A DNA stretch of 64,000 nucleotides from Spirochaetota bacterium (GCA_050298055.1 JBNKTL010000010.1:37977-101976), one strand, 5' to 3'. Positions 1 to 64,000 are shown, counted from the first letter of the stretch. The notes: generated from the sequence alone by a model not told the origin. Numbers and translations: made by a program.

Positions 1-2
1 GA

Positions 3-665
3 TCGCTTGCCAATATCGGCAATCTAAGGGACTTTCAGAGACTCATATCTCTTCTCGCCGCTCGGTGCGCACAGGAACTGAACATGAGTGAACTCGCCTC
101 AGATATAGGAGTAAGTGTTAAAACCGTTAGGTCATGGATATCTATTCTGGAGGCAAGCTATATTATCTTCCTGCCCGGACCTTATTATAAAAACCTCGGA
201 AAACGGATTGTCAAGAGACCCAAAATATATTTTTTTGATACCGGGATTGTATGCTACCTTACGGGAACATCGTCAAAAGAACTGCTGGAAAAAGGCCCCA
301 TGGCGGGTCCTGTTTTTGAGAATTATGTAATTTCTGAAGTAAAAAAGAGCATTCTTCACAATGGAAGCAACGCTGATATCTTCTACTTTCGCAGCAACCT
401 TGGCCTTGAGGTTGATCTGATCGTACTCAACAGGGACACTCAAGAGCTTCTCTTCACGGAAATAAAGAACACGCATACGGCACGTATCAGGATGATCGAT
501 CCTCTCAGAAAGATAATAGACCTTGAGAAGAAGTCAGAGCATCTCACACCCCTTACAATTACAGGGACCCTGGTATATCGTGACCATAAGAGGGTTATGT
601 TGTCAGAAGAAATTGAAGCCCTGGGAATGGAGGATTTTTTAGACGGTTTTGCAGCAGATAATTGA
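3..665 (+). CDS. ATP-binding protein, DUF4143 C-terminal region (5'-truncated by window edge)
   Basis: Frame is open from base 3 (SLANIGNLRDFQRLISLLAARCAQELNM...). Typical DUF4143 motifs: KRPKIYFFDTG, FENYVISE, YFRSNLGLEVDLI, EIK. Confidence 0.85.
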   Translation, partial: SLANIGNLRDFQRLISLLAARCAQELNMSELASDIGVSVKTVRSWISILEASYIIFLPGPYYKNLGKRIVKRPKIYFFDTGIVCYLTGTSSKELLEKGPMAGPVFENYVISEVKKSILHNGSNADIFYFRSNLGLEVDLIVLNRDTQELLFTEIKNTHTARIRMIDPLRKIIDLEKKSEHLTPLTITGTLVYRDHKRVMLSEEIEALGMEDFLDGFAADN

Positions 666-792
666 CAAATACAATACAGCTGTCACAAAGACGAAATGAG
701 CAGTCTTGATGAAGCTTTCTTTGTCTCAGATCGCACCTGTTATTAAAACTACCCTGTTTATCATGCTCAAAAGCTAAAAACATCCGGTCATC

Positions 793-1674
793 TTAAGAAG
801 TAAAATCCCTTTTCCCATAAAAAACCCAACCAACCATAATCACTATAACAACCGTTAAAATCAAACTGTATAAAGGAAGCGGATCAAAAACAAACAGGAC
901 ACATTGCCAGAAGATTCCTAATATCCCGGGCACCAGAACACTCCGCATACCGCGGCCCATAAAAACCAGGGCAATCATCCCGAAGAATGACAGGAGTATA
1001 CCGGAGAACCAGAGAATATCGGCAACATAAGAGGGCCGGGCATGAGGTTCAAACTCTGCTTTGAAACCGATCATCATTCTTCTTTCCATAATGTAATGGA
1101 GAGGAATCACCATAAACCGGCTTACTCCGTTCCGGAAACCGGGTAAATTCGCTTCATGTGTCCGTACGATCAAACGGGTTTTCTCCGGGGTGATTTCCTT
1201 TAAGACAAAGGCCCCCCAGCCCTTCAGCACATAAGCCCGGCCCGGATCAACTTCCAGGACTTTCCATTCCCAGTGATATTTTTTTGTTAGTCCTTTCACG
1301 AATTCGCTTGATCCCTCAAGGCACCCCGGGACCACCCGGCCCGCTTTCATGTCATAAATCTCGGGTTTGGATTTATCCGTTTTTTTCCCCGCATATCCCG
1401 CCAGATCTTCCATAAATGTATAGCTGTAAAAACCTCCCCGGTCCGCGCCCAGGCTGATAATGCTTTGCCAGGCTTGGGAAATGGGGGCGTTCAATACGAT
1501 CGCCCGTGTAGAAGTGTAAGAGGGGGTAAGATCATCTCCTATGAGGGGCATATGGACTTCCTCATCGGAAGCCCCCCATGATGTTATGTAAGGAGCAATA
1601 AAAAGGGAATAGATGATGACCTGGAGGATGAGAAGAGATAATATAATGATTAATGATCTTTTAGTGTTTAACAT
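793..1674 (-). CDS. Hypothetical membrane protein with SRPBCC-like central region
   Basis: 293-aa ORF. The segment WGASDEE..PLIGDD..TRAIVLNAP..W..LGADRGGFYSY resembles SRPBCC-like hypotheticals. One N-terminal and three C-terminal hydrophobic helices. Confidence 0.6.
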   Translation of the reverse strand: MLNTKRSLIIILSLLILQVIIYSLFIAPYITSWGASDEEVHMPLIGDDLTPSYTSTRAIVLNAPISQAWQSIISLGADRGGFYSYTFMEDLAGYAGKKTDKSKPEIYDMKAGRVVPGCLEGSSEFVKGLTKKYHWEWKVLEVDPGRAYVLKGWGAFVLKEITPEKTRLIVRTHEANLPGFRNGVSRFMVIPLHYIMERRMMIGFKAEFEPHARPSYVADILWFSGILLSFFGMIALVFMGRGMRSVLVPGILGIFWQCVLFVFDPLPLYSLILTVVIVIMVGWVFYGKRDFTS

Positions 1675-1827
1675 AATAGCTTTCAGCTCCCGGCTTATCC
1701 GGCTCAGAATTTTTTCAACATGATCTTAAGCTTGCCCAGGATCTTTTTATTGAAGAGGGCCCCCTTTTATCAAGTTTTTTTCTTAAATTATCAGATCGAA
1801 GACTTTTTTTATAATCACATACTCTTG

Positions 1828-1937
1828 CCCCCCCTTTACGAAAGGGGGCCGGGGGGATTTAACTATCTTCCTTACCTGAATCCCTGGGGTCGCTCCGCGC
1901 TGGCTCGTCACTTTGGACGGCCAAAGTAACCAAAGCC
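1828..1937. repeat. REP-like GC-rich hairpin elements
   Basis: CCCCCTTT-ACG-AAAGGGGG..GGGGGGATTT (1828-1860) and ACTTTGG-ACGG-CCAAAGT (about 1910-1927). The first is related to the pair at 44435-44519. Confidence 0.55.
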
Positions 1938-1942
1938 GCTCC

Positions 1943-1968
1943 TCAGTCGCCGGAGGGGCTCTGGACTT
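1943..1968 (+). repeat. Direct repeat copy 1 flanking the DUF1016-thermonuclease gene
   Basis: TCAGTCGCCGGAGGGGCTCTGGACTT matches 3391-3416 at 24/26 positions. Confidence 0.8.
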
Positions 1969-2142
1969 TCATTTGCAAAGGATCTTCTCTATTGTACCGC
2001 TGTACGCACGTCCTGTGCGACATCGGCACCAGGTCGTTTGCCCTCCCTGGCGCACTCCCTTTCCTTAGTTAAGAAATTTTTTACTTTTTGGAAGAGATAA
2101 ATTTTATTCGGATTCTCTTGAACTTGTGAAAGATTTATATAA

Positions 2143-2182
2143 GGGGAATGAAAAAGTCAGCCGGCTGACTTTTTCATTCCCC
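2143..2182. repeat. Perfect 40-bp palindrome
   Basis: GGGGAATGAAAAAGTCAGCC|GGCTGACTTTTTCATTCCCC with no loop. Bases 2158-2174 are identical to 2970-2986 inside the adjacent CDS. Confidence 0.95.
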
Positions 2183-2229
2183 AAATCCCCACTCCTCATT
2201 CAAAAACCGTTTTCAAAGAACACTCCTCC

Positions 2230-3261
2230 CTATATACTTCTTCCCAGCCCCTTCTCAATGATCTCACTGTTCAGGAGCTTTCCTTCACCCGCGACCTTAT
2301 CAGGATCATCTTCACCGGGAAGATAAAAAATATCAGAAAGATACCTGTCATACATGTCCGTCTTATATGTTCTTATAATAATAAAACCGCATTTCTCCAG
2401 AATACGTTTCACAAAATCCCTCGCCCTCTTTCCCTCGGGGAACATGATCTCCGGGGTGTCAACTCCCCGAAGCCGGATCTTCTGCCGCACCAGGGTTTTG
2501 AACCCGCAGTCTATGTTCACCCACAGGGTGTCTCCGTCTATGATCTTCTCCACATATCCTTTGTATGTATAGAGAAGGTCTTCCTTTTTCTTTCCATAGC
2601 CTTCTGTTATATAATATTTTCCCTTTTCCTTCTTCAGTTTAAAGACTTCTTTCCCTTCATTCTCTTTGAGGTTTTCAATGACCTCACTGCGCCAGGTATT
2701 AAATCCGCAATCTATCAGGGCATCTCCCCTCTTAACGGGTGCTCCCTGACCCTTTGCGAAAGAATACCTGTAGAGAGAACCTCTTTGCGGGAGAATACCG
2801 CTTTTTTCTTTTTCAACCTCATTCCGGTTCCTCAGCCTGTACACCTCGACAAATTTCTTCAGTTGAAACTTTGTCAGGTTCTCCTCCATTGCCAGTTGTT
2901 CCATTTCCCTTCTCTTTTCCTCATCCTTTACGGGAAACAGGGCAACATACTTACTCCATTCCAATTGGGCAGCCGGCTGACTTTTTGGATAGAGCCTGAA
3001 GAATCTTCTCATGTTCTTGATGTTTGTCACGGAAAATCCCTTGCCGAATTTCTTCGTTAAATCTTCCGAGAGATTTTCAATGATTCTTTTCCCGTACCCG
3101 GGGGCGGTATCCCCTTCATGGTTTTGCCTGTACAGGTCTTCTGTTTCTATGATATACCTGCCGGTTTTCCAGTATGCTTCCAGCAGTGAGTCTTTTGTGT
3201 TTTTGTAGAGTTTTGAGATCTCTTTGAGGAGGGCGGGATAATTTTCCGGTTGTTGGTTCAT
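2230..3261 (-). CDS. DUF1016 (YhcG) N-terminal domain fused to a thermonuclease (SNase-like) domain
   Basis: N-terminus has AYWKTGRYII, YGKRIIENLSEDL..FGKGFSVTNIKNMRRFF..YP and LEWSKY. C-terminus has the SNase motifs IIDGDTL, IRLRGVDTPE and DMYDRYL. Confidence 0.85.
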   Translation of the reverse strand: MNQQPENYPALLKEISKLYKNTKDSLLEAYWKTGRYIIETEDLYRQNHEGDTAPGYGKRIIENLSEDLTKKFGKGFSVTNIKNMRRFFRLYPKSQPAAQLEWSKYVALFPVKDEEKRREMEQLAMEENLTKFQLKKFVEVYRLRNRNEVEKEKSGILPQRGSLYRYSFAKGQGAPVKRGDALIDCGFNTWRSEVIENLKENEGKEVFKLKKEKGKYYITEGYGKKKEDLLYTYKGYVEKIIDGDTLWVNIDCGFKTLVRQKIRLRGVDTPEIMFPEGKRARDFVKRILEKCGFIIIRTYKTDMYDRYLSDIFYLPGEDDPDKVAGEGKLLNSEIIEKGLGRSI

Positions 3262-3390
3262 TTTTTTCTCATGATTTGGTAATGGTTTTTTGATTTTCGT
3301 TTACATTTTTTTATTCTGTTGTCGTATGACGGGGGATGATAGGTTCATTAATTTATTTTGTCAATGAAAATATTAGTTACAAAGATACTA

Positions 3391-3416
3391 TCAGGCGCCG
3401 GAGGGGTTCTGGACTT
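3391..3416 (+). repeat. Direct repeat copy 2 flanking the DUF1016-thermonuclease gene
   Basis: TCAGGCGCCGGAGGGGTTCTGGACTT, 24/26 identical to 1943-1968. Confidence 0.8.
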
Positions 3417-3673
3417 CGACAGACATTTTATGTGGGTATAAAACAGGCTCTACATAAGCTCAGTACAAAAGACTCTGTTGGATGGAACCAACATTACAAC
3501 CACTGCCCCTTTGGGTCACGGGAAATGCGCACAGGGAGAAGAGAGGGGAATTTATCTTGACAGGGGGGATGGGTAGTTTACGGTTAGGGGCGTGTGGATT
3601 CCTATGTCAAACTTTGGTTTCTAATATTGTTTATTGATATATTTTTTGGTAAAGGCATAAATTAGAGATACAT

Positions 3674-5782
3674 ATGATTAAAATAAATCTTAGTAATTGT
3701 AATAATATTTCCCAATGTGATATTTCTTTGAAAAAGGATTTTCTAAATATTTATTATGCAATGAATGGAACAGGAAAATCAACTATTGGGAAAGCTTTCG
3801 AAATATTATCAAAAGGTGAATCATTAAAGTCACTTAAACCTTTCATCGGTAATGTTATTCCAACCGGTACTTTAAGTGAAGAACTCAAAAATGTATTATT
3901 GTTTAATGAAGAATTTGTAAATACAATCGTTTTTAATAAAAGTGAAGTGATAAACAATGCCTTCGATGTTTTCATTAAATCACCAAAATATGATGAATTG
4001 CAGAATTCTATTAACAATAAATTATCAAAAATCCATTTCGAGCCAGAAACTTTTGAAAATCTTGGAGTCTTATTTAGAGTTGGGGAATCGGTTCTACAAA
4101 AATTTTCTTTAACAAAATCTGGTAATTTAAAAAATGTTGGCTTGATGAAAAATTTAGCTAATTCAAAAAGCATTTTTACTTTACCTGAAAGAATAAAAAA
4201 GTTTCAACCATTAATGTCAAAAGAATATAACATCGACTGGGTTGGTTGGAAAAATGATGGAGGCAAGTTTGACGACAATGACATTTGCCCATTTTGTGCT
4301 AATGAATTAGAAACTGATTATCATGCTGAAAAAAAAATATTTTCTGATTCATATTCCAAATCTGGTGTAAAAAGTATTATTGAAATGATTGGATTTTTCG
4401 ACTCAGTTAAAGAATACATGAATTCTGAAAAAATTGAAGTTCTTTATAAATGCATAAAAGAGCTGCAAGATGAATCTGTAATATCATTGTGGATTAAAAA
4501 GTTTTATGATGAATTAGATTTTCTAATAGATAAGGTTAAAAATGTTATAGAATTCAATTCTTTTATTGCCCAAAAAGATGATATCTCAAAACTTGAAGAA
4601 CAACTAACAAAATTAATAATTGATGATTCAGCCCTTGAGATTTTCAATAGTGATAAGGTAAAATCTTTAGTGCAATCAATAAACACAGAAATAGACTCGT
4701 TATTAAAAGAAACAGAAGTTTTAAAAAAGAATATTGGTGAATTGACCGGATACATAGGTAGTGCCACCAAAAAAGCAGTTAAAGATATTAACGATTTTTT
4801 ATTTATGGCAGGTATTACTTATGAATTAGAAATTAAGCATTTAAGTGAGACTCAAACACAGACTACTTTAAAATATAGAGCAGATAAAAATACCGATGGA
4901 GTTCCTGTTTCAGAAATAAACAAGCATCTTAGCTGGGGAGAGCGAAACGCTTTTGCACTTGTTCTTTTCATGCACTATGCTTTAAGCCATAATCCTTGTT
5001 TAATAATACTTGATGATCCAATATCTTCCTTTGATACAAATAAAAAGTATGCAATTATCAATAGATTATTCGCAAATATTACAAGCAAAAACAGTTTTTT
5101 TAGAAAAACAGTCTTAATGCTTACTCACGATTTTCAACCAATTATTGATTTTATTTCTGTAGGAAAACCGAATGAACATGCTGTTTATGCTAACTATATG
5201 AGAAATAATGCTGGAGAAATTAAAATTGAGGAAATCGAAGAGACAGATATTATTTCTTTACCAATCCTTCTATCAAATAATGCAAAAGATGACTCCTTAA
5301 ATTTGATACATAGAGTAACATGTATAAGAAAATTAATTGAACATACCAACGCTAATCTTAGTAATGAAGCATCATATAATATTATCTCTTCTCTTCTGCA
5401 TGGGAAAGATGAACCTACATATAGAGACGATTCAAAAATGGAAGTAAGCGAAATAAATAGAGGTGAAGCCTATATAAAAGAATTTATAACTGATTTTTCA
5501 TACAACAATTATTATAACACTAGTTTTACAAAGGAAAATTTATTAAATCAGTTTTCCATTGAGAGTAATAGTTATTTTAAACTACAAATATTTCGTGTCA
5601 TTTTGGCTGTTTACAATCTTAGATCAAAAATTCAGAATGACTCATTAATAAAATATATTGATGAACAATTTCATGTCGAAAACGACAGTATTTATTACCT
5701 AGATGTAATAAAATTTGATTTAGTTCCAGACTTTGTGATACCTACTTGTGAACATTTCCTAAAAGATGAAGGGATTTTGTAA
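3674..5782 (+). CDS. SMC/ABC-type ATPase with zinc hook (AAA_13 / RloC-like), putative defence protein
   Basis: Walker A YAMNGTGKST, CPFC in the coiled coil, signature LSWGERNAFAL, Walker B IILDDPISSFD, H-loop LTHD and an extra ~200-aa C-terminal domain. Very AT-rich. Confidence 0.75.
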   Translation: MIKINLSNCNNISQCDISLKKDFLNIYYAMNGTGKSTIGKAFEILSKGESLKSLKPFIGNVIPTGTLSEELKNVLLFNEEFVNTIVFNKSEVINNAFDVFIKSPKYDELQNSINNKLSKIHFEPETFENLGVLFRVGESVLQKFSLTKSGNLKNVGLMKNLANSKSIFTLPERIKKFQPLMSKEYNIDWVGWKNDGGKFDDNDICPFCANELETDYHAEKKIFSDSYSKSGVKSIIEMIGFFDSVKEYMNSEKIEVLYKCIKELQDESVISLWIKKFYDELDFLIDKVKNVIEFNSFIAQKDDISKLEEQLTKLIIDDSALEIFNSDKVKSLVQSINTEIDSLLKETEVLKKNIGELTGYIGSATKKAVKDINDFLFMAGITYELEIKHLSETQTQTTLKYRADKNTDGVPVSEINKHLSWGERNAFALVLFMHYALSHNPCLIILDDPISSFDTNKKYAIINRLFANITSKNSFFRKTVLMLTHDFQPIIDFISVGKPNEHAVYANYMRNNAGEIKIEEIEETDIISLPILLSNNAKDDSLNLIHRVTCIRKLIEHTNANLSNEASYNIISSLLHGKDEPTYRDDSKMEVSEINRGEAYIKEFITDFSYNNYYNTSFTKENLLNQFSIESNSYFKLQIFRVILAVYNLRSKIQNDSLIKYIDEQFHVENDSIYYLDVIKFDLVPDFVIPTCEHFLKDEGIL

Positions 5783-5813
5783 AATTATTAAAAAACTTAC
5801 CAATGGAGAGACT

Positions 5814-6065
5814 ATGGCTATAAAAGAAACAATCCACTTAGCAGGAAAAAACCTTCATACAATCATGATAACTGCCAAAGAAAAAGATGGTTCAATAGAA
5901 ACTCGTGAAGCTGAACCATACAGCTATCGAGTAACAGCTGGAACAGAAAAGTTTTTTTGTTATGACATAAAAAAAGGTGGAACAAGAAATCTTTTCGTTT
6001 CTAATATAATTTCTGTAGAGGAGACAAAAAACAAATTTATTCCTCGATGGACAGTAGAAGTTTGA
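5814..6065 (+). CDS. Small standalone WYL-domain-like protein (83 aa)
   Basis: GGAG RBS precedes the ATG at 5814. KDGSIETREAEPYSY..FFCYDIKKGGTRNLFVSNI fits the WYL pattern (R.vePy....y...r..r.F...rI). Confidence 0.65.
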   Translation: MAIKETIHLAGKNLHTIMITAKEKDGSIETREAEPYSYRVTAGTEKFFCYDIKKGGTRNLFVSNIISVEETKNKFIPRWTVEV

Positions 6066-6270
6066 TATTTTCTCAATAATATATCTATTAAGAATTAATG
6101 CTTAACATCTGTCAAATTGAATTCAATTTTATACTAATTCAACTAATATCACTATCTGCATATAACACTTTAAAGAATTTTGTAAAATTTTAGAGAAATT
6201 TCTCCATTCTGTGATAATTTTTCACTATTTAGAATGCTGGATAAAAGAACTATAAGAAAGGCTCAAAATC

Positions 6271-9249
6271 TCATGGTATGACTACCCGCGAACCCTGGTT
6301 GCTCTTCTCAACCAAAATCTGACAGGGAATCCTCTTCTTTAGCTCCGATACATGGGATATCACTCCAACCATCCGGTTTTCGCGGATGTCATCGAGTATG
6401 GATATAGCCCTGTTGAGGGACTCATCATCGAGAGTGCCGAATCCTTCGTCAAGGAACAGTGAATCCATCTCAATCTGCCCCGCCCTCTCCTGTATGGCAT
6501 CCGACAATCCCAGTGCAAGGGATATGGACGCAAGAAACTTCTCTCCTCCAGAGAGGGTTTTCACGCTGCGGGGATGTCCGGTATAAGAATCCATAACATG
6601 TAGTTCAAGACCGGCCTGGCTTCTCCTGTCTATCGCAGCGTCACTGACTAGAAGGTAATACCTGCTGTCGGAGAGGACCTTAAGTCTGTTATTGGCATAC
6701 ATTGTAACACGTGAAAGATAGTAGTTGAGAATATAGTTCTGGAAATTGACCTTTCTTGGATTTTGGCCAGCAAGGTCATCTGCAAGTTCAAAGAGTGCCT
6801 GGCTGTTCTTGATGATTTTTTTCAGTTCTTTTTTTAGCCTGGCATGATCACGGTTCTTCTTGTCAAGATGAGACTGTTCTGTACTGGTCTCCTTGAGTTT
6901 AACTTCTATCTGCTCAAGTTCACTATGATTCTTCTCCAACTTAGCTATTGTGGTTTCAATATTAGGCTTTTTAACGTCAGTAAGCTTTTTCTCAAGGTCT
7001 TCAATCCCTGAATTTACCTTTAACACACTATCGTTGTATTCTTTTATCCTTTTTCCAATTCTTTCAATCTCTTCTTCAGTAAGGTATGCATCGGTTATTT
7101 CACCGTGTAATGAGAATCCTCTTTTCTCCATTTCTTTCTTTAGCTTGATTTCAACTTCTTCGAGGATTTTCTTCTCATCTTTTAGCCTGCTCTTTCTTTC
7201 CCTTATCTCTGTTTTGTTCCTTGTGATTTCCTCATTGATCCGTTTTTCTTCATGGGTTATGGCTTTAATTTCCTCATGGATTCCTGCTAAGCGGTTTTGG
7301 ATTTTCTCAATTAAAGTTTTTATATCCTTCTTACCTTCGAGGTCGCCTGTAAGATTTTTAACTTCTGTTTCCAGCTTTGTCTTTTGATTCCCTTTTTCTA
7401 TAACGAGTTTTCCAAGCTTTTCAATATTCTCAGAATTTTTCTTTTCCAGATCAACATTATCATCGATATTCTTCTGGAGTTTTCCGGCTTCTTGTACTAA
7501 CTCCTTATTAATATTGATGATTTTTTCAGTATCCTTCTGCTCTTTTTCCAGGACGGGACCGTCCTTTAAAGGATCAATGCCTTCTTTTCTGATGTATGTT
7601 TCAAATTTCTTTAACTGTTTGTCACTATCTTCTATCTTCCCGGCAAGCTTGTTTTTTTCTATAAGTGAATTTTCATAATTTGTTTCACAAGCTGATAGGA
7701 CTTCATCTTCCGTAAAAGGCTTTTCCTTCAGGTTTGCGGGATCAGGGTGTTCTAGAGATCCGCAAACAGGACACGGCTCATTATCCACAAGGGAAGCGGC
7801 AAGGGTCGAAGCGAGACTCTTATCCTTCTTCATCTTTAATTCTTCAAGTTTGGATTTATTGAATTGTAATGAAGTCTCCATGTTCTTCATGTCTTTTGCC
7901 AGCTGCTTGCTATTGTTTGAGGCCTCCTTAAAGTCATTGATAAGTTTAATTTTTCCTTTAATAATATTGAGCCTTTCAACAAGGTCAGTCTGGTCTTTTA
8001 TTTCAACTTCAATTACTGAGACCCTTTTCCTGTTTTCTTCAATTTCTTTCTTAATTTCTTTCAGCTTTTTCTCAGCGGCTTTTTGTTCTTCACACTGTTT
8101 TTTATACTGGCCGGTCACATCTTTAAGCTCTTTGGATTTCTTTTCGAGCTCTGCTTCTTTTTCAACCAATGGAGTAAGCTCACCCTTGTCCCGTTCAAGC
8201 CTGCTCTGTTCTTTTTCAAGCTCTCCCTTCCCCTTCACTCTTTCGTTGATCTTTTTTTGTTCATCAATGAGTCTGGTTTCGGTTTTTTGAAGAGCTGATA
8301 TCTTTTTCCCGGTTTCCTGGACAGCCTGTGTCAGTTCACCCTGCCTGTCCAGGTCTGGTTTGAGTTTCGCAGCTTCTTCTCCTTTTTTCTTTTTCTCTTC
8401 CTCCTTATCAATATATTTCTTTTCCGAGTTCAGCTCTTTGAGCAGTTTCTTTTTTTTATCAAGTTCATCGAATTCACCGACTATACCCTCCTCTTTCTGT
8501 TTCTGTGCTACAAGATGATCATTGAGGGCGCTATTCCTTTTCTTATCTTCTTCGAGTCCATTTATCTTAACTTTGAGGGAATCCATCTCATCTTCAAAAG
8601 TTTCCGGATTGAACTCATTTTCGATTTCATCAATTTGAGATTCTTTTAGTTTTATATCATCAGCGACCTTTTTCTTCTTCTGTTTGAAGAATTCTGTCAC
8701 TGTAAAATGTTCCTGGGTGGGAAAAAGTTTTTGGAGAATCTTCTCACGCCCTTTGCTCTCTTCTTCCAGGAATTTCTGGAACTCTCCCTGGGGTAGAATG
8801 ATTATTTTTGAAAACTCTTCTTTTGACAGGTGCAGAAGGCCGCTGATGAATTCATTAAGCTTTGTCCATGTCCCTGTCTCTTCAACAGGAAAATAGGCAT
8901 CCCCTTTTCTACTGTAAATTGCATGAGACCTTTCAGTGACAATATCTTCGTTTCTGTTTTTCCTTACCTTAAGTTTTCTTTCAACTTTATAAAGGGTTCC
9001 TTTAACTGCAAATTCAAAAACTACGGCTGTCTCTCCTGTTTCACCCATGAAGTTTGATTTGACATCATCTTCCTCCCTGGTTCCCGAAGGTCTTCCATAC
9101 AACGCATAGAGCATCCCATCGAAAATAGTTGTCTTCCCACTTCCCGTTGGACCCGAAATAAGAAATATCTCTTCCAGGTTATCAAACCTGATTACCTGTT
9201 CATCAACAAAGGGGCCGAAATTATTGAGAGTGAGACTAATAGGCTTCAT
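6271..9249 (-). CDS. sbcC: Exonuclease SbcCD subunit C (SMC ATPase)
   Basis: Walker A GPTGSGKT, LPQGEF, CPVCGS zinc hook, LSGGEKF, LFLDEGFG, ISH. Directly downstream of sbcD. Confidence 0.93.
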   Translation of the reverse strand: MKPISLTLNNFGPFVDEQVIRFDNLEEIFLISGPTGSGKTTIFDGMLYALYGRPSGTREEDDVKSNFMGETGETAVVFEFAVKGTLYKVERKLKVRKNRNEDIVTERSHAIYSRKGDAYFPVEETGTWTKLNEFISGLLHLSKEEFSKIIILPQGEFQKFLEEESKGREKILQKLFPTQEHFTVTEFFKQKKKKVADDIKLKESQIDEIENEFNPETFEDEMDSLKVKINGLEEDKKRNSALNDHLVAQKQKEEGIVGEFDELDKKKKLLKELNSEKKYIDKEEEKKKKGEEAAKLKPDLDRQGELTQAVQETGKKISALQKTETRLIDEQKKINERVKGKGELEKEQSRLERDKGELTPLVEKEAELEKKSKELKDVTGQYKKQCEEQKAAEKKLKEIKKEIEENRKRVSVIEVEIKDQTDLVERLNIIKGKIKLINDFKEASNNSKQLAKDMKNMETSLQFNKSKLEELKMKKDKSLASTLAASLVDNEPCPVCGSLEHPDPANLKEKPFTEDEVLSACETNYENSLIEKNKLAGKIEDSDKQLKKFETYIRKEGIDPLKDGPVLEKEQKDTEKIININKELVQEAGKLQKNIDDNVDLEKKNSENIEKLGKLVIEKGNQKTKLETEVKNLTGDLEGKKDIKTLIEKIQNRLAGIHEEIKAITHEEKRINEEITRNKTEIRERKSRLKDEKKILEEVEIKLKKEMEKRGFSLHGEITDAYLTEEEIERIGKRIKEYNDSVLKVNSGIEDLEKKLTDVKKPNIETTIAKLEKNHSELEQIEVKLKETSTEQSHLDKKNRDHARLKKELKKIIKNSQALFELADDLAGQNPRKVNFQNYILNYYLSRVTMYANNRLKVLSDSRYYLLVSDAAIDRRSQAGLELHVMDSYTGHPRSVKTLSGGEKFLASISLALGLSDAIQERAGQIEMDSLFLDEGFGTLDDESLNRAISILDDIRENRMVGVISHVSELKKRIPCQILVEKSNQGSRVVIP

Positions 9250-9250
9250 G

Positions 9251-10381
9251 TTAATTTTCCATAGTTTGTTTTTTCTTTAAGTAATCACTGAAGAGCTTCT
9301 TTTTATTTTTCAGGAGCTCATTGTCTTCATGATGTATGTAATCCTGAAAACTCTCAAAATCATCAGAAATATCCAGCCCTTCCCGTCTCTGGATCTCTGT
9401 TCCTGAAAGCAAATACTCTGATTCTTTTCTTTTAATGGACAGGATATTATCGAATTTTTTTGAAAGTTCCCTGAAAGGATTAAGGGTTAGTCCCTGGTTC
9501 TCTATTTCAATTTCAAGATAGTGGCCTTTGTATTTTTCATATTTTTTATCATTGATAAGATCATTCAACAAACCGGTTATACAGGAAAGTGGACGGAGAG
9601 GATCAATTACTATATTCTCAACCTCACATCTTTTCTTTTCAAGTTCTATGGATAGGACCCTCTTCTCATCATTCGCCTCGGAAAAAGAATATTTCAGAAG
9701 ACTACCGGAGTACCTGATTTTCTCCTCGGCTTCCTGAGGTCTATGGAGATGGCCAAGGGCGCAGTAATCAAATTTTCCTAAGATGGAAGCATCCACTTCA
9801 CCACTTGTGCCGATGAATTTCCTTTCTGAATCAGATACTTTACATCCCCTGGTGAAGAGATGGCCGACAAAAATATTCAGCCTTTCATTCGCCATAACAT
9901 CTTCAATCATTGATACTGCGGTTTTTAGGGCATTTTCATGTGTTCTTTCCTGGCGCTCTTCCGCATCTGCATGTATATCATAAGCGTAAGGGTCAAGATA
10001 AGGGACCGCGTAAATATCCGCATTTCCGATTCTTACCGGTATATGAATATTCTCCGGATCCCATTTTATGAAGATATCTGACATGTTGATGATTTCAGAA
10101 AGATATGACAGCCTGTGCGCACTGTCATGGTTACCAGGGATAATTACAAGGGGTATATCACTTATTTTTCTCAGATTACAGATAAAGTCACTGAAAGCGG
10201 TAACGGCTTCCTTGGGCGGGATACTCCTGTCATATATATCACCTGATATAATCAAAACATCGTGTGGATTTTCCCCGATAAATTTCACCAGTTTATCAAG
10301 GATATAGACCTGGTCCTCAATGAGCAAGTGATCATGAAGAATTTTCCCTAAGTGCCAGTCAGATGTATGTAATATTTTCAT
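9251..10381 (-). CDS. sbcD: Exonuclease SbcCD subunit D
   Basis: Metallophosphoesterase motifs HTSDWHLG, SGDIYD, GNHDS, ALGHLH and YSGSLLKYSFSE. Confidence 0.95.
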   Translation of the reverse strand: MKILHTSDWHLGKILHDHLLIEDQVYILDKLVKFIGENPHDVLIISGDIYDRSIPPKEAVTAFSDFICNLRKISDIPLVIIPGNHDSAHRLSYLSEIINMSDIFIKWDPENIHIPVRIGNADIYAVPYLDPYAYDIHADAEERQERTHENALKTAVSMIEDVMANERLNIFVGHLFTRGCKVSDSERKFIGTSGEVDASILGKFDYCALGHLHRPQEAEEKIRYSGSLLKYSFSEANDEKRVLSIELEKKRCEVENIVIDPLRPLSCITGLLNDLINDKKYEKYKGHYLEIEIENQGLTLNPFRELSKKFDNILSIKRKESEYLLSGTEIQRREGLDISDDFESFQDYIHHEDNELLKNKKKLFSDYLKKKQTMEN

Positions 10382-10477
10382 TGATTATACTTAATATCAC
10401 CTATCATTACTGATATAGAAACCAAAAATACGGTGACTGAATAGTTTTATTTTTACTCTTAGAAATTTAAAGATGAC

Positions 10478-11464
10478 TTATTTTATTTTACCACTAGAAA
10501 AACTAATAGTACCTCCAGGACCAATATGTAATTCTTGATATACTCCAATTTCAAGAGCAGTCTTTACATGATGATTATTTTTATAACGTGGGCCAATAAT
10601 AATATCTTTGTGAATTTTATTAATATACAAAGGATTTTTTTCAGGATGAGGATTTTCTTTAGTTACTAGTTCTTTTAATTGTAACTTATAAACCATCATT
10701 ACTTTATTTCCATCAGGCTTGATAGAAATATTAGGGTTTCCAATAGAAGTATTAATAAATAACCTCCATTCTTTTTCTTGTTTATAGAAGTCATGTTTTA
10801 TATATGAAGCAAAAATATACAAGTATTCAAGAAATTCTCTTTTTATACTATTTAGAATTCCAATATCATTTAGTAAATTCTTTTCATTAAGTGAATAAAT
10901 ATTGTTATCTATTTCTATAATAAAATTTGTTATTGTATTTAAGTAATCAAGATTGATTGATTTACTAATTTTCCAATTTTCAGGGAAATATGAAACAGGC
11001 ATGAGTATAGGTTCATATGATAAATCACTTAGTGTCGGTATTATTTCCTTTAATAAGAATGAAAGAGATACACCATGACCATTGTCACCATAAGAAATCC
11101 ATTGACTCATATCATCTGGTTCTTTGGAAAATGACATTAGGAATATTGGCTCATAAAAAACATTTTTTGTCTCATGAGTATTAAAAGGGTCAATTTCATT
11201 AATCCACTCTAAAATTATTGATTTATCATTTGTTATTTTATTTTCAATGTTTTCTTTAATTACTTTAAGACCAAAGCTCAACTCCTGAGGATCATTAAGA
11301 TTACTTATATGGGATAACCATAGTTCTTTTGTTTTAATAATATTTAAATAAGCAGATTGACTAGTATAATGATAAATAGTATCAACTTTAGGTATGGTTT
11401 TAGAAATATTTTTAATTGTATTAAAAAATTTTTCTAAAATAATTTTATTAAATTGATTTATCAT
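10478..11464 (-). CDS. DUF2971 domain-containing protein
   Basis: IYHYTS, LNDPQE, SFS..DDMSQWISYGDNGHGV, K...KQEKEWR and IIIGP. Very AT-rich. Confidence 0.85.
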   Translation of the reverse strand: MINQFNKIILEKFFNTIKNISKTIPKVDTIYHYTSQSAYLNIIKTKELWLSHISNLNDPQELSFGLKVIKENIENKITNDKSIILEWINEIDPFNTHETKNVFYEPIFLMSFSKEPDDMSQWISYGDNGHGVSLSFLLKEIIPTLSDLSYEPILMPVSYFPENWKISKSINLDYLNTITNFIIEIDNNIYSLNEKNLLNDIGILNSIKREFLEYLYIFASYIKHDFYKQEKEWRLFINTSIGNPNISIKPDGNKVMMVYKLQLKELVTKENPHPEKNPLYINKIHKDIIIGPRYKNNHHVKTALEIGVYQELHIGPGGTISFSSGKIK

Positions 11465-11485
11465 GTTAGTATTAATATAATCTTA

Positions 11486-11812
11486 CTACTTCAGTCCTAT
11501 CTTACTCGCCCCCCACTCTGCTGCCGCTTTACCTTTCATTTCATTCCAATTTTTAAATTTGGTATGACCGGATACATAACGATCCCACTCAGCATCTGGA
11601 ATTTTATTAAAATCACTCTGATTATTTATATTAAATCCGCTTGCATTGAAAAATGCATCGATTGAACTAAATTGAGTATATTTTCTCATAAATGAATTTG
11701 GAAACAGCTCATTCTGCGGGACTTTCTTTGTACCATTTATTTTCCTGGCGTTTCTTTCCATTTGTTTAATATTTTTTTCTAGATCCTTTAAACCTTCGAT
11801 TTTTATCTGCAT
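11486..11812 (-). CDS. Hypothetical protein (108 aa)
   Basis: Clean ORF with an AAGGAG RBS, co-oriented in the island. Confidence 0.7.
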   Translation of the reverse strand: MQIKIEGLKDLEKNIKQMERNARKINGTKKVPQNELFPNSFMRKYTQFSSIDAFFNASGFNINNQSDFNKIPDAEWDRYVSGHTKFKNWNEMKGKAAAEWGASKIGLK

Positions 11813-11836
11813 GATTGTGCTCCTTGTTAGATTGAC

Positions 11837-11977
11837 TTACTTTTTCTTTTTTCTACCCTTCTCACGCTGAGAAAGTGCACTTGCAGCTACTGATTTCTCG
11901 GACTTTGTTGATTTTTTGCTCTTTAGAATCTTTGAAGCCTTTGATGCAACATCTTTACTTGTTACTTTTTTGGCCAT
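11837..11977 (-). CDS. Small highly basic hypothetical protein (46 aa)
   Basis: MAKKVTSKDVASKASKILKSKKSTKSEKSVAASALSQ..., with a GAGGT RBS upstream of the ATG at 11977. Confidence 0.65.
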   Translation of the reverse strand: MAKKVTSKDVASKASKILKSKKSTKSEKSVAASALSQREKGRKKKK

Positions 11978-12014
11978 TTTTTTTACCTCTATAATGATTG
12001 TTATGTTATTATCC

Positions 12015-12039
12015 ACACTACTATACATAATAGTAGTGT
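12015..12039. promoter_or_regulatory. Inverted repeat (putative operator) upstream of the small basic protein gene
   Basis: ACACTACTAT-ACATA-ATAGTAGTGT, overlapping a minus-strand TTGACA. Confidence 0.4.
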
Positions 12040-12081
12040 CAAATTAATTAATCAATTATCATAAAAAAAATACGTTATGTC

Positions 12082-12576
12082 TCATTTCTTTTCACTCCCC
12101 CCTAACCTCTTCTTAAACTCGATTTCCGGGAGCCAGGAATTAACTTCTTTTAGTTCTTTCAACTTTTCTCGATACTCTTTTTTAGTAATAATTTCATTCT
12201 TTAACAATTCATCAAATATCCAGAAAATTCCTTTAACTTCAATTTCATTATCTGAAGCAGCTGTCCTCAATTTCTTTTCACCGGTCAATAAAATGGCATT
12301 AAAAGTTTTTGCTAAATAGAAAACGGAGCAATCTTCAATTGTTAAGGCAGGATACCTGGTTTTAATAATCAATAAATCACTATAGTCTTCAAAAATATGA
12401 GTATTTAATAAACCTTCCTTAACAAACTCTGAAAGTACACCCTGCTTATCCGATAAACATTCATTTATTACCATGTTGCTTGTATGCATATCACATTCAA
12501 GCCGAAAGAATGAATCAATTAGACCGGTTTTAATAAGATCAATAAGAATATTTGCATCGTTGACGACAATTTTCAT
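12082..12576 (-). CDS. PIN domain protein (putative toxin)
   Basis: VVNDANILIDL, LTIEDCS and LLTGEKKLR. Start overlaps the stop of the ImmA gene by 4 bp. Confidence 0.85.
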   Translation of the reverse strand: MKIVVNDANILIDLIKTGLIDSFFRLECDMHTSNMVINECLSDKQGVLSEFVKEGLLNTHIFEDYSDLLIIKTRYPALTIEDCSVFYLAKTFNAILLTGEKKLRTAASDNEIEVKGIFWIFDELLKNEIITKKEYREKLKELKEVNSWLPEIEFKKRLGGSEKK

Positions 12577-13631
12577 CCCACAGACTGATACTCCATCATG
12601 AAACTCTCCAGATTGCTATTGCTCAGGGCAGCTGCCTTGCTCATGGTAATGACTCCCTCAGAAACAGCCTTATGGATAAGTCTCTTAAACCGTCCGGGGG
12701 ATTCACTGTTCATGAATTTACCAAATTCATGTTTTCTATATCCATGTTTATTTAGCCATATATTAAACTGACGATAAGTATGTTCTGATATTAATCCCAG
12801 GCTTTTTGCCCTTGCAATAACAGCCTGTATTGATATACCGTAATATTCATCAATGAATTTTAACTCTTCTATGGAAACATTGCTTCTTTTACTGCCCCAC
12901 TCTTCTATGAAGGGTTTTTCCGGTAAAAGGAAAGCTCCTGCAAAGCTGCTGCAAAGCTTTTCTTTACTCCTTTCATCCAGTTTATCATCAATTTTAAGCA
13001 CCTGGTGGGCAAGCTCATGAAGAAGAGTAAGACGTTTCCTCTGCGGAGTGATATTCTTATTTATTACTATAATAAATATATGATCAGTAACAGCAGACAT
13101 CCCATCAAATTGTTCATCAAAATCCCCCTCAAGGATCTTTACTTCTTTTTCCTCCAGCAACTCAACAACGCAGGGTATAGGATCAATGCCAAGCTTCCAT
13201 TTATTCCTCAAATCATGAGATTTACTTTCTATGTCCTGAATACCGGAATCATTATTGTCTTTTAAAGGGTTTTTGAACTCCGACTTGATATTCATTAAGG
13301 CCTCAAGCTCAAGATACCTTTCAAGAAAGTCTATGGCTTCACCCTTGATCATATCGATTTGCCTTTTTGAGAGCCTTGACCTCTTTCTGAATTCTATACC
13401 TGACAATTGAAAACCGGGAGCTCTGAAAAAATAATCCAGGGGGACATCTAATATATTAGCTATTTTTATCAACATAGTGCTGTTTGGTACATTTATCCCC
13501 TTTTCATATTTATTCAATGCCTGCTTGGAAATGCTGTTCTCAAGTTTATCTGAAAGTGACTGAAGAGAGAAACCGGACATTTTTCTTGCAGAGACAATTC
13601 TTTCTCCAATATTTACATTAATATCACCCAC
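12573..13631 (-). CDS. XRE-family HTH fused to an ImmA/IrrE metallopeptidase
   Basis: N-terminal HTH (ISKQALNKYEKG) and HEXXH motif (LLHELAH) followed by EKLCSSFAGAFLLP. GTG start with a GGAGG RBS. Confidence 0.9.
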   Translation of the reverse strand: MGDINVNIGERIVSARKMSGFSLQSLSDKLENSISKQALNKYEKGINVPNSTMLIKIANILDVPLDYFFRAPGFQLSGIEFRKRSRLSKRQIDMIKGEAIDFLERYLELEALMNIKSEFKNPLKDNNDSGIQDIESKSHDLRNKWKLGIDPIPCVVELLEEKEVKILEGDFDEQFDGMSAVTDHIFIIVINKNITPQRKRLTLLHELAHQVLKIDDKLDERSKEKLCSSFAGAFLLPEKPFIEEWGSKRSNVSIEELKFIDEYYGISIQAVIARAKSLGLISEHTYRQFNIWLNKHGYRKHEFGKFMNSESPGRFKRLIHKAVSEGVITMSKAAALSNSNLESFMMEYQSVG

Positions 13632-13650
13632 ATCAACCTCCTCTCCTTCT

Positions 13651-13688
13651 GGTTGACAATATATTATATTTTTTCTGCTTTGTCAACC
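13651..13688 (-). promoter_or_regulatory. Sigma70-type promoter overlapped by an inverted repeat (probable autoregulatory operator)
   Basis: Minus strand reads TTGACA-17 nt-TATATT. GGTTGACAA...TTGTCAACC forms a 9-bp IR spanning it. Confidence 0.65.
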
Positions 13689-13775
13689 TATTATTGTAAA
13701 AAAAACCGGCTGTAGGATCTATTTTTTGTAATAGTCTGATAATTTATATGAGATAGTGAGATAGGCATATTTTGG

Positions 13776-13802
13776 AAATGTGCAGCTGGTTGTTGCACAT
13801 TT
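13776..13802. repeat. Intergenic palindrome near the right edge of the island
   Basis: AAATGTGCA-GCTGGTTGT-TGCACATTT. Confidence 0.6.
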
Positions 13803-13976
13803 GGAACGGATTTTTTAAGAGTTACACAGAGGTTGCAGAGTTAGCGAGGAAAAATTACGGAGGAGAGGGAGATTTTACCAGGATTTTATTAATTTCATAA
13901 CCGGAGTTTACGGGAAATGGTTTATAGTGAGATAGAAGATGCTTAAAATCCATAGGAGTTATTATTAGCACATTTT

Positions 13977-15839
13977 TTACAGCATACTCCTGAGCTTGCT
14001 CAGTATCTTTTTGTTGAAGAGTGCCCCCTCCATGAGCCCCCTGTAGAGATAGTTGGACCTTCGGGCAACCTGTTCGTCTTCCGGGAGGTCCTCCTCCCCT
14101 TCTTCCAGCCGGTATCCCTCGTTAATGGTATGGATCACCCTCTGTATGGTCAGGCTGATCATGTCCTTGACGTTTTTCCCCGATTCCACCGCGGCATCCA
14201 CATCGGCAAGTTTTTTCAGTATGTAGTTTATCTTGTTGCCGTCCCTCTTCTTCCCGGTCATTATCTCCACCAGGTTCTCTGAATAGTTGATCCCCCTCTC
14301 CAGGTGGGGCAGGAGCTCCTCTATCCCCCGGAGCATTTTATCCACCCTGCGGCCCAGCTCTTTCCCGAAACCTTCCGCGGGGGGAAGACCCGTAAGGGCC
14401 CCGGAATAGATCTCATCAATAATTGAAGAGGGTGTCCCCTTACTCTCCTTAAAGACAACATCCCCGGTTGACATGTGACGGACCCCGTTGATGTAAGCCC
14501 CGTCAGCGGTAAGGTTGACCAGGTCCTCATCCTTCCTCTTTTCGAACCATGAGAGAAAGATCATCATCTTCTGGTTGGTATGGATGCTCCCGCTCCGTAT
14601 CCCCTTTACATTTATCCTGGGTAGGGCGGAGAGCTGGAACCTGTTATGCATTTCGGAATTTTTTGTCCGTGTTGTTCTATAATGCACCTGCTCCTCCATA
14701 TAGGAACCCCGTGCATGGGCCAGCCCTCCCGTGAACCCCAGGTCCTGCCCCACAAGGTAGACCGGCGAGGCGCCCAGCCTCCCGGCAAAATCACAGGCAT
14801 TGGTGGAAACGGAACCGCCGTGGGTTATCTCACCCTTGCTCCCGGCGGTCCCCTCGATCCACTTCATGATATCAAAGGGTATTCCCGCGGAAACACTCCT
14901 TCCCCGGAAAAACCTGAGCACGGAGGGATGAACCGAGGGCTCATAAACAAGGATGGTCCCGCTCTCCCCGCATCCTTCGAAGTACCGGGCATTGACGACC
15001 TGGGGATCAACCGAGAGACAGAAATGGGGTTCAATGCCGTTATTCACCAGCATCCTGTAGGAAGTATCAACGGCCACAATGATCATCCTCTCCCTGTTTT
15101 CCCTGAGGAAAGGGAAGCTTTCCGGCAGCGAGGGCCCGGCTCCCGCTACAACAGCCGGTACTCCTCTGAACTTTCCGTAGAATTCGTTTACACCGGGTGA
15201 CCTGCCGAAAATATTTATGTTCCGCGCGATGTTGGAGCACCATATCTTTTCAAACTTGGCAAGAGTGGCAATATTAACGTCCTTTGTGGAGAGATATGAC
15301 CGGGAAATCTCCAGCATATTGGCATAGTACCCGGGATATGCCTGGTGTGATCCCCTGTGGGTGATAAAGGAGACACTTTTTGATGACAGGCCCCTGAGTT
15401 TTCCGGAAATTTCATCCTCAGCCGGATCAACGAGTATCATGAGCCGTGTGTCCCCCAGGAGCCCGGCCAGGTCCCTTCTTTTTAATGCTTCGGAGAAGAG
15501 TGAAATATCTTTCTCAACTACCAGGACCCGGGAACCGGGACCGATCTTATCAAGGAGGACCTCCAGGTGAAAACCGAATCCAAAACCGAACACAATAAAC
15601 AGGTTGTGTTTCTCCGTATTTATTTCACCCATAAACCTCTCCGCCTCCCTGACCGGATCAAACTTTGAGTGTATGGATATCTTCCGATTTTCAACGTAAA
15701 GCAGGGGGACAGGATCTCCGTTTTTTGATGCAATAACTTCAATCTCACTCCCTGCTCCCGCTTCATTGAGCAGGGACAGGAGGCGGGGGTCTCTCTTTTC
15801 AATTATGCTGATATTTTTATTTATAAAACCGCTCTCCAT
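13977..15839 (-). CDS. Motility-associated factor (Maf/DUF115) flagellin glycosyltransferase family protein
   Basis: IHSKFDPVREA, FGFGFGFHL, AGAGPSL, SVDPQ, GGSVS and LVGQDLGF. Confidence 0.88.
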   Translation of the reverse strand: MESGFINKNISIIEKRDPRLLSLLNEAGAGSEIEVIASKNGDPVPLLYVENRKISIHSKFDPVREAERFMGEINTEKHNLFIVFGFGFGFHLEVLLDKIGPGSRVLVVEKDISLFSEALKRRDLAGLLGDTRLMILVDPAEDEISGKLRGLSSKSVSFITHRGSHQAYPGYYANMLEISRSYLSTKDVNIATLAKFEKIWCSNIARNINIFGRSPGVNEFYGKFRGVPAVVAGAGPSLPESFPFLRENRERMIIVAVDTSYRMLVNNGIEPHFCLSVDPQVVNARYFEGCGESGTILVYEPSVHPSVLRFFRGRSVSAGIPFDIMKWIEGTAGSKGEITHGGSVSTNACDFAGRLGASPVYLVGQDLGFTGGLAHARGSYMEEQVHYRTTRTKNSEMHNRFQLSALPRINVKGIRSGSIHTNQKMMIFLSWFEKRKDEDLVNLTADGAYINGVRHMSTGDVVFKESKGTPSSIIDEIYSGALTGLPPAEGFGKELGRRVDKMLRGIEELLPHLERGINYSENLVEIMTGKKRDGNKINYILKKLADVDAAVESGKNVKDMISLTIQRVIHTINEGYRLEEGEEDLPEDEQVARRSNYLYRGLMEGALFNKKILSKLRSML

Positions 15840-17705
15840 CTATTTCTCTTTCTCCCTCATATAGAGGACAATTTTCCCGCCCCTCGGGAGCTTGACTCCC
15901 GGTTCGGGAGATTGCGCGTAAACACTCCCTGAACCCTTAAACCTGTATTCAACTCCGAGCTTCTCCTGGATCATATTCAGGCTTCTCAGCGCGGGGGCAA
16001 GCCTCATCCCTCTGAAATCGGGCATCCTGTTCCCCTTTATCTTTATCGTCCGGTCTTCTCTCTTTTTTAAACTGCCGGCCGCCATCCCCCTGCCTTTTAC
16101 GCCCATCTGCGGTAAAATTCTCTCAGCGATTTTTTTGAAAACAGGAGCCGCGATTTTCCCCCCGTACTCTTTCCCTGCAGGTTCGTCAATAACAACATAG
16201 ATACAGACCTCCGGATCATGAAAGGGCCCAACACCGATAAAGGAAGAGATGACCCTGTCAGAATATTCACCGCCCTTGAGTGAAAACTTTCTGGAGGTCC
16301 CGGTTTTTCCGGCAAAAGAATAGAGGTCCGAGAAAGCCCTCTTCCCGGAGCCGTTCTCAACCACGTCCTTCATCATCCGCATGAGAATCGCGGCATGTTT
16401 TCTGCCGAGGACCCTCCCCTTTGCCTCGGGAGGGTATTCCCTTATCCTCTCACCGCCGCTCCCCTCGATGCGATTAATGATCGTCGGCTTCATATAGATC
16501 CCCCCGTTTGCGATGGCACCAATGGCAGCCGCCATCTGGACCGATGTCACCGATATCTCGTGCCCTATTGCTATGGAGTATTTGGAAAGCCCCGACCACT
16601 TTTCCGGTGTCCTGAAAATACCCCCGGACTCACCGGGAAGCCCGCTCTCCGGGGATATCCCGAAACCAAAGCGGGCAAGGAGCCGGTAGAGCTGCTCCTT
16701 TTTTACACTCTTCATGGCTTCGATTATTCCCACGTTGCATGAGTGCCTGAAACTCTTTCCCAGGTCAACCTTCCCATGGACCCCGGTACAGTTTATTGTT
16801 GTATCAAAAAGCTCAATCTTCCCCCTGCAGATAAATTCCCGCCGCGCGGTTTCCGGGCTGTTTTCGAGAATCGCCGCGCTGGAGAGTATCTTCAGGGTTG
16901 ACCCGGGCTCGAAAAAATCTATGACGGTGAAATTTCTCCTTGTAAACGCGGAGGAGCGAGAGTAGCGGTTGGGATCAAAGTTCGGATACTTTGCCATTGC
17001 AAGGATACGGCCCGTCTTGACCCCGGTAATGATCACCGCGCCCTGCTTTGCCCTGTATTCCAAAACGGCATTCTTTATTTCAGACTCGGCCACATGCTGG
17101 ATAAACCTGTCGATGGTAAGAACAATGGTGTTGCCATATACAGTGTGAAGGTTGCGGTCAGATTTAAATGTTTCGTAAAAACCGGTGAGGATACGGTTAT
17201 ATTTGCTTTCCATTCCTTCAAGCCCGGAATTTTCAATGCCGGTAAAACCGATAAAATTAGATGCCAGGGTTCCGTTGGGATAGACCCTCCTGTACTCTTT
17301 TTTCAGATAGATCCCCCCGGCACCCAGTTTTTTGATCTTTGCCGCGGTTTCCGGTTCAACCTTTCTCCGCAGCCATATGAACTTTCTTTTGAGAAGAAGC
17401 CTCCGGAGAATTTTATCCCGGGGCAGTGTGATGATTTGAGCGAGAATATCCGCAAGTTCCTGCGGATTCTTTATCTCTTCAGGGTTTGCGTAGATCGAAT
17501 CCGTTTCGATACTCATTGCGAGGATATCGCCGTTCCTGTCTTTGATGACACCCCTTTTAATTTCAGGGGTCCTCCCGGATTCAACGATTATTTTGCCTGA
17601 GAAGTGGAGCCTGATAATTTTGGCTACGAGAAGAAATGAGATGATGATTAAAACAAGGGCGGATATATAGATACGTCTTTTAAATACCTTCTGGTCCATA
17701 TCCAC
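15840..17705 (-). CDS. Class B penicillin-binding protein (FtsI-like) with C-terminal PASTA domain
   Basis: RGVIKDRNG dimerisation domain, EPGSTLK (SxxK), SCN (SxN), GKTGTS (KTG), and PASTA motifs MPDFRGM..QSPEPG. Confidence 0.9.
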   Translation of the reverse strand: MDMDQKVFKRRIYISALVLIIISFLLVAKIIRLHFSGKIIVESGRTPEIKRGVIKDRNGDILAMSIETDSIYANPEEIKNPQELADILAQIITLPRDKILRRLLLKRKFIWLRRKVEPETAAKIKKLGAGGIYLKKEYRRVYPNGTLASNFIGFTGIENSGLEGMESKYNRILTGFYETFKSDRNLHTVYGNTIVLTIDRFIQHVAESEIKNAVLEYRAKQGAVIITGVKTGRILAMAKYPNFDPNRYSRSSAFTRRNFTVIDFFEPGSTLKILSSAAILENSPETARREFICRGKIELFDTTINCTGVHGKVDLGKSFRHSCNVGIIEAMKSVKKEQLYRLLARFGFGISPESGLPGESGGIFRTPEKWSGLSKYSIAIGHEISVTSVQMAAAIGAIANGGIYMKPTIINRIEGSGGERIREYPPEAKGRVLGRKHAAILMRMMKDVVENGSGKRAFSDLYSFAGKTGTSRKFSLKGGEYSDRVISSFIGVGPFHDPEVCIYVVIDEPAGKEYGGKIAAPVFKKIAERILPQMGVKGRGMAAGSLKKREDRTIKIKGNRMPDFRGMRLAPALRSLNMIQEKLGVEYRFKGSGSVYAQSPEPGVKLPRGGKIVLYMREKEK

Positions 17706-17801
17706 CCGGGAGTTTAGATCATATTATGATTAATGATTCCTGAATTTTGTTTAATTTTATAAATAATAAAGTATGCCGCTAAGGCATAGAGATTTTTTAC
17801 A

Positions 17802-18021
17802 CTGTCATCATGAGGAGCAAAGCGACGTAATGATCTGTTCCCCTCGATACAATTTGCCGCACTTTATAAAGAGAATAAAGCACTGTATTAATAAAGCGGC
17901 AAATCACTCGGGGAACACAACAGGTGCTCATCGAGTGATCCTGCATCTTTATTTACCAGTTTCTGGATATTCAATGAGCAGGATCGTATCGAGATGAGCC
18001 ACACTGCGCTCATTATGACAG
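17802..18021. repeat. Degenerate palindromic (REP-like) element
   Basis: CTGTCATCATGAG (17802) and CTCATTATGACAG (18009-18021) form a 12/13 inverted match. Internal GGAGCAAAGCGACG..ATCT and GAGAT..CTGCGCTC. Confidence 0.55.
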
Positions 18022-18107
18022 CAATCTATAACTTCTTTAATTTAACATTCAACACTTAAAATTTAAAATTTATCCGTAACCTGAAACTCGAAACTTGTAA
18101 CTTTTTT

Positions 18108-19187
18108 TTATCTGATAAAACCGATTCGTGAAAAATCAAGCTTTCTGATCTGGTCCGAATTCCAGTAGAGGAAAAGGGCCCTTCCCTTTATCCTTTCAAT
18201 ATCAAGATAACCGAAATACCTGCTGTCCATTGAGTTTTCACGGTTATCACCCATAACCACAATCTTCCCTTCGGGAACAATACCCTGGACCTTGCTGTTA
18301 GGATCGATTGTTTCACCCTTTACATAGGAGGATTCATCGGTTTTCTTTCCATTAATATACACCTTGCCGTTCTTGACCTCGAATTTATCACCCGGCAGAG
18401 CAATGCATCTCTTAATATAGTCCTTGTCGGTTTCATGGGGAGGCCTGAATATCACAATATCACCTCTCTTGAGTTTTCTGATCCCCAGAAAATCAAGATG
18501 TACGGGCTTATCCATTCCCAGCATCTGCGGAATGATGGGACCGTAGGTAATTTTTTCAACAAAAAGATGATCACCGACCTTCAGGGTATCCATCATTGAC
18601 CCTGTGGGAATAAAATACGCCTGAACAATAAACTGAATAATATGCACGGCAAGTATCAATGCCACCGCGACCGCGTCGAAAAGCTCCCAGACTTTATTAT
18701 ACATTGCAGTTCTCTTTGGTGACATATCGGAAAAGTTATCCAGGAGTTTTGTCCTGTCTTCTGCTGAAAGGATTCCCGCGGGGAAAACAGTGTTCTTCTC
18801 TTTCTCCTTTATAACGATATCCCCCAGGATATTCAGTTCCACATAGGTAATATCTTCCGTATTGATTCTAATGGTCCCCTCATTTCCGCTGACTTCAATC
18901 TCTTCTTCGTTTATCCTTATTTTACCACTGTTGAATTTACCGGCCTTAATGATGTAATTAACAAGCCTGATCGCGTAGAGTGTGGAGGCAAGTGCCCCTA
19001 TAAAGTAAACGGGTAAAAAAGGTGTTTTCACGAAAGGGATTGCGACTGCCAGGAAAAGTGTCGAATATATTATCAGGATGAGGTATAAAATCCTCTTTAT
19101 GAAAAACTTGTTCTTTTCTGATCCGGTTAAAAGAGTATATTCAGAACTTTCAACCAGTGATTTATCAAAACGGAAGACCTGTATCAT
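18108..19187 (-). CDS. lepB: Signal peptidase I with N-terminal membrane extension
   Basis: IPTGSM (catalytic Ser), DYIKR (catalytic Lys) and GDNRENSMDSR. Confidence 0.92.
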   Translation of the reverse strand: MIQVFRFDKSLVESSEYTLLTGSEKNKFFIKRILYLILIIYSTLFLAVAIPFVKTPFLPVYFIGALASTLYAIRLVNYIIKAGKFNSGKIRINEEEIEVSGNEGTIRINTEDITYVELNILGDIVIKEKEKNTVFPAGILSAEDRTKLLDNFSDMSPKRTAMYNKVWELFDAVAVALILAVHIIQFIVQAYFIPTGSMMDTLKVGDHLFVEKITYGPIIPQMLGMDKPVHLDFLGIRKLKRGDIVIFRPPHETDKDYIKRCIALPGDKFEVKNGKVYINGKKTDESSYVKGETIDPNSKVQGIVPEGKIVVMGDNRENSMDSRYFGYLDIERIKGRALFLYWNSDQIRKLDFSRIGFIR

Positions 19188-19346
19188 TACAACTCCTTGG
19201 ATTTATAAATTTTTCCGCAAATTATAAATATGGTAGTTTCGTATAGTTAAAAACTAATTGACATATCTCATTCATTTGTATAAAGATATGAAGGTTTTTC
19301 TGAGTCTATTTAAAATATACCTGCTCCGGTGTCTATAACTTTTTGA

Positions 19347-19488
19347 GTAACGACTCAGCAGTATACATGAACCATTATATCTATTGAAAAGATAAATAAA
19401 AAATTCCCGCTGACGACAGCAGCGGAAACAGACAGTCGATATTTTTGTCTATACATTTGCTTTGTATCCATTATAGCTGAGTAGTTAC
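19347..19488 (+). mobile_element. MITE copy A (142 bp)
   Basis: TIRs GTAACGACTCAGC / GCTGAGTAGTTAC. Flanking 8-mers CTTTTTGA / CTTTTTTA (7/8). Degenerate central hairpin. Confidence 0.8.
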
Positions 19489-19498
19489 CTTTTTTATA

Positions 19499-21343
19499 AT
19501 GAAAAATATAAACGAATTAATAAAAAGACTGGCACCTGAGAGTGCCGGTGTTCTGGCAGAACTCTTCAATTTGAAAACGCAAAAAGAGAAGGATATAACC
19601 GCTTCTCTTCTCACAAATACCGGCATTCATTCACTCCTTTCAAGCCTTGATCATAATGAACTCATTGTATTTAATACACTCTACAGCGGAAATGACGGGA
19701 TAACTTTCAGAGATGTTGAAAAAATTACCGGTCTCGGAATAGAAGTGATAGAAGATATTTCAAACCGCTTGATGAACAGGCTCCTGGTTTACCGGATAAA
19801 AAACCGGCAGCTTCTCACCAACAAGATGGACAAACTTTACTGCATCAGGGAAATTTCCGTGATTATCAACCTCTCATCGAGAGAGAGTATTTCCGCCCAT
19901 CTTATTAATCTGAAGAACAAACTTGAAAAGCATAACCAGGGCAAAAAGGAACACGCTGAGACATTGAACAACAGGGAGCGCGCGCTTCTCAGGAAGATCG
20001 TAACAGGAGGTTATCTCATCTCCCTGCAGGAGGCAGGAGAATCTTCGGGCAAATCATTCAACAGTCTTATTGATTCTCTCCATGAAAAGAAAGTGATCAG
20101 GATTTTTCATAATATAAACAGGGAGTACAATGCATACCTGACTGTTGATGAAAATTTTATCCAAAAAACCGTTTCACTTTTTGATACTGAGGGAAAACCT
20201 GAAGACACAGCAGTCAACAACAGGTATTTCTTTCTGCTGAATATACTGAATGTTTTTGATACAGTCTCCACCTTCGGCCTGTTTCTTACAAAACAGGGCA
20301 AATTCAGAAAAATAGACAGGAAAAGGATCACCGATTCCCTTTTCAGGCTCAAAACATCCGGGGGATCGGATATTTCGCAGTCAGAAATGTCACAGCTGAC
20401 CATGAACGTGATGAACAGGTTAAACTGCCTCAGAATGGACAAGGATAATGCCGTGGCAACACTCAGGAGTATCTCCGACGAGATAAAGAACCCGGTAAAA
20501 TTTACCCTGAAGATCATCCATGCATTAAAAAACCATCACCCCGCAGATGATCATTTCCCTCAGCCGTTCTTCATCCCCTCCTATGGAGATGTGAGAAAAA
20601 TTCTTTATTATTTAAATATCTTCAAAGAAACAGAATTTTCCCGGCTCTTTTCAATTGTACATCTGGAAATACAATCCGAAGAAATTGAAAAAGACCTGGT
20701 GAAAGGCGTAAACGATTTCGAGAAAGTCAAAATACGGGTCCAGGGTACAATAAATTTTCTCTGCATACTTGGTATTATTGAAACCGCAGGCATGAGGCTC
20801 ATGCTTTCAGCCGCAGGCCGCAAAGTTGCCGCGGGAATCCTGAATATCAAACAGCAGGAAAAGACCATTGAAAAACAGAGGAGCATCTACATCAACCCGG
20901 ACTTTACACTTATCATCCCCGCGGAGGAGATGGATTCCGATGCCCTTTATTTTCTTCTTGCATACACGGATATTGTCAAGAACGACTTTATTCTCCATGC
21001 GGTCCTAAGCAAAAATTCAATAGTGAAAGCGCTGAAGAGGGGGCTTGAAACCGGAAAGTTCATAGAGGTACTCAACAGGTATTCGAAAAATGATATTCCT
21101 CAAAACCTGACTTTTCTTCTCAACGAGTGGAGTAACCAGACAATTATGCTGGGAATTAACAGGGCAATTGTCATGAAAGCGAGCCACCCCTCTTTCATTG
21201 AAGATATACTTCACAGCAGGATAAAAAACTGTATAGTGGAAAGGATATCCCCGCATCATGCCATTATTGATATTAATTCAATAGATGAAATTGTAAAGTT
21301 TGCACGGAAGTGCGACGCGGTCATATCACTCTTTGGGGAATAG
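19499..21343 (+). CDS. Helicase-associated domain protein (XPB/Ssl2 N-terminal, Helicase_C_3-like)
   Basis: C-terminal INPDFTLII..LSKNSIVKALKRG..IPQNLTFLLNEW pattern. No helicase motor motifs. Confidence 0.7.
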   Translation: MKNINELIKRLAPESAGVLAELFNLKTQKEKDITASLLTNTGIHSLLSSLDHNELIVFNTLYSGNDGITFRDVEKITGLGIEVIEDISNRLMNRLLVYRIKNRQLLTNKMDKLYCIREISVIINLSSRESISAHLINLKNKLEKHNQGKKEHAETLNNRERALLRKIVTGGYLISLQEAGESSGKSFNSLIDSLHEKKVIRIFHNINREYNAYLTVDENFIQKTVSLFDTEGKPEDTAVNNRYFFLLNILNVFDTVSTFGLFLTKQGKFRKIDRKRITDSLFRLKTSGGSDISQSEMSQLTMNVMNRLNCLRMDKDNAVATLRSISDEIKNPVKFTLKIIHALKNHHPADDHFPQPFFIPSYGDVRKILYYLNIFKETEFSRLFSIVHLEIQSEEIEKDLVKGVNDFEKVKIRVQGTINFLCILGIIETAGMRLMLSAAGRKVAAGILNIKQQEKTIEKQRSIYINPDFTLIIPAEEMDSDALYFLLAYTDIVKNDFILHAVLSKNSIVKALKRGLETGKFIEVLNRYSKNDIPQNLTFLLNEWSNQTIMLGINRAIVMKASHPSFIEDILHSRIKNCIVERISPHHAIIDINSIDEIVKFARKCDAVISLFGE

Positions 21344-21346
21344 GAT

Positions 21347-21631
21347 CTAATCGGTATATACGGTTATCTTCTGAGGGAAGTTCCATTCCATGAACTCACT
21401 GAGAGCATTTATCGTCTTTTCCTGAACAAAGTAAAGTTTACCGTTTACCTTTACCAGCCCGCCCTTATAGTGAGAATGTTTCATCTGGTGGTTTACCCAC
21501 CCAACCAGTTCTACGCTTTTCCAGTTATCAACGGTCCTGAGCACCGGGACCTTGCTCAGGTGAAGTTCTTTAATCCTGCCGTCTTTCACAGAATCTGAAA
21601 GTATATGATCCCAATCCATTATTCCTCTCAA
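21347..21631 (-). CDS. Hypothetical protein
   Basis: 94-aa ORF co-oriented with the upstream coiled-coil gene. The start may be the Met at about 21619. Confidence 0.7.
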   Translation of the reverse strand: MRGIMDWDHILSDSVKDGRIKELHLSKVPVLRTVDNWKSVELVGWVNHQMKHSHYKGGLVKVNGKLYFVQEKTINALSEFMEWNFPQKITVYTD

Positions 21632-21691
21632 AAAATTACGGTCCTTGCCTTTAATAAATGTTTGCCTGTTTTTACTTCTTACTGTACTCGA

Positions 21692-22576
21692 CTATTTTTT
21701 CTCGGCTTTCAGCTGCTCCAGGCTCTTCATGAGGTCCTCAACCTCTCCGGCAAGCTGTTTATTCAACTCTTTCTGACGTTCAAGCTCTTCATGCAGCTCT
21801 ATGGCCTCGGTCCTGCTCAGTTCAGATACCTTTTCGGACGCGCCGAGAATCTCCTTTGTTTCTTCAAGCTGTGTTGCCGAAAAATCTATGAGAGATTCCT
21901 GGGCATTAATAACCTCTTTCGCGTCCATCAGTTCCCTCTGCCTGAGTTCGTAGAGAGACTCCTCCGCTGATATCCTCTTCTGCATATCATAAAGGCTGAC
22001 CTGTCTCAGCATTGAGAAGTCTTTGATGGATTCGTTCAACTTGAACTGTTCCTTCAGGAGCCCTTTTTCATAGTGGACGATCTTTTCAAATGCCTCTTTT
22101 TCACTGGCCGATTCGAAAACGTTTTTCCTGTTTATATCCAGAAGCCGTTCATAGGCTTCAATTCTTGATTCGGACTCTTTGGAAACAAATTTTAATATCT
22201 CCCTGTATCTTTCAACAATAATTGTCTTTTCAAGAAGAAGGAGAAACTCGGGATTAAACACAGGCCTGGCAATATATTCAAGATGAAGCATATTATAAGA
22301 TTTTGAGGAAATCCCTTTTATCTCCTTCTTTGTGAGAATGACAAACTTGCAGAACCCCCTCAGGCTTAAATCGGCTTCAAGAGTTTTAAGAAGCTTATCG
22401 GGTTTGACCTTGACAATATCAAATATAAAAACATTAATTTCATCTTCTTTTACATTTATTTCATCAAGATGCAGCCCGTCTATATAATTGAGGTTAAGAC
22501 CGAGCTTTCTTATGGATTCGGTCAGTTTGCTCCCGTGATTATTATCGGAAAATATCCATATCTTTGTTTCTTCCAT
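21692..22576 (-). CDS. Hypothetical protein: degenerate receiver-like N-terminus plus long coiled coil
   Basis: Beta/alpha N-terminus (IWIFSDN..VFIFD..FVILT..EYIARP) and an E/K/L-rich heptad C-terminus. Confidence 0.65.
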   Translation of the reverse strand: MEETKIWIFSDNNHGSKLTESIRKLGLNLNYIDGLHLDEINVKEDEINVFIFDIVKVKPDKLLKTLEADLSLRGFCKFVILTKKEIKGISSKSYNMLHLEYIARPVFNPEFLLLLEKTIIVERYREILKFVSKESESRIEAYERLLDINRKNVFESASEKEAFEKIVHYEKGLLKEQFKLNESIKDFSMLRQVSLYDMQKRISAEESLYELRQRELMDAKEVINAQESLIDFSATQLEETKEILGASEKVSELSRTEAIELHEELERQKELNKQLAGEVEDLMKSLEQLKAEKK

Positions 22577-22847
22577 TTTATACTCTTTATACTCGCAATG
22601 TTATTTACTTCATTTCCTCCCGGGTACCTGTGACAATTCACAATTTTGCCACTTCAAGCATGATGGGTAAAATTAAAAAATTCTTCACTAACAACTTGTA
22701 ATAATTTGTACCCCGAAGGGAACATCACAAAATAATTTATTGAAATTCCCTACTCCTGCATCCCTGAAATTATATTATTCAATGCATGAAAATTTTACAA
22801 CAATTTTTTATTACCGGTCCGCTATAAGATTAAAAATATCATTATTA

Positions 22848-22991
22848 GTAACTACTCAAGCTTAGTATAAGAACAATCACATTCAATAAAAAAAAGATAA
22901 CTGAGATGTCCCCGCCGCCGAAGGCGGCGGGGACATATTGCTGATATTATAGTAAATAAGTTGATTATATCCATAATAGCTGAGTAGTTAC
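22848..22991 (+). mobile_element. MITE copy B (144 bp)
   Basis: TIRs GTAACTACTCA / TGAGTAGTTAC. Central ATGTCCCCGCCGCC-GAA-GGCGGCGGGGACAT. Flanks CATTATTA / CATTATTG. Confidence 0.88.
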
Positions 22992-23115
22992 CATTATTGT
23001 TAAAATTGTTTTTTATCTTTACAGGGCTTCTGTCTTCAGGTTAACATAAAAACTTCTTGATTTTTGCTTCCCTGAAATAATTTTTGTTAAAAATTTAAGA
23101 GGCAGAAAAACACCG

Positions 23116-24270
23116 ATGCAAATGACCCGATTGTTCATTATTATAACCGTAATAGCAGTAGTGCTGGGGTATAATAAAAAAGTTTTCTCATGGGGACTTT
23201 TCAAACTTTTTACAGAGAAAGGATATAAAAGTGAAAACCTGGACCGTGTAATGGAATTTGATCCGGACAGGGACATCCTCTACCTTCCAAAGCTGGAAGG
23301 GAAAAAGCTTTTTCAGTCAATAGATGATCTCTCCATATGCAGAAAAACCCTGGTGAGAAAATATATCTATATCTATCTTACACGGGGAAGAAAGTTCCTT
23401 ATCGATGGGATCAGGAGGTCAAACAGGTACATGGAAACTGTTGAGAGTGTCTTTTCCGGCACAAACGGCCTTCCGGAAGACCTGAAACTCCTCCCTCTTC
23501 TGGAAAGCGGATTCAATCCCCGGGCCGTATCAAAAAGCAACGCCATGGGATTGTGGCAGTTTCTCTCCCAGACATCGAAACACCTGGGATTAAGAATAAA
23601 CAGGTGGGTGGACGAACGGAGAGATATAAAAAAATCCACCCTTGCGGCCGCCCGGCACCTCTCCAACCTCTACAGGACGTTCAACTCATGGCCCCTGGCA
23701 CTTGCCGCGTATAACGGGGGAGGCGGATATCTTAAACGCGCCCTTTATAAAACAGGGACAACCGACATCTGGAAGCTTATTGATTCCGGGGAACTCCGTG
23801 ATGAAACAAGCCAGTACCTTCCCCGGTTCATCGCACTGGCAGTTATATACAAGAACAGGGAACTTTTCGGTATAGATGACGAAATACCGGAGGATGATAC
23901 CACCGTCACTGATAACTATGTCCTGGACTACCCGGTCAAGCTTCAGCATATATCACAATTCTCAGGAATCACGGAAAAGAGAATACGGGAACTCAATCCC
24001 CAGCTCAGGATGAACATTACGCCCCCCGACATGAGAAACTACAGCATCCGTATCCCCGCGGATGCCGCAACACGGCTTGAGAAAAACCGCAAAAAACTGA
24101 ACAGCTACAGGATAAGAAGAGTAAAGATCTACAGGGTCAGGAGAGGTGACTCCCTTACGGGAATTGCCCGAAGGTTCAAAAAGAATACAAAAACTCTTAT
24201 CATCTTTAACAATATCCGCAATCCGGATCTGATAAGGCCGGGGAGGGTGATTTATATCCCTTACCGGTAG
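23116..24270 (+). CDS. Lytic transglycosylase, MltD-like (SLT plus LysM)
   Basis: LESGFNP, AMGLWQF, ALAAYNGG, ETSQY and C-terminal LysM YRVRRGDSL. Confidence 0.9.
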   Translation: MQMTRLFIIITVIAVVLGYNKKVFSWGLFKLFTEKGYKSENLDRVMEFDPDRDILYLPKLEGKKLFQSIDDLSICRKTLVRKYIYIYLTRGRKFLIDGIRRSNRYMETVESVFSGTNGLPEDLKLLPLLESGFNPRAVSKSNAMGLWQFLSQTSKHLGLRINRWVDERRDIKKSTLAAARHLSNLYRTFNSWPLALAAYNGGGGYLKRALYKTGTTDIWKLIDSGELRDETSQYLPRFIALAVIYKNRELFGIDDEIPEDDTTVTDNYVLDYPVKLQHISQFSGITEKRIRELNPQLRMNITPPDMRNYSIRIPADAATRLEKNRKKLNSYRIRRVKIYRVRRGDSLTGIARRFKKNTKTLIIFNNIRNPDLIRPGRVIYIPYR

Positions 24271-24431
24271 TTTCCAATCCGGCACAACCGGGGTAGATAA
24301 GGATGAGAATGAGAAGAGAGAGTTTCAAATTCAACCGGGACAAAGCAAAAAAATTTTTTTGTGGACATTTTAATCACCGTAACAACAATTTCTTCTTTAA
24401 AATAGAGTATTCATCTTTCATAAAATAGCAG

Positions 24432-24575
24432 GTAATTACTCAGGCTGAGTTTTAAGCATAATTGTATTAAACGAAAAACATAACGGTTATGTTCCTGCCG
24501 CCCGAGGCGGCGGGACGCATTGCGGTTATTTTATTGAATATGTATATTTTTTCATCTCACAGGAGGAGCTATGTT
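24432..24575 (+). mobile_element. MITE copy C (right end degenerate)
   Basis: Left TIR GTAATTACTCAG and central GTTCCTGCCGCC-CGA-GGCGGCGGGAC. The right TIR is not recognisable, so the end is approximate. Confidence 0.65.
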
Positions 24576-24750
24576 TCAACTACCGGGTGGATGGGAAATA
24601 ATCTTAATAGTCGTCATAATAATCCTCCTCTTCGGAGGAACAAAAGCAAAGTCAACCATCAGAAAGATGGGTCAGGGGATCTCCAAAGCCAAAAAAGAGG
24701 TGGATGAAATAACTGACCTTACAAAGAAAGACCTTTAGAGGGAGAAAAAC

Positions 24751-26019
24751 GTGGACATTTACAAAATTAAAGGAGGCACAAAACTTTCCGGGAATGTGGA
24801 CATATCCGGGGCAAAAAACGCGGCACTCCCCATCATCGTGGCAAGCCTGCTTGCAGACGGCGAATACACACTCAGGAACATACCGGACCTGAAGGACATC
24901 AGGACAATGCTGAAAGTCATTGAATACCTGGGCGCGGAAACCGATTATAACCCGGAGAAAAACCTGCTGAAGATCAGGGTGAAAAATATCAGGAACGAAG
25001 AAGTCCCCTACGAACTTGTAAAAACAATGAGGGCCTCGGTTTATGTGATGGGGCCTCTTCTGGCGCGTACCGGGGAGGCATCGGTCTCAATGCCCGGGGG
25101 ATGCGCAATCGGCGAGAGACCCGTAGATATCCACCTCTCCGGTTTTGAAGCCCTGGGCGCGGAGATCAGCCTCGAACACGGATATATCAGGGCCACCGCA
25201 AAGGACCTCAGGGGCACAACATATATCATGAGGAATGTGTCCGTGGGGGCCACTGCCAACCTGTTAATGACGGCCATTCTCTCCAGGGGGAAAACAGTGC
25301 TGGAAAACTGTGCCATGGAACCGGATGTTGTGGACCTGGGTCATTTTCTCATTAAAATGGGAGCAAAGATTGAAGGTCTGGGTACGGAGAGGATCGAAAT
25401 TACCGGTGTAAACAGGCTGAAACCCGCAGACTATTCGGTGATACCGGACAGAATTGAAGCAGGGACATTTCTTCTTGCCGCGGCGGCAACCAGGGGAAAT
25501 ATAACCATCAAAAAAACAATCCCGGAACATCTGGAGGCGCTTACCCGGTTACTGGATGAGATCGGGTTTACCCTGGAAAGCGGAAAAGATAAGATCTCAC
25601 TGGATTCACCGAAAAAGTTTAAAGGATCAATAGTCAGAACACTCCCCTACCCCGGCTATCCCACAGACCTCCAGGCGCCTATAATGTCACTTCTGGCAGG
25701 GGTCCCGGGGATAAGTGTTATCATTGAAACGATCTTCGAGAACAGGTTTACCCACATTCCCGAATTAAGGAGAATGGGCGCGGATATTACCGTGGAAGGT
25801 AATATTGCCATCATTAACGGCGTCAGCAGACTCTCCTCCGCCCCTGTTATGATGTCAGATCTCAGGGCGGGAGCGGCCCTTGTGATCGCCGCCCTCTCCG
25901 CCCGGGGGACAACCGAGATCCGAAGGATTTACCACTCTGACCGCGGTTATGAAAAATTATCCTCTAAATTATCAGCCCTTGGTGCCGATATTAAAAGGGT
26001 GAAGGGAGGAAATCCGTAA
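24751..26019 (+). CDS. murA: UDP-N-acetylglucosamine 1-carboxyvinyltransferase
   Basis: GAKNAALP, MRAS, PGGCAIGERP (active-site Cys), IPDRIEAGT, PTDLQ and SDLRAG. Confidence 0.97.
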   Translation: MDIYKIKGGTKLSGNVDISGAKNAALPIIVASLLADGEYTLRNIPDLKDIRTMLKVIEYLGAETDYNPEKNLLKIRVKNIRNEEVPYELVKTMRASVYVMGPLLARTGEASVSMPGGCAIGERPVDIHLSGFEALGAEISLEHGYIRATAKDLRGTTYIMRNVSVGATANLLMTAILSRGKTVLENCAMEPDVVDLGHFLIKMGAKIEGLGTERIEITGVNRLKPADYSVIPDRIEAGTFLLAAAATRGNITIKKTIPEHLEALTRLLDEIGFTLESGKDKISLDSPKKFKGSIVRTLPYPGYPTDLQAPIMSLLAGVPGISVIIETIFENRFTHIPELRRMGADITVEGNIAIINGVSRLSSAPVMMSDLRAGAALVIAALSARGTTEIRRIYHSDRGYEKLSSKLSALGADIKRVKGGNP

Positions 26020-26020
26020 T

Positions 26021-26854
26021 ATGATCAAGGGAATATATACAGGCGCCAGCGGGATGATCGCCCAGCAGGCCAAACTGGATACCATAGCCAACAACCTGGC
26101 AAATGTTGACAAGACAGGCTTTAAAAAGGACCTCACGGTATTTAAAACATTTCCGGAGATGCTCATGAGAAGGATCAATGACGACGGCGTGGGGATAACA
26201 CCTGCCGGTTCATATGATACCATGCCTTATCTGGGCAAGATGGGTACCGGTGTGGAGGTCAACGAGGTTTACACCCAGTTTCAACAGGGTTCCCTCCAGA
26301 GAACGGAAAACAACTTCGACCTTGCCCTTGAAGGAAGAGGATTCTTCACCCTGGGAACCGAACGGGGCGAGCGTTATACGCGGAACGGATCATTCACCAT
26401 TAACCAGGAGGGTGTCCTGGTAACACATAACGGGAACCCTGTTCTCGGTGAAAACGGCATCATCAGGGTCCAGGAAAATAATTTCATGATAAACAAGAGG
26501 GGGGAGGTTCTGGTCAACACCGCACTTTCCCTTGATCCACGGGACGTTGTTGGAATTAATAACAACTGGGAAGAGCCCGTGGTCATTGACAGGCTCAGGA
26601 TTGTGGATTTTGAGAATATCAGGGAGCTCAAAAAAGAGGGTGACTCCATGTTCAGGGAGACAGAATATTCGGGACCGCCTCTCCCGCCGGAAAAGGTCAA
26701 GGTTATCCAGGGTTTTCTTGAAAAATCAAATGTTAACGCGGTCCGCGAGATGGTGGACATGATCGAAGTTCAGAGAAGCTATGAAGCAAACCAGAAAACA
26801 GTGACGGCTCACGACCAGGCCCTGGGACGACTGATCAATGATGTTGGAAGATAA
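26021..26854 (+). CDS. flgF: Flagellar basal-body rod protein (FlgF/FlgG family)
   Basis: IANNLANVDKTGFK, YTRNGSF and QGFLEKSNVN..EMVDMI..QRSYEAN. FlgF versus FlgG is uncertain. Confidence 0.8.
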   Translation: MIKGIYTGASGMIAQQAKLDTIANNLANVDKTGFKKDLTVFKTFPEMLMRRINDDGVGITPAGSYDTMPYLGKMGTGVEVNEVYTQFQQGSLQRTENNFDLALEGRGFFTLGTERGERYTRNGSFTINQEGVLVTHNGNPVLGENGIIRVQENNFMINKRGEVLVNTALSLDPRDVVGINNNWEEPVVIDRLRIVDFENIRELKKEGDSMFRETEYSGPPLPPEKVKVIQGFLEKSNVNAVREMVDMIEVQRSYEANQKTVTAHDQALGRLINDVGR

Positions 26855-26861
26855 ATAATGA

Positions 26862-26920
26862 GCGGGATATCGTGATATTTTAACAAACAGGTTAATTTTT
26901 CTCTATGGCTGAGTAGTTAC
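26862..26920 (+). mobile_element. MITE copy D (right half only)
   Basis: ATATTTTAACAAACAGG..GGCTGAGTAGTTAC matches the reverse complement of the left arm of copy G. Confidence 0.65.
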
Positions 26921-27008
26921 CAGGAATCAATATTATCCGGCTATATCTGTTGACAAAAACCTTTTTCCCTGCTAAAATACGAGGAAAAAGGTTTTTTATT
27001 TTAGAATA

Positions 27009-27398
27009 ATGAGCTATAAAATTGAAATCCCGGAAAGCCGCAAATATATCCACATACGGATTGAAGGTGATTTTTCCGCTCAGGATTCCCACGAATGGCT
27101 GGCAAAACTTCAAGGAACTATTTCAGAACAGGGCATCGAACGACTCCTTATCGATGTCAGGAAATCGAAAAACACCTCAAGTGTCCTCGACAATTACACC
27201 TTTGCCTATAAAGATACCGACAAACTTCAATTGAACAAGAGAGTACGTACTGTCATCCTGGCAAATCCCGACGATAAATCCCATGACTTTGTATTGACCG
27301 CAATGCTCAATGCCGGATTCAATGTACGCCTGTTTCAGGACCCGGCGTCTGCAGTCCGTTGGCTGGAAAAAGCAGACCACGAGAACCCCATTCAATAA
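27009..27398 (+). CDS. Hypothetical protein, STAS/SEC14 (SpoIIAA)-like fold
   Basis: 129 aa with LLIDVR and the C-terminal GFNVRLFQDPASAVRWL pattern. Confidence 0.6.
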   Translation: MSYKIEIPESRKYIHIRIEGDFSAQDSHEWLAKLQGTISEQGIERLLIDVRKSKNTSSVLDNYTFAYKDTDKLQLNKRVRTVILANPDDKSHDFVLTAMLNAGFNVRLFQDPASAVRWLEKADHENPIQ

Positions 27399-27609
27399 AA
27401 GCGGTCCGCCCCTGTCCTCAAAATCCGCAGTATCTTTCATAGAGCCGGGTAATTACAAATTTTTTTTACATTGATTGATATAAAAAATTTGATTGAATAC
27501 TATATAATAATTGACAAAAAAAAAGCCAGGGTTGAGAGTAGAGCTTCCTTTAATCACAAAAATTCATTAAATATTAAAACATTATTTATTATACGAAAAG
27601 ATAAAAATT

Positions 27610-28023
27610 ATGGAATACCTCAACTGGGACGAAAACTTCAGCGTAAAAAATGACAAAATTGACGCGCAGCATAAAAAATTAATAGGCATGATCAATGATG
27701 TCAACAGGGCATTGAATTCCGGATCAGGCAGGAAGGACATATCAAAGATATTCAATGATATGGTTGAATATACAAAAGAACATTTTTCATACGAAGAAGA
27801 TCTTTTCGCACGATACTCTTACGGCAATGGAATCAAACACAAGATTGCCCACTCGAATTTTATCATTAAAACCCTTGAACTTTATGGTGATTTTGTCAAT
27901 GACAGGGGTGTTGATCTTAACAGCTTGCTTGACTTCCTGATAGAATGGCTGAAGAACCATATACTTGTTGATGATAAGAAATTCGGGGAATTTCTGCTGG
28001 AAAAAGATCTTATTGAGCAGTAA
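27610..28023 (+). CDS. Bacteriohemerythrin
   Basis: W..FSV..IDAQHKKL, HFSYEE, HKIAH and WLKNHILVDD. Confidence 0.92.
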   Translation: MEYLNWDENFSVKNDKIDAQHKKLIGMINDVNRALNSGSGRKDISKIFNDMVEYTKEHFSYEEDLFARYSYGNGIKHKIAHSNFIIKTLELYGDFVNDRGVDLNSLLDFLIEWLKNHILVDDKKFGEFLLEKDLIEQ

Positions 28024-28243
28024 AGATGTTGTAAAGTCTCTCATCCGGGAAACCCTCCTTTAATATCATCATGTATGGCAATAAAATTACAGGATATTCC
28101 CGCAAATATCAATATTTAAATCTTTACAATCTTCACCAACTCTTCAGATTACGCATTACAGATGAATCTCTGCCTGAGAGAGCAATTCTCACAGAGATCA
28201 GCTGAGAGAAATCCAGTGAAAAAACTGAAAAAAAGAGGACTTA

Positions 28244-29143
28244 ATGTTAAAAATATTGCTTATCATTATCGGCATTATAGGGGGATTGGGAATTTTATTT
28301 TTCTTATCCATTTTTGTTAATATGGCTTTTATCGGAAAGATCACAGAGTTTAAATTAATCTTTGCTTCGGGTGAGGAACCCCTTTCCGAAGGAGTTATCA
28401 TCAGAGAAATTTCAAAGAATGAAAAACCGTGGCCCGGGCAGAGTCTATTTGGAGAACTTAATACGGGAGATATTCAGGCGGCTGTGGAGATGGTTATGCT
28501 GGACGATGGGCAATTATTATCAGAGCGTCGTTTTTTTGACAGTGACCCGGGTAAAGAGGTAGAAGTCATAAAAGATGCAAATCAGAAACCTGAATATATT
28601 TTTACCGGGAACCGGGTTTATCATGCGAAAAATAGAAAACGCGGAAAACTCCTGGGAAGTTTTTCCGATCCGGAGGTTTCTGTGGTCCGGTATGCGTCTC
28701 ATCTCAATGACAAATTTTTTCTCATGATCGGCGATCCCGCGACCTATAAGTATGCATACAGCTATCTCTGGCAGGTGAACAAAAACAATCTTGAAAAAAG
28801 AAAAATAGCCGAAGGGACCTACTTTACATTTGTAAGGCCGCCCATGATTTTTCGGCCCCGGGGCTTTGGCGGCCTGGTTGTTGTTTATTATACCGGCAGC
28901 GTGAATTACGGTTTTGGAGGAGATTCTTCCCGGCCTGAATTCAGCTTTATTCGGATCTACAATGACAGGTTCAAAGAGGGCCTGGATATTGCTCAATTCG
29001 GATTCAAGGCAGGAACCATTGTTCATGTGGAATGGAGTGATAACGCTATAATTGCTACCGGGGACCCGAGCCGTCCCGCTGCCGCATTAATGGAAGCAAG
29101 GCCTGCAAGGATCTGGAGAATTGAACTTCCCCAAAAGAAATAA
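28244..29143 (+). CDS. Hypothetical exported or membrane-anchored protein
   Basis: 299-aa ORF with an N-terminal TM helix and a GAGGA RBS. Confidence 0.7.
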   Translation: MLKILLIIIGIIGGLGILFFLSIFVNMAFIGKITEFKLIFASGEEPLSEGVIIREISKNEKPWPGQSLFGELNTGDIQAAVEMVMLDDGQLLSERRFFDSDPGKEVEVIKDANQKPEYIFTGNRVYHAKNRKRGKLLGSFSDPEVSVVRYASHLNDKFFLMIGDPATYKYAYSYLWQVNKNNLEKRKIAEGTYFTFVRPPMIFRPRGFGGLVVVYYTGSVNYGFGGDSSRPEFSFIRIYNDRFKEGLDIAQFGFKAGTIVHVEWSDNAIIATGDPSRPAAALMEARPARIWRIELPQKK

Positions 29144-29144
29144 G

Positions 29145-29251
29145 CTAACACCTCAGCTATATGGCTATAATCAGCCGCCCAGGGCAGCGGGGACATATCA
29201 GTTATCTTTTTATTGAAAATGGTTATTCACATACTCAGCTTGAGTCGTTAC
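29145..29251 (-). mobile_element. MITE copy E (107 bp, internally deleted)
   Basis: Ends CTAACACCTCAGC / GCTTGAGTCGTTAC. Perfect 8-bp TSD GAAATAAG, which contains the stop codon of the upstream gene. Confidence 0.85.
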
Positions 29252-29328
29252 GAAATAAGATACATTTGTATTTGACTTTTGTTTAACACATTTTACACTG
29301 TAAACGCAAATCAAATTGGAGGCGCTTT

Positions 29329-29844
29329 ATGGGTTTTTTATCCGGAATATACTTCAGTCATTTATTCTGGGCTGTCTTCGCGGCATCAGGAACAATATCC
29401 GTTACCCTGATGAAGTTAAATAAGCTGAAAATAGTGAAGGTATCCCTCTCCCTGCTCTTCTGGGGCATGTTTCTTATTCTCTTTGCGGGAATGATCAACC
29501 ACGAATCTAATATTTCACATTTTCTCAAGGAAGTAGAAAAGAACCTTGTTGAAGCCAATGTTGAATCAAAAAAAGCCCTGTCCCAGGGCAGGGACATTAA
29601 GTATGGCGTCCAGGTGTCCCTGAGGGACGGCAGTAAATACCTCATCAATGATGTCAATATCGAAGAGAGGAAGATAAAGCTCTTTGATAAAAACACAACC
29701 GATGATGATAAGTTCGAAAACTTCAAGCTGCGGGAACTTGTCTACGGGGGATACAGTTTCAGCCGCATAGAACTCTCGGAAGAAGAGAAAGAAATGGCCA
29801 TGAAAAAATCCAAGGTCAAAAAAGCAAGACAGCCTATGAGGTAA
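29329..29844 (+). CDS. Hypothetical membrane protein
   Basis: GGAGG RBS and two N-terminal TM helices. Confidence 0.7.
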   Translation: MGFLSGIYFSHLFWAVFAASGTISVTLMKLNKLKIVKVSLSLLFWGMFLILFAGMINHESNISHFLKEVEKNLVEANVESKKALSQGRDIKYGVQVSLRDGSKYLINDVNIEERKIKLFDKNTTDDDKFENFKLRELVYGGYSFSRIELSEEEKEMAMKKSKVKKARQPMR

Positions 29845-29867
29845 GTTTTTGAATATCAGAGTATCTA

Positions 29868-30350
29868 TCAGATATCGAAGGGGTTCCTTTCAATATATTT
29901 TGAATAATCCTTTAAAACAGGCTTATATTTTTCATTCATAAGCGGCGAAGAGATTATAAAATCAGCAGTGGCGCGGTTGCATGCTATGGGAATGTTGTAC
30001 ACAACCGCAATTCGGAGCAGGGCCTTAACATCCACATCATGGGGCTGGGGCTGCATTGGGTCCCATAAAAATATCATAATATCGATATTCCCCTCGGCTA
30101 TCATTGCTCCCATCTGCTGATCACCCCCCAGCGGTCCCGATTTAAGTTTCTTTATGACCGGCTTCTTTACATCAGCCGGTTTTAAAGACCCCTGTTTGGC
30201 AAGGGTTTCTTCAACCAGTCTGCCCGTTGTACCGGTACAGACAAGATTATGCTGTAAGAGAGTTGTGTAGTTCCATTCAACCCACTCTATAAGGTCCCTC
30301 TTCCTGTTGTCGTGAGCCACAAGCCCGATATTTTTCCTTACTTCCATCAT
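29868..30350 (-). CDS. mgsA: Methylglyoxal synthase
   Basis: LVAHD, TGTTG, SGPLGGDQQ and PHDVDVKALLR. Confidence 0.96.
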   Translation of the reverse strand: MMEVRKNIGLVAHDNRKRDLIEWVEWNYTTLLQHNLVCTGTTGRLVEETLAKQGSLKPADVKKPVIKKLKSGPLGGDQQMGAMIAEGNIDIMIFLWDPMQPQPHDVDVKALLRIAVVYNIPIACNRATADFIISSPLMNEKYKPVLKDYSKYIERNPFDI

Positions 30351-30366
30351 TTTTTCTCCGGTATTA

Positions 30367-31248
30367 TTATTTCTCTCTTCGCGAGGGTATCCTTTTCTCG
30401 CAGGGAATCTTTACCTGACAGAGCCCGCAGGGAGTGGCCCCTGTCTTATAGTTTTTCTCCGAATAGGGAGTTGTCACATTTCTGATGTACTCGAAGCATT
30501 TCTTCTTATCGTGGCCCTTTTCGGTGATGGCGCTGGCCGGGCACCTCTTCATACACTCACCGCATCTTTTCTCACTGAACCAGAGACAGTACTCCCGGTG
30601 GTTCCGGTAGGGCCTTTCCGTGGGAGGAAGTTCCATCCTGGCAACAACCGATCCGAAACGGACTGCCTTCCCCACGGCAGTAATAAGCCCGTCGCTCAGA
30701 CCGAATGTCCCCAGCCCGGCAATCCATGCCGTGTGGCGTTCGGACCAGTTTGACGCGAGACCAAAGTTTTCCGATTGCCTGTAGTCGAACCCGTGCCACC
30801 TCTCGGGAGCCACCGCCGCATATCCCGCATCTGTGAGCTGCGAGGCCAGGTGATTCCTCAATTCACAGTTGAACATCTCTCCATAGTAACGCGAGCAGGC
30901 CCATCTCCTTGCGGGATATTCGGTCTCTTTCCTCTGGTCAAGACGTGTTGGCTCTGTCTGGGGGAGGATGTAACTGATTACGGAAAGGTCCCCGGCATTG
31001 CAGCTTTCACCGGGAAATGCCCTGCAGAATATTTCATGGGGTGTCCAGTAGAACTCTCCGATATCGTTTTTCAGTTTCCGGAAGAGGGGGTCAGAGCCTT
31101 TCGCAATCCCTACCTGCGGCCTGTCCCAGGCATGCTCGGAGAGTTCCGGTCCCAGGTTGTTACGGGGTGAATCCTCCCAGAATTTCGTAATAATCTCCTC
31201 TATCCAGGGCAGAGTCCCTTCGGGAGTTTTTCTTACTTCACCGGTCAT
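30367..31248 (-). CDS. QueG/epoxyqueuosine-reductase-like 4Fe-4S protein
   Basis: WSERHTAWIAGLGTFG, RFGSV, C..CGECMKRCP and CGLCQ..PC. Confidence 0.75.
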   Translation of the reverse strand: MTGEVRKTPEGTLPWIEEIITKFWEDSPRNNLGPELSEHAWDRPQVGIAKGSDPLFRKLKNDIGEFYWTPHEIFCRAFPGESCNAGDLSVISYILPQTEPTRLDQRKETEYPARRWACSRYYGEMFNCELRNHLASQLTDAGYAAVAPERWHGFDYRQSENFGLASNWSERHTAWIAGLGTFGLSDGLITAVGKAVRFGSVVARMELPPTERPYRNHREYCLWFSEKRCGECMKRCPASAITEKGHDKKKCFEYIRNVTTPYSEKNYKTGATPCGLCQVKIPCEKRIPSRREK

Positions 31249-31399
31249 CTGAATTATCCTTATTTGACGGATACCGAATAATATCCGAAAATTTTTCCGC
31301 TCCCGTTATGTCTATAAATCCGGACTCAGATGTCAAACAATAGTTAAGCAGCTTATAAGTTTTCTTTATAGCTCTATAAATATGTTTTCCTGTCTTTTG

Positions 31400-31468
31400 A
31401 AATCTGTGTAAATCCGTGTAAATCCGTGGCATATCTTCTGCCCTTTCCTTTCTTTTATCAGTGCCTCC
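31400..31468 (-). repeat. Partial copy of the GCCACGGATTTACACGGAT repeat family
   Basis: The reverse complement GAAAGGGCAGAAGATATGCCACGGATTTACACGGAT matches about 39533-39569. Confidence 0.7.
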
Positions 31469-31625
31469 ATCATTAATCTTGATAGCGTTGTATTATTACA
31501 AAAAACTCAAATCAATAAAAGAAAATCGGTGACAAAAAAGAGCGGGTAAAGTAATATAAATAATAATTTATTGCTGTAAATAATTTGCAGGATGCGTCAG
31601 GTTGCCAAAAAAAAAGAGAAATGAT

Positions 31626-32462
31626 ATGCTTGTCCGATTTTGGGGTGTAAGGGGATCAATACCCACTCCCGGAAAGGAGTATTTGAAATATGGGGGAAAT
31701 ACACCCTGTGTTGAACTTCGCTGCGGCGATACCATTCTTATTTTTGATGCCGGTACCGGGCTGAAAAACCTGGGGCTCTCGTTTGTTAAAGAATTCGGGA
31801 ACAGCCCCCATGAGATAAACCTTCTCCTGAGCCATACCCACTGGGACCATATTCAGGGCTTCCCTTTCTTCAGTTATATCTACATGGAGAGTAAAACAAT
31901 AAACATCTACGGTGGGCACCACTTTATGGATACTAAAAGCCTCCTTGCAGGGCAGATGAGAAACGAGTATTTTCCCGTAAAACTGGAAGACCTCCCCGCT
32001 TCAATTAAATACTTCGATCTCTTTGTAGACCCCATAAAGATCAACGATATTGTCATCTACCATACACACCTGCTTCACCCGGAACTCTCCCTGGGTTTCA
32101 GAGTGGAATACCGGGGTAAAGTCTTCGTCTATGCAACAGATAATGAACTGGTTAAGAATGACGAGATGCCGGAATTTAATATCGACAATATCGGGGAGCT
32201 GATAAAAGACGCGGACCTCCTCGTTGCGGAATGCCAGTATACTGACAGGGAGTACCCGGAAAAAGTGGGATGGGGACACTCCACAATCGAAGGTGTCATC
32301 GATCTCAGCAAAAAGTACGGAGTGAAAAAACTCTATACCTTCCACCACGACCCCTATCATAACGATAACAAACTGGACGAGATGCTTGCTGACGGGGAAA
32401 AACGGGCAGGAAGCAGGCTGAAGGTTTTTGCGTCAAAGGACGGGATGGAAGTAAAGATATAA
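31626..32462 (+). CDS. MBL-fold metallo-hydrolase (phosphodiesterase-like)
   Basis: FWGVRGSIP, YGGNTPC, DAGTG, SHTHWDHIQG, GWGHS and FHHDP. Alternative TTG start at 31602. Confidence 0.9.
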   Translation: MLVRFWGVRGSIPTPGKEYLKYGGNTPCVELRCGDTILIFDAGTGLKNLGLSFVKEFGNSPHEINLLLSHTHWDHIQGFPFFSYIYMESKTINIYGGHHFMDTKSLLAGQMRNEYFPVKLEDLPASIKYFDLFVDPIKINDIVIYHTHLLHPELSLGFRVEYRGKVFVYATDNELVKNDEMPEFNIDNIGELIKDADLLVAECQYTDREYPEKVGWGHSTIEGVIDLSKKYGVKKLYTFHHDPYHNDNKLDEMLADGEKRAGSRLKVFASKDGMEVKI

Positions 32463-32881
32463 TGCCCTACCCCTCGGAATATCAACAGGCAACCGACCGT
32501 TTCGCGCAATTTCTGGGAGATGCAAGGGATGCGGCAGAACTTGGCTCACGGCACCAGGCATATACAATGGCCCAGGGTGTTTTCCGGGCCTTTCGTCGCC
32601 GGTTGACATTGAGCGATGCAATTCTTTTTGCCGGTATTCTTCCGGTGGGTTTGAGAGCACTTTTTGTGGCAGACTGGAATACTGATGAGCCGGTTCTTCC
32701 GTTTGAAGAGAGAGAGAATATTACGAAAGAAGTCAAATCGCTGCGGAAAGATCATAACTTCTCTCCCGATACTGCTGTTCACCATGTTGCGGTTGCATTG
32801 AGAAAGAATGTGGATGAAGAAGAGCTGGAAAAAGTCCTGGCAGCACTTCCTCCGGGAGCCAGGGAGTTCTGGCAGGTATAA
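32462..32881 (+). CDS. DUF2267 domain-containing protein
   Basis: 139 aa with GVFRAFRRRL..FAGILP..LP..AREFW. The start overlaps the upstream stop. Confidence 0.75.
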   Translation: MPYPSEYQQATDRFAQFLGDARDAAELGSRHQAYTMAQGVFRAFRRRLTLSDAILFAGILPVGLRALFVADWNTDEPVLPFEERENITKEVKSLRKDHNFSPDTAVHHVAVALRKNVDEEELEKVLAALPPGAREFWQV

Positions 32882-32921
32882 AACAATTGTTGAAGATACA
32901 GGAAAATAATAATAGAATGGC

Positions 32922-32957
32922 AAAGAGCCACGGGTTTTAACCCGTGGCTCTTTTTTT
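32922..32957. terminator. Intrinsic (probably bidirectional) terminator
   Basis: AAAGAGCCACGGGTT-TT-AACCCGTGGCTCTTT followed by a T run, between convergent genes. Confidence 0.8.
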
Positions 32958-32974
32958 ATCACGATAATTGCATT

Positions 32975-34165
32975 CTACAGGGTTATCGGCTTCCCCTCCT
33001 GCTTCTCGTTGTCCCAGAAAGGCGATATGGAAAGCAGCCTGTTAACGATTTCCGGCATGACTTCCAGCGTATAGTCGATCTCCTCTTCGGTTGTAAACCT
33101 GCTGAGACTGAACCGTATTGAGCCGTGGGCGGAGGTAAAGGGAACACCCATTGCCCTGAGGACATGGGACGGTTCGAGAGATCCCGACGAACACGCGGAC
33201 CCCGAGGACGCCGCTATTCTTTTTTCGTCAAGATAGAGGAGTATCGCTTCTCCCTCAATAAATTCAAACCCGATATTCGTTGTATTGGGGACCCGGTTCT
33301 CCCTGTTCCCATTGAGACTTGCGTTCTTAAAGTTTGAAAGAATACCCTCCTCAAGTTTATCCCGGAGCCCGGCCATTTTATCGTGGTCTTTCAGGTGCTT
33401 TCCCACAAGTTCAGCGGCCTTGCCGATACCGATAATCCCCGGAACATTCTCTGTCCCCGGCCTCCTCCCCTTCTCCTGGTGCCCTCCGTACATGAGAGGT
33501 CTCATTCTTGTCCCGCGCTTGACGTAGAGCACCCCGATCCCTTTGGGGGCATGAAATTTATGACCCGAGATAGTGAGAAGGTCGCACTTTATCTTCTTTA
33601 CATCAATGGGGATTTTTCCTGCGGCCTGGACCGCGTCAACATGGAACGGGATCCCTCTCTCGTGGAGGAACTCACCGATCTCCTCAACAGGAAAGATCAC
33701 ACCCGATTCATTATTGGCATACATGACCGATACAATAGCAGTGTCATCATCAACCGATTCTTTCAGAACCTCTGTGTCCAGGTTTCCCTTATTGTCAACC
33801 GGGACATAGGTTATCCTGTAACCTTCCCTCTCGAGCTTCTTACAGAGGGCAATAATTGCCGGGTGTTCAACCCGGGTTGTGATGATATGCCTTTTGTCCC
33901 TGTAGTATGCGATGGAACCGAGAATTGCCATGTTATCACTCTCTGTTCCGGAGCCGGTGAAGACAATCTCATAATCATGATCGGCGCCTATCATCTCGGC
34001 CACCTTTATCCGCGCCCTGTTAATATCGAGGCCAACGTCCCCGCCGAAGCTGTGAATACTGGAAGGATTCCCGTAGCGGTCCCTGATATAGGGAAGCATT
34101 GCGTCCACAACTTCCGGATCGATCATTGTCGTGGCATTATTGTCGAGGTAAACAACATCTCTCAT
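32975..34165 (-). CDS. nifS: Cysteine desulfurase NifS
   Basis: YLDNNATT, DAVQ, SGHKFH (PLP Lys) and SSGSACSS. Follows nifU. Confidence 0.93.
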   Translation of the reverse strand: MRDVVYLDNNATTMIDPEVVDAMLPYIRDRYGNPSSIHSFGGDVGLDINRARIKVAEMIGADHDYEIVFTGSGTESDNMAILGSIAYYRDKRHIITTRVEHPAIIALCKKLEREGYRITYVPVDNKGNLDTEVLKESVDDDTAIVSVMYANNESGVIFPVEEIGEFLHERGIPFHVDAVQAAGKIPIDVKKIKCDLLTISGHKFHAPKGIGVLYVKRGTRMRPLMYGGHQEKGRRPGTENVPGIIGIGKAAELVGKHLKDHDKMAGLRDKLEEGILSNFKNASLNGNRENRVPNTTNIGFEFIEGEAILLYLDEKRIAASSGSACSSGSLEPSHVLRAMGVPFTSAHGSIRFSLSRFTTEEEIDYTLEVMPEIVNRLLSISPFWDNEKQEGKPITL

Positions 34166-34178
34166 GTTTCTCCTCCTT

Positions 34179-35024
34179 CTATTTCACTTCATGGACGATA
34201 ATATCATCCTCTACAAATTCTCTTAACTTGGCCTCAACAAGGTTTTTAAGAGTCACGTTGGAAACCATGCAGTTGGTGCAGCTTCCCCGGAGCGCAACAT
34301 AGATGTTCCTGCCGTCCAGGTCCATGAGCTCAATGTCCCCGCCATCCTCCTGGAGTATGGGCCGGATAACGTTGGCTATTGTCTCTTCAACCAGGTGCAT
34401 CCTCTTTATATTGGAAAGCGGTTTTTTCTCCTGTTCCTTCTCGGCAACCTTTTCATGAACTTTGAGTTCCTCGGCCAGGATATCCTCGATATCGGGTATG
34501 CATGAACCGCATGCGCCCCCGGCCTTTGTATAGTTGGTGACATCCTCTACTGTTTTGAGGTTGTTCTCATGGATCATCTCCCTTATAAGGGTATCCTTGA
34601 CTCCGAAGCAGTGGCAGACAATTTGTCCTTCCTCTTCCTCTTCGTGCTCCACCTTTTCACCCCTGTAATGCTTGAGTGCTTTTTCAAGGGCCTCGTATCC
34701 CATGACCGAGCAGTGCATCTTTTCTTCGGGGAGACCTCCCAGGTAATTGACAATATCCTGGTTCCTGATCTTCTCCACCTCTTCCACGCTCTTCCCGATA
34801 ATCATCTCGGTAAGGGCCGATGAAGACGCGATGGCACTTCCACATCCGAAGGTCTCAAACTTCGCATCTGTTATAATTCCCCCGTCATCTATCTTGAGAT
34901 AGAGCTTAAGCGCATCACCGCATACGATGCTCCCCACTTCGGCAACTGCATCGGCATTCTCAATTGAACCCACATTTTTCGGATCCGTATATAACTGCTT
35001 AACCTTATCCGTATAATCCCACAT
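34179..35024 (-). CDS. nifU: Fe-S cluster scaffold NifU (three-domain)
   Basis: IscU-like N-domain (CGD, FGCGSA, KMHCS), Bfd-like domain (CHCFGV..GGACGSC) and Nfu C-domain (DGGD..CTNC). Confidence 0.95.
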   Translation of the reverse strand: MWDYTDKVKQLYTDPKNVGSIENADAVAEVGSIVCGDALKLYLKIDDGGIITDAKFETFGCGSAIASSSALTEMIIGKSVEEVEKIRNQDIVNYLGGLPEEKMHCSVMGYEALEKALKHYRGEKVEHEEEEEGQIVCHCFGVKDTLIREMIHENNLKTVEDVTNYTKAGGACGSCIPDIEDILAEELKVHEKVAEKEQEKKPLSNIKRMHLVEETIANVIRPILQEDGGDIELMDLDGRNIYVALRGSCTNCMVSNVTLKNLVEAKLREFVEDDIIVHEVK

Positions 35025-35125
35025 TTCATTGACCTCCGGTAAATGAATTTGGCTATATTATTCCGCTTCATGTTTTTGTCAAAGATAAAAACTTGCGTAA
35101 AACCGCCATTAGATTATGAGTACTC

Positions 35126-35698
35126 CTAACTATATCTGTTACTTTTTTTATCTCTCCCTCCATTCTGTTTCAGGTATTCATTTACCAGATGGTAAATCAC
35201 AATACCATATGCAACCGCAACATTCAGAGACTGCTTGATCCCGTACATGGGGATATCGATTGCCATATCGCTGGACTCAACAAGACCGCTGCTGATACCG
35301 TCAACCTCGTTACCCACAATAAGGCAGAGGGGGAAACGATACTCAACTTCATTGTAGGGACGGCTCCTGTCCGTGTGCTCAAGAGAGACTATCCGGCAGC
35401 CGGCACTCCTGCACTCTTCAACGGCACGGGCGGTATTTTCAACCCTCCTCCAGTTAACACTTTCAACGCTCCCCAGTGCTGTCTTATCGATCTCTTTGCG
35501 GGGTGGATAACCGGTATAACCGCAGAGATAGAGTGTTTCCACAAAGGCGCCATCCGATGTCCTGAAAATAGACCCCACGTTATAGAGACTCCGTATATTC
35601 TCCAGCACAACTGAGACGGGGAACTTTTTCATTTTTCTTACTTCATCCAGGCTTGGCCGTGAGGACTTGATTGTTTCATATTCCAGTTTTTTAATCAT
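35126..35698 (-). CDS. TrmH/SpoU family RNA methyltransferase
   Basis: NIRSLYNVGSIFRT, GNEVDG and IPMYG.KQSLNVAVA. Confidence 0.92.
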   Translation of the reverse strand: MIKKLEYETIKSSRPSLDEVRKMKKFPVSVVLENIRSLYNVGSIFRTSDGAFVETLYLCGYTGYPPRKEIDKTALGSVESVNWRRVENTARAVEECRSAGCRIVSLEHTDRSRPYNEVEYRFPLCLIVGNEVDGISSGLVESSDMAIDIPMYGIKQSLNVAVAYGIVIYHLVNEYLKQNGGRDKKSNRYS

Positions 35699-36038
35699 AT
35701 CATATTACCTGTACCGCTCTACTATTCAATAAAAAGAGAGACGTTGTCAAAGGATTTATCTTTTGTTTCTATAATTAAACAGTGTTTTCCAAAAAAACTT
35801 TAATTTGCCTCTGTGGCCAATCTTGATAGAGTTTTGCCAGAAGTCATGATAATGTAAATCATATTTATGTCACATTATCTTTCCATCCTATAATTATGTC
35901 ACATAACAAAAATTATGATAAAAATCTTTTTTAGCCGGTTTCCTGATAATTTTCCATTCAGTAAAATTTAATTAATATCGATATTTACACTAAAGAACGT
36001 CACGATTCACTTAAGAAAACCAAAATACCAGAGATATT

Positions 36039-37496
36039 GTGAATATGAACAGGATTGAAACCAATTTACTCTCTTTAATATCCGGGAACAGGGACCGGGA
36101 CAATGGTATCCAGATCATTGAAAACAAAACCGGCCTGAACTTTAAGGATATGCTGAACAGCAGGATCAATGAATCTGAAAACTTTTCTCACGGGGATGAA
36201 CAGGCTTTCGGAAGAATCCCTGAGAGAAACGAATCCGTGGTTTCCGGGAATTCTCCTGATACTCTGCAAAAGAGCAGGGCTGAAGAGAATAAAATAAACG
36301 GAGAAAGTGTCCGGAGAGAAGAAGATCCCGGGAAAAACAGGGTAGAAGACAGCGGGAAAGAGGAAAAAGCAGCAGAGAGGAGCGTCAAAGAACTCTCACC
36401 GGGGGAACAGGAAAAAAAGGCCTCCCCTGCAGAGGAGAGGGAGGGTGAAGATATCCGCAATAAGAAAGAGATGTTGAATGAACTTGAAGAACTGGGTGTA
36501 ATAATTGAAGGCGTTAAGCTTGAAAACCTGAACAACCCGGAACTTAACCGTCTTCTCAAGATGCTCAGGAACATGATGGACAGTGTAAACCCATTACTGG
36601 AAAATTCACAACTGAAACTCCAAATGAAAAATCTTCTCTCTCAGATAAAAGAGATAAGCGAAAACCTCAAGCTCAGGAAGAATAATCCCGCCCTGAAGCA
36701 GGCAGTTATACAAAAACTGAAATCAGAAATAGAACGGCTCAACTCTCTCATAAAAAAAGCCGTTGATGAGATGAAAAACATAAAACCGGGACTGAAAGAT
36801 GTCCTGGCAAAGATAAACTCCCTGGTGGAAAAGATTGCCGAAAAAGGCAGAGGACACGGTGCCGAACATGCAGTGTCCCAAACCGGAGCCAGGGGACAGG
36901 CTGCTGATAACACAATGGCTGTCCTCAATAAAATTGACACCCTCCTCTCCGAAGCGGTAAAGGAGAACGGGAACGGTTCATTTGAAACAGGAAGCGAACG
37001 GGAGGGCCCCAACGGCTTCAGCATGAACTTCATGAAGAATATAAGCGGAAAAAACATCAGCGGAAATGAGGCCAGAACCGCCGCCAACTCACGGTTCAGC
37101 CAGCAGATGCACTCCATTATCGAAAATGCCCGGGTGTTTGTGAAGGACAGCAGAAACGGATCATTTGCCGTCAAGCTCTACCCGAAGAAACTGGGAGTGG
37201 TCAATGTGAACCTCGGTCTTGAGCAGGGTGTAGTAAACGGTAAGTTTTTCGTTGAAAACAATGATGCCAGGGAACTCCTCATGGACAATCTCAATTTCAT
37301 AAAAGAGCAGCTTGAGGAGGCCGGGATTAATATCGGTTCATTTGAAGTCAATGTCAATCACCAGGGTGAAATGTTCACCGGGGAAGACCCGGAAGAGACC
37401 TTATTCACACTGCCGGGAACAGGCAGAGAAGTGGCAAAGGAGTACACCATGAGCTCCCTGTTCCTTCATGACGGTGAATTTAACATGGTAATTTAA
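36039..37496 (+). CDS. fliK: Flagellar hook-length control protein
   Basis: Low-complexity N-terminus, C-terminal FliK domain (VKLYPKKLGVV..L..L..AGI) and position upstream of flgD-flgE. Confidence 0.85.
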   Translation: MNMNRIETNLLSLISGNRDRDNGIQIIENKTGLNFKDMLNSRINESENFSHGDEQAFGRIPERNESVVSGNSPDTLQKSRAEENKINGESVRREEDPGKNRVEDSGKEEKAAERSVKELSPGEQEKKASPAEEREGEDIRNKKEMLNELEELGVIIEGVKLENLNNPELNRLLKMLRNMMDSVNPLLENSQLKLQMKNLLSQIKEISENLKLRKNNPALKQAVIQKLKSEIERLNSLIKKAVDEMKNIKPGLKDVLAKINSLVEKIAEKGRGHGAEHAVSQTGARGQAADNTMAVLNKIDTLLSEAVKENGNGSFETGSEREGPNGFSMNFMKNISGKNISGNEARTAANSRFSQQMHSIIENARVFVKDSRNGSFAVKLYPKKLGVVNVNLGLEQGVVNGKFFVENNDARELLMDNLNFIKEQLEEAGINIGSFEVNVNHQGEMFTGEDPEETLFTLPGTGREVAKEYTMSSLFLHDGEFNMVI

Positions 37497-37522
37497 TTAA
37501 GGCGTAAGCCGCGGAGAGTGAT

Positions 37523-38005
37523 ATGATTAATACAAAAATGTCATCCATGGATCTCGCACGAACCAACATGCAGGTCAATGAACTGAACAAAAAGATCGGT
37601 GACACCAAACCCCCCGAAGAGGGCAAGAAGGCCCTGGGAAAAGACTCTTTTCTCAAACTGCTGGTTACACAGCTCCAGCACCAGGACCCCACAAAACCCA
37701 TGGAGGACAAGGAGTTTATCGCCCAGATGGCGCAGTTCTCTTCACTTGAGCAGATTACGAACCTCAACAAAGAGATCCGTTCACTTCTCAAAAGTTCCCA
37801 ATCAAGCATGGCGTACGGGATTCTCGGAAAGAGGGTTGAATCATACAATCCCGCAACAAAAAAGTTTGTGAGCGGGATTGCAGAATCAGTAAAATATGCG
37901 GGCGACCAGGTGAGAGTCAGGATTGGTGAAAATGAGGTCTCACTGAACGATATAAATGCTGTCCACTATGTTGAAAAGAACAGCACAATTGATGTAAAAA
38001 AATAA
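37523..38005 (+). CDS. flgD: Flagellar hook capping protein
   Basis: LGKDSFLKLLVTQLQHQDPTKPM..FIAQMAQFSSLEQ. Confidence 0.96.
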   Translation: MINTKMSSMDLARTNMQVNELNKKIGDTKPPEEGKKALGKDSFLKLLVTQLQHQDPTKPMEDKEFIAQMAQFSSLEQITNLNKEIRSLLKSSQSSMAYGILGKRVESYNPATKKFVSGIAESVKYAGDQVRVRIGENEVSLNDINAVHYVEKNSTIDVKK

Positions 38006-38023
38006 ATTCAGGAGTTTCCAGTT

Positions 38024-39397
38024 ATGATGCGTTCACTTTTTTCCGGTGTATCCGGACTGAAAAATCACCAGACACGGATGGATGTGATTGGCAACAACAT
38101 TTCCAATGTTAATACCTACGGCTTCAAGTCAAGCAGGGTAACATTTCAGGACATGCTGTCGCAGACAATCGCGGGAGCATCCAAGCCGGAGGAAAACAAA
38201 GGTGGTGTAAATCCGAAGCAGGTGGGTCTCGGGATGACCATTGCGTCCATCGACAAGATATTTACACAGGGGAGCCTCCAGACCACCGGCAACCAGACAG
38301 ACCTGGCAATATCCGGCGACGGTTTCTTTATCCTTGCCGAGGGAGATAAGAATTTTTACACACGGGCAGGCACATTCGGTCTTGATAAAAACGGTAACAT
38401 GGTAAACCCCGCCAACGGCCTGAAAGTCCAGGGATGGATGGCCACACGGAACGAACAGGGCCAGATGGTGGTGAATCCAAGCGGAACTCCTGAAGATATC
38501 ATTGTACCCGTGTACAACAAGGTAGAGGCAAAGGAAACCAACAACGTCAGGTACAAGTGCAACCTCGATTCGCGAAAATCCATCGTCCCTCCCAATGCCA
38601 CGGGAAGAATGAGGGCATCGGCGGGAGTGACCACGAACATAGATGTCTACGATAACCTGGGAAAGACCCACAGACTCACCATGACCTTCTGGAAAACCGG
38701 GGCAAACCAGTGGACCTCCTCGGCGGCAATAACCGATGCAACGACCCCCATCACCCTGGATGTACCCGCGGGAGGGGGTCAGCAGAACAGCGCCAATACC
38801 AGTACACGGATAAACCTGAGGTTCTCTCCCGACGGCAGACTGGTAGCGGTTGGGGACGCGGCAAGTCCCGATGAACTGAACCAGGGGGACCTCTTTGTCA
38901 ACGCGAACTATCGTGTAGCGGGAGACCCCAATGTGCGGCAGATCAGGCTGAACCTGGGTAAAGCGGGTCTCCTTGAAGGGATAACTCAGTTCTCCTCCGA
39001 ATCCACAACAAAGGCCGTAGAGCAGGACGGTTTCGGAATGGGCTACATGGAGTCCTTCAACATAGACAACTCGGGACGGATAACAGGAGTCTACTCCAAT
39101 GGGACAAAACAAACCGTGGGACAGGTGGCCATGGCGGTCTTTACAAATCCCCAGGGCCTCACAGCCACAGGGGACAATTTCTTTGAAGTCTCCAACAACT
39201 CGGGGCTCCCCAATATCGGTCCCGCGTCTCAGGCCGGGAGAGGGAAGATCATTGCCGGTTCCCTTGAAATGTCCAACGTGGACCTGGCAGAGCAGTTTAC
39301 GGATATGATCGTAACCCAGAGAGGGTTCCAGGCCAATTCACGGTCAATAACAACTTCGGACCAGATGCTCCAGGAGCTTCTCACTCTGAAGAGATAG
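38024..39397 (+). CDS. flgE: Flagellar hook protein
   Basis: [28 protein letters not shown] and [24 protein letters not shown]. Confidence 0.97.
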
Positions 39398-39419
39398 GAC
39401 AGGATAAATAAGAAAGATT

Positions 39420-39452
39420 AAAAAACGGCGGATGACAACCCGCCGTTTTTTT
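39420..39452. terminator. Intrinsic terminator after flgE
   Basis: AAAAAACGGCGG-ATGACAAC-CCGCCGTTTTTTT. Confidence 0.8.
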
Positions 39453-39499
39453 ATGTATTAATTTTTAAACTAAGTTCTTTGTAAAATCCATTAAGATTA

Positions 39500-39732
39500 G
39501 CCACAGAGGCACAGAGACACGGAGAAAAGACAGAAAGGGTTAGAAGATATGCCACGGGTTTACACGGATTAGAACGGATTAGACAAAAAATAAATTCATG
39601 AATTTAATCTTAATTCATTTTGAAAGAAATTATTAAATCCATTATTATCCGTATAAATCCGCGGCTAAACAGATTTTTACTGATTTATAGAGAAAACTTA
39701 TACCACCCTCTGTGTCTCTGTGCCTCTGTGGC
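39500..39732. repeat. Nested inverted-repeat element (233 bp)
   Basis: Outer IR GCCACAGAGGCACAGAGACACGGAG / CTCTGTGTCTCTGTGCCTCTGTGGC (24/25). Inner IR GCCACGGGTTTACACGGAT (39551) / ATCCGTATAAATCCGCGGC (ending 39665). Confidence 0.8.
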
Positions 39733-39773
39733 AAATTTATAATTTTGGAATAAAGATTGTTAAATCGCCTGAC

Positions 39774-41846
39774 TTAAGTGAAATATTTCTTCTCAAAGTC
39801 TTCCGCGGAAAGGGGCTTACTGAAATAGTAGCCCTGAAACATATGGCAGTTTCGTTCTCTCAGGTAGTCCAGCTGTTCCTGGTTTTCTACCCCCTCCGCC
39901 ACCACCTCAAATCCCAGGTTGGCCGAGAGATCAATAATTGAATTTACAATAATGTTTGCCTCCCCGTTATCCGGCAGCTTATCAACAAAGGACTTATCGA
40001 TCTTTAAAACATCAATGGGGTAGGAAATCAGGTTGCTCAGTGACGAAAGCCCGGTACCGAAATCATCCATGGCAATCTTTACGCCCAGAGACCGTATCTT
40101 AAAGAGCTTGAATATCCCCTCCCGGGCATTTTCCATGATCCCGCTCTCAGTGATCTCAAATTCAAGGAGCTGGGTGTTTATTCCGGTCTCCTTTATGATG
40201 GCCTCAACCTTCTCCACAAATTCGGGGTCCTTGAATTGGGCCAGGGACACATTAACACAGATTGGCAGAGGGTATCCCTTCAGATGCCAGAGCTTTGCCT
40301 GTTCACAGGCCTTTCTAAGGATGGTATACCCGATATCCACGATCATACCATTTTTTTCAACAAGGGGGATAAATTCTACGGGAGCCACTATCCCCCTTGT
40401 ATCGGAAACCCACCTGATAAGGGCCTCGATACTGACCAGTTTTTCATTCCTGTCAAATTTCGGCTGATAATATGAAACAAATTCATCATTTTTCAGGGCG
40501 CCCTCTATTTCCAGCTCCATCTGGAGATTTTTTATAAGGGTCTCATGCATCCCGATATCAAAAAGAAAATACGCGTCTCCCCCACTCTCTTTGGCCCTGT
40601 ACATGGCAGCCTGGCTGTTGTTTAAAAGAACATCCGCGTCCCCTCCGTCATAGGGATAGAGGCTCAATCCAAGGGATGCGTTTATATTCATGGTGATCTC
40701 ATCCACAACAAAGGGCTTTTCAAATATCCCCATGGTTTTCTGGATGATGTCTTTAATGTCAAAGTCCCGTGCAATATTCGTCAGGAGAACAACAAACACA
40801 TCACCCCCGAACCGCGCCACAATATCGTCATCCCTGTATGAGACACGGAGTCTCTGGGCAATGCTGTTCAGGAGCCTGTCACCTGTCTCGGAACCGTAGA
40901 GGTTGTTGATATTTTTAAACCTGTCAACCCCGATGCTCATAACACCTATCAGCTTTTCATCCTCCCTTTCCTGGACCTTTATCAATTCAAGAAGGAGCCT
41001 GTTTTTCAGGAAACCGATATTGGGCAGCTTCGTAACCATGACATCGTGAAGCTGAAGGTGCGCCGCAAGGTCTACGGCTTTTTTCTTCTCAGTTATGTCC
41101 TTGAGGTTGAAGACGATGCCATTTATCAGGTTATCCTGCATGAGGTTGGAAAAGATTATCTCCGCGTGGCACCAGGTGTTGTGCTTATGTAAATATCTGA
41201 ACTCACCGGTAATGTAAAGGTTCCTGCTGTAGATACACTTATTGAAGTTCTTTACAATATTCTCCCTGTCATCCTCATGTATTTTTTCAAAGAAGTCCGT
41301 CCCTGTGAGCTCATAGGGTGAATATCCGAAAATATCCTCAACCGACTCAGAGAGGTATTCGACCAATCCGTCAGAGTCGATTACGCCTATGACTTCAGAA
41401 CTCTTTTTCAAAAGGGTCCTGAACTTCTTTCCGCTGTCTTTAAGGTTTTCCTTCAAAGTCCTTATTTCGGTATTTTTTTTGAAGGTAAGGAGCTTCATCC
41501 GGTTATTATCTATGGATATCTCTTCATACTTCAGCTTTACAGGTATCCGGTCACCTGAATGGTCCAGAATATCAAGATCAAACTCATTATGTGTACCGGA
41601 ATTAAGGAGAGCATTCACCTTTTCCCTGTATTCAGGGGCAACGAATGAAGTAATATCTTTTCCGGAGATATCAATTAAGCTGCTGCCGAAACTCTCCACC
41701 ATGGGGAGATTGGCATAGAGGAGTCCCTCCTTCTCATGATAGACAATCAGGCCGTCTGAAATCTTCCCGAGAAGTTCCCGGGGGAGGTCCCGGTAGTTGT
41801 CACACCGGTAAATCTCCTTCATTTGAATCTCTTTTTTACTTCCCAT
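39774..41846 (-). CDS. PAS-PAS-GGDEF-EAL c-di-GMP signalling protein
   Basis: PAS domains (FVAPE, IHEDD), ARFGGDVF, EALIRW, DDFGTG, LKIDKSF, AEGVE and QGYYF. Confidence 0.93.
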   Translation of the reverse strand: MGSKKEIQMKEIYRCDNYRDLPRELLGKISDGLIVYHEKEGLLYANLPMVESFGSSLIDISGKDITSFVAPEYREKVNALLNSGTHNEFDLDILDHSGDRIPVKLKYEEISIDNNRMKLLTFKKNTEIRTLKENLKDSGKKFRTLLKKSSEVIGVIDSDGLVEYLSESVEDIFGYSPYELTGTDFFEKIHEDDRENIVKNFNKCIYSRNLYITGEFRYLHKHNTWCHAEIIFSNLMQDNLINGIVFNLKDITEKKKAVDLAAHLQLHDVMVTKLPNIGFLKNRLLLELIKVQEREDEKLIGVMSIGVDRFKNINNLYGSETGDRLLNSIAQRLRVSYRDDDIVARFGGDVFVVLLTNIARDFDIKDIIQKTMGIFEKPFVVDEITMNINASLGLSLYPYDGGDADVLLNNSQAAMYRAKESGGDAYFLFDIGMHETLIKNLQMELEIEGALKNDEFVSYYQPKFDRNEKLVSIEALIRWVSDTRGIVAPVEFIPLVEKNGMIVDIGYTILRKACEQAKLWHLKGYPLPICVNVSLAQFKDPEFVEKVEAIIKETGINTQLLEFEITESGIMENAREGIFKLFKIRSLGVKIAMDDFGTGLSSLSNLISYPIDVLKIDKSFVDKLPDNGEANIIVNSIIDLSANLGFEVVAEGVENQEQLDYLRERNCHMFQGYYFSKPLSAEDFEKKYFT

Positions 41847-41867
41847 TTTTTATACTACTACTCTCGA

Positions 41868-41948
41868 TATCCCACAACCGGGGGCGGCGGGGACATTTTG
41901 TTGATATTTCCTGTGAATACAATTGTCGCCCTCTCGTTGAGTAGTTAC
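41868..41948 (+). mobile_element. MITE copy F (left end lost)
   Basis: GGGCGGCGGGGACAT hairpin arm and right TIR TGAGTAGTTAC. Confidence 0.65.
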
Positions 41949-42014
41949 TCTATTCTCTATAATAATATAATACGCACACTTCGTCAAGGAGCTGTGTAAT
42001 AAATGCTACACATG

Positions 42015-42248
42015 TTATCCGTTTTTTTCTTCACTGCTGTCGCATCTCTCCACAGTACAGATCCCAAAGGGGAGGTAAAGTGAACAGAAACCCAAAAAGG
42101 ATGTGGCCAGCATGGCTGCTCCTGCGACGGCAAGGATAATTGTCCCTGTTGTCCCCGGCTTAAGGACCTGGATATTTACAAGCAACGCCACACCAATGAG
42201 AAACCTTATATACCTGTCAGCGGAACCTACATTTTTTTTCACCGGCAA
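42015..42248 (-). CDS. DUF2892 family small membrane protein
   Basis: KNVGSADRYIR..G...GFCSLY.PFGICT. Confidence 0.85.
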   Translation of the reverse strand: MPVKKNVGSADRYIRFLIGVALLVNIQVLKPGTTGTIILAVAGAAMLATSFLGFCSLYLPFGICTVERCDSSEEKNG

Positions 42249-42438
42249 ACCTCCTTATGCTATTTTTTCTATATAAAATAAAATATATTCTTACGGGAAC
42301 ACTTGCAAGTATAATTTTATTATTGACTATTTTTTCTCAGTATTAATTCCTGAACTTGATCTGCAACTTGACTTACAAGCTTTGTATAAAAAATCATCTC
42401 TGTAGTAGATTTATAATTTTGGGAAAAAGAGGTTTACA

Positions 42439-43407
42439 ATGTCAAGAATACTCTCGGGAATTCAGCCTTCAGGCACACTCCATATTGCAAATTACTTCGC
42501 GATGATGAAACCGATGATCGAATATCAGTATGAACACGAACTCTTCTGTTTTATTGTAAACTACCACGCAATGACAAGCATGACAGACGGGGAAGAACTC
42601 AGAAAAAATACAATTGATGCGGCCCTGGATTTTCTTGCACTGGGGCTTGATCCTGAAAAGTGCTACTTCTGGGTACAGTCGGATATCCCGGAAGTGGCAG
42701 AACTCACATGGATCCTTTCCTGTCATACCTCACTGGGTCTCCTGGAGAGGAGCCACAGCTATAAAGACAAGGTGGCAAAAGGTCTTGTCCCCAATGCAGG
42801 TCTCTACACCTACCCTGTTCTCATGGCCGCGGATATATTGCTCTACAAGGCGGAGATAATCCCCGTGGGCAGGGACCAGAAACAGCATATTGAGATAACC
42901 AGGGACATTGCTGAGAGATTCAACTCCACCTTCGGTGAGATATTAGTCCTTCCCGAGCCGAGGATATCAGAGGATATCGCGGTTATTCCGGGAACAGACG
43001 GCCAGAAGATGTCAAAGAGTTACGGAAACACCATTGAAATTTTTGAAGATGAAAAGACCCTTAAAAAGAAGGTAATGCGGATCGTCACGGATTCCACACC
43101 GGTTGAAGATCCCAAGGACCCTGAAACCTGCAGTGTCTTTGCCCTCTACAGGCTCTTTGCCGACACCGGGATGGCTGAAAAGATGAGGGAGCGCTACAGG
43201 GCCGGAGGCATGGGATACGGTGAAGTAAAAAAGGAACTGCTCCGGCTTATGCTCGATTACTTCAGGCCCTACAAGGAAAGAAGAGAAGAATTGAAAAAAG
43301 ACATTGGAGAGGTCTATAACATCCTTAAAAAAGGCGCCGATAAAACCCGGGAGATCGCCCGGGAAACCCTTGATGAGATTAAAACCGCGGTTGGACTCAG
43401 GTATTGA
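42439..43407 (+). CDS. trpS: Tryptophan--tRNA ligase
   Basis: SGIQPSG.LHIANY, YPVLMAADIL, VGRDQKQH and KMSKS. Confidence 0.97.
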   Translation: MSRILSGIQPSGTLHIANYFAMMKPMIEYQYEHELFCFIVNYHAMTSMTDGEELRKNTIDAALDFLALGLDPEKCYFWVQSDIPEVAELTWILSCHTSLGLLERSHSYKDKVAKGLVPNAGLYTYPVLMAADILLYKAEIIPVGRDQKQHIEITRDIAERFNSTFGEILVLPEPRISEDIAVIPGTDGQKMSKSYGNTIEIFEDEKTLKKKVMRIVTDSTPVEDPKDPETCSVFALYRLFADTGMAEKMRERYRAGGMGYGEVKKELLRLMLDYFRPYKERREELKKDIGEVYNILKKGADKTREIARETLDEIKTAVGLRY

Positions 43408-44359
43408 TGTTCATTTTATCCAATTTAATAATAAACTTTCTCATATGTTCGGGAAGTTCTGCAGTAAATGACACAGATTCGCCGCTCTCAGGGTGCGTGA
43501 ACCCGAGATAAACAGACGCAAGGAGAAGATAGGGAACTTTATACTTCTCCCACTTCTTGGAATAGATGGGATCGCCGATTATGGGAGTCCCCATTGAAGA
43601 GAGGTGGACCCGTATCTGGTGGGTCCTTCCCGTATGTATCTCGATATCAAGGAGTGAATAGATACCGGTTTGAGTATTCCATTTCCTGTTAATACGGTAT
43701 TCCGTAATTGCCTCCTTTCCGTCTTCTCTCACAGTCATCTTGTGCCTGTACTTCCCGTGCCGGGCTATGGGCATGTTGATGGTATCTCCGGACTTTCCCG
43801 GTTTTCCCTTTACAATGGCCATATACTTTTTTTTGACCTGCCGTGACGCAAACTGGTCGACAAGACTTCTGTGTGCCGTGTCGCTCTTTGCAACAACCAG
43901 AAGTCCCGAGGTATCCTTATCCAGCCTGTGGACTATTCCCGGCCGGACAGTATCACCGATAGCAGAGAGATCACTCAGGTGGTAGAGGAGACCGTTTACC
44001 AGGGTCCCCTCCCAATTCCCCGGACCGGGATGGATAACAAGACCGGGCTGCTTATTGATGACCGCCAGGGACCTGTCTTCGAAGAGAATATCCAGGGGTA
44101 TATCCTCCGGCTGGAGCTGGAGAACTTCAGGGGCGGGGAAACGGATCTCTATGCTGTCATCGGTTTTTACCTTATAGTTTGCCCTGGTTGTCGAATTGTT
44201 AACAATGATCTGCCCGTTCTTAATAAGCTTTTGAAGATAGCTTCTGGATATCTCCATCTCCAGTGAGTTCACCAGGAACCTGTCTATCCTCTCAAGGTGG
44301 TTCTCCTCCGGGACTAAAAGATGTATCTTTTTATTTTCCATTAAGATCCATATCTCCAC
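43397..44359 (-). CDS. rluD: RluA-family pseudouridine synthase (RluD-like, with S4 domain)
   Basis: S4 RIDRFL..SRS, NKQPGLVIHP, GIVHRLDKDTSG and TGRTHQIRVH. Confidence 0.9.
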   Translation of the reverse strand: MEIWILMENKKIHLLVPEENHLERIDRFLVNSLEMEISRSYLQKLIKNGQIIVNNSTTRANYKVKTDDSIEIRFPAPEVLQLQPEDIPLDILFEDRSLAVINKQPGLVIHPGPGNWEGTLVNGLLYHLSDLSAIGDTVRPGIVHRLDKDTSGLLVVAKSDTAHRSLVDQFASRQVKKKYMAIVKGKPGKSGDTINMPIARHGKYRHKMTVREDGKEAITEYRINRKWNTQTGIYSLLDIEIHTGRTHQIRVHLSSMGTPIIGDPIYSKKWEKYKVPYLLLASVYLGFTHPESGESVSFTAELPEHMRKFIIKLDKMNINT

Positions 44360-44434
44360 CGCAAATATATTGCAGTAAGCACTGTTACAGGCCGTTAAAT
44401 AATTGACAAGAAGAATATATTAAATGTTTACTAC

Positions 44435-44519
44435 GAAGACCCCCTAACCCCCAGAGGGGGCATAAGAGTTTTTTTGCTAACAATATTAAAGTCCCCCTCC
44501 GGGGGATTTAGGGGGCTTC
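44435..44519. repeat. Inverted pair of REP-like GC hairpins
   Basis: GAAGACCCCCTAACCCCCAGAGGGGG ... CCCCCTCCGGGGGATTTAGGGGGCTTC. Confidence 0.7.
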
Positions 44520-44568
44520 TCCTCCGGGGGCTGGAAACGATAAGGGAGAATTGAGAAAATTTTTTAAA

Positions 44569-44973
44569 ATGACATATAGTAAAAAATTAATATTATCCTT
44601 AAAAGGAAGGCTTCCCGAATTTGTTTCCTATATCTCTCTTCTCTACTATATAGAGATAATCTACATGATGCTGGTTGTCGTCATTATATTCGGGAAGGCC
44701 GCTTCACTGGCAGCAGGCTTTATCGCGTCTCTTTTGCTGGCATTCCAGATTATCTCTCTCTCCATGAGAAAAGAGTTCAGCATTAAGGTCCAGCTGGTCA
44801 TCATGGAACTTCACTTTGCCTTATCGGCTGTTTTTATTACAAACCTGTTCATGCGGGACTTTACCCTGTACGGGCAGGATATTCTCATCACTGTTGTAAG
44901 GCTCTTCCTTGCAGCCCTGGAACTGCCGCTGATTTACCTCTTCACCGGCGAGAGACATGAAAAGCCGGTGTAA
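44569..44973 (+). CDS. Hypothetical membrane protein (about 4 TM)
   Basis: Hydrophobic ORF. ATG at 44569, with an alternative TTG at 44551. Confidence 0.7.
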   Translation: MTYSKKLILSLKGRLPEFVSYISLLYYIEIIYMMLVVVIIFGKAASLAAGFIASLLLAFQIISLSMRKEFSIKVQLVIMELHFALSAVFITNLFMRDFTLYGQDILITVVRLFLAALELPLIYLFTGERHEKPV

Positions 44974-44979
44974 CTGACT

Positions 44980-46194
44980 TTAGATATTTCCCGCCACAGC
45001 CTCACCAAATTCGGAACACTTCAGGAGCTCGGCTCCATCCATCTGCCTCTCCAGGTCATAGGTCACCCTCTTCTGCAAGATCGTCTTCTCAAGGCTGCTG
45101 ATTATCGCATCGGCCGCTTCCTTCCATCCCAGGAACCTGAGCATCATCTCACCTGAAAGAATGAGAGACCCGGGATTCACCTTGTCCTGTCCGGCATATT
45201 TGGGAGCAGTACCGTGTGTTGCTTCAAATACGGCCTCACTGTCGCCGATATTTGCCCCCGGGGCCATGCCCAGTCCCCCTACCTGTGCCGCCAGGGCGTC
45301 TGAAAGGTAGTCCCCGTTGAGGTTGGAGGTGGCAATGACATCGTATTCCGAGGGCCTGAGGAGTACCTGCTGAAACATGGCATCGGCGATCCTGTCCTTA
45401 ATGACGATTTTTCCCTCCGGCTGATTCCCGTCATGTTTTTCCCAGAGTTCCTCTTCAGAAATAGTTACACCGGGAAACTCTTCAGCGGCAAGTTTATAGC
45501 CCCAGTCCTTAAACCCCCCTTCGGTGAATTTCATAATATTCCCCTTATGGACCAGGGTCACGCTCTTCCTGTTGTTGTCTATTGCATACTTAACAGCACT
45601 TCTCACGATATTACCGGTATTGGTTATGCTCATAGGCTTGATCCCGATACCGGAATCCTCCCGTATTGATGTTTTCATCTCACTGTTCAGAAAATCAATG
45701 ACCCTTTTTACTTCAGGGGAACCCTCCTGCCACTCAATTCCCGCGTAGACGTCCTCCATGTTCTCCCTGAAAATCACCATATCCACCTTTTCCGGCTTCT
45801 TTACAGGGCTGGGAACACCGCTGAAATATCTTACCGGCCTTACACACGCGTAGAGTTCGAGCTTCTGTCTCAGTGTAACATTAATGCTGCGTATACCGCC
45901 ACCCACAGGGGTGGTAAGGGGCCCCTTTATTGCAACTTTGTATTCTCTTATTTTCTCCAGTGTTTCATCGGGAAGCCAGCTTCCTGTCCGGTTGAATGCC
46001 TTTTCACCTGCAAGGACCTCCACCCATTCAATTTTCCTTTTCCCGCCGTAGCTCTTCAAAACTGCCGCATCAAGAACAGTTCTTGTTGCCCTCCAGATAT
46101 CGGGTCCTGTTCCGTCACCTTCAATAAAGAGTATTACAGGATTATCGGGAACGCGTATTTCTCCCCTGTTGTATTCAATTTTTTCACCACTCAT
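44980..46194 (-). CDS. icd: NADP-dependent isocitrate dehydrogenase
   Basis: [42 protein letters not shown] and [12 protein letters not shown]. Confidence 0.97.
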
Positions 46195-46269
46195 AAGGAC
46201 CTCTATTTTTTTTTTGATTATTGGAAACTTCGCAGCTGTATTGTTAAAATATATTATAATGCTGGCTTT

Positions 46270-46638
46270 CTATTCTTCTAAAAGCTTCATGGCTTCTTCC
46301 CGGGATCTCACTGTGATAATTTTATAGTCAATTCCCGCAATTTCTTCACTCTGGAAGACCTGTACCATGGCGCCTGTATTGTCCGGATCAATAATTCTTA
46401 TGACCTTATCCGGTTTTTTGCTGTCCAGAAGCTCCATTAATTCCTTAATGAGAAGAAAGACATTATCCGACGGCGGAGTAAACCGGCTCATGTCATTTAC
46501 AAGGATAAAACCTTCATGGAGCCTGTTGATCTGTTCCCTGAACTCCTCTGTAAATCCGCTGATCTCATCAGAGTCCATATACCCCTCAACCTCCAGGAAG
46601 AGGACATTCCTTCTACTTTCATATTCGATTTTATACAT
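46270..46638 (-). CDS. Hypothetical protein, STAS/SEC14-like fold
   Basis: 122 aa (MYKIE..LFLEVEG..LVNDMS..SREEAMKLL), similar in architecture to 27009-27398. Confidence 0.6.
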   Translation of the reverse strand: MYKIEYESRRNVLFLEVEGYMDSDEISGFTEEFREQINRLHEGFILVNDMSRFTPPSDNVFLLIKELMELLDSKKPDKVIRIIDPDNTGAMVQVFQSEEIAGIDYKIITVRSREEAMKLLEE

Positions 46639-46875
46639 AAGTCTGCCTGTTCCCTCTTAAGATGAAATCCCCTTCCCTGTCTGACTTCCTGCGGGTCGTC
46701 ACCAGAAATATCTTCTTCTTTCACTTGCCGAATACGGAGAAAAATACTTACGGTCCGGGTTCTTTACGCAACAACAATTAATATACGAAAAATTATCTGT
46801 CAATTGATTTATAGATTAAAAACTGTGCGGACCGGCATGTCAGCATTATGAAATAATCTGCACCGGGGAAACGGG

Positions 46876-48897
46876 TCAACACTTTTCATAGATTTTATTG
46901 CTGATAAAGACATCTACCAGGTCCGGATCCAGTTTACCTCTTTCTGCTTCTTCGTTGAGGATGCTTATGACTTTTTCAAGAGGTACAGCCTTCTTGTAGG
47001 GCCTGTCGTGGGCGGAAAGCGCGTCGAAGATATCCGCAATAGCCATCATCCGCGATTGGAGGGACGTACTCTCCCTGCCCTGAAGCCCGTCAGGATACCC
47101 GCTGCCATCCAGGGCCTCGTGATGTCTCAGGGCTATGTCCGGGATTTTCCTGTACTCAGGGGGCCAGGGGATCTTGCTTACAAAGCTGTGTGTGTGGACA
47201 ACATGGCTCTCGATCTCCTTTCTTTCAAGGGGATTGAGACTTCCCCTCTTTATGGTAAGGTTAAGCCTGTCAAAATCGGAAATGACCTCCAGAATATTCC
47301 CGCTGATGTCCAGGCAGCTGATATCACTTATTTCATCAAGAATATCCTGGAGCTCCATTTCAGGATCGACGTCAAGGACAGTGGGTTCATTGAGCACCGC
47401 GACCCTCTCTTTTATTTGCCCCACCTGTTCAAGCCTCTCCTTCATCTCCAGGTTCAGGAGTTCAATCTCTTTGAGAACAGCTTTATCAGGATTGCTGATA
47501 CCCATAAGTTCCATCTCTTTTATATTGAACTGAAGCTGTATATACCTGTAGAGATATTCGATCCTCATATTGAGGTTTTCAAAGTCCTTTGGAAAGAGTT
47601 TTTTCTCCTTTTTGAATATTGAGTTATCAATATAGACCTTTCCAAAATCGTGCAGAAGCGCCGCAAATTCAAGTTCCTGAATGGCATTGTCATCAAAGGT
47701 GAAATCTTTCAGGTAGCCCTCATGGACCCGGTTTACGGCATATGCCATTTCCCTGCAGACATCAGCTACCCTGAAAGAGTGGCCCGAAGTCGCGGGGTCC
47801 CGTGATTCAATGGCCGTTACAGACGCCTTCACAAACTCCCTGAACTGGTTCTGTATCTGGCGTATGAGCCTGTTATTCTCAATGGAAATACCCGCCTGCC
47901 CGGCTATTGCCTCGAGGAGGCTGTCATATTTTTCATCAAAGACCGTTACATGCCTCTCAAAGTCTTCCGGTTTATCGAGAATGATTGTAAATGCTTCATT
48001 CCCGGTTGAGCTCTGTCCTCCCAGTTCCTCCTTGCTGTTTATAAGCTGAATGACCCCGGTTATTTCATCAATATGGTTCCTCATGGGAACAACAAGCATG
48101 GAACGGCAAATATAGTCATATTTCTGATCAAAGGATTTGTTAAAAGAATAAGGGGCCCCGGGAGGAAGCCGGTAAGCATCTTTAATGTTAAGGACCTCCC
48201 CGGTCACCGCCACATACCCGGCTATGGATTCCCTGTTCATATCCATTACAAACTCTTCAAGGGGAATGTCACGGGAATAGGTATGGGAATATTTGAACCT
48301 CAGCCTTTTTTCACCTTTTTCATCAAGTTCAACCAGATAAATACTGCCGGCATCCGCACCGGTAATTTTCTTGCTCAGATCGAGAATCAGTCGAAGGAGT
48401 TTGTCAGGATCTTTTTCACTGGAAAGGGACTTCCCGATATTGATGAGATCATCCTGGTCCTGTTTTGTATCCGCGAGCCTGGCCAGCGTCTTTCTGTTCA
48501 GGTTCATAAAATTTAATTTCTCGTTTAACTCGAAAAATGTTCTCTCTGTAATGAACCTTAGCCTGTTCTCTGAGATTTCACCGGTTATTAAATCGGATAT
48601 CAACCCGGTCCTCTCCGAGTTAAACCTGCTGTATTCACTGTCGCTGCCTAAAAGAATAATTCTCGCAAGAATTTTATTCTGGTCCAGAGATTCAAGCCCC
48701 CTGATCAGGACATCAACCTCATCGGTACAAATAAAGAGGACAGTTTTCAGGGGAAGTTTATCGGATTTACTGATAAAATCCTTTAACCCTTTCGGAATAT
48801 CTTCAAAGGTAAGAGTCGTAAACTGAGAACCGAAAGGCAAAGACATCTGCCTGTTCGCGGCCTCAGATACTATAACAACTTCATCATGATGGTTCAT
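46876..48897 (-). CDS. GAF plus HD-GYP c-di-GMP phosphodiesterase
   Basis: GAF (SIAGYVA..SMLVVPM), SGHSFRV, LHDFGK, HHEALDGSGYP and ADIFDAL..RPYK. Confidence 0.92.
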   Translation of the reverse strand: MNHHDEVVIVSEAANRQMSLPFGSQFTTLTFEDIPKGLKDFISKSDKLPLKTVLFICTDEVDVLIRGLESLDQNKILARIILLGSDSEYSRFNSERTGLISDLITGEISENRLRFITERTFFELNEKLNFMNLNRKTLARLADTKQDQDDLINIGKSLSSEKDPDKLLRLILDLSKKITGADAGSIYLVELDEKGEKRLRFKYSHTYSRDIPLEEFVMDMNRESIAGYVAVTGEVLNIKDAYRLPPGAPYSFNKSFDQKYDYICRSMLVVPMRNHIDEITGVIQLINSKEELGGQSSTGNEAFTIILDKPEDFERHVTVFDEKYDSLLEAIAGQAGISIENNRLIRQIQNQFREFVKASVTAIESRDPATSGHSFRVADVCREMAYAVNRVHEGYLKDFTFDDNAIQELEFAALLHDFGKVYIDNSIFKKEKKLFPKDFENLNMRIEYLYRYIQLQFNIKEMELMGISNPDKAVLKEIELLNLEMKERLEQVGQIKERVAVLNEPTVLDVDPEMELQDILDEISDISCLDISGNILEVISDFDRLNLTIKRGSLNPLERKEIESHVVHTHSFVSKIPWPPEYRKIPDIALRHHEALDGSGYPDGLQGRESTSLQSRMMAIADIFDALSAHDRPYKKAVPLEKVISILNEEAERGKLDPDLVDVFISNKIYEKC

Positions 48898-48940
48898 ATT
48901 ATCTGGATCAAACCGAATCTTTTTAAATTTATAACGAAAC

Positions 48941-49082
48941 GCAACTACCCGGCTATATGGCTATAATCATCCTGTTTGTTAAAATATGAGAATATGTTCC
49001 CGCCGGCTAAGGCGCGGGAAGATATCAGTGTTTTCAATTTTTTATTGAATATGCTTGTTCTCATAACGAGTTGAGTTGTTAC
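48941..49082 (-). mobile_element. MITE copy G (142 bp)
   Basis: Ends GCAACTACCCGGC / TTGAGTTGTTAC. Perfect 8-bp TSD AACGAAAC. Central TTCCCGC..GCGGGAA. Confidence 0.85.
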
Positions 49083-49276
49083 AACGAAACAACTCGTCGC
49101 TCCGGTTACAATTTTCATTAGACCTGTATTCATAAAATATTTAAAATTAGTAATAGTCAATAATAATTTTATCGATATAATAAGGAGGGCGGTACTCGCA
49201 ACAAATATTGCTTGACTGATTCATTTGTATTTATTTGAGTATTAATTCCCTTCTTAATTAAACAAGGAAACAGCAT

Positions 49277-50122
49277 ATGGATAATAACAATAAGAGTCCG
49301 GAAATTGCCAGGGACATGGATAGAATCGGCAAGGCTGTGCTTACATCCATAAACTACCTGTCAATGCCGGAAAGGGAACTCAATGAAGTAAGCGATTTAA
49401 TAGATAACATTATAATGAGCGACAGTTCCATTATTGATTGCGAAATTTACCTCAAGAGCATCGGGAAAGAAGATTTTCTCCTGTTCCTCTCCAACATAAT
49501 CTATAACCTGAAAGCAAAAAGTGATCTTGTCCTCACCCCGGAAATCCTGAAATGGCTTGGAAGTGTCTGGAAAAACTTTATTAAAAGAAATCTTTCTTAT
49601 ATTGAATTTATGCCCGAATTTGACAAAAACAGGGAGAATATAAGTAAATACTATCCTGATAATTCCATGATAATAAACCAGATCCAGAACGCCCACTTTG
49701 TTAAACAGGAGTATATCGACAATGCCGAACCCGAATACCTTGAACTGAGAAAGCTTGAAGATTTTTACAGAAGATCTGTTGATATCATGAACACAATGAG
49801 GCCAACATATTTTTTCCTGCTTGATTACTATTACGAGATACAGCTGGCACAGGGAAAAAACCTTGAAGAAGGCATCAGGCTGGAACAGGACGGCCTCTCA
49901 AAATTCGGGGAAAATGGCTATAGCTTTGAGGATATCAGTATATTAACATGCAAAATTCTGGGGGTCATAGAAGCCACTTACCTCATGCTCAAGAAGAAAA
50001 AAACACAGAAACAGCTGATCAACATAGACGGGAAACAAAAGTTCCTGACTATCAGTGAGATCTACAATATCTATCTCAACAAATTTAATGAAATGAAAAA
50101 AGACCTGATGAAGCTGAAATAA
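49277..50122 (+). CDS. Hypothetical protein
   Basis: 281-aa ORF with an AAGGA RBS. Confidence 0.75.
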   Translation: MDNNNKSPEIARDMDRIGKAVLTSINYLSMPERELNEVSDLIDNIIMSDSSIIDCEIYLKSIGKEDFLLFLSNIIYNLKAKSDLVLTPEILKWLGSVWKNFIKRNLSYIEFMPEFDKNRENISKYYPDNSMIINQIQNAHFVKQEYIDNAEPEYLELRKLEDFYRRSVDIMNTMRPTYFFLLDYYYEIQLAQGKNLEEGIRLEQDGLSKFGENGYSFEDISILTCKILGVIEATYLMLKKKKTQKQLINIDGKQKFLTISEIYNIYLNKFNEMKKDLMKLK

Positions 50123-50205
50123 AAGACTTGTGCTGAGCCCGCGTGATTTTGCACAAATAAGATTCTCTGAATAGCCGGATTAGTTAAAATCACGCAGTCG
50201 AAGTA

Positions 50206-50655
50206 CTACTTTTCTTCCTTTTTATATTTTACAATAAACGGTTCCTGCTTTGCCAGCCCCGCTATTTCTTTGCCCAGATCTTTCCTCTCTGTTCCGAAGG
50301 TTATCCGGGCAAGCATCATGTTCTTTTCAATATACAATATTTCAGTTTCTCCGGGAAGCTCCACCTTGTTTACAAAAAGTATAAACTTGATTTTTTTCCC
50401 GTCAATGGCGTATTTCCCGCCCACCGCGTCACCAACTGTCATCCTGCCATCAGCCGTGTAACTGGTTGATCCGGTTACTTTCTCATCACTCTTGCATTTT
50501 CCGGACTCATCACAGTTGTTCTCAACTGCAATCCATCTTCCCACAATCTCTTTCCTGTAATCTTTGCCGCATCCGGTAATAACCACCAGGAGAGTAAAAA
50601 AAAGAGCACTGTAAAGAACAGAATAAATTGATCTGAAATTTTTCATAGTTTTCAC
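50206..50655 (-). CDS. Putative lipoprotein (lipocalin-like)
   Basis: Lipobox ITGC followed by IVGRW. Overlaps the VOC gene stop. Confidence 0.7.
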   Translation of the reverse strand: MKTMKNFRSIYSVLYSALFFTLLVVITGCGKDYRKEIVGRWIAVENNCDESGKCKSDEKVTGSTSYTADGRMTVGDAVGGKYAIDGKKIKFILFVNKVELPGETEILYIEKNMMLARITFGTERKDLGKEIAGLAKQEPFIVKYKKEEK

Positions 50656-51023
50656 ATAAACCCGGGGTATGAAAGTTCTATCTGGTTATCATCCGGGTCC
50701 AGGAAAACCACGGTCCTGCCGTTCCTCAGATTTTCCGGACCATAGACTATGGTGATTTCATTCTCTTCAATCTCATCCAGGGCATCATCAAAGTCCTCTT
50801 CATCAACAAAAAATGAAATTGAGTTTTGCGTTCCTTCCTGATTTTTATAATCCTCTACTTCACTTAAGGATATAAGCAAATCACCCATTTTCAGAAATGC
50901 CTGGTCGGAACCGCTTATTTTATCAACAACATCGAAATCGAAAAGCTCCTTATAAAAGTTTATGGATCTCTCAAGATTGGAAACCGTCAGCCCTATATAG
51001 TTTAATTTTTCAATGACTATCAT
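50652..51023 (-). CDS. VOC/glyoxalase family protein
   Basis: LTVSNLERSINFY..F and FLDPDDNQIEL. Confidence 0.88.
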   Translation of the reverse strand: MIVIEKLNYIGLTVSNLERSINFYKELFDFDVVDKISGSDQAFLKMGDLLISLSEVEDYKNQEGTQNSISFFVDEEDFDDALDEIEENEITIVYGPENLRNGRTVVFLDPDDNQIELSYPGFM

Positions 51024-51071
51024 ATATACCTCTATGAGTTTTTACCTCAGTTGAACTTTCTCAAAATAATT

Positions 51072-51211
51072 GCAACTACTCAGTTATATGAAAAATATTA
51101 TTTATTCACTAAAAATATTAACAATATGTCCCCGCCGCCCTGGGCGGCGGGGACATATCAATTATTTTTTCTGTTAAATACGAATACTCTTATACATAGC
51201 TGAGTTATAAC
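51072..51211 (-). mobile_element. MITE copy H (140 bp)
   Basis: Ends GCAACTACTCAG / CTGAGTTATAAC. Perfect TSD AAATAATT. Hairpin ATATGTCCCCGCCGCC-CTG-GGCGGCGGGGACATAT. Confidence 0.88.
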
Positions 51212-51290
51212 AAATAATTTATATTGATTCTCTTATTTTAAAACACTTATATTGTCAATAAATATAATTACAGGAAATGAAAATATTATT

Positions 51291-51430
51291 GTAACTGCTC
51301 AAACTTAGAATAAGAACAATCATATTTATTAAAAACAGAGCTTATATGTCCCCGCCGCCTAAGGCGGCGGGGACACATTGTCGGCATTCTGTTAAATATC
51401 CATATTTCAGCCATACAGCTGAGTAATTAC
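51291..51430 (+). mobile_element. MITE copy I (140 bp)
   Basis: Ends GTAACTGCTCA / TGAGTAATTAC. 9-bp TSD AATATTATT. Hairpin TGTCCCCGCCGCC-TAA-GGCGGCGGGGACA. Confidence 0.88.
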
Positions 51431-51525
51431 AATATTATTTTTATCATCCCACAGCAGGGAAATACCCGTTATGATTTTACATTGATATAAATTCAATAGC
51501 CATCCGGCCGGGGGGGCCGTTTTGA

Positions 51526-52083
51526 TCACGGTTTGTGGACCTTGATCTTATAAAAGTATAGTTCAACCGTGTCTCCATAGCTGTCTCTCCCAATCCTGTA
51601 TTTCCTCACCCTGCCGGATACGGTGAAGAGCATTCCTGACCTCCACCATCTATTAACAAGGGTTCCATCTTTTTTAACGAGCTCCTTCAATTCAGCAACA
51701 TCAACCATGCCGTGCAACTTTAACCACCTGCACTCACGTAACTTACATATGACCTTTTTATCAATATGTGAAGCGGGTGATTCAATGATGTAGCTTCTGT
51801 CCGTTTCAATTCTTTTCCCGATTATACTTAAGAGGTGTGACTTCAGCTTCCTGAGATATGCCCTGCTGCTTCCATAGAGTCCTATCTGCCACCTGGTGTA
51901 GTATTTCTTTATTTTCAGGAAGTTTTCCTGGGCCTCATTAATCTCAGAAGCACCGGTTCTCTTTGGAACATCAGTTTCTTTTGAGAACGCTTTCCGGGAA
52001 AGATCAGGGGTCCCCGGACCCGTTGAAAACAGCAGGAAGAAAAGAATGGAAGCTGCCCTTATCTTATGACTTTTTTTGATCAT
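51526..52083 (-). CDS. Hypothetical exported basic protein
   Basis: 185-aa ORF with a signal-peptide-like N-terminus. Confidence 0.65.
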   Translation of the reverse strand: MIKKSHKIRAASILFFLLFSTGPGTPDLSRKAFSKETDVPKRTGASEINEAQENFLKIKKYYTRWQIGLYGSSRAYLRKLKSHLLSIIGKRIETDRSYIIESPASHIDKKVICKLRECRWLKLHGMVDVAELKELVKKDGTLVNRWWRSGMLFTVSGRVRKYRIGRDSYGDTVELYFYKIKVHKP

Positions 52084-52168
52084 CTTTAATTTTTTTATTT
52101 CCCATGGTTTCTCTGTGCCACTGCGGCCAATCTTTAAAAAAAGTTAAGTAGTAAATCCAGTTCCGGGA

Positions 52169-52468
52169 TTACTGTATATTTCCCACCACACCCTGACCGG
52201 GTTCATTTCGGATTTCACCGAACCTGGATTCGTACTCTCCGAGGTTTTGTTTCAGTGTCTCCAGAAGTCTTTTCGCATGGGCTGGAGTCATCAGTATCCT
52301 TGACACCATTTTACCGAAACCGGGCGGCGGAGACGGATGGATAAAGATGAAATCCATGACGAATTCATCTGCGGAATGACTGATATTCGTAAAATTTGAG
52401 AATCTTCCCACAGCTATGTTTTCATCAATCTTTATCTCTATCTTAATATCTTCCTGTCTCTGTGCCAT
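52169..52468 (-). CDS. DUF3467 domain-containing protein
   Basis: G.FSN..ISHS..EFVMDF..SRILMTPAHAKRL..L..N...YE.RFGEI. Confidence 0.88.
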   Translation of the reverse strand: MAQRQEDIKIEIKIDENIAVGRFSNFTNISHSADEFVMDFIFIHPSPPPGFGKMVSRILMTPAHAKRLLETLKQNLGEYESRFGEIRNEPGQGVVGNIQ

Positions 52469-52670
52469 TTTGTCCTCCGGTTTATCCTGTCATTTTTTAT
52501 CACAGATTATTTGAACAAATCGATTTTGTAAATGAGAATTAATATTCGGGAAATTTTTTTCACTTCATATCAATTCACCGCAAAAAGTTACCGTTAAATA
52601 ATACCATACATAAATTTTCATTGATTGGTTATTTACTATATGTTAAAATGAGCCGGAGAGGATAGTCGTT

Positions 52671-53663
52671 ATGTCGACCATTATAAAAGATATTGTTACT
52701 GTTTTTCTTTTTGCACTGGTTTTCACCACCTGCGGACAGGCGGAAAAAATAAAAAAGGGAAAAGTCACAATTGGCATTCAGGCGTCTTTAATATCAACAC
52801 CAATCATTGTTGCAAAAGCAAAAAACTATTTCAGAGATGAAGGAGTTGATGTAACCATAAAAAAATTCCCCAGCGGCAAAGTTGCCATAAAGAGCATGCT
52901 GAAAAACGAAGTTGATCTTTCCACTTCCGCTGACATTCCCATCATGATAAACAGCTTTTCCAGGAATGATTTCAGCGTTATTTTAACATTTGCATACACT
53001 GACAACGGCGCATGGATCATTGCACGGAGAGACAGGGGAATAAAAAAACCTTCCGGCCTGGAGGGTAAAACAATTGCCACCCAGAAGTCCTCTGCAGTGC
53101 ACTTTTTTCTGAGCCTTTTTCTTCTTCACAACCAGATACCCGAATCGAAGGTAAAGATCAAGTATATGAAAGCGGTGGATCTTCCCGGAACCCTGATAAG
53201 AGGAAATATTGACGCATTCAGTATGAGAAACCCCTTTATCAAAAACGCCCGGGATGCACTGGGACCCAATGCAATAGAGTTTTTTATGCCGGAAATATAC
53301 AGGCAGCGATTTAACCTTCTCGTTATGAAAAAGTATATCAGGAAAAATCCCGAAATAATTAACAGCATCATACGGGCATTATTGAAAACCAGGGATTTCA
53401 TCCTGAGAAAAGAAGAGGATGCAAAGAAGATGGCAGCCGAAGAACTTGGAATAGCCAATGACAGGGGACTTGAAAATGACTGGAAAAACTATGTTTTCAG
53501 AATCTCACTGGACCAGGCCTTTCTTAAGACACTGGAAGACCAGGCACGGTGGGCCATAGGAAAAAAACTAACCAAGAAAAAGACCGTACCGGATTTTTAT
53601 CAATTCATTGATCAAAAGCCATTAATGGCTATTAACCCTGATTTGGTCAGTATAATGAAATAA
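52671..53663 (+). CDS. NrtA/SsuA/CpmA-family substrate-binding lipoprotein
   Basis: Lipobox FTTC, then VAKAKNYF.DEG, LEGKTIAT..S and LEDQARW. Confidence 0.85.
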   Translation: MSTIIKDIVTVFLFALVFTTCGQAEKIKKGKVTIGIQASLISTPIIVAKAKNYFRDEGVDVTIKKFPSGKVAIKSMLKNEVDLSTSADIPIMINSFSRNDFSVILTFAYTDNGAWIIARRDRGIKKPSGLEGKTIATQKSSAVHFFLSLFLLHNQIPESKVKIKYMKAVDLPGTLIRGNIDAFSMRNPFIKNARDALGPNAIEFFMPEIYRQRFNLLVMKKYIRKNPEIINSIIRALLKTRDFILRKEEDAKKMAAEELGIANDRGLENDWKNYVFRISLDQAFLKTLEDQARWAIGKKLTKKKTVPDFYQFIDQKPLMAINPDLVSIMK

Positions 53664-53676
53664 TTTCCAATACCTG

Positions 53677-55998
53677 ATGAATATTAAACAGAAACTCTAT
53701 ATCAATGCTCTGGTCACGACAATTCTGGCAATTATTGTTGTTGTTGCGCTTCTCTATTCATCGAGTAAAACAGAAGACATTTATACGAAAGCCACCATAG
53801 CAGAAAGCGCCCACAGTGCCGTGTCCGAACTGGATATTCTTGCCTATGAATACCTCCTCTACAGAGAACAGCGAATTGAAGAACGATGGACAGACAAATA
53901 TTCGGCAATAAAAAAAATACTCAGGAAGTTTCCCGCATCTGATACTGATTTATTGGATATTATAGAAAGTGATTTTGAATTACTCTGGAAAATATTCAAC
54001 GAAGTGACTGAAAACTACAGGAAGATGCTCAACCTTATTGAAACAGGGGCATCCCGGGAAAAAATAGATCTTATCAAACAGCTTGAAGAAAGGCTTGTGG
54101 GACAGCTCCTTATAAAATCACGATCAATTATTACCAATACTTCACGGATTTCTGAAAAACTGAATCACAGGCATATCCGGTACCATCACCTGACCAACAG
54201 AATAGTAATTTCATTTACTCTACTCTTATCCGTAACAATTATTATTCTCTCCCTGTTCCTGCTCAAAAGCATATCAAGCCCCCTGGAGAAACTGTCATCA
54301 GGTGCGGCAGTCATCGGGAAAGGGGATTTGGATCACAGGGTTGATGTTGTCTCAAATGATGAAATCGGCCGACTGGCCATGGCCTTCAACAGGATGGTTA
54401 AAAACCTGAAAATCGTTACCGCGTCCCGCGATGACCTTAATCTGGAGATCCAGAGCAGAAAGAAACTGCAGGAAGAACTCATCATTGCCATAAAAAATGC
54501 TGAAACGGCAAAAGAGGAAGCAGAATCGGCAAACAGGTTAAAGAGCGACTTCCTGGCAAACCTGAGCCATGAAATACGCACACCTCTGAACGCGGTCATC
54601 GGTTTCAGTGAACTCTTATCGGGCAAGACATCTGATAAAACATGCAGCGGCTATATCCAATCAATCAAAACAGCCGGGAAGACACTGCTCAATCTCATAA
54701 CGGATATCCTCGACCTTTCGAAAATTGAAGCAGGCATTATCGACATTGAATATGATTCAGCTAACATACGGGACATATTCAATCATCTTAAACTGCTCTT
54801 TCAAATAAGATTTTCTGAGAAAAACCTGGATTTTATCATTGAAATTGACGAAGACCTTCCCGCAACTGTCATGATCGATGAAGCAAGACTGACACAGGTT
54901 CTTATCAATATCATAAGCAACTCCCTAAAATTTACGGATAAAGGTTATGTGAAGCTCTCTGCATTTGAAGAAAAAGAAAATGACTCGGATGAGTTCATAA
55001 GGCTGATAATCAGAATAGAGGATACCGGGATTGGCATTCCGGAAGAAGAACATGAACTGATCTTTGAAAGCTTTAAACAACAGTCAGACCAGGATACCGG
55101 CGACTATGGGGGTACGGGCCTTGGTCTTGCTATCAGCAAAAAACTGATTGAGATGATGAATGGTAAAATCAGCGTAAAAAGCAGAAAAGGGAAAGGAAGT
55201 ACATTTGATATTGAATTAAATGATGTGGAATTACTTAGTGAAAATGAGAAAATTAAAAGTGATTCATCCATTGATTATACACAAATAAAATTTGCCGGGA
55301 AAAAAGCCCTTGTTGTGGATGATAATGATTCCAACAAAAATCTCATAGTCGAACTCCTTGTAAACGCGGGAATGGAAGTGGAGACTGCAAATAACGGGAA
55401 AGAAGCGCTGGATAAAATCAGGAAATTTCAACCTGAACTTGTCCTTCTCGACATAAAGATGCCGGTAATGAATGGTTTCGAAACCATTATCAAAATCCGG
55501 AACAATCCCGATATTTCATACCTGCCTGTCATTGCGCTTACCGCTTCAGCAACAAATGAAAGCAGGAAAGAAATAAAGGATGCCGGATTTAACGATTACC
55601 TTTTCAAACCTGTAAATATCCTGAAATTATTCAGGAAAATATCCAATCACCTGGATTACCAGATCGAGGATATTGCGGACGCAGAAGATGACCTGGAAGA
55701 TTATTTAGATGAAAAGGGAATCTCTGAAAGCATTGCCGAAAACGGGGAACTGGTTCATGAACTTATAACCGGGACATTGCCCGGTATTGCAAACCAGAAA
55801 CATGCATTGAAAATAAAAGACGCACAGAGAATTTCCGAACAGTTAATCAATACGGGAGAAAAATACGGCAACACGACCGTCAGAAATCTTGGCAAAAAAC
55901 TGCTTTACTCTACAGAAGGTTATGACATCAGGAAGATAAGGAAGTTCTTAGGTATGCTGGAATCCGTACTTAATAAACTCAATGAAACCGGAGATTAA
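53677..55998 (+). CDS. Hybrid sensor histidine kinase (TM-HAMP-HisKA-HATPase-REC)
   Basis: DEIG.LA.AFN, FLANLSHEIRTPLN, DTGIG, GGTGLGL, and a receiver domain (VVDD..LLDIKMP..KP). Confidence 0.94.
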   Translation: MNIKQKLYINALVTTILAIIVVVALLYSSSKTEDIYTKATIAESAHSAVSELDILAYEYLLYREQRIEERWTDKYSAIKKILRKFPASDTDLLDIIESDFELLWKIFNEVTENYRKMLNLIETGASREKIDLIKQLEERLVGQLLIKSRSIITNTSRISEKLNHRHIRYHHLTNRIVISFTLLLSVTIIILSLFLLKSISSPLEKLSSGAAVIGKGDLDHRVDVVSNDEIGRLAMAFNRMVKNLKIVTASRDDLNLEIQSRKKLQEELIIAIKNAETAKEEAESANRLKSDFLANLSHEIRTPLNAVIGFSELLSGKTSDKTCSGYIQSIKTAGKTLLNLITDILDLSKIEAGIIDIEYDSANIRDIFNHLKLLFQIRFSEKNLDFIIEIDEDLPATVMIDEARLTQVLINIISNSLKFTDKGYVKLSAFEEKENDSDEFIRLIIRIEDTGIGIPEEEHELIFESFKQQSDQDTGDYGGTGLGLAISKKLIEMMNGKISVKSRKGKGSTFDIELNDVELLSENEKIKSDSSIDYTQIKFAGKKALVVDDNDSNKNLIVELLVNAGMEVETANNGKEALDKIRKFQPELVLLDIKMPVMNGFETIIKIRNNPDISYLPVIALTASATNESRKEIKDAGFNDYLFKPVNILKLFRKISNHLDYQIEDIADAEDDLEDYLDEKGISESIAENGELVHELITGTLPGIANQKHALKIKDAQRISEQLINTGEKYGNTTVRNLGKKLLYSTEGYDIRKIRKFLGMLESVLNKLNETGD

Positions 55999-56001
55999 TA
56001 C

Positions 56002-56586
56002 ATGAAAGACCTGAAGGCATTTTTACTTATTGTTGATGACAACCCGGTAAACATCCAGGTACTGGGAAACATGCTGGAGGATTCCGGTTACAGGACCGCG
56101 GCCACTCTCAATGGAAACGATGCTCTTAAATTCATCCAGGATGAGAAACCCGATCTTGTCCTCCTGGATATCATGATGCCGGAAATCGACGGTTACCAGG
56201 TATGCAAAATACTCAAAGAAGATGATGATCTGAAGGACATTCCGGTTATTTTTCTCACGGCAAAAAATGATACAGAGAGTATCGTCAGGGGATTTGAAGT
56301 CGGAGGTGTGGATTATATTTCGAAGCCGTACCATTCCGCGGAACTTCTTGCCAGGATCAAAACTCATCTGGAACTCAAGCACGCCAGAGAGGAAATTGTA
56401 TCATTGAGGGGGATCATTCCCATCTGTGCCAGCTGTAAAAAGATCCGGGATGATGAAGGCTTCTGGGCAAGTGTGGAAACATACCTGGAGACCCGCACCG
56501 ATGCCCGGTTTAGTCACGGGATATGCCCCGACTGTGAAAAAAAACTTTATGGAGATAAAGACTGGTTTAAGAATATGAAAAAATAA
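56002..56586 (+). CDS. Response regulator with C-terminal Cys/His-rich motif
   Basis: IVDDN..LLDIMMP..SKP, with C-terminal PICASCKKIRDD..SHGICPDC. Confidence 0.92.
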   Translation: MKDLKAFLLIVDDNPVNIQVLGNMLEDSGYRTAATLNGNDALKFIQDEKPDLVLLDIMMPEIDGYQVCKILKEDDDLKDIPVIFLTAKNDTESIVRGFEVGGVDYISKPYHSAELLARIKTHLELKHAREEIVSLRGIIPICASCKKIRDDEGFWASVETYLETRTDARFSHGICPDCEKKLYGDKDWFKNMKK

Positions 56587-56823
56587 AGACTCATCCGGCG
56601 GATTAAATTATTTATTGACACCATTCTCCCCTACTATAGATCATTATTTGATATCAGTTTTATCACTTGAAATTGCAAATCTGCCGCTGAAAGTTGGTTG
56701 AGTGTTAAATGTCGGATTGAAGAAAAGAGATTTAATACGAAACGTACGAAATTCACAAAGACCAGGAAAGAAGAGTGTAAGATAAGGAGATCGGGGGAAT
56801 ATAGAGGAGATGTGGGGATAAGA

Positions 56824-58749
56824 ATGACAGCAGACAAACTTAAATCAACCCTTCGTAAAATAATCGAAGGATCAGAGTATTTAGAGTCAATAAAATCCCT
56901 CAAAAACAGCGAAGGAAAGAGCAGGATATTCGGCAGCAGCGTCCGGGCACTTGATAAAGGGGAAATTGTCCGGCTGGAAGAGAACGGGAACAGGTGTGAA
57001 AACTGGAATGATATCATGGTCACGGAGGGTTTCACCACAGACTTTATCCATGATAATATCTTTACGGGTAAGTGCATACTGGGAGAATACCGGGGGGTTG
57101 TCATGGATACCGGCGACTCGGTGAGCATGAAATCGGGAATATACAGGTGCTGCATTGCCCATTCCGAAATTGGAGATAATTGCCTGTTATACGACAATGG
57201 TATTATTTCCCGCTATCTTATTCTCCATTCCGCCGTGGTCTTCAGGACCAACACGCTCTCTGCCTCCGGAGAGTGCAGCTTTGGCAACGGATACGGCCTC
57301 CGTGTGGGACCGGAAACCGGCGGACGGGAGGTACTTTCATTCGCGGAACTGACTCTCCCTGTTGCCGAAACAATCGCGTTAAACAGAGACAACCGGGAAC
57401 TTCTGGAAATTTACACTGAATTCATCACGGAATATACTGAAGCCGCCCGTGCCGATTTCGGGATCGTGGATTCCGGCGCGCTGATCAGGGGCGCAAACAG
57501 GATATATAATACATATATCGGAAGCCACGCCAGGATAAACGGAGCAGCGGGCATTGACAATACAAGTATCCTCTCATCAGAGGATGAACCCACGGAAGTA
57601 ACAGGGGGCTCGCTGGTCAACAACTCATCTCTCCAGTGGAACTCAGCGGTTTCATCAATGGCACTGGTGGAAAACTCCGTTCTCTGCGAGCACTCACATG
57701 CCGAAAGGCACGCGAAGCTTTCCCACACCATACTCGGCCCCAATTCCGGCATTGCGGAGGGAGAGGCTACTTCATGCCTCATCGGTCCGTTTGTGGGTTT
57801 TCACCACCAGTCCATGCTGATCGCGGCCCTCTGGCCCGAGGGCAGGGGAAATGTCGGTAACGGCGCCAACATCGGTTCCAACCATACATCCCGTGCTCCC
57901 GACCAGGAGTTCTTCTGCGGTGAAGGAGTGTTCTTTGGCCTGGGTGTAAACATCAAGTACCCTTCGGATTTCAGGAACTCTCCCTATTCGATTATCGCAA
58001 CCGGTGTTGACACGCTTCCCCAGAAGCTGGACTTTCCCTTCTCCCTGGTAAACAAACCGGGCCGGGTTTATGACGCCATTCCCGCCGCTCATAATGAGAT
58101 CTTCCCCGGCTGGGCCTTTTCTCATAATCTCTACGCGGTCATGCGGAATGAAAACAAGTTCAGAGAGAGAAACAGGGCCGCGAGATCGGACATCCCTCTG
58201 AAGATTTTTCGTCAGGAGATAATTGAAAAGGTCATTGATGCCAGGAAACGGCTCAGCCGGGCAGAAACAGGGGAGAATATCTATACCGAAATGGAGATCC
58301 CCGGGCTGGGTAAAAACTTTGCCACTGCTCACAGCTGTGTGAAAGGGATACAGGCATACAATATGATAATCGATTATTATCTCCTCATACAGCTTGCAGA
58401 AATACCGGATGAATTATCCGCTAAAGGCAGATTAAAAAAATTTGAAGATCTCATCTCAATGAAAACAGGGAACAGTGAATGGGAATACGCGAAGAGCATT
58501 ATTGCCGGGAGTGAAGACTTCAGCGGCAACCTCCCGGAGAGGCTCAGGAAACTTCCGGATGTCCTGGACCACCTGGTCGAGGGAGTTCTCAGTTCAAAAA
58601 AAAGGGACGATGCAAGGGGAATGAAAATCATCCATGACTACGGAACGGTAAACCGGCCCGCCGAAGAGGACAGCTTCATCATTTCATTTACAGAGAGAAT
58701 GGGAAAAATGAAGGAAAATGTCTCGGGACTGATAAAGAAACTCTCATAG
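56824..58749 (+). CDS. DUF4954 family protein (left-handed beta-helix-like)
   Basis: LEENGN.C.NW, GPFVGFHHQSMLIA.LWPEGRGN, GANIGSNH and PFSL. The ATG at 56824 is preferred over the TTG at 56698. Confidence 0.75.
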   Translation: MTADKLKSTLRKIIEGSEYLESIKSLKNSEGKSRIFGSSVRALDKGEIVRLEENGNRCENWNDIMVTEGFTTDFIHDNIFTGKCILGEYRGVVMDTGDSVSMKSGIYRCCIAHSEIGDNCLLYDNGIISRYLILHSAVVFRTNTLSASGECSFGNGYGLRVGPETGGREVLSFAELTLPVAETIALNRDNRELLEIYTEFITEYTEAARADFGIVDSGALIRGANRIYNTYIGSHARINGAAGIDNTSILSSEDEPTEVTGGSLVNNSSLQWNSAVSSMALVENSVLCEHSHAERHAKLSHTILGPNSGIAEGEATSCLIGPFVGFHHQSMLIAALWPEGRGNVGNGANIGSNHTSRAPDQEFFCGEGVFFGLGVNIKYPSDFRNSPYSIIATGVDTLPQKLDFPFSLVNKPGRVYDAIPAAHNEIFPGWAFSHNLYAVMRNENKFRERNRAARSDIPLKIFRQEIIEKVIDARKRLSRAETGENIYTEMEIPGLGKNFATAHSCVKGIQAYNMIIDYYLLIQLAEIPDELSAKGRLKKFEDLISMKTGNSEWEYAKSIIAGSEDFSGNLPERLRKLPDVLDHLVEGVLSSKKRDDARGMKIIHDYGTVNRPAEEDSFIISFTERMGKMKENVSGLIKKLS

Positions 58750-58751
58750 GA

Positions 58752-59912
58752 TCAGAACTCAATATTGATCTCATTCACCTTCCGGATAATACCGCTGAAT
58801 ATTTTCCTGCAGCTTTTACTGATTGTGAGTTTTTCGAGATTTTCAGCCGATTCTTCAATGAACTTCCCGTGAAGGGCAAGAGAAGCTTCCAGCCCCCCCG
58901 ACTCAACAATCATTTTGCGGATAGAGTTCACCTGGGCCTTTTTCTTCTTCCGCTCAGTGATAAGGGACCTGAATATCTTTTTCCCTTCACCTCCCAGTTT
59001 CTCTATGGTCTTCTGGACAAGTATTGTCATTTTGCCTTCGAGGATATCCGAGTCATTGGGCTTACCCGTTTCCTCCACTTTCCCGAAAACACCGATAATA
59101 TCATCCCGTATCTGGAAAGCAGATCCCAGGGGAAGGGCAAACTTCCTGATATTTTCCTTCTCCCCGCTGTCATCCCTGCCGGTGAGAATATATCCCATGA
59201 GCAGGGGATAATAAAAAGTGTAGTATGCCGTCTTCATGCTGATTATCTGCATGGGGACATCCTGGCTGAAATCCGCCTTCCGGGGAAGAGAGTGGAGCGT
59301 ATCGAGGATCTGGCCCCATGCTGTCATTTCATAGGTCATTGAGAAGACCCGGAGAAACTTCTTCCTCACTGCCGGCTTCATATCCGACTCGTTGATAATC
59401 TCAAGAGCATTGGACATGATCACGTCAGCCAGGACGATGGCAATATCGCTCCCGATACTTTCGTTATAGGTGTAACCGGAATAATTTTCATCCGCGGCAA
59501 TATGCAGGGCCTTCCCTCCCCTCCTGATATCCGACTCATCAATAATATCATCCTGTATCAGGAGAAAGGAGTGCATCATCTCAACGGCAGACGCGAGCCT
59601 GATAAGAGGCGAATAGTCCCCGGTCCTGCCCTTATAACCGGAATACGCGGACAGGAGGACCATGGGCCTGATCCTCTTCCCTTCACGGGTGCAGTACTCT
59701 TTCAGCATTTTATACATATCCGCAATAAACCCGATGCCGGATTTTTTTATTTTTTTCCGGTAATAGTCCATTATGAACTTATCAACTTCGGGGATAAAAA
59801 TGCCGCTGAACTCCTCAAATGAAGCAGGAATTTCTTTTAACCTGAATTCTTTCATACTGTAAAATTTATTAAGTAAAATATTATGATTCTCAGGAGAGGT
59901 TAAAAGTGTCAA
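58752..59912 (-). CDS. Polyprenyl synthetase family protein
   Basis: GKRIRP, LIQDDIIDESDIRRG, GQILD, KTA.Y and FQIRDD..SDILEGK. The true start may be the Met at about 59854. Confidence 0.92.
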   Translation of the reverse strand: MTLLTSPENHNILLNKFYSMKEFRLKEIPASFEEFSGIFIPEVDKFIMDYYRKKIKKSGIGFIADMYKMLKEYCTREGKRIRPMVLLSAYSGYKGRTGDYSPLIRLASAVEMMHSFLLIQDDIIDESDIRRGGKALHIAADENYSGYTYNESIGSDIAIVLADVIMSNALEIINESDMKPAVRKKFLRVFSMTYEMTAWGQILDTLHSLPRKADFSQDVPMQIISMKTAYYTFYYPLLMGYILTGRDDSGEKENIRKFALPLGSAFQIRDDIIGVFGKVEETGKPNDSDILEGKMTILVQKTIEKLGGEGKKIFRSLITERKKKKAQVNSIRKMIVESGGLEASLALHGKFIEESAENLEKLTISKSCRKIFSGIIRKVNEINIEF

Positions 59913-59995
59913 TGAATTATTTTTTGCTCTTTAATTATGCAGTAGTGAATTTAAAAAGGCAGCCTGACTTTTGTTGTACTCGACTTTCTTATTTT

Positions 59996-60571
59996 TTATT
60001 CTTTTTTAAACGCATGAACAAGAGGGTACATTCCCCACTCCCCGTATTTTTTCCGAAGCTTCTGTGATGTAACAATAAAATTGTCCGCAATCTCATACAG
60101 GCCCCACTGAATATGATATATCTTTTTTCTGGAATATCCCGTATAGTCGCCGATATAGACAGCATTCCCTTTTCTGACTTCAAAGGTATCAAGAAAATGC
60201 TTTAAATTTTCCGGAGGGTAAACACCAAGGTATCGGTATGACAATCTTGTCTCTGTGTTGAACAATCCTGAAATCCTGTACATCCCGGGATTGACTTCAA
60301 TTGCAAAAACCGGATCAGATCCAAAAAAAAGAAAATAATCCCTTGAGAACTCTATATGAAGCTTCTTGCCGCTCCCGAGCTCTTCGAGAACAAGCCCAAT
60401 ATCCGATTTATACACGCTTTTCTGATAAAAGCTGCCGAAGATATATGACTTATTGGCATCCGGTCTTGAGCTTTTACTTATTTTACTGGCCATCCCGGGA
60501 GTGGCGCAATTGTTGAATACAACCGTTAATGTAAGAATGGAAAATATTGATACGAATTTTAATAATTTCAT
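59996..60571 (-). CDS. Putative lipoprotein (paralogue of 61743-62276)
   Basis: Signal peptide ending FNNC. PGMYRI..F.V..G..VYIG pattern. Confidence 0.75.
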   Translation of the reverse strand: MKLLKFVSIFSILTLTVVFNNCATPGMASKISKSSRPDANKSYIFGSFYQKSVYKSDIGLVLEELGSGKKLHIEFSRDYFLFFGSDPVFAIEVNPGMYRISGLFNTETRLSYRYLGVYPPENLKHFLDTFEVRKGNAVYIGDYTGYSRKKIYHIQWGLYEIADNFIVTSQKLRKKYGEWGMYPLVHAFKKE

Positions 60572-60712
60572 TTTATTTTTCTATCCCAAAATATAATTAA
60601 TAAAAAAATAAGCTAATTTAAATTGTGTTTTTAAAATCCCTCTGCGTTATAAAATAACATTGACTTACACTTACCATGCGACAAGTGATTTGTCAATTCT
60701 AAATCTTCCAGA

Positions 60713-60934
60713 TTCCCGGCAGACTTTCTCATCATTATCGCAGGAGAGTTGTTTGAAATTCTCAGTAAACCGGAACCGGCCTCATCCCCAAAGCCCCTTC
60801 AGAAACCAGGGCCTTGAGAAAACTTCCGTACCACCGGAACCTCACCTGCTCAGCCTGGTCAGGAAAACAAACAGGCCGGGGACCCGGCCTGTTTGTGACC
60901 ATTGCGTCTCTATAGATAATATGCTGAGTGAATT
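60713..60934. repeat. Cassette-associated repeat unit, copy 3 (diverged)
   Basis: CCGGAAC..CATCC..AAAG..CCAGGGC..AACTT..CCGGAACCT, then palindrome ACAAACAGGCCGGG-GA-CCCGGCCTGTTTGT (60867-60896), then TGACCATTGC..TATAGA..TGCTG..TGAATT. Colinear with copies 1 and 2. Confidence 0.65.
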
Positions 60935-60979
60935 TTTGTCCTGCGAGTATGCAATTGAATACGCATTTAAAAAACGCCA

Positions 60980-61288
60980 TTAAGGACAAGTATAATCCGA
61001 AGGATAATATAAGTTATCATCATTATCTATTTCACATGTTACAGTATAACCCAGCGATTCACATGTTTCATCACTATAAAAATACATTTTTGTACTATTG
61101 TTATTAGTAGTACAAGCATTTTCTCCAACATGGAAACAGAGAGCTGGATATTGAAGTATATCATTTGTATAGTGCTCCAATACACAAGCTCCATCCGGGT
61201 CTTCTTCATAACCAAAACACCCTGACATGAGAAAACTTAAAATCAACACCAGTGCAATAACCGGCAATCTTCTAGATATTAGTTTCAT
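60980..61288 (-). CDS. Small Cys-rich lipoprotein
   Basis: Lipobox LMSGC, six further Cys and an acidic composition. Confidence 0.75.
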   Translation of the reverse strand: MKLISRRLPVIALVLILSFLMSGCFGYEEDPDGACVLEHYTNDILQYPALCFHVGENACTTNNNSTKMYFYSDETCESLGYTVTCEIDNDDNLYYPSDYTCP

Positions 61289-61456
61289 CTTTCATCCCCT
61301 TACATATATAAAAATTTAAATTAAATAAACCTACCTGCCATTAACCAGGTAGAATTCAATACTAAACAATTATTTCAACTATTAAGAAAACCACACACAC
61401 CTGAATCGATGCCCCCACGCAAAAAACCAACACTCACTCAAAAACCCACTCCCCGC

Positions 61457-61744
61457 ACCGCTGCTTCGCATAATTGACGGCAAGCGTTCGCTTCGCACAT
61501 TGCCGCCTTCTTCACTGATAAAAAACTTTTCCCGGCAGGGCGGCAACGTCGCTTACCTCTGCAATTATGCGAAACGCTCAACACACAGTTTCCTTCACCG
61601 GTCCAAAACAAGCCCCATCCATAAACCCCTTTCTGCGGCAAGGGCAGGGAGGGAACTTTGCTCTGTATGTCCCGAAACCTGAAAATATCAGAATTCTGAT
61701 ATTTTCATGAACATTGCTTCTATATAGAAAGTGCTGTATGAATT
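61457..61744. repeat. Cassette-associated repeat unit, copy 1, including an attC-like hairpin (61465-61573) and a 28-bp palindrome (61680-61707)
   Basis: Paired arms TTCGCATAATTG / CAATTATGCGAA, GGCAAGCG / CGCTTACC and ACATTGCCGCC / GGCGGCAACGT. Palindrome TGAAAATATCAGAATTCTGATATTTTCA. Confidence 0.85.
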
Positions 61745-62276
61745 ATTTTTTCGCCTCTATTTTTTTCATTTGAATCGTTTCAATTTTAATATCATTTAGT
61801 GCTGTATATTTCTGTAATAAAAGTTTTTTATCGGCTTCATAAAGATTTTTAACTTTAGAAGAAAATCTAGCCGGAATAGAACTATGGGAAAACTGAAAAA
61901 AACCAATATAAGAAGCTGTACTTTCATTGATACTGAATTCTACATTTGTATACTTTACAAAGTCTTCTGTTTCGATTAACGCGCTTAAACTATTAAGCTG
62001 ATAATCCCCTGCAGGTAATTTAAAAATAAAGACACCTTTTTCTTTTTCCGGCATTTCTAATCTTAATTTTATTTTTTTCCCATCAGACTTTCGCTGTACA
62101 AACAACATAACAAAAGGATCGCCAATTAATTTTGTATAATCTCTTGAATAGGTTCCACATAAAAACCCATTTTTATCTTTTTTAATTTCTGTATTCTTTA
62201 ATACTCCTCTTGGCAACTCACACCCTGAAATACTTGCTATTATTAAAAGTGCAAACAGTAAATTTGTTTTTTTCAT
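61743..62276 (-). CDS. Putative lipoprotein (paralogue of 59996-60571)
   Basis: Lipobox ISGC, AAGGAG RBS and PAGDYQL..F.I....SYIG pattern. Confidence 0.78.
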   Translation of the reverse strand: MKKTNLLFALLIIASISGCELPRGVLKNTEIKKDKNGFLCGTYSRDYTKLIGDPFVMLFVQRKSDGKKIKLRLEMPEKEKGVFIFKLPAGDYQLNSLSALIETEDFVKYTNVEFSINESTASYIGFFQFSHSSIPARFSSKVKNLYEADKKLLLQKYTALNDIKIETIQMKKIEAKK

Positions 62277-62360
62277 CTATTTTAATCTCCTTATGGTTTT
62301 TAATATTTAATCGTCTGTAGAATTTTTGCAGATCAATTTTATGCTTTTTAAACTCTCCCC

Positions 62361-62617
62361 ACCGCTTCGCACATTGCCGCCTTCTTCACTGATTAAAAAC
62401 TTTTCCCGGCAGGGCGGCAACGTCGCTTGCCTCAGCAATTATGCGAAACGCTCAACTCACGGCTTCCCTCACCGGACCGGAACAAACGCCATCCATAAAG
62501 ACCTTTCCGCGGCCAGGGCAGGGAGGGAACTTTGCTCCTCCATGCGCCGGGGGACTTTTTGTCCTGACTTTCCCGGAACCTGAATTCAGCAGATATCTGC
62601 TATTTTCATGAACATTG
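62361..62617. repeat. Cassette-associated repeat unit, copy 2 (left hairpin arm deleted)
   Basis: Near-identical to 61489-61716 over most of its length. Palindrome variant TGAATTCAGCAGATATCTGCTATTTTCA at 62581-62608. Confidence 0.88.
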
Positions 62618-62644
62618 TTTTTTACTCTTTCCATCAACAACAAA

Positions 62645-62917
62645 TCAGTTCTTCTCTTCCTCTACGTTCTTCGGAAGCTTGATCTTTCCGTGGTTCTCTT
62701 CGAAAAGGTTGATATTGTCCACAAGGAGCTTTGCCAGCTCCTTTGCGAAAACAGGACTCATACGAAGATTGACTGCAGGCTTAACTCCCTGGTAGTTACT
62801 GCTGCCGAGGCCAAGGGTGATCTCGAATTCATACGGACTTGTGTTTACCGTGGCCGTATTGCTGTATACTTCAGGGATTTGAATGCTAATGTTTTTATTG
62901 TTTTTGCTATTTGACAT
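62645..62917 (-). CDS. DUF3467-like small protein
   Basis: EVYSN.ATV..SPYEF.I.LG..V.LRMSP.FAK.L..LL..N...FE..HG.I, the same pattern as 52169-52468. Confidence 0.75.
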   Translation of the reverse strand: MSNSKNNKNISIQIPEVYSNTATVNTSPYEFEITLGLGSSNYQGVKPAVNLRMSPVFAKELAKLLVDNINLFEENHGKIKLPKNVEEEKN

Positions 62918-63071
62918 GATTTCCTTTTTTCACAATTTACTTATTTTATCATTATTATTTTCTTCATTTTTTTAAATGAATAGAATACAATTGTTATTAT
63001 TTACAAATTACGATTCAAAACAACACCTAATATAATAAGTCCCAATATCTATCATCATAGTTAATGAAAAT

Positions 63072-63683
63072 TTAAAATATCAACTCAAATATCTTACCAT
63101 ACTTAAAACCTACCATTCCAAGAGAAACGTCATTAAGTTCATTAAAACATACCTCATTATTATACTCATTCTTAAAATCTTCAGATACGATACATTTAAT
63201 CTTTCTATCAATACCAATTTTACTCAAAGCCTCACAATATTTAATATTGCTACCTAAAATCATATGTTTGAATCTATTACTAGAACCCCAATTCCCAATA
63301 ATTACTTCACCTTTATGTAAGGCATTAGTAAATTCAATTTTACTTAAATTTAATTTTAAAATACTACTTATAATTTTTTTTACAGATTGTATTGATTTTT
63401 CAATTTCTTGAAAATATACAAGAGTTGTGTTAAATCCAAAATCAACAATTGAACCCATATTTTCTTTATCAGTAAAATCATAAACAATATTAAATATATC
63501 TATTAATGTTTTCATTTGTTCTTCAGGTTTAACTGGTTCTGTAAAATTAATTACCCATTTATTTATTATTAAATCTTTATTCTCACCAAATAGACCAAAA
63601 TAAACATCTTCATTATTATCAACAGATTTCGATATTTCTTTCCCACAATATAATTCCAATATTTTTTTGTATTTGTGTTCCAT
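63072..63683 (-). CDS. Degenerate class III nucleotide cyclase-like domain protein
   Basis: LHKGEVIIGNWGS..R....ILGSNI and CIVSE match the cyclase fold, but catalytic residues appear to be missing. AT-rich. Confidence 0.6.
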   Translation of the reverse strand: MEHKYKKILELYCGKEISKSVDNNEDVYFGLFGENKDLIINKWVINFTEPVKPEEQMKTLIDIFNIVYDFTDKENMGSIVDFGFNTTLVYFQEIEKSIQSVKKIISSILKLNLSKIEFTNALHKGEVIIGNWGSSNRFKHMILGSNIKYCEALSKIGIDRKIKCIVSEDFKNEYNNEVCFNELNDVSLGMVGFKYGKIFELIF

Positions 63684-63695
63684 AGATACCTCTTA

Positions 63696-63998
63696 TTATT
63701 TCTCCTCTACAATTACTTTACCGTCTTTATAACGCCATCTTTTAATTTTAGTTGCATCTAGCATAATATTATTACTTGAATCAGTATCTAATGGTATTAC
63801 TTCACCATGAGTTTCAATATATATATCACCATAATTCAACCCCATCTTCCTTGCAATATCATCAAATACTTTCCAATCATCATCGTTTGAATTTTCGCTA
63901 GTAAATATATTATTAAGCAAATCCAAATCATCATCTATAGTATATCCTGGTAATCCAAAATAATCATCTATCGATTGATACCCCGGTGTGCCCTGTAT
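63696..63998 (-). CDS. C-terminal part of a hypothetical protein (5'-truncated by window edge)
   Basis: Frame is open to the window end (IQGTPGYQSIDDYFGLPGYTIDDDLDLLNN...). Ends 12 bp before the next gene, whose GAGG RBS lies in the gap. Confidence 0.65.
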   Translation of the reverse strand: MQGTPGYQSIDDYFGLPGYTIDDDLDLLNNIFTSENSNDDDWKVFDDIARKMGLNYGDIYIETHGEVIPLDTDSSNNIMLDATKIKRWRYKDGKVIVEEK

Positions 63999-64000
63999 AT

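What the first reader, a model, noticed from the sequence alone, without database searches (positions are those of the whole stretch)
61465..61573. Non-canonical attC-like hairpin with AAT/ATT in place of AAC/GTT
Seen: a 109-bp imperfect hairpin. The outer arms TTCGCATAATTG / CAATTATGCGAA pair perfectly over 12 bp, followed by unequal spacers, a second box GGCAAGCG / CGCTT(A/G)CC, a bulged CGCTTCGC, and an inner stem ACATTGCCGCC / GGCGGCAACGT. Established: attC sites have R'' RYYYAAC and R' GTTRRRY boxes, L boxes and extrahelical bases. Here the boxes read GCATAAT / ATTATGC, a compensatory change, and copy 2 also has ATTATGC (62438-62444). Inference: a variant attC for a recombinase of altered specificity, or a decayed attC. 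The neighbouring genes appear to be antisense to the presumed top strand, which would be unusual, though the strand assignment is uncertain.
Basis: partly seen in the sequence, partly recalled or inferred. Interest (0 to 1): 0.7.

Follow-up and report, generated by a model that had tools for sequence, protein, structure and literature searches.

The report
Folded cassette-boundary site, not integron attC
The 109-base hairpin is real and belongs to a conserved, strand-specific family of folded sites that close toxin and immunity gene cassettes in a group of spirochaetes; it is not a site of the classical integron enzyme and is likely a docking site for Xer-like recombinases found beside such cassettes.

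Summary
Window 61465-61573 folds as described (ssDNA z -3.8 on the + strand, -5.0 on the - strand).

The hairpin is one module of a roughly 250-base mosaic intergenic repeat between small, low-GC lipoprotein genes on the minus strand.

It is not a decayed one-off. A covariance model built only from other genomes scores it at 102.6 bits. The family occurs in 27 of 122 genomes of the order and in 0 of 134 sampled genomes of other orders of the phylum. On the alignment, 24 of 31 base pairs show compensatory changes. G.T outnumbers A.C 107 to 18 on the gene-sense strand.

It is not an IntI attC.
- The same genome has an integron with seven attC sites that all keep AAC/GTT.
- Models of the two site types do not cross-match.
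- Only 1 of the 27 hairpin-bearing genomes has intI.

Copies sit just after immunity, lipoprotein or toxin-antitoxin genes and form co-oriented rows in CdiA and Rhs toxin loci. Five copies lie 247-924 bases behind Xer-like recombinase genes.

Best reading (about 0.45): a folded single-strand recombination site that works like attC for another recombinase. Rivals are a 3' RNA structure and a selfish palindrome.

The parts
61458..61578 (-). Full hairpin element as matched by the covariance models.
   Evidence: R1 scores 127 bits (this copy was in its seed). R2, built without any sequence of this genome, scores 102.6 bits, E 2.3e-18. ssDNA fold z is -4.97 on this strand.
61465..61476 (.). Outer stem P1, arm on the low-coordinate side; pairs with 61562-61573. 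This is the sequence-conserved part of the family.
   Evidence: In one search (helix 1) the four pairs at alignment columns 14-17, just short of the loop-closing pair, are near-invariant, while the outer ones covary.
61562..61573 (.). Outer stem P1, arm on the high-coordinate side.
61479..61486 (.). Second stem P2 (8 bp); pairs with 61550-61557. Its sequence is free and its length is kept.
   Evidence: helix 2: 95.6% of cells paired; 7 of 8 pairs have changes on both sides.
61550..61557 (.). Second stem P2, other arm. It is flanked by the asymmetric internal loop: 61558-61561 opposite 61477-61478.
61487..61496 (.). Conserved unpaired bulge of 10 nt, on the 3' side of the fold when read on the minus strand.
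   Evidence: Its sequence is kept across genera in one subfamily; a second subfamily has another conserved bulge.
61497..61549 (.). Inner stem P3 (61497-61507 with 61539-61549) and the variable 31-nt loop (61508-61538).
   Evidence: helix 3: 8 of 11 pairs have compensatory change, and a G.U is kept at one pair in 23 of 38 distinct sequences. Loop length and sequence vary.
61412..61720 (-). Mosaic intergenic repeat, copy 1. It holds a C-rich module (61412-61464), the hairpin, a second module (61574-61663), and a small palindrome module ending about 25 nt after the stop of the upstream gene.
   Evidence: Metagenome contigs diverge at about 61412 and about 62560 (table 7).
62341..62620 (-). Mosaic repeat, copy 2, with a truncated hairpin. 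It lacks one P1 arm and one P2 arm. Contig C74:725-982 has the same truncated form.
   Evidence: R2 gives only 29.8 bits, a partial match.
60774..60932 (-). Third, hairpin-less relative of the repeat, including a terminator-like GC hairpin.
   Evidence: 76% identity to C156:307-464. In C156 the two flanking modules are joined directly, without the hairpin.
61743..62276 (-). 177-aa predicted lipoprotein gene (GC 0.28) that the hairpin follows by 164 nt; a likely orphan immunity-type cassette gene.
   Evidence: No Pfam family. Its function is inferred from context only.
60980..61288 (-). 102-aa predicted lipoprotein gene (GC 0.33), the next cassette downstream of the hairpin.
   Evidence: No Pfam family.
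62645..62917 (-). 90-aa DUF3467 gene followed by repeat copy 2.
   Evidence: Pfam PF11950, 40.7 bits. A homologous gene in G004 is followed by an intact hairpin 60 nt after its stop.
59996..60571 (-). 191-aa predicted lipoprotein gene, the last small co-oriented gene of the row.
   Evidence: No Pfam family.
63072..64000 (-). Two further low-GC co-oriented ORFs (203 aa, and at least 100 aa running off the contig end). The window end is the contig end.
   Evidence: No Pfam family.

Best explanation
The hairpin is a member of a conserved, strand-specific family of roughly 120-nt folded elements that close toxin, immunity and toxin-antitoxin cassettes in Leptospirales-type spirochaetes. It likely serves as a folded single-strand DNA recombination (att) site for Xer-like tyrosine recombinases. 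In that reading it works like an integron attC without belonging to that family.

Shown:
- the fold;
- its conservation by covariation across at least four families of one order;
- the preference for the gene-sense strand;
- its position a few dozen bases after small co-oriented genes;
- co-oriented rows in CdiA-type and Rhs-type polymorphic toxin loci;
- independence from IntI;
- physical linkage to a module of a primase-like gene and two Xer-like recombinase genes. That module also occurs twice in this genome, next to toxin-immunity pairs.

Inferred:
- One recombinase would bind the sequence-conserved outer stem. The second would bind the sequence-free 8-bp stem, helped by the asymmetric internal loop and the conserved 10-nt bulge.
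- One strand would be exchanged, as at attC or at the folded attP of phage CTX (recalled).
- Repeated events would add [toxin tip + immunity gene + site] units downstream of a resident toxin gene.

In this genome the intact copy is embedded in a lineage-specific 250-nt mosaic repeat. Several copies are truncated or lack the hairpin, so the local row may be partly decayed.
For: Fold and family.
- Fold.
- R2, built from 28 sequences of other genomes, scores the window copy at 102.6 bits.
- The family is found in 22 of 122 genomes of the order with R1 and in 27 of 122 with R2.
- Covariation on 38 distinct sequences: 89.3% of cells paired; 24 of 31 pairs with compensatory change; 168 double-change cells against 50.4 +/- 6.2 in shuffles and 27-45 in the slid controls.
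- Strand: 107 G.T against 18 A.C cells.

Layout. It is like a recombinase core site folded from one strand: a conserved outer stem, a 4/2-nt internal loop, an 8-bp stem of free sequence, a conserved bulge and a variable top.

Context.
- In 18 of 24 loci that have an upstream ORF, that ORF is co-oriented. In 16 of those 18 the gap is 6-164 nt.
- G119 has 10 copies in two loci, 6 on one strand and 4 on one strand. The loci encode TpsB, a 2303-aa TpsA/CdiA-like protein and orphan modules: AHH with Imm11, and barnase with barstar.
- Among the G119 copies, homology starts sharply at the foot of the hairpin, while the immunity genes upstream are all different.

Recombinase link.
- The site lies 247-924 nt behind a Xer-like recombinase gene, and antisense to it, at 5 places in 4 genomes: G099 twice, G037, G017 and G001.
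- In G099 a 7009-bp tandem unit has a sense copy after each immunity gene. I predicted the copy at C88:14536-14623 from the period, and the search then found it.
- Close recombinase homologues occur in 7 of 122 genomes, and 5 of those 7 bear the hairpin. Fisher p = 0.006, but kin are not independent.
- G000 contigs C72 and C78 each carry toxin, immunity, HTH, a primase-like 768/775-aa gene and Xer-like genes.

Copy number. The hairpin region has 36 to 70 times the depth of its flanks in contigs of run X1. It is also present with other flanks in a run of another study.
Against: No recombination product was seen. Contigs cannot show rare junctions, and the one cassette-sized skip had only 27 bases on one side at depth 3.9.

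Of the 27 hairpin-bearing genomes, 22 have no close homologue of the linked recombinase at E <= 1e-55. Among them is G119, which has 10 copies in a 3-contig assembly.

Two recombinase-bearing genomes (G084, G109) and 3 of 7 spirochaete recombinase loci show no hairpin.

The sense orientation after genes and the G.U-type wobbles fit an RNA element equally well.

In G119 and G099 the hairpin's variable parts go with the downstream conserved block. Ordinary homologous recombination between conserved flanks could therefore explain the cassette swapping.

In this genome's own recombinase modules (C72, C78), the place after the immunity gene is held by a different hairpin family.

The strand-asymmetry and covariation counts were made on alignments fitted to the model.
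Confidence: 0.45

Rival explanations
1. It is an RNA element of the cassette transcripts: a 3'-UTR structure that ends, processes or stabilises the mRNA of the immunity gene and insulates it from the next, silent cassette.
For: The folding strand is the sense strand of the upstream gene in 18 of 24 loci, mostly 6-164 nt after the stop. G.U-type wobbles outnumber A.C by 107 to 18. Covariation is of the kind seen in structured RNAs. Seventeen of 27 downstream ORFs are convergent, so the element often sits at a transcript end.
Against: The printed 3' flanks show no T run directly after the stem, so it is not a canonical intrinsic terminator. No Rfam family matches, even at E up to 10. Five copies lie antisense to both flanking genes, next to recombinase genes. 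A conserved primary sequence in the outer stem and the bulge suggests a protein partner. Copy number in metagenomes is very high. No RNA run holds the stretch, so expression could not be examined.
Confidence: 0.25
2. It is a selfish palindromic repeat (MITE-like or REP-like) that inserts into intergenic DNA, or a relic of one, with no role for the cassettes.
For: In this genome the same flanking modules occur with the hairpin (copy 1, C95) and without it (C156, window 60774-60932), as if a discrete unit had been inserted or lost. Depth in metagenome contigs is high and the flanks are many. Truncated copies exist.
Against: No target-site duplication shows at the filled against the empty junction (by eye). 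In the most complete assemblies the copies are not dispersed: all 10 in G119 lie in two toxin loci, and G011 has 1 to 2. Orientation is tied to the upstream gene. Stems covary across families of the order, which argues for long-term selection on the fold.
Confidence: 0.15
3. It is a priming or single-strand origin signal for the primase-like protein of the linked element.
For: The linked modules encode a DnaG/Toprim primase in G001 (Pfam) or a 750-786-aa protein whose nearest Atlas clusters carry Toprim and primase-associated families (a lead only). Copies in inverted orientation flank the module in G099.
Against: Rows of co-oriented copies occur in toxin loci that have no primase gene (G119). 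The site is placed at each cassette end rather than once per element.
Confidence: 0.07
4. It is a variant attC used by the integron integrase of this genome.
For: The genome has an intI: TIGR02249 at 387 bits against a cut-off of 265. The hairpin has two stems, a spacer and unpaired bases in an attC-like order.
Against: AAC/GTT is invariant in 7 of 7 attC sites beside that intI and absent at the matching place of the hairpin. The home-made attC model finds nothing spanning the hairpin; its best hit in 58000-64000 is 10 bits, E 0.75. The hairpin model gives at most 13.3 bits on the integron contig, and only 8.7 and 7.7 bits over two of its attC sites. Only 1 of 27 hairpin-bearing genomes has intI, and family f5 has intI in 6 of 7 genomes and the hairpin in 0 of 7. 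The intI here carries an in-frame TGA.
Confidence: 0.03

Closest known systems
Integron attC sites with IntI (sedentary chromosomal integrons)
   Same: Both are imperfect hairpins read from one strand. Both have a sequence-conserved outer box, an unpaired spacer, a second box kept by structure rather than sequence, unpaired bases and a variable top. Both sit at the 3' end of mostly co-oriented small cassettes, in rows, with toxin-antitoxin genes among the cargo.
   Different: There is no AAC/GTT. The outer stem is 12-17 bp instead of 7. A 10-12-nt bulge replaces single flipped-out bases. The folding strand is the coding strand. There is no link to intI (1 of 27 genomes). Linked recombinases score 91.7-118.8 bits on the integron-integrase model against a cut-off of 265.
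rAID-1 recombinase-associated immunity arrays of Bacteroidales (Ross et al. 2019, bioRxiv 10.1101/471110, passages read; PMC12247911, passages read) and polyimmunity loci next to XerC/D genes (Zhang et al. 2012, PMC3482391, passages read)
   Same: Both have a Xer-family tyrosine recombinase upstream of co-oriented, low-GC small genes tied to interbacterial toxins, with repetitive intergenic sequences that the authors call reminiscent of integrons.
   Different: This is another phylum. Here there are two recombinase genes plus a primase-like gene. Toxin tips are present as well as immunity genes. The repeat is shown here to be a covarying, strand-specific fold. In the passages I read, those papers report sequence motifs only; their supplementary figure with the motifs could not be seen. 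Homology of the recombinases to the rAID-1 enzyme was not tested.
Folded attP(+) of phage CTX recombined by XerCD (recalled from the literature; no paper read here)
   Same: A single DNA strand folds into a forked hairpin that mimics a Xer core site with a mismatched centre, so one pair of strands is exchanged. The enzymes are of the Xer family.
   Different: That site copies the host dif arms. No likeness to a dif site was tested here. CTX is a phage, not a cassette row.
Neisseria intergenic mosaic elements with dRS3 repeats, and Correia elements (recalled)
   Same: Both are mosaic, modular intergenic repeats that gather around silent cassettes of surface and toxin genes. Their hairpins are transcribed with neighbouring genes.
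   Different: There is no sequence relation. Those repeats are short inverted repeats or MITEs with target duplications, and they lack the three-stem architecture and covariation seen here.
REP/REPIN elements with RAYT transposases
   Same: Both are extragenic palindromes, often after genes, and multi-copy.
   Different: REPs are about 35 nt, dispersed genome-wide and linked to HUH enzymes. This element is about 120 nt, clustered in toxin loci and linked to tyrosine recombinases.

Membership tests
Integron attC | R''/R' boxes with the conserved AAC ... GTT triplets next to the spacer | tested here: not met
   The three pairs next to the internal loop (window 61474-61476 with 61562-61564) are not AAC/GTT. 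All 7 attC sites of this genome's integron keep them as invariant columns; all 7 sequences pair there.
Integron attC | Bulged hairpin: two paired boxes, an unpaired central spacer, extrahelical bases and a variable terminal structure | tested here: inconclusive
   The same order of parts is present. The proportions differ: outer stem 12-17 bp, internal loop 4/2 nt, and a 10-12-nt bulge instead of single flipped-out bases.
Integron attC | Match to an attC covariance model | tested here: not met
   R3 was built from the 7 attC sites of contig C43. With filters off, its best hit in window 58000-64000 is 10 bits, E 0.75, and none spans the hairpin. R3 is weak: it re-found only 4 of its 7 seeds in the genome scan. 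The published IntegronFinder model was not on hand.
Integron attC | Occurs with an integron integrase | tested here: not met
   intI is found in 8 of 122 genomes of the order and the hairpin in 27 of 122. Only G000 has both. Family f5 has intI in 6 of 7 genomes and the hairpin in 0 of 7.
Integron attC | Co-oriented rows at the 3' ends of cassettes | tested here: met
   G119 has 6 copies on one strand within 37 kb and 4 on one strand within 10 kb. G111 has 3 on one strand within 4 kb. The upstream ORF is co-oriented in 18 of 24 loci.
rAID-1-like recombinase-associated arrays | Xer-family tyrosine recombinase gene upstream of co-directional small genes | tested here: met
   Seen in G099:C88, G111:C11 and C16, locus L066 and G000:C72/C78. 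The best NCBIfam matches are XerC/XerD models, below their cut-offs. In the window itself no recombinase gene is present; the contig ends at 64000.
rAID-1-like recombinase-associated arrays | Low-GC cargo genes and repetitive intergenic sequence | tested here: met
   Cargo ORFs have GC 0.24-0.39, against 0.52-0.54 for the repeat regions and 0.40-0.49 for the ORFs at 52169-59912. The repeats are shown.
rAID-1-like recombinase-associated arrays | Recombinase at least 44% identical to the B. fragilis rAID-1 enzyme (the criterion in the paper's methods) | not tested
MITE / REP-type selfish repeat | Terminal inverted repeats with a target-site duplication, and dispersal over the genome | tested here: not met
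   The outer stem could pass for inverted ends. No duplication shows at the filled against the empty junction (by eye). Copies are clustered in toxin loci in the 3-contig assembly G119.
Any Rfam RNA family | Score at or near a family's gathering threshold | tested here: not met
   There are 0 matches at gathering scores over the whole window. In 61300-62700 at E up to 10 there are only chance-level hits, the best at 22 bits against a threshold of 80, and none lies on the hairpin's stems 61465-61573.
Xer core site (dif-like) in folded form | Two arms resembling the host dif site around a 6-8-bp centre | not tested
   The dif site of this lineage was not identified.

The most novel reading that the evidence does not exclude
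Spirochaetes of this order run a second kind of gene-cassette system that does not depend on IntI. A pair of Xer-like recombinases, carried with a primase-like gene, uses a 120-nt folded single-strand site to stack toxin-tip and immunity cassettes behind CdiA and Rhs genes. This would give polymorphic toxin loci and rAID-like immunity arrays a defined, testable recombination site.
Probability: 0.35. Interest if true: 0.85.

Novelty: new variant of a known kind. Interest (0 to 1): 0.62.

Why it matters
How orphan toxin and immunity cassettes are collected and swapped is an open point. Homologous recombination at the conserved toxin core is the usual answer. Xer-like recombinases next to immunity arrays have been noted since 2012, and integron-like repeats since 2019, but the passages of those papers read here define no site.

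This work defines a concrete candidate site by structure, strand, boundaries and a searchable model, and it names candidate enzymes beside it. The question can now be put to a standard single-strand recombination assay.

It also shows that attC-like architecture can arise outside the IntI system. Integron finders tuned to AAC/GTT would miss such arrays.

Tried and rejected
Rfam. Nothing matched.

Earlier notes of this scan. Nothing was noted near the place or by sequence.

BLAST of the repeat in 40 relatives. Only two weak hits came back, so covariance models were needed.

Pattern scan of the public collections. A scan with a degenerate motif of the site was planned. One motif script ran, but my spacing was wrong and recall was poor. 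The element's range outside the 122 + 134 genomes searched is therefore unknown.

Model building.

Sequencing runs. No RNA holder was listed, so nothing can be said on expression. Only contigs were available. Laying them showed copy number and diverse flanks but no reliable joint.

Relatives of the linked recombinase in other phyla. None of the 73 loci outside Spirochaetota had the hairpin. They may have sites of their own, which I did not study.

Larger structure. A stem between the two flanking modules around the hairpin has weak support (z -1.9) and was dropped.

DUF3467 gene plus hairpin as a unit shared with G004. Only part of the gene aligns, at 69%, so this is no evidence of recent cassette transfer.

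Literature. Searches for a described hairpin or site in polymorphic toxin cassettes and for integrons in Leptospira relatives returned nothing on this element, as far as the listings showed.

Full report
**1. The observation**

- The 12-bp outer stem pairs 61465-61476 with 61562-61573.
- An asymmetric internal loop has 2 nt opposite 4 nt.
- The 8-bp second stem pairs 61479-61486 with 61550-61557.
- A 10-nt stretch, 61487-61496, is unpaired.
- The 11-bp inner stem pairs 61497-61507 with 61539-61549, and the loop is 31 nt.

Folded as ssDNA, the + strand has z -3.82 and the - strand z -4.97. In both cases 0 of 200 shuffles folded as well. The two mismatches seen on the + strand are A.C or C.A, so they become G.T on the - strand. 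The - strand is also the coding strand of all the small neighbouring genes.

It lacks the left outer arm and the left second box, a 27-base gap, and it does not fold better than chance.

**2. Local setting**

The hairpin is one module of a mosaic repeat. Copy 1 spans about 61412-61720 and copy 2 about 62341-62620. The two are 91% alike over 175 nt.

The window ends at the end of contig C10. Further whole or partial copies lie on small contigs or at contig ends: C74, C95, C91, C156 and C78. In C156, and at window 60774-60932, the flanking modules occur without the hairpin.

The genes between the repeats are small, co-oriented and of low GC (0.24-0.39). Several have lipoprotein-type signal peptides. 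One is a DUF3467 protein and the rest have no Pfam family.

In contigs of public run X1, the hairpin region has a summed depth of 308-700 against about 10 for the flanks. A run of another study holds the hairpin with quite different flanks. These depths sum all organisms in the sample, so they show a high-copy repeat in such communities, not a copy number for this genome.

**3. It is a conserved family**

BLAST found hairpin-only matches in two other genera, with a compensatory change in the second stem.

A covariance model of three sequences (R1) found the element in 22 of 122 genomes of the order. It found none in the 134 sampled genomes from other orders of the phylum.

A second model, R2, was built from 28 matches, none from this genome or from the other two seeds. 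It scores the window copy at 102.6 bits, E 2.3e-18, and finds the family in 27 of 122 genomes. Record titles returned place carriers in Spirochaetota, one of them labelled Leptospirales.

Covariation on 38 distinct sequences:
- 89.3% of cells pair.
- 24 of 31 pairs show changes on both sides.
- There are 168 double-change cells, against 50.4 +/- 6.2 in shuffles and 27-45 when partners are slid.
- The second stem is 95.6% paired, with 7 of 8 pairs compensatory.

G.T cells outnumber A.C cells 107 to 18 on the modelled strand, so one particular strand folds. These counts come from a model-fitted alignment and lean towards the structure. The slid controls argue that the signal is real.

The parts conserved in sequence are the four outer-stem pairs just short of the loop-closing pair, the ends of the second stem, and the bulge. 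The bulge has two subfamily versions.

**4. It is not an IntI attC**

The genome does have an integron. An intI on contig C43 scores 387 bits against a cut-off of 265 and has one in-frame TGA. It is followed by seven cassettes whose attC sites all keep AAC and GTT.

The hairpin model, run with filters off, gives only noise on that contig: at most 13.3 bits anywhere, and 8.7 and 7.7 bits over two of the attC sites. A model made from the seven attC sites gives only noise in window 58000-64000: the best hit is 10 bits, E 0.75, and none spans the hairpin. That home-made model is weak; it re-found only 4 of its 7 seeds in the genome scan.

Across the order, intI occurs in 8 of 122 genomes, 6 of them in family f5. 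Family f5 has no hairpin in 7 genomes, and only G000 has both features.

**5. What it sits next to**

I examined 29 loci with my own simple ORF caller.
- 24 have an ORF upstream of the element.
- In 18 of those 24 the ORF is co-oriented with the folding strand.
- In 16 of those 18 the gap is 6-164 nt.
- The six with the opposite orientation include the two G099 copies discussed in section 6 and several short ORFs that may not be genes.

The upstream genes are signal-peptide or lipoprotein genes, HicA toxins, an ankyrin lipoprotein and DUF3467. Toxin-antitoxin genes are common neighbours.

In G119, a 3-contig assembly, all 10 copies lie in two loci. These loci encode a TpsB transporter, a 2303-aa TPS/haemagglutinin-repeat protein and a train of orphan toxin plus immunity modules: AHH nuclease with Imm11, and barnase-like with barstar. 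Each copy follows an immunity gene. Homology among the copies begins sharply at the foot of the hairpin and runs on into the conserved start of the next orphan toxin, whereas the immunity genes upstream are all different.

**6. Link to recombinases**

At five places in four genomes the element lies 247-924 nt behind a tyrosine recombinase gene and antisense to it. These are G099:C88 twice, G037:C78, G017:C307 and G001:C69.

The enzymes match XerC/XerD models best but fall below their cut-offs. They score 91.7-118.8 bits on the integron-integrase model, whose cut-off is 265. They come as a pair behind a 750-786-aa gene whose nearest Atlas clusters carry Toprim and primase-linked families (a lead only). 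In G001 the gene is a clear DnaG/Toprim primase.

In G099 the unit is: HTH, primase-like gene, two recombinases, antisense hairpin, Rhs tip, immunity gene, sense hairpin. It is repeated in tandem with a period of 7009 bp. Its backbone is 99.4% identical between the repeats and the toxin tip and immunity genes differ. I predicted a sense copy at C88:14536-14623 from that period, and the R2 search then found it.

In G111:C11 the order is recombinase, HicAB, 304-aa ORF, 247-aa lipoprotein, sense hairpin.

Close homologues of the recombinase occur in 7 of 122 genomes, and 5 of those 7 carry the hairpin. Fisher p is 0.006, which overstates the case because kin are not independent.

This genome has the same module twice, on C72 and C78. 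On C72 it follows a toxin of at least 1865 aa with its immunity gene. On C78 it follows a 370-aa ORF with a 318-aa signal-peptide ORF. On C72 the second recombinase gene is cut by the contig end. On C74 a protein of at least 3188 aa and a 161-aa low-GC gene are followed by the truncated repeat.

**7. Reading**

The layout, the strand specificity, the position at cassette ends, the rows and the recombinase linkage together fit a folded single-strand recombination site that works like attC for a Xer-like enzyme pair. I put this at about 0.45.

The points against it are real.
- No junction product was seen.
- 22 of the 27 carrier genomes lack a close homologue of the linked recombinase, including G119 with its 10 copies.
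- Some recombinase loci lack the hairpin.
- The hairpin's variable parts go with the downstream conserved block, so plain homologous recombination between conserved flanks could do the swapping.
- In this genome's own recombinase modules, the equivalent place holds another hairpin family.

An RNA role at the 3' end of cassette transcripts (0.25) fits the sense orientation and the wobble pairs. It does not fit the antisense copies beside the recombinase genes, and the element has no T tract. A selfish palindrome (0.15) fits the hairpin-less frameworks and the high copy number, but not the clustering, the orientation rule or the long-term covariation. A primase signal (0.07) and an IntI site (0.03) are minor.

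**8. Comparison with what is known**

The nearest described things fall into two groups.

From papers read here:
- Integron attC sites: the same logic, but the defining features are not met.
- The rAID-1 arrays of Bacteroidales, which have a XerD-family recombinase, low-GC orphan immunity genes and intergenic repeats "reminiscent of integrons" (10.1101/471110, passages read; PMC12247911, passages read).
- The remark that polyimmunity loci often lie next to XerC/D genes (PMC3482391, passages read).

From recall only, with no paper read:
- The folded attP of phage CTX used by XerCD.
- The mosaic intergenic repeats of Neisseria.

The listings of my searches showed no description of a folded site at toxin-cassette boundaries. 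The supplementary motif figure of the rAID paper could not be seen and may bear on this.

An earlier AI note on another piece of this genome (e1-8274189) reports an integron-like array with a recombinase that lacks the IntI insertion. It points the same way, but I did not check whether it concerns the same modules, and it is not independent support.

**9. Verdict**

The attC label fails. The idea of a site for another recombinase is the best-supported but unproven mechanism. I rate it a new variant of a known kind.

Noticed in passing
G000 contig C43:957-8601 (locus L143), outside the window: A canonical integron in a Leptospirales-type spirochaete assembly. The intI scores 387 bits against a cut-off of 265, has one in-frame TGA, and is followed by seven cassettes with AAC/GTT attC sites of 60-125 nt. 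A 2013 paper's abstract (PMC3607928, seen in the listing) says Treponema was then the only spirochaete clade known to carry integrons. intI is found in 8 of 122 genomes of this order, 6 of them in one family.
   Followed up: partly
loci L057:2416-2662 and 2065-2333; L058:1718-1994 and 2107-2400; L034; L060:5928-6100: Two further inverted-repeat structures that share a repeated short motif. One lies directly behind the second recombinase gene, and it is present even where the studied hairpin is absent, as in G111. The other lies beyond the antisense hairpin. They may be the recombinases' own binding sites or a terminator.
   Followed up: no
G000 C72:6511-6646 and C78:3292-3427 (L144, L147): A different G-rich hairpin of about 105 nt, 90% alike between the two contigs. 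It occupies the place after the immunity gene and before the recombinase module, where G099 has the studied hairpin. It folds better on the gene-sense strand: z -2.5 and -3.5, against -1.2 on the other strand.
   Followed up: partly
window 22907-22938, 29171-29217, 41871-41917, 51131-51177, 51351-51397: A separate family of GC-rich perfect palindromes with AT-rich flanks (families D1/D3, pairs I3-I10).
   Followed up: no
loci L070-L142: Relatives of the linked recombinase (32-41% identity) are multi-copy in some Desulfobacterota assemblies: more than ten loci in one Desulfofustis assembly and several in Desulfospira chromosomes. This suggests a wider family of mobile elements built on this enzyme. 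None of these loci holds the spirochaete hairpin.
   Followed up: no
window 52169-52468 (-) and 62645-62917 (-): There may be two DUF3467-like genes in the window. The second sits in the cassette row and has a homologue in G004 that is also followed by the hairpin. Only the second was scanned against Pfam.
   Followed up: partly
window 61400 to 62460, run X2 (table 5): One low-depth contig (depth 3.9, 27 bases on the shorter side) joins 61400 to 62460 with 39 other letters between them. It skips the 177-aa gene with both repeat copies. This may be a cassette-sized variant in a related strain, but the evidence is too weak to count.
   Followed up: no
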